This document shows, one piece after another, positions 1 through 13,690 of a stretch of DNA of 13,690 nt. The notes under the pieces were generated by a model. It worked only from the letters and a program-made list of their open reading frames with translations. It ran no database searches and was not told the origin of the DNA. The position numbers were made by a program, and so were the translations under genes. Numbering within the stretch: position 1 is the stretch's first letter; each line of letters begins with the position of its first letter. Origin of the DNA: Promethearchaeota archaeon (GTDB taxonomy: Archaea > Asgardarchaeota > Lokiarchaeia > Sigyniarchaeales > SOKP01); assembly GCA_048940645.1 (NCBI GenBank), contig JBHLOI010000078.1:1-13690 (forward strand). Direction: 5' to 3'.

Positions 1-299
1 TTTATTGCTGTAAGATGGGCAAATAAATTAAAATGTTGGAACACCATACCAATTCTTGCTCGAACAAGGTTTAGATTAATTCCACTTTCTGTGATATTTT
101 GACCTCGGAGATATATCTCCCCTTTATCTGGAGGGTTTAACATATTAATGCAACGGAGTAATGTACTCTTGCCAGACCCACTTGGTCCAAATATGACTTT
201 CACCTCTCCCTCTTCTAAATCAAAAGAAACTCCTTTAAGAACATCTAAATCATCATAAGATTTCTGTATATCAACAACCCTTAATACAACCTCTTTCAT
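1..299 (-). CDS. Polar amino-acid ABC transporter ATP-binding subunit (GlnQ/HisP family), N-terminal part; runs off the window edge
   Basis: Not in the ORF track. Manual translation from ATG at 299 gives MKEVVLRVVDIQKSYDDLDVLKGVSFDLEEGEVKVIFGPSGSGKSTLLRCINML...RIGMVFQHFNLFAHLTAI, with Walker A GPSGSGKS and Q-loop MVFQHFNLF. GGAGGTGG SD lies upstream, and the start is 2 nt after the permease stop. Confidence 0.95.
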   Translation of the reverse strand, partial: MKEVVLRVVDIQKSYDDLDVLKGVSFDLEEGEVKVIFGPSGSGKSTLLRCINMLNPPDKGEIYLRGQNITESGINLNLVRARIGMVFQHFNLFAHLTAI

Positions 300-301
300 C
301 T

Positions 302-1366
302 TTATCCACCTCCCATTCCTAACTTTTTAAGTTTATTAGTTTGTCGTTCACCAAATAATTTTGTAAAAGGAAAAGTAAGAAGAAAGTAATTAATAGCAAC
401 AACCACATATACTATAGCCCAGAGCGACCTGTTGGTTACAGATACATAATAAGCAGCTCTAGTCATCTCAATAACTCCAATCTCAAAAGCAAATGATGTA
501 TCTTTAATAACAACGGCATATTCATTAGACCAGCTAGGTACTGCGATTCTTAATGCTTGAGGCATTAAAATGTGTCGAAAAGCTTTTAATCGAGTCATTC
601 CAATCGAATAAGCTGCTTCCATTTGCCCAGGGTTCACAGATAAAATAGCTCCACGAAAAATCTGAGACTGATAGGCTCCACTACGAACAGCCAATGCTAA
701 AATTACACTATTAAGTTCTGAAATGTTTGGAATTGAAAAATAAAACAAGAATATTAAGACTAGGATTGGAATACCTCGAAATAATTTTTCATAACCAATT
801 CCTAACCAACGAAGTTCTGTTGAGCCATAAACTCGCATAATTGCTAAAGTAATTCCTATTAATAAACCAAACAATAAACCAAAAACAGTAAGTATCAACG
901 TGCTAGGTAATCCCTCGATAACTGCGTATAAAAATATATAAGGAGGAATATAAATAAGAGAAAATATAAGATATAGTGTAAGAACTATTATGAAAAGTAT
1001 GATCTGAGTGGCACCAATAAATAAAAGTGATTCTAAGAATCCTTTTCTATGTATTATCATAATCACAAATGTACCAATTATAATGTTAAGGCTAGTGTTA
1101 AAAAACTCTAGAATTAGTTTTTCTCCAATAAAAATTTGAAATATAATACGAACTGGAATATTTATCATTAACCAAACTAAATTAATTATAGCGGCACTCT
1201 TAAAAGACGTGTCCCATACTTTCTTTTGAACTTTTTGTTTTTTCCTAACAAACCATCTTATAAGAAAAACTCCAATCAAAAAAATTATAGTTGAAATAAA
1301 AATCCATTGGATATCTCTTACTGCTAAAGCTATATCTTCTAGACTTGTTTGAAAAAACATAACCAT
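302..1366 (-). CDS. Polar amino-acid ABC transporter permease (HisM/GlnP family) with an extra N-terminal hydrophobic region
   Basis: The C-terminal ~215 aa carry family motifs FRGIPILV, the EAA loop (SQIFRGAILSVNPGQMEAAYSIGM), ILMPQALR and IKDTS. It sits between the SBP and ATPase genes. Confidence 0.93.
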   Translation of the reverse strand: MVMFFQTSLEDIALAVRDIQWIFISTIIFLIGVFLIRWFVRKKQKVQKKVWDTSFKSAAIINLVWLMINIPVRIIFQIFIGEKLILEFFNTSLNIIIGTFVIMIIHRKGFLESLLFIGATQIILFIIVLTLYLIFSLIYIPPYIFLYAVIEGLPSTLILTVFGLLFGLLIGITLAIMRVYGSTELRWLGIGYEKLFRGIPILVLIFLFYFSIPNISELNSVILALAVRSGAYQSQIFRGAILSVNPGQMEAAYSIGMTRLKAFRHILMPQALRIAVPSWSNEYAVVIKDTSFAFEIGVIEMTRAAYYVSVTNRSLWAIVYVVVAINYFLLTFPFTKLFGERQTNKLKKLGMGGG

Positions 1367-1430
1367 CCACTTATAATTTAAGAAAAAATATTTGTCATAT
1401 AAATAAAAAAAATGATATTTGGGATTAGAG

Positions 1431-2228
1431 TTAACCTGTTAAGTTCCACTTGTCAAGACTATCATACATCCTTCCATCAATAAAACTTTCTAGGATAACG
1501 TTATTAATCTCATATAATAGTTCGGGTTCTCCATGTCTGGTCCAAAGACTAAATTCTTCTGTCCCTGTACGAAGAACAATCTTGAGATCATATGATTTTG
1601 CCCAAGCAGTATAAACTGGTTCATCAAGATATACTGCTGTAACTCCACCACCAATTAAAGCTAACATCATTGCATCAACTGTAACATATTGTGTGATGGT
1701 TGTTACACCAGCTAACACTAAATCATCGTATAGTGTGGTACCAGCTTGTACACCAACTTGAGTTCCTTCAAGTTCAGTTAAATTTGCGATTGAGAGTACT
1801 GTCTCATTAGCTACAATAACCGCTTGACCCACGGTAATATAGGTAACTGAGGCTGCAAGATAACTTGATCGATTTTCGGTATAAGTCAGCGCAGCGGCAA
1901 GCATATCTACTTTACCTTCAGCACACGAAACAACTAATCCACCAAAATTTCGATCACTCCACTGTATAGTTACACCAAGCTCATCAGCAATCCAATTACA
2001 TAAATCTACGTCAAAACCTACAATCTCTGCCGGTATTGCAGAAGTATTCACATATTCAAAGGGTTCATAGTCAGTACTTGTTCCAATTATAATATAACCT
2101 CGGTTTTTAATTATATCAAGTAATGATGTGCGTGGTGGTTCTCCTATTGGTGAAGGAATAAACCAACCTCCGAGAATACCTATTGCTAAACAGGCTACCA
2201 TTCCAACTACTATAAATTCTCTTTTCAT
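1431..2228 (-). CDS. Amino-acid ABC transporter substrate-binding protein (family 3), N-terminal membrane anchor
   Basis: Motifs IIIGTSTDYEPFEY, GFDVDL, GKVDML, TENRS and VGVQAGT. Hydrophobic N-terminus. AAGGTGA SD upstream of the ATG. Confidence 0.93.
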   Translation of the reverse strand: MKREFIVVGMVACLAIGILGGWFIPSPIGEPPRTSLLDIIKNRGYIIIGTSTDYEPFEYVNTSAIPAEIVGFDVDLCNWIADELGVTIQWSDRNFGGLVVSCAEGKVDMLAAALTYTENRSSYLAASVTYITVGQAVIVANETVLSIANLTELEGTQVGVQAGTTLYDDLVLAGVTTITQYVTVDAMMLALIGGGVTAVYLDEPVYTAWAKSYDLKIVLRTGTEEFSLWTRHGEPELLYEINNVILESFIDGRMYDSLDKWNLTG

Positions 2229-2370
2229 ATGATATTCACCTTGCCATTTTAAATTTTATTAAATTTTTGGATTTATTTTTATTTAAATTCTGATGGTGAA
2301 ATATTTCTTAGGTTGCTATATAAAAATTTCTATTTTTGAATAAACCACAAAAGTTATGATTAAGAAGCTA

Positions 2371-2739
2371 TTAACCTCTAAGAGCCGTTGTTATTGCTCG
2401 AGTTAACCTTATTACTTCTATAACCTTACCCTTTTCAACAGTTATTTCCTCACGGCTAATTGCGTGAGTAAAATCACCCTTTCCCTCACAGATTCTTACT
2501 AATGCTTTATTATCACCTGTCATAAGAATATCCGGTTCTGAAGCCTTCCCCTCAAGTACTCTCACTTTTCTTGTTCTAATTTCGATAAAAAAGGGGTCTT
2601 CATTATCTAACTTAAATTGAAAAACCATATCCCAATCCACTGGTTTTCCTGCAATATCTGTTATAAAAACTTGCTCTACTTTGGGTTTTACATTCATTTT
2701 CTCAACAATCTTTTCTAACTTCTCTTTCGCTATACCCAT
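2371..2739 (-). CDS. SCP2 (sterol carrier protein 2) domain lipid-binding protein
   Basis: Pattern VFQFKL...FFIEI...VLEGKASEPDILMTGD...AISREEITVEKG matches the SCP2 fold. It abuts the DUF35 gene (TAAATG) and has a GGAGGTGA SD. Confidence 0.8.
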   Translation of the reverse strand: MGIAKEKLEKIVEKMNVKPKVEQVFITDIAGKPVDWDMVFQFKLDNEDPFFIEIRTRKVRVLEGKASEPDILMTGDNKALVRICEGKGDFTHAISREEITVEKGKVIEVIRLTRAITTALRG

Positions 2740-3243
2740 TTATTCTTCACCTCCTTCAAATTCAGATTTATTTGCCCATAACTCATATTCATCTTCTGGT
2801 ACAAAGAAAAAATCGGTCATTTTTCCTTCCCTTTCATCTAGCTTTTTAAATACTGCTCTCACCCGACGTCCTTTCTTAATTTTCGAAGGTACTAAGTTTT
2901 CTGAAAAAATTCCTTGAAATAATGCGGTATTAGCTCCATCTAACTTAATAAACCCACATCCATAGGGTACATTTTTAATAAATTCTGCAGCACCATACCA
3001 TACTATTGTACTAACTTCAATAGTTCCTGTATGAGACATTTCAATCCATTCAGCAGGAGTATAACATTCAGAGCAATTTTTCCTCGGAGGCATCCATATT
3101 TTTCCACATTTCGTACATTTAGTTCCATGAAGCTTTTTATTTTTCATTAATTCAATAAAAAATTTCGATTGACCTCCCATAGTATATTTATAATCAATTT
3201 GTATCTTATCACGTATTTGATGATCTTCGAACTTTTCACTCAT
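2740..3243 (-). CDS. DUF35 family Zn-ribbon + OB-fold protein (acyl-CoA-binding thiolase partner)
   Basis: CTKC-x10-CSEC zinc ribbon with PPR, followed by OB-fold motifs GTIEVSTIV, PYGCGFIKLDG and IKKGRRVRAVF. ATGA overlap with the thiolase stop. Confidence 0.92.
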   Translation of the reverse strand: MSEKFEDHQIRDKIQIDYKYTMGGQSKFFIELMKNKKLHGTKCTKCGKIWMPPRKNCSECYTPAEWIEMSHTGTIEVSTIVWYGAAEFIKNVPYGCGFIKLDGANTALFQGIFSENLVPSKIKKGRRVRAVFKKLDEREGKMTDFFFVPEDEYELWANKSEFEGGEE

Positions 3244-4487
3244 GCTCTTTTCAACCCCTCCTCATTTGCCATTACAATTACTGCAGCATATGCTGCACCA
3301 GGACCCCCTATTGAATGAGAGATCGCCCTTCCCTTTTCAATTGTTTTAAGCTGATGTTTACCTGCATCGCCTCTTAATTGAAGTGCTGCTTCGCCTGTTG
3401 ACATTATTCCTGTCGCTCCCACTGCATGACCACAGCCTATTAGACCTCCACATGGGCAACATGGCATTTCTCCATCCATAAAAGGGCCTCCTGCTTCTAT
3501 CCATTTTCCACCTTCCCCGAAAGGTACGAAACCTAACTCTTCATATGAGATTACTTCTTGTCCCGAAAATGCATCATGCAATTCAGCGCAATCTATTTGA
3601 TCTTTAATCTTATTATAATCTAAACCCGCCATTTTATATGATGCTTTTGCTGCATAAATATTTGAATAAAGACGACCCATATCTTCTCTATTCCCTATAA
3701 AGCAATCTGTATTTGCAGCGCCTACTCCTGTAATCCAAATTGGATTTTCAACTTTTAATTCTTTCACTTTTTCTTCATTAGCTAAAATCAATGCTGCTGA
3801 AGCTTCCGAGTAAAGGCAACAATCTAACATCTTAAAAGGATAACAAATAATTCTCGAATTCATCACATCTTCAACAGTAATTTTCATGGGAGATTGTGCT
3901 TTTGGATTTTTCATCGCATTTCCATGGTTTTTAACAGATACTAATGCCATTTGTTCTTCTGTTGGATTCCCAAATTCTTCAAAATGGGCATTCACCATAG
4001 TAACATAAGAACTCGCCGCCATCATACCCATAGGATATTCATAAGTCATGTCAGCAGAATATGCTATAGCATTTAATACTTCAGGAGTTGTAGTTCCTGT
4101 CTGCTCATCATAACAATCATTACATTTCTCTACTCCCAAACAAAGACAGAGATCTGATATGCCAGAAGCCACTTCTGCATAAGCCATTCTTACAGTATAT
4201 CCTCCTGTCGCTCCACCTGTCGCTATGCGCGTACCTGGTTTGTTATTCATCCCCAAATAAGAATTGGTGAAAATATCAGGCATAAATTGCCGTTCAAATA
4301 ACTCATTGTATATCCCATAAACTGTAGATTGAAGGTTCTTATGAGTTATTTCAGCTCCATTTTTATTAGCATCTTCAAGCGCTAATTTTGTAGCATCATA
4401 AGCAAGTTCAAAATATGTTTTATCTAAATATCTAGCTTTAAATGGCGTTATTCCAATTCCGATTATCGCTACTTTTTTAGATATCAT
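3240..4487 (-). CDS. Thiolase-superfamily protein (SCP2-thiolase/archaeal type) lacking the canonical nucleophilic Cys
   Basis: Motifs KVAIIGIGITPF, LCLGVEK, VSVKNHGNAMKNPKAQ, ELHDAF, GGLIGCGHAVGATG and HSIGG. The CxS position reads ATGGATGG. Confidence 0.93.
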   Translation of the reverse strand: MISKKVAIIGIGITPFKARYLDKTYFELAYDATKLALEDANKNGAEITHKNLQSTVYGIYNELFERQFMPDIFTNSYLGMNNKPGTRIATGGATGGYTVRMAYAEVASGISDLCLCLGVEKCNDCYDEQTGTTTPEVLNAIAYSADMTYEYPMGMMAASSYVTMVNAHFEEFGNPTEEQMALVSVKNHGNAMKNPKAQSPMKITVEDVMNSRIICYPFKMLDCCLYSEASAALILANEEKVKELKVENPIWITGVGAANTDCFIGNREDMGRLYSNIYAAKASYKMAGLDYNKIKDQIDCAELHDAFSGQEVISYEELGFVPFGEGGKWIEAGGPFMDGEMPCCPCGGLIGCGHAVGATGIMSTGEAALQLRGDAGKHQLKTIEKGRAISHSIGGPGAAYAAVIVMANEEGLKRA

Positions 4488-4725
4488 TATATTTCACTAC
4501 TAAAAGTATTATTACTTTGTTTTTTGAATATTTTAATGAATTAAATTTAATTTCGTTAAAAAAGTATATAATTGTTAAATTTTCTAATAAAAAAATAACC
4601 ATAATTTAACTTATAGAATTTTAAAACAGAAAATTAAAGTAATTTTAAGAAAAAAAATTTATGATTGTAAAGACTCTTTGTTCTTTAATTGCGATCATCA
4701 TTAATAGGACTTAAAGACAAAAATT
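4488..4725. promoter_or_regulatory. Divergent AT-rich promoter region between the thiolase operon and the HIRAN gene
   Basis: 238-bp non-coding gap between divergent starts, with several TATA-like elements (e.g. AAAAGTATATAA near 4560-4571). Exact sites were not resolved. Confidence 0.5.
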
Positions 4726-5139
4726 ATGTCGAATTTTCAGGATAAAGACTTAAAGAAAAATAGTTATTATCATATGCAAATAGTTGGTATTTATTATACG
4801 AAAAACGGAAAATATTTATCTAAATTACCAACAAAAACTCTGTTAGAATTAAGAGCAGAACCAAATAATAGATATGATAAATACGCGGTAAGTGTCTGGC
4901 ATAATGAAAAAAAATTAGGTTATCTTCCACGAAATCAAAATAAGTCTTTCTTTACAGCCTTAACCTCAAATACTCTAACTTTAAGTTGTCTTCTTGGTTC
5001 TTACATACCCAGTTCAGAAAAAAAGAATTATTCTAGGGGATTTCAACCAGAACGGGCGAATATCACAATACATACTTATAAAAATGAAATTGATTGGCGA
5101 CCAGTATCATTAATTCCTGAAGACACTATGGCATTTTAA
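4726..5139 (+). CDS. HIRAN domain protein with C-terminal WRP-x4-PED-x-MAF tail
   Basis: HIRAN signature IVGIYY...LELRAEPNNRYDKYAVSVW...KLGYLPR. The C-terminal 17 aa resemble the end of the 11933..12427 protein. Confidence 0.88.
   Translation: MSNFQDKDLKKNSYYHMQIVGIYYTKNGKYLSKLPTKTLLELRAEPNNRYDKYAVSVWHNEKKLGYLPRNQNKSFFTALTSNTLTLSCLLGSYIPSSEKKNYSRGFQPERANITIHTYKNEIDWRPVSLIPEDTMAF
5086..5139 (+). repeat. Copy 1 of a diverged 54-bp coding repeat (HIRAN tail), inverted relative to 11933..11986
   Basis: gaaattgattggcgacca...cctgaagacactatggcattttaa. 41/54 nt identical to copy 2 by hand count. Confidence 0.8.
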
Positions 5140-5160
5140 AAAAAAGAACAAAAAATTATT
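5138..5160 (-). terminator. Probable archaeal-type oligo-T terminator for the minus-strand MoxR/VWA operon
   Basis: A-tracts on the + strand (AAAAAAAAAGAACAAAAAA) read as T-tracts just downstream of the VWA stop, in the 36-bp gap between convergent genes. No hairpin is present. Confidence 0.4.
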
Positions 5161-5175
5161 ATAAGTTGCTTTAAA

Positions 5176-6618
5176 TCATTTCATTAATTTAGCAATTACT
5201 TCTGGAAGATTTTTTGGAGTACAAGCAATAACATCGATACTCATTTGGTTCATTCTTTTAGCATAGTCACGATTATACATAGGTTTACTATTATGCCCAA
5301 GAGCAGCTATACCTAAAATTTTTGTTTGACCTTCTAATAATTGTTTTAATGCTTTAGTTAATTGATCATAGCCTCTACCCTCATAAAAATCACTAATTAT
5401 AACCATAATAGTTTTTTTTGGGTTCTTAATTAAAGATTGACCATATCTAACTGCTTTTGTGATATCCGTACCTCCCCCAAGTTGGACGGACATTAAAATA
5501 TCAACAGGATCGTCCAATTTACTAGAAAGATCAACTACTTGAGTATCAAAAATAACAAGATTCGTATAAACTGAAGGCAAACTTGCAAATATCGAAGCCA
5601 TTACTATTGAATAAATCACTGAGTCGGTCATAGACCCACTTTCATCAATTAAGACCACTATCTGCCAAGGTTTTTTTCTTTTTTCAGCGCTAAAAAAACG
5701 GGGTTCACCCATAATTAGTTTTTTAAGTTTAGGATCATAATGCTTTAAATTCCTACGGATGCTTTGCTTCCAATCAATATTTCTGAACACTTTAATGGGC
5801 GTATGTTTGTCTCGCTTAAGAGCTCCAACAATATGTTTTTCTACTTCTTGCTTAAACTGATCTTTAAGCGCATCGACTACCTTTTTGACAATTTTTCGTG
5901 CCACAACTTTAATATTTTCAGGAAGCATATGCTTTAAGCCAATAATAACCTTTACCATATCAAGACTAGGCTCTACTTTTTCAAATAGTTCAGGATTTTT
6001 TATTATATCTTTTAATTCAGAGCGCTCTATTAAATCTTTTTCAAGTACTTCCTTTGATTGATGTGGAAAAAATTTCTTTACATTTTCAATCCATTTAGGA
6101 ATGGAGAGTCTACTCGATTCTAATCCTGCGCTTCTTTTCTGATTACGAATCCCATAGACAAAATTTAAAGTATCATCCATTTGCTTTAATTCCTCCCGAT
6201 TTGTAGTTTGATTAGCTTCTTGTGCTTTTGAATTTAGACTACTTCGCCTCTGTTGTAGGGGAGAACCCCCCTTCGTTCGCATCTGATCACCTACTCTTAC
6301 TTTTAATTGATCACTTACTGTTCCTTTCATTTTTGCTCTACTCTTCTGTGCCTGACCAACAGCTTTTTGTAGTACTTGGTTCTGATTTAATTTTTGTTTC
6401 GTGTTGCTAGCTCCTACTTGTTTCTGTTTTCTTTCTTTCAGATGTTGTTTATGATGATCCCTCTGATCAGATTCACTATATTCTCTGGAAGGACTAAAAT
6501 TTATTTCATAATCTTCTGCTTTTTTACCAAGTATTAATCTCCATCTATCAAGAGCAGTTCTATTATTCTCAGGGATATTTTTTAAGTCTTCCACGTCAAA
6601 AACTTGATTTGATGCCAT
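5176..6618 (-). CDS. VWA domain protein (YehP/CoxE-like), partner of the MoxR ATPase
   Basis: Complete MIDAS motif: DESGS, GGTD, ISDFYEG. Also N-terminal RWRLILG and IDWKQSIRRNLKHY. The start is probably ATG 6618 (MASNQV, after GGAGAG and 5 nt past the upstream stop) rather than 6642. Confidence 0.92.
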   Translation of the reverse strand: MASNQVFDVEDLKNIPENNRTALDRWRLILGKKAEDYEINFSPSREYSESDQRDHHKQHLKERKQKQVGASNTKQKLNQNQVLQKAVGQAQKSRAKMKGTVSDQLKVRVGDQMRTKGGSPLQQRRSSLNSKAQEANQTTNREELKQMDDTLNFVYGIRNQKRSAGLESSRLSIPKWIENVKKFFPHQSKEVLEKDLIERSELKDIIKNPELFEKVEPSLDMVKVIIGLKHMLPENIKVVARKIVKKVVDALKDQFKQEVEKHIVGALKRDKHTPIKVFRNIDWKQSIRRNLKHYDPKLKKLIMGEPRFFSAEKRKKPWQIVVLIDESGSMTDSVIYSIVMASIFASLPSVYTNLVIFDTQVVDLSSKLDDPVDILMSVQLGGGTDITKAVRYGQSLIKNPKKTIMVIISDFYEGRGYDQLTKALKQLLEGQTKILGIAALGHNSKPMYNRDYAKRMNQMSIDVIACTPKNLPEVIAKLMK

Positions 6619-6623
6619 TTTTT

Positions 6624-9101
6624 CTAAATCTCTCCAAACCATAATTCAAAAATATCTTTAACTTTTTTATCAATAGCTCTAAAGAAAAGAATAATTTCGT
6701 CTTCTATGTTTTCGCTTATCCCTTTAATTGTACTGGTTTTTAACCCATAAAATTCTGCGAGTTTTTCAACAAAGATTTCATATTCTCTCGGTTCGAGTTC
6801 AGAGAAAGTTTTTCTCATTACTGGCAATATTGCTGTAAATATATCCCATTCGATGTTTTCTACAACTTCTGAAAGTAATGCGACAATATCTTTATTAAAT
6901 AGAATTTTTGCTTGACACACATAAATTATGCCCCGAATTAAATCTCCAATTCTTACTTTTATAGCCTCTATACTATTGAGGTACTCAAGAATAACTATTT
7001 TGATATCAGAAAGGCTTAATTTATTCATAAGATACAGAATCCCTAAATTTCCACCCTTAATAAATTCATTATCTGTACTACTTATACATATTTTAATACT
7101 TTCAATGAAGGCATTTAAATCAAGATTAATTTCTAATAATGAATTTAATGCATTTGCGAGCTTTTTTGTTGCTTGAATATATTTCTCTTCATCTTGAGTT
7201 GGCGGGTTTGCATAGTTTGGGATAGAATAACAGCATTTATAATAGCAACGGTGAATAATTTTAGTTATAAGAGATAAATTATCTTTTTGCCCCCCCATCA
7301 TTGACAAATATTGGTAAATCATAAATAAATTCAAAAACCCCTGAGATAAGCTCAAATATTCATTATCTATTTCAATTGAATTAAGACATTCAGTATATAA
7401 TCTTTTAAATTGATTTGTAAATCCCATTAATAGACTTTGGAATAATAAGTTTGAAACTTTATTGAAATCTTTAAGATTTTTTTTTGCTTCTTCTATCAAT
7501 TTATTGTAACTAGCCTCTTCGACAGTGGAGCCATAAGCACTTAATTCCACGAGTTTAACATCAATTGAAGGGGTCCAATATAAACTCCATACTTCTGTAA
7601 ATATCCCTGTTTTCCCTTTAAAGATATCTGGTCCATAAACTCTTTCTAAGAAATCTATTGCCAAAAATTTTATTCTCCAAAAAAAATACGATGTCTTTAT
7701 ATCCGTTTCTTTACGAAGATTTAAACTATGATCTTTCTTTTTCTCCTCAAGACTTATTCCAAGCGATTCCAATTGAAAATAAAAATCTTCTTGAAGAGGT
7801 AATCTGCCAATTTTTTTGGTTATTTTTCCTACTTTATACCCAATTGTTTTACTATAAATGTAATCTTCCAAATACTTCCCATCAATTTGTGGATTACCTT
7901 TAATAAGAATCATGTGAATAGCATCTATGATATCTTTAAGGCCAGGTTCAATTCGTCGTCTTAACATAGCTAGCATCTTAGCACCTTGAAAAGCGTTAAT
8001 TGAATCTGAAATAGAAACGACGTATCCATCTTGGCGAGCATTTTTAAAAATATCTGTTATTATCTCTAATGCAACAACTTCATAGGGATTTTTAATTTCC
8101 ATTTTTAGTTTATCCCAGATATTTTCATAAAATTGCGGGGCTTGATTTCCAGAAAGGTAACCCGATTTATTAGATAATCTAAAATAAGAAAATGGGATTA
8201 ATGAGTTGATTAAGCCTTTAATAGGATATTTGGTATCTTTTGATGGAGTATCTGGGAGTACAACTGAATGGATTCCGCCAGTTATTACTAGAGTGTCTTT
8301 TTCTTTAACATCATGCTTTTTTATGTAATTTTCAATCTGATATTTCATATAAGATTCTCTTTCCAAAGTACCATCAGCGTTTAATAATTTTCTATCGATT
8401 GTTTGACGTACACATGAACAAAATAGTAATATACTCTCTCTTAACTGATTAATTTCGGATTTTGGAGCACTTATTTCAAATAGAGTTTCCCAAGTTTCAT
8501 TAAAACTATCAAATTCGAATATTTGAGTTATTTTTTGATAAAAAGTACTAAGAAAATATATTGATTCTTGGTGAGCTATATGAGAACTCAAATTCTTACT
8601 TTCACTCGATTCAGATAAAAAGGATAATAATCCAGTTAGGGGTAAATCTATAAAATGAACGGGTATTTTACGAGAAATACACTCAGTAAGAGCGACGAGT
8701 TCAGGAGAATAAGAAAGATATGGATAAAAAATTTCAAATTTTACAGGAATAGATGGATCTGGACTTAAAATGCCATTTAAACCAAAATCGTTATTAATAT
8801 CTGCAAATATTGACAAAATCGCTATAGGAGGGAAAGTGTCAGCTGCCACAATATATTGAAATAGATTTTCAATAAGTGAAGGTCCCTCTATTAAAACTAA
8901 TTTTGGTTTGAATTTCTCAATCCATTTTTTAACTAGAATCGTTGAACTTGGTGAGTGGTGGCGGATAGGTAAATATTTAATATTAGAGCGTTTTACTTTT
9001 GATATTTGATTATGAATTAGTTTTATATTTAATCCCAAAGAATTACATACTTCAAATAATATATTTTCCAGACTTTTTACATCTAGACTGTTAAAAATCA
9101 T
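6624..9101 (-). CDS. YehM-like / DUF5682 family protein
   Basis: Motifs IRHHSP, VLIEGP, YSPE, FIDLP, RESYM, VITGGIH and PFSYFRLS..SGY.SG..AP, followed by a long helical C-terminus. It occupies the canonical position between the AAA and VWA genes. ATG at 9101 follows GAGGA (the ORF track starts at TTG 9104). Confidence 0.88.
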   Translation of the reverse strand: MIFNSLDVKSLENILFEVCNSLGLNIKLIHNQISKVKRSNIKYLPIRHHSPSSTILVKKWIEKFKPKLVLIEGPSLIENLFQYIVAADTFPPIAILSIFADINNDFGLNGILSPDPSIPVKFEIFYPYLSYSPELVALTECISRKIPVHFIDLPLTGLLSFLSESSESKNLSSHIAHQESIYFLSTFYQKITQIFEFDSFNETWETLFEISAPKSEINQLRESILLFCSCVRQTIDRKLLNADGTLERESYMKYQIENYIKKHDVKEKDTLVITGGIHSVVLPDTPSKDTKYPIKGLINSLIPFSYFRLSNKSGYLSGNQAPQFYENIWDKLKMEIKNPYEVVALEIITDIFKNARQDGYVVSISDSINAFQGAKMLAMLRRRIEPGLKDIIDAIHMILIKGNPQIDGKYLEDYIYSKTIGYKVGKITKKIGRLPLQEDFYFQLESLGISLEEKKKDHSLNLRKETDIKTSYFFWRIKFLAIDFLERVYGPDIFKGKTGIFTEVWSLYWTPSIDVKLVELSAYGSTVEEASYNKLIEEAKKNLKDFNKVSNLLFQSLLMGFTNQFKRLYTECLNSIEIDNEYLSLSQGFLNLFMIYQYLSMMGGQKDNLSLITKIIHRCYYKCCYSIPNYANPPTQDEEKYIQATKKLANALNSLLEINLDLNAFIESIKICISSTDNEFIKGGNLGILYLMNKLSLSDIKIVILEYLNSIEAIKVRIGDLIRGIIYVCQAKILFNKDIVALLSEVVENIEWDIFTAILPVMRKTFSELEPREYEIFVEKLAEFYGLKTSTIKGISENIEDEIILFFRAIDKKVKDIFELWFGEI

Positions 9102-9120
9102 CAATATTCCTCTTCTTTTC

Positions 9121-10401
9121 TCAATACACTATTTTACGAAATGCGTTATCAAATTCTTTCCAAGTAGTATTTTGAGAACTACGTGTTCGAACCACCATGT
9201 TAAAATACTCCTTTAATTTTGGGAGATTCTCCTTATCATCCTTTACAACTGAATCAAGCATATTTAACGCTATATGTTTTGGTTCAACTTTTTCATCTCC
9301 AAAAAATTTGGCATAAATCGCACTATCCAATAATAATGAAATTTCTTCTGAAGTTGACATTACAGTAGATATTGGAGTAAAACGACCGCCCTTTATACTT
9401 CTCCCAGTTCTTAGTTCATGGAAAACTGTGACCAAAAGATCTAATGTATCTTCTGGAATTTGAATTTTAAATCCAATATTAGAAAGCAAATCATTTGTTC
9501 TTTGCATAACTATTTTCCTCTCTAATGATTTTTCTTGAATTACAGGAATATAGATAAAATTAAATCGACGTTTTAAAGCAGCGCTCATTTCATTTACGCC
9601 TCTGTCTCTATCGTTAGCAGTAGCAATTACATTGAAACCTGGAACTGCGTAGATTAAATATTGTGCCCCCAATTCAGGAATAGGAATAACTTTTTCGGAT
9701 AGAATTGATATCATGCTATCTTGAATTTCTTGTGGACAACGAGTTAATTCTTCAAATCTAAGGATTTTACCTTCCTTCATAGCGTTAATTGTTGGTGAAG
9801 GTACTAGCGATTCTGGGCTAGGCCCCTCTGAAACTAAAAGCGCATAGTTCCATGAATATCTAATTTGATCCTCAGTGGTTCCTGCTGTTCCTTGTATTAA
9901 ATAAGTGCTTCTACCACATATTGCTGCTGAAACATGCTCTGAAAGCCATGATTTTGCTGTCCCGGGTTCTCCAATCAACATTAATGCTCTCTCACTTGCC
10001 AAGGTTACAATTGCCTTTTGAATCAAATTGCGATCCCCAAAAAATTTCGTAGTAATTTTCACTTTTTTTTGACTACTATTTTCTTTTAAAAGAAATTGTT
10101 CATCGGAGCCCGTAATAAACAATTCGACCATTTTTGGTGATAATTGCCAATTTGGTGGTTTTGGGTAAGTATCATTCTGTATTAAAGCCTTTAATTCCTC
10201 AAAATATAATTCTTCTGCTGGAAATCTTATTTTCACATCTTTTTTTTTTTCTTGCTTTGTATCCTTTCCTAAAATGATGTTAGTAACTTTTTTAACTTTA
10301 GGAACCTCTATGTGTTTTGAAACTGAATGCTTGGTTGGAGATTTTTTTTGAGTAGTTTTAGCAGAAGCATTTTTACTTAGTGGAACTTTCTTTTTTGCCA
10401 T
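9121..10401 (-). CDS. MoxR-family AAA+ ATPase, YehL subfamily
   Basis: PPNWQLSP, Walker A GEPGTAKSWLSEH, QGTAGTTEDQIRYSWNYALL, Walker B RFEELTRC, and sensor/Arg finger ATANDRDRGVNEMSAALKRRFNF. The start is either ATG 10401 or GTG 10410. Confidence 0.94.
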   Translation of the reverse strand: MAKKKVPLSKNASAKTTQKKSPTKHSVSKHIEVPKVKKVTNIILGKDTKQEKKKDVKIRFPAEELYFEELKALIQNDTYPKPPNWQLSPKMVELFITGSDEQFLLKENSSQKKVKITTKFFGDRNLIQKAIVTLASERALMLIGEPGTAKSWLSEHVSAAICGRSTYLIQGTAGTTEDQIRYSWNYALLVSEGPSPESLVPSPTINAMKEGKILRFEELTRCPQEIQDSMISILSEKVIPIPELGAQYLIYAVPGFNVIATANDRDRGVNEMSAALKRRFNFIYIPVIQEKSLERKIVMQRTNDLLSNIGFKIQIPEDTLDLLVTVFHELRTGRSIKGGRFTPISTVMSTSEEISLLLDSAIYAKFFGDEKVEPKHIALNMLDSVVKDDKENLPKLKEYFNMVVRTRSSQNTTWKEFDNAFRKIVY

Positions 10402-10429
10402 TTTCTTCACTTCTTATTAGAATTTAATT

Positions 10430-11569
10430 TTATTTTATTTTATACACTTTTTTTAAAAATTCTCTATTATCAAGGGAATGAACTTCTGAAATTGTTGGAA
10501 ATTCCAATTTATTATTTTTTACTATACTGATAGGGAATAAGCCAAGTTGTCCTCTTTCTATAATTAATTTACAAAATAATCCATCAATTAAGTTTTTCTT
10601 TTTAACTATGGCATTAAAAACTTTAATTAAATTTTGATTTCCCGTCTTCTTTGGGAGTCTAATTGATAAAGGATATTCTTTCTCATGGTTTATGGTGAAA
10701 ACATGAACAGGAATCCTTATTTTATCATCTTCTTCTAAATAAGTTGAGGTGATATCTACATCTTTTACATATAAATAATCCAAAGAATTTGTGGGTAGAT
10801 CGAAAGGAGTTACTTCATAGTCTTTAGTAAGTTTTTTATATATATCATTTGAGTTTAAATAAAACTTCCTTAATTTTAATATGGAAAAAATATCATCAGA
10901 AGTTTCCCCAATAAACACTTTAGATTCTGGATTTTTTTCCAAAAAAATATTTTTTTCTTTAATCGCACATGGAATATTTTCCAATTCAATAAAATTTGAT
11001 AAAATTTTTCCGATAATAGAAGGTGGTTCAGAGTTAGGCAATGATCGTTGTAAAAAGAACTCAGGGTTGATCCCTTCTTGATACGGAGACATTAAATTCC
11101 ATTTTAATACGGAACTCCTTGTTTTTCCAAATATTGAAAGGAAATAAAACACGAATCCCATCATCACACCCTCTAAAATAACTTTTTCAACTCCAATTAA
11201 CTGTAATATAAGTTTATTAATTATTTTCGTTTCAGATGTAGCACCCTTTAAATTATTATAAAAATCTATATCATTTTTTTTAGTTTGAGCATAGGCTATG
11301 AACGCACGACTTTGGAGCCAACAGTTACTCAGGAAAAATATGTATCGTTCAATATTAAAAGCAGGGTTATTATCTAAGAACCTCATAAGTTCAACATGTA
11401 AATATCTAAGTGATGTTGCTAATCTAAATAATTTTAATTGAGATGTATGTTGTAAAAAGAATTCTATTTCTCTAATGCTTTCAGGATTAACGAAATTTAG
11501 CCCATTATAAGTTAAGGTTTCGGTAAAGTTCTTTATTTGTTCAGAAACCTTTTCTAATTGAATATTCAT
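10430..11569 (-). CDS. Hypothetical protein with an N-terminal helical bundle; resembles non-SWIM parts of YehQ-like proteins
   Basis: 379-aa ORF within the operon, with an ATGA overlap with the upstream gene. NGL...LKLFRLATSLRYL recalls YehQ-type helical segments (from memory, not searched). Confidence 0.7.
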   Translation of the reverse strand: MNIQLEKVSEQIKNFTETLTYNGLNFVNPESIREIEFFLQHTSQLKLFRLATSLRYLHVELMRFLDNNPAFNIERYIFFLSNCWLQSRAFIAYAQTKKNDIDFYNNLKGATSETKIINKLILQLIGVEKVILEGVMMGFVFYFLSIFGKTRSSVLKWNLMSPYQEGINPEFFLQRSLPNSEPPSIIGKILSNFIELENIPCAIKEKNIFLEKNPESKVFIGETSDDIFSILKLRKFYLNSNDIYKKLTKDYEVTPFDLPTNSLDYLYVKDVDITSTYLEEDDKIRIPVHVFTINHEKEYPLSIRLPKKTGNQNLIKVFNAIVKKKNLIDGLFCKLIIERGQLGLFPISIVKNNKLEFPTISEVHSLDNREFLKKVYKIK

Positions 11570-11910
11570 TTTTCTTCTTTTTTTAATAAATTATTCTTTA
11601 TACATTCAAGTGTAGTAATTCTCTCAAACATTCTTATAATCGTTATAATTTGTAATATGTTTTTTGCTAGTTCCTTTTTCAATTCTTTAGACATTTCACC
11701 ACGCAATAGCAAATCCATTTTTGTTAAAAATGATTCTAAATGTTGATTCAATGTATTTAGATGCATTTTTTCCAATTTTTGTATTAATTTAGCTAAATCA
11801 TGGTAATTTTCTCTACTGAAAGTTAAAATTCCATTAACTATAATTTCATTCAAATATGGCTTTATTGTATTAAAGATGGAGAATATTTCTTCTGCATCAT
11901 AGAGTACCAT
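11566..11910 (-). CDS. Small helical hypothetical protein
   Basis: 114-aa ORF with a GAGAGGT SD, translationally coupled to the downstream gene, amphipathic helical pattern. Confidence 0.75.
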   Translation of the reverse strand: MVLYDAEEIFSIFNTIKPYLNEIIVNGILTFSRENYHDLAKLIQKLEKMHLNTLNQHLESFLTKMDLLLRGEMSKELKKELAKNILQIITIIRMFERITTLECIKNNLLKKEEK

Positions 11911-11932
11911 TTACGAAAACCTCTCTATTTCT

Positions 11933-11986
11933 TTAAAATGCCATAAAATCTTCAGGTAATATTTCAATTGGGCGCCATTCAATTTT
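11933..11986 (-). repeat. Copy 2 of the diverged 54-bp coding repeat (SWIM-like protein tail)
   Basis: Minus strand reads aaaattgaatggcgccca...cctgaagattttatggcattttaa. Confidence 0.8.
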
Positions 11987-12427
11987 TCCTTCGAGTGCAT
12001 TCTCATATCTAACAAAAATAGCTGTGGCCTGTGGTTTATTTAACTTTGGTTTTATTCCTTTGGTATTGTCAACCCATTTAATCAATTCATTAACTGTGCC
12101 TTGATTTGACTTTACTGTGGCAATTAAAGCCAATATTATATGTTTACAGATCTTCCCTCTAAGGCCACCGCAAGGATAAAGATTTTGAGTACCACAGAAA
12201 AAGCTTCCATCATTATTAAGCAATATTGCATACTCCAGTTTATCAGGATGTGTTTGTGATTTAACTATTGCGCGAAGCGATTCGCTATCTTTATCAATAT
12301 AAAGTAGATTTGACTCTTTTTTAAACATCCTAATAGCTTTAGTAATCCTTGGAGGTATTGTCTCATCTCTTATTGTAAATTTTATTTTATCCACAAACTG
12401 TAATATTTTATTATCAACTAGACTCAT
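11933..12427 (-). CDS. SWIM-like zinc-finger protein with C-terminal WRP-x4-PED-x-MAF tail
   Basis: A beta-rich segment (LRAIVKSQ...YAILL...FFC) precedes CGTQNLYPCGGLRGKICKHIILAL (C-x7-C-x7-C-x-H). First gene of the MoxR operon. Confidence 0.8.
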   Translation of the reverse strand: MSLVDNKILQFVDKIKFTIRDETIPPRITKAIRMFKKESNLLYIDKDSESLRAIVKSQTHPDKLEYAILLNNDGSFFCGTQNLYPCGGLRGKICKHIILALIATVKSNQGTVNELIKWVDNTKGIKPKLNKPQATAIFVRYENALEGKIEWRPIEILPEDFMAF

Positions 12428-12665
12428 GACTTATTATCCCTAGATTTTTCTTCCGTTAAACATAAATCAAATTTTACTAATTTAAACTATCAATTTTTTT
12501 CATCTATTTAAATGCGTTATCAAAAGAATGAGAAAAATAGTATTTTTTGGAGTTTTATAGAATATAGAGATAGGAATCAAAAATTGAACCTAATTGGATA
12601 GTTTTTTTAGCTTCAAAATAGTACTATTAACTATAAGTATTGATAATATAAGAGTGATTAAAAAA
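12428..12665. promoter_or_regulatory. Divergent promoter region between the MoxR operon and the flavoprotein gene
   Basis: AT-rich gap between divergent starts, with TTTAAA/TTTATA elements and two short palindromes. Confidence 0.5.
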
Positions 12666-13688
12666 ATGATCAAAACACGAATAACAGAAATGTTTGGAAT
12701 AAAGTATCCAATAATAAGTGCACCGATGGGTCCCTTTTATACAACTGAGTTATCTGTCGCTGTTTCAGAAGCAGGTGGACTTGGAGTTGTAAGTCATGCT
12801 ACGTTGAGGGGAAAAAATTCTCTCCAAGATATGAAACAACAATTAGAATATGTGATTGAACATACTGATAAACCTTTCGGTGTAAATGTTCGTACTGCCC
12901 GGATTCAAACTGATCATAAAATAATGTTAAGAAAAATTACCCAATGGTGTAAAGAGAACTCTAAATTACGAGAACAATTAGTATATATTTTAACAAGTGC
13001 CGGAAGTCCTCGTTTCGCAAGTCAATTATTAAAACAGAAGGCTCCTCAAATAAAACATTTTCATGTAGGGCCAGCGTTGTGGTTGATTGATAAAATTGTT
13101 GGTTCTGGATGCGATGGAATTGTTGCTACGGGTACAGAAGGTGGTGGACATCAAAGTTATGAAGGGATTAGTACTCTTGTTCTAGTTCAACAAGCAGTAA
13201 TAAAATATCCAGATAAACCTGTAATAGCATGTGGTGGTATTTCAAGCCCAGAAGGTGTAGCTTCTGGATTAGCTATGGGTGCTGATGCCATTGCTATGGG
13301 TACCAGGTTTATTGCTTCAAATGAAAGCGAGTTTCATCCTAATTATAAAGCTCTTATCCCTCCAGCGACTGCTCGGGATACATTACTAACTACAGGAGGT
13401 TTTGGACCAATACGATTATTAAAAAATAAATATTCTTTGGAACATGGAGAAATTATGACAAAAGAACAAAAGGTCTCCCAAGAACTAGCTTATGATATGG
13501 ATGAATATTTGAAGGATCTTTATGCATATGAAATTGTATATACTAAAGGAGATGTAGAGAATGGAGCAATACCAGTAGGTCAAACGTGTGGATTAATTGA
13601 TTCTATAATGGATGTAGATGACATTATTACTAGTTTTTCAAATGGAGCTGAAAAAATATTAAAAGATTTATGTTCTAAAATTTTATAA
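12666..13688 (+). CDS. Nitronate monooxygenase / FabK-like FMN-dependent oxidoreductase (2-nitropropane dioxygenase family)
   Basis: Family N-terminus MIKTRITEMFGIKYPIISAPMG, then AVSEAGGLG, KPFGVN, EGGGH (catalytic His), PVIACGGI, GADAIAMGTRF and PVGQTCGLI. The start is placed at ATG 12666 (GAGTGA SD) rather than TTG 12594. Confidence 0.93.
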   Translation: MIKTRITEMFGIKYPIISAPMGPFYTTELSVAVSEAGGLGVVSHATLRGKNSLQDMKQQLEYVIEHTDKPFGVNVRTARIQTDHKIMLRKITQWCKENSKLREQLVYILTSAGSPRFASQLLKQKAPQIKHFHVGPALWLIDKIVGSGCDGIVATGTEGGGHQSYEGISTLVLVQQAVIKYPDKPVIACGGISSPEGVASGLAMGADAIAMGTRFIASNESEFHPNYKALIPPATARDTLLTTGGFGPIRLLKNKYSLEHGEIMTKEQKVSQELAYDMDEYLKDLYAYEIVYTKGDVENGAIPVGQTCGLIDSIMDVDDIITSFSNGAEKILKDLCSKIL

Positions 13689-13690
13689 TC

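Follow-up and report, generated by a model that had tools for sequence, protein, structure and literature searches.

The E. coli yehL-yehM-yehP-yehQ cluster represents the YehL subfamily of MoxR AAA+ ATPases, and its function is uncharacterised. In operons of this type (type B: AAA-DUF5682-VWA plus a YehQ-like gene) a single YehQ-like protein is encoded after the VWA gene. It has two SWIM fingers directly followed by a homologue of the whole 379-aa protein discussed below. The ddrTUVWX locus of Deinococcus has five genes with SWIM first and VWA_CoxE last (Blanchard et al. 2017, PMC5552922). It is radiation-induced under DdrO/IrrE control and is part of the radiation/desiccation-response regulon (PMC5552922). 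This DNA-damage induction is the only published physiological context for such operons, and the likeness is by annotation only: the SWIM-to-VWA order is that of bacterial split-YehQ (type A) operons such as L052. The vWA-MoxR ternary conflict systems combine MoxR and a MIDAS-vWA protein with variable third components, which are coupled through a common association element (Kaur, Burroughs, Iyer, Aravind 2020, PMC7159879). SWIM, YehL and HIRAN are not mentioned in that work.

Judged by homology, the window (13,690 nucleotides of an Asgard archaeon, contig JBHLOI010000078.1) holds the YehL/YehM/YehP MoxR-DUF5682-VWA cassette in its type A form. The gene order is SWIM-like subunit, 114-aa, 379-aa, AAA+, DUF5682, VWA. 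A HIRAN gene is convergent with the VWA gene across a gap of 36 bases. The features are:

4726..5139, plus strand: stand-alone HIRAN protein, 137 aa, with C-terminal tail (Pfam HIRAN)
5086..5136, plus strand: HIRAN protein tail EIDWRPVSLIPEDTMAF, residues 121-137 (translation, DNA comparison)
5176..6642, minus strand: YehP-like VWA_CoxE protein, 488 aa, complete MIDAS (Pfam VWA_CoxE)
6624..9104, minus strand: YehM-like DUF5682 protein, 826 aa (Pfam DUF5682)
9121..10410, minus strand: YehL-subfamily MoxR AAA+ ATPase, 429 aa (Pfam AAA_5)
10430..11569, minus strand: 379-aa protein, specific to the tail-bearing operon type, candidate socket (profile match to YehQ-like proteins)
11566..11910, minus strand: 114-aa helical protein (comparison of Asgard operons)
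11933..12427, minus strand: SWIM-like zinc-finger subunit, 164 aa, first operon gene (translation, orthologues, AlphaFold2)
11936..11986, minus strand: SWIM subunit tail KIEWRPIEILPEDFMAF, residues 148-164 (translation, orthologue comparison, AlphaFold2 model)

The AAA+, DUF5682 and VWA_CoxE proteins are homologous to those of E. coli. The ATPase (Pfam AAA_5, E 1e-36) is 42% identical to YehL over 367 residues (E 5e-97). It carries the signature EDQI[KR]Y[STG]W and has a Lys/Ser-rich N-terminal extension. The adjacent DUF5682 protein (Pfam E 1e-87, 295.6 bits against a cut-off of 26) is 23% identical to YehM over 781 residues (E 1e-39), with H49, E73, E135, D153 and H279 invariant. A search for a solved relative of it found none, and Pfam and further searches detected no peptidase family in it. 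The VWA protein (Pfam VWA_CoxE, E 4e-45) is 38% identical to YehP, and its intact MIDAS (D333-x-S335-x-S337, T392, D418) is invariant in 15 homologues. The stand-alone HIRAN protein scores 46.2 bits for Pfam HIRAN (PF08797), where the curated cut-off is 24.7, and Foldseek matches its AlphaFold2 model to the HLTF HIRAN-DNA complexes (4s0n, 5bnh, 6kcs) and to lp_0118 (E 1e-5 to 1e-4, probability 1.0).

A SWIM zinc-finger component is also common to both systems. What differs is that the YehQ component is split here into a SWIM module with a tail, the 114-aa protein and the 379-aa protein, all encoded before the ATPase. The SWIM-like subunit has no Pfam SWIM match. Its finger ligands are C78, C86, C94 and H96, and this finger matches YehQ 162-204 (E 2.7e-5). 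The best solved structural match is a weak one to ZSWIM8 (Z 4.9), while a bacterial 164-aa cluster matches in the ESM Atlas with a TM of 0.87. The 379-aa protein matches no Pfam family and has 45 homologues. Its profile matches residues ~240-575, the C-terminal half, of YehQ-like proteins, and bacterial and Asgard sequences share R49, F71 and R75. The gene lies between SWIM and AAA in 10/10 bacterial and nearly all Asgard operons of type A. The 114-aa gene, whose stop overlaps the start of the 379-aa gene, is present in Asgard operons, including a reduced one (genome G037) that has no 379-aa gene.

The HIRAN protein and the SWIM-like protein end alike, in WRP-x4-PED-x-MAF-stop. The earlier note claimed that the last residues of the two proteins (each running directly into the stop codon) are identical at 10/17 positions, ungapped and in register with the stop, and translation of both ORFs bears this out. 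BLASTP matches nothing outside the tail, as that note also held, and the synonymous CGA/CGC and GAC/GAT differences it reported are present. At the DNA level the two tails are identical at 41/54 bases. A six-frame scan of the whole genome (3,833,992 bases, strict and loosened patterns) found exactly these two tails and no further one of this type. The general motif is [ILV][ED]-W-R-P-x4-P-E-D-x-hydrophobic-A-hydrophobic-COOH, and the tail is 16-17 residues long. E. coli-type YehQ-like proteins do not have it. We found no description of it in the literature.

The match is not due to chance, because the tail is near-invariant among SWIM orthologues that are 54-96% identical and HIRAN orthologues that are 41-88% identical. 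W, R, P, P, E and D never vary across ~55 SWIM orthologue clusters or 12 HIRAN orthologues, a sign of strong selection. Thus the protein-level selection that had been proposed is borne out, and the absence of the tail from HIRAN orthologues, which had been named as grounds for doubt, is not what we see. Among SWIM modules, at least 90% of Asgard and at least 90% of bacterial sequences agree at each of W151, R152, P153, E155, P158, E159 and D160. A 19-position profile of the tail was run against 1.84 billion protein representatives. It gave 25 matches at E<=1e-3, and in 23 of them the motif is exactly C-terminal.

The tail is the conserved end of the SWIM-like module in bacteria as well as in Asgard archaea. 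Bacterial modules of the same operon type end DWRPTETxPEDYYAL-stop. Their operons share the gene order and come from Planctomycetota, Myxococcota and Lysobacterales. Bacterial operons commonly encode two tail-bearing proteins each: a minimal one and one with pentapeptide repeats, in one case together with BRCT. The tail is an ancient part of the SWIM module, bacteria included. In one Asgard order the bare tail terminates at least 7 architectures besides stand-alone HIRAN and SWIM: OB-HIRAN, UDG-family, Cdc6-lid, LRR, a Zn-ribbon family, a 638-aa protein and small CxxC proteins. Most carriers are DNA-binding proteins (HIRAN, OB-HIRAN, UDG-family, Cdc6-lid, Zn-ribbon family), and very small tail-bearing ORFs of 41-115 aa exist. 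The tail occurs in at least 8 unrelated contexts, always at the extreme C-terminus. When the profile of the SWIM module is compared with those of the HIRAN, UDG, Cdc6-lid, LRR and Zn-ribbon proteins, the alignment is confined to the last 17-20 residues. This agrees with the earlier note's idea of a portable module on differing N-terminal domains, and the comparisons show the bare motif as transplanted onto unrelated proteins in that order.

The tail genes are also linked to the operon. In 9 genomes the operon has a second tail-bearing gene as its direct neighbour. Three arrangements occur: this gene follows VWA in the same orientation, it converges on VWA, or it lies upstream of the first operon gene (or is divergent from it). 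In other genomes the operon itself begins or ends with a HIRAN-tail gene or another tail-bearing gene. Within the order, non-SWIM tail proteins occur in 11/14 genomes with a type A operon and in 7/139 without one (Fisher p 5e-10, from related genomes that are not independent samples). No tail proteins occur in genomes with the tail-less operon types, which are type B and type C (a SWIM protein ending PEMxWF). Within genera the operon and the tail proteins are equally patchy, and the latter follow the former. The flanking and the co-occurrence support the functional tie of the opposite-strand HIRAN gene to the operon that the earlier note proposed. It must be noted that the UDG, Cdc6-lid, LRR and 792-aa tail-bearing genes are not near an operon, and in one genus the SWIM-tail gene adjoins herA-mre11-rad50 and alba rather than the operon. 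Two genomes, G211 (99% complete) and G237 (96%), have intact SWIM-tail and HIRAN-tail genes (dN/dS 0.1-0.5), and no YehL-type AAA+, DUF5682 or 379-aa genes were found in them. Their dS to an operon-bearing relative is only 0.03-0.13, so this could be a recent loss; it could also reflect a role independent of the operon.

It is worth considering the structure of the tail. The AlphaFold2 model of the SWIM-like subunit has a pLDDT of 89.4, and its tail is modelled at ~91 (151-160) and ~78 (161-164); residues 153-156 form a strand and 158-161 a helix. The SWIM tail is thus confidently modelled as partly packed on the SWIM body in cis, so part of its conservation may be structural. In the HIRAN model the WRP segment is a strand, and residues 129-137, the last 9 of the tail, are not packed on the domain since their pLDDT is <50. 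Counting the tail W as 0, Glu +4 is invariant in the SWIM-module tails (39 distinct Asgard, 13 distinct bacterial) and +10 is aromatic in most of them, yet both positions are variable among 34 tail-only tails. Kept across all tails are W, R, P, hydrophobic +3/+5/+6, P, E, D, +11, Ala +12 and the terminal hydrophobic residue. Since +4 and +10 are constrained only in modules, the pattern fits two layers of constraint, where one face would serve every carrier and another would be held only against the SWIM body.

We argue, with a probability of roughly 0.6, that the tail is a short docking peptide that fits alternative DNA-sensing heads to a socket encoded by the operon. The machine would carry other heads besides or instead of the SWIM head, these would recognise DNA ends, ssDNA or damaged bases, and the ATPase/VWA/DUF5682 core would then act where they bound. 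The receptor probably travels with the operon, because the same tail ends bacterial SWIM modules in operons of the same gene order. The comparative evidence points to a receptor among the components specific to type A (SWIM module, 114-aa, 379-aa) and not to the MIDAS in particular. Our most likely candidate, tentatively held, is the 379-aa/114-aa pair. It is favoured because E. coli-type YehQ proteins join it to the SWIM fingers in one chain, and the helix and tail are confined to the split form, where they sit at the point of the split. G037 has the HIRAN-tail, AAA+, DUF5682 and VWA genes without the 379-aa gene, which argues against the 379-aa protein as the sole socket. We think the VWA MIDAS and the DUF5682 protein are both unlikely sockets, and the SWIM body itself a little more so. 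In Rea1-Rsa4/Ytm1 and with integrin ligands, an extended peptide supplies an acidic side chain that completes the metal site of a MIDAS. The earlier note suggested that the PED acids could do the same here, or that the free MAF-COOH could be threaded; the VWA protein does have an intact MIDAS, and the E-D of the tail is invariant.

The design has parallels. Like this tail, bacterial SSB ends in an acidic then hydrophobic tip at the free carboxylate (D-D-D-I-P-F-COOH), as do archaeal C-terminal PIP boxes, and both gather DNA-repair and replication proteins on one platform. The tail resembles the PIP box in topology, with many carriers for one socket, but its sequence fits neither: W-R-P and P-E-D are peculiar to it. 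Unlike a core clamp, its socket seems to be a machine of sporadic occurrence and horizontal mobility. The PIP box itself (Q-x-x-[ILM]-x-x-[FY]-[FYW]) can be rejected, with no Gln at that spacing and no aromatic pair in Asgard tails. An HbYX motif is rejected too: it has Tyr next to last, where 31/34 tail-only tails, 36/39 Asgard module tails and 10/13 bacterial ones have Ala. Nor is this an archaeosortase or exosortase signal (PGF-CTERM, PEP-CTERM), in which a transmembrane helix and a basic cluster come after the motif, since the protein ends 4 residues after P-E-D with no hydrophobic helix. In the conflict systems whole domains (VMAP) serve for association and effectors are what varies (PMC7159879), whereas here these roles would fall to a 16-17-residue C-terminal peptide and to DNA-binding domains.

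One can imagine a scenario where the tail is instead a client or degron tag. DNA-bound HIRAN, OB, UDG and SWIM proteins would then be substrates, remodelled, stripped from DNA or processed at the C-terminus, with the AAA+ ring or the His/Glu-rich domain at the N-terminus of DUF5682 as possible agents. MoxR-VWA pairs do act on clients, and a MIDAS binds extended peptides (PMC7159879). The invariant His, Glu and Asp residues of DUF5682 and the free terminus, unpacked in the HIRAN model, also suit this scenario. However, the SWIM-tail protein is fixed as the first operon gene in bacteria and archaea, which makes more sense for a subunit than for a substrate, and DUF5682 yielded no peptidase family, so we regard a client tag as unlikely. 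It is less likely again that tail-only proteins are decoys, competing with the SWIM subunit for one socket to switch the machine on or off without retargeting it, or displacing the cis-docked SWIM tail and binding the SWIM body. The confident cis docking in the model, the persistence of both tail genes without the operon in G211 and G237, and the smallest ORFs are all in its favour. Binding to the SWIM body as in cis should keep Glu +4 and the aromatic +10, though, and these vary in tail-only tails. Moreover, real DNA-binding domains, which most carriers have, are superfluous for a pure decoy.

A hub of the host outside the operon, such as a replisome or repair platform, could also bind the tail, and the SWIM subunit would localise the machine through the same hub. 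Such a hub would suit the DNA-metabolism functions of the carriers, some of which are encoded away from the operon or in genomes lacking it, and also the herA-mre11-rad50 and alba neighbourhood. We consider this very improbable, since the tail is conserved in bacterial operons even though bacterial and archaeal replisome hubs differ, it tracks a sporadic operon, and it matches neither the PIP-box nor the HbYX consensus. Least probable of all is an intramolecular cap with no partner, a convergent or inherited fold-capping element. The high pLDDT and strand pairing of the SWIM tail and the modelled strand at the HIRAN WRP segment are what such a cap predicts. Unrelated contexts with an invariably C-terminal position, and nine unpacked HIRAN residues, are not, and a cap leaves the linkage to one operon type unexplained.

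In favour of docking, a DNA-damage context for the machine is plausible because ddrTUVWX is radiation-induced, a link made by annotation only. A further speculation, less likely than not, is a head-swapping DNA-surveillance machine for which the tail would be the universal plug, with one socket in the split-off YehQ half (379-aa/114-aa). In Asgard the MoxR-VWA-DUF5682 remodeller would take interchangeable sensors: HIRAN for 3'-OH ends, OB for ssDNA, the UDG family for damaged bases, and others for other DNA features. In bacteria it would take whole-module heads. Were this true, a single 16-residue peptide would define the client or adaptor repertoire of a widespread and opaque machine. The tail carriers, mostly DNA-binding, give a first handle on the targets of the uncharacterised ATP-driven machine related to YehLMPQ.

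The HIRAN and SWIM-like proteins that bracket the MoxR/VWA operon end in the same tail, WRP-x4-PED-x-MAF. The earlier note had reported this and it holds: 10 of 17 residues are identical without gaps, with the stop codon in register. BLASTP finds no likeness between the two proteins outside the tail. The genes are as follows.

4726-5139, + strand: HIRAN protein, 137 aa, translated C-terminal end EIDWRPVSLIPEDTMAF
11933-12427, - strand: SWIM-like protein, 164 aa, translated C-terminal end KIEWRPIEILPEDFMAF
Between these two, - strand: operon gene for a helical 114-aa protein
Between these two, - strand: operon gene for a 379-aa protein not assigned to any family
Between these two, - strand: YehL-type MoxR AAA+ ATPase, 42% identity to E. 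coli YehL
Between these two, - strand: DUF5682 protein, 23% identity to E. coli YehM
Between these two, - strand: VWA_CoxE protein with a complete MIDAS, its metal site, 38% identity to E. coli YehP

The assembly (3.83 Mb, 29.8% G+C) is that of an Asgard archaeon; Promethearchaeota, Lokiarchaeota and Hermodarchaeota are among the names given for the sources of the closest homologues. The two tails do differ by synonymous Arg and Asp codons, as had been claimed. With only 41 of 54 bases identical and dissimilar flanks, a recent DNA duplication is ruled out as the source of the tail. A PIP box, an HbYX motif and a sortase signal are each ruled out by the residues, position by position. Scanning the whole genome in six frames, loosened patterns included, gave no tails besides these two, and the E. 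coli homologues YehL, YehM and YehP lack the tail.

It is worth considering how far the tail is conserved and what carries it. It is nearly invariant among the SWIM orthologues (about 55 clusters, 54-96% identity). Selection at the protein level had been proposed, and the 12 HIRAN orthologues (41-88% identity) do keep the tail, with W, R, P, P, E and D invariant. A 30-column tail profile matched 22 of 400 Asgard genomes, 2 of these by weak partial matches, and every match lies in one order. A 19-position profile searched against 1.84 billion representatives gave 25 matches at E<=1e-3, of which 23 are at the exact C-terminus. The tail-only carriers resemble the SWIM protein in their last 17-20 residues and nowhere else. 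The carriers are listed here, with L numbers denoting loci in relatives' genomes.

HIRAN proteins, 137-252 aa
OB-fold/SSB-like proteins with HIRAN, 377 and 512 aa
UDG-superfamily protein, 269 aa
Cdc6-lid protein, 296 aa
LRR protein, 438 aa
A further protein, 638 aa
Zn-ribbon family, 168-395 aa, in which a conserved domain of about 135 aa follows N-termini that vary (L013:6725-7549, L015:8028-9101, L017:2390-3343, L019:9421-10608, L021:4952-5458, L022:3509-4498)
Added by the representatives search: proteins of 724-792 aa that match a Zn-ribbon 100-115 residues ahead of the tail
Added by the representatives search: an OB-fold protein with the whole SWIM module
Added by the representatives search: a further UDG protein

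The conserved domain of the Zn-ribbon family has a CxxC...CPYC zinc ribbon and the motifs TNNQIG, NYQxLF and IGP, with the tail always at the end. When the profiles of this family and of the SWIM family are compared, the 18-residue tail alone aligns (E 1.8e-10). We argue from these alignments that the tail is selected and portable.

Cassettes of a YehL-type MoxR, DUF5682 and VWA occur at no fewer than 599 places in the species-genome collection. Operons were typed at 80 loci, mostly bacterial, from a scan of the species genomes with a YehL (AAA+) alignment. There are 3 types.

Type A: SWIM-with-tail, (114-aa), 379-aa, AAA+, DUF5682, VWA; Planctomycetota, Myxococcota, Lysobacterales and Asgard archaea
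Type B, the E. coli type: AAA+-DUF5682-VWA, then a YehQ-like protein; no tail
Type C: SWIM protein ending PEMxWF; cyanobacteria, Singulisphaera and other Asgard lineages

The type C SWIM proteins are about 156-186 aa (L045:11662-12141, L046:14299-14769, L123:6420-6890, L126:6375-6935, L129:6710-7183). Their end is [FILV]-[PL]-E-M-x-W-F, which has P-E alone in common with the WRP..PED tail. Bacterial type-A SWIM modules end DWRPTETxPEDYYAL-stop. Across bacteria and Asgard archaea, conservation of the tail roughly equals that of the zinc finger and far exceeds that of the remaining module. Bacterial operons frequently encode a pair of tail-bearing proteins: a minimal one, and a large one that has pentapeptide repeats (in one case BRCT as well). 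Both have the whole SWIM module with the tail. Searches of five bacterial genomes that have type-A operons turned up no tail-only protein; every match there spans the whole module end. Transplantation of the bare tail thus looks like an Asgard innovation in this sample. We argue from the bacterial comparison that the tail predates its Asgard transplants.

The earlier note had tied the tail to the MoxR/VWA locus, and the gene counts agree. Within the order, non-SWIM tail proteins are found in 11 of 14 genomes with a type-A operon versus 7 of 139 without (Fisher p 5e-10, which overstates the linkage because related genomes are not independent). Genomes with tail-less cassette types have no tail proteins. 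A second tail-bearing gene lies directly beside the operon in 9 genomes, in three arrangements (G numbers are relatives' genomes).

Co-directional, right after the VWA gene: a HIRAN gene in G027, a Zn-ribbon-family gene in G256 and in G170
Convergent with the VWA gene: the window, G275 and what remains of the locus in G265
Upstream of the operon in G037; divergent from the SWIM gene in G198 and in G203

The commonest such second gene is a member of the Zn-ribbon family. In the window, the operon and the HIRAN gene are inserted between a thiolase/ChsH2-like OB pair (2740-4487, - strand) and a nitronate monooxygenase-like gene (12594-13688, + strand); the same two flanks are adjacent in a relative that has lost the operon.

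Several genomes depart from the complete arrangement. In G211 (99% complete) and G237 (96%) the SWIM-tail and HIRAN-tail genes are intact and under purifying selection; neither genome yielded a gene for a YehL-type ATPase, DUF5682 or the 379-aa protein. The operon may have been lost recently, as dS to the operon-bearing G207 is just 0.03-0.13. Their tail genes could also have a role independent of the operon. In G265, which belongs to the window's genus, an in-frame deletion has taken out the operon that fills 5176-12427 of the window, so that residues 1-89 of SWIM run on into residues 388-488 of VWA. This 186-aa remnant (L031:9959-10519, also protein P0057) is flanked by thiolase and nitronate monooxygenase genes as in the window, and the HIRAN-tail gene beside it is intact and 88% identical. 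G265 shows the operon being lost. G037 has a reduced operon (L010:9864-11041) in which the HIRAN-tail gene is followed after 13 bases by a 72-aa SWIM remnant, the N-terminal part, with zinc finger and tail missing. Then come a 140-aa relative of the 114-aa protein, AAA+, DUF5682 and VWA; the 379-aa gene was not found. In genus g22, that of G211 and G237, the SWIM-tail gene is apart from the operon (L035:135-6249, L041:9713-16698, L036:782-1294). On one side, about 1 kb away, are herA-, mre11- and rad50-like genes, recognized solely by their N-terminal motifs; on the other is an Alba-like gene.

The AlphaFold2 model of the SWIM protein (pLDDT 89.4) places the tail confidently; residues 153-156 form a strand and 158-161 a helix. 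This implies that the tail packs, in part at least, against its own module. A Foldseek search with this model found no match. The HIRAN model has the HLTF HIRAN fold, and its last nine residues have pLDDT below 50. We numbered the tail positions from W = 0 and compared 39 distinct Asgard and 13 distinct bacterial module tails with 34 tail-only tails. Glu +4 is invariant and +10 is mostly aromatic in module tails, but both vary freely in tail-only tails. All tails keep W, R, P, hydrophobic residues at +3, +5 and +6, P-E-D, +11, Ala +12 and the terminal hydrophobic residue. Since some positions are constrained only in modules and others everywhere, we read the tail as having two faces, one that would contact the SWIM body and another for a partner common to every carrier.

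Where would the socket for the second face lie? The same tail is found in bacteria and archaea, so the putative partner should travel with the operon. Other operon types do not have the tail, so the partner should also be specific to type A. Positions conserved specifically in type A number 10 in AAA+, 9 in VWA and 12 in DUF5682 (R222, R384, R464 and R619 included), and point to no single one of these subunits. A deep 379-aa profile run against Clostridium and spirochaete YehQ-like proteins matches residues ~240-575 of such proteins from type-B operons (L068:14623-16368, L069:14609-16354, L073:14729-16855; E. coli yehQ is L012:11101-12945). Two SWIM fingers stand immediately ahead of this region, whose homology extends over the full 379-aa protein. 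YehQ thus amounts roughly to SWIM fingers fused to a 379-aa-like half, and the type-A operon is its split form. In type A the SWIM and 379-aa parts are separate genes, and an extra helix and the tail sit exactly at the split point. It must be noted that hhalign found no match between small 379-aa and 114-aa alignments and the single E. coli YehQ, YehK and YehI sequences; the deeper 379-aa profile was needed to reveal the link.

We argue from this fusion evidence that the 379-aa protein, perhaps with the 114-aa protein, is the most likely tail partner, and infer a socket in this pair. Three residues of the 379-aa protein, R49, F71 and R75, are conserved in bacteria and Asgard archaea alike. A paralogy of the 114-aa protein with the 379-aa N-terminus is at most tentative, with an hhalign E of 0.1 over 37 columns in the same register. 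G037, with its HIRAN tail and core but no 379-aa gene, counts against the 379-aa protein as the sole socket. MIDAS sites bind extended peptides (PMC7159879) and that of the window's VWA protein is intact, so the VWA MIDAS is a candidate too; it is not favoured above the others. The predicted complex between 30 residues of the tail end and the 379-aa, 114-aa and VWA(126-488) proteins (score 0.04, mark 0.32) counts neither way. Sequence searches with the DUF5682, VWA and 379-aa proteins, singly or as profiles, gave no useful match to solved structures.

The carriers are overwhelmingly predicted binders of DNA ends, single-stranded DNA or damaged bases. The extra domains of the bacterial carriers are pentapeptide repeats, in one case with BRCT; pentapeptide-repeat proteins of the Qnr/MfpA type are DNA mimics. 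The predicted DNA-binding carriers agree with the sole physiological clue, the ddrTUVWX operon of Deinococcus deserti. Its five genes begin with a SWIM gene, end with a VWA CoxE-like gene, are strongly radiation-induced and belong to the DdrO/IrrE regulon (PMC5552922, PMC6300522). Their span from SWIM to VWA CoxE-like gene is like that of the type-A operon, a likeness known from annotation alone. The best reading is a remodelling machine directed at DNA damage or DNA ends, to which targeting heads would attach through the tail as a docking peptide. PADLOC fits no operon protein to a known defence system; the HIRAN domain alone matches a candidate-system model. The AAA+ proteins of Asgard type-A operons have a Lys/Ser/Thr-rich N-terminal extension of about 60 residues, probably disordered (window 10230-10410, - strand), that is missing in E. 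coli YehL and type-B proteins. It could bind nucleic acid.

The comparisons show a common tail, under selection and linked to the operon, and suggest that it serves as a docking peptide. Recruitment by short C-terminal motifs is an established principle, as in the SSB tip and PIP boxes. MoxR-vWA pairs coupled to variable partners have already been described (PMC7159879). This analysis adds the two layers of constraint on the tail, the evidence from the YehQ fusion and the comparison with bacteria. YehL-type cassettes are widespread, with function unassigned, structures unsolved and almost no literature; we found no account of the tail or of DUF5682 or yehLMPQ function, and the papers on yehLMPQ merely list the genes. 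The tail peptide would be a simple reagent for finding the socket, purifying the complex and listing partners. A short, invariant, transplantable tail would mark which other proteins belong to the machine. It is also a clear natural case of a short linear motif spread across unrelated folds in archaea, and Asgard archaea are close to eukaryotes.
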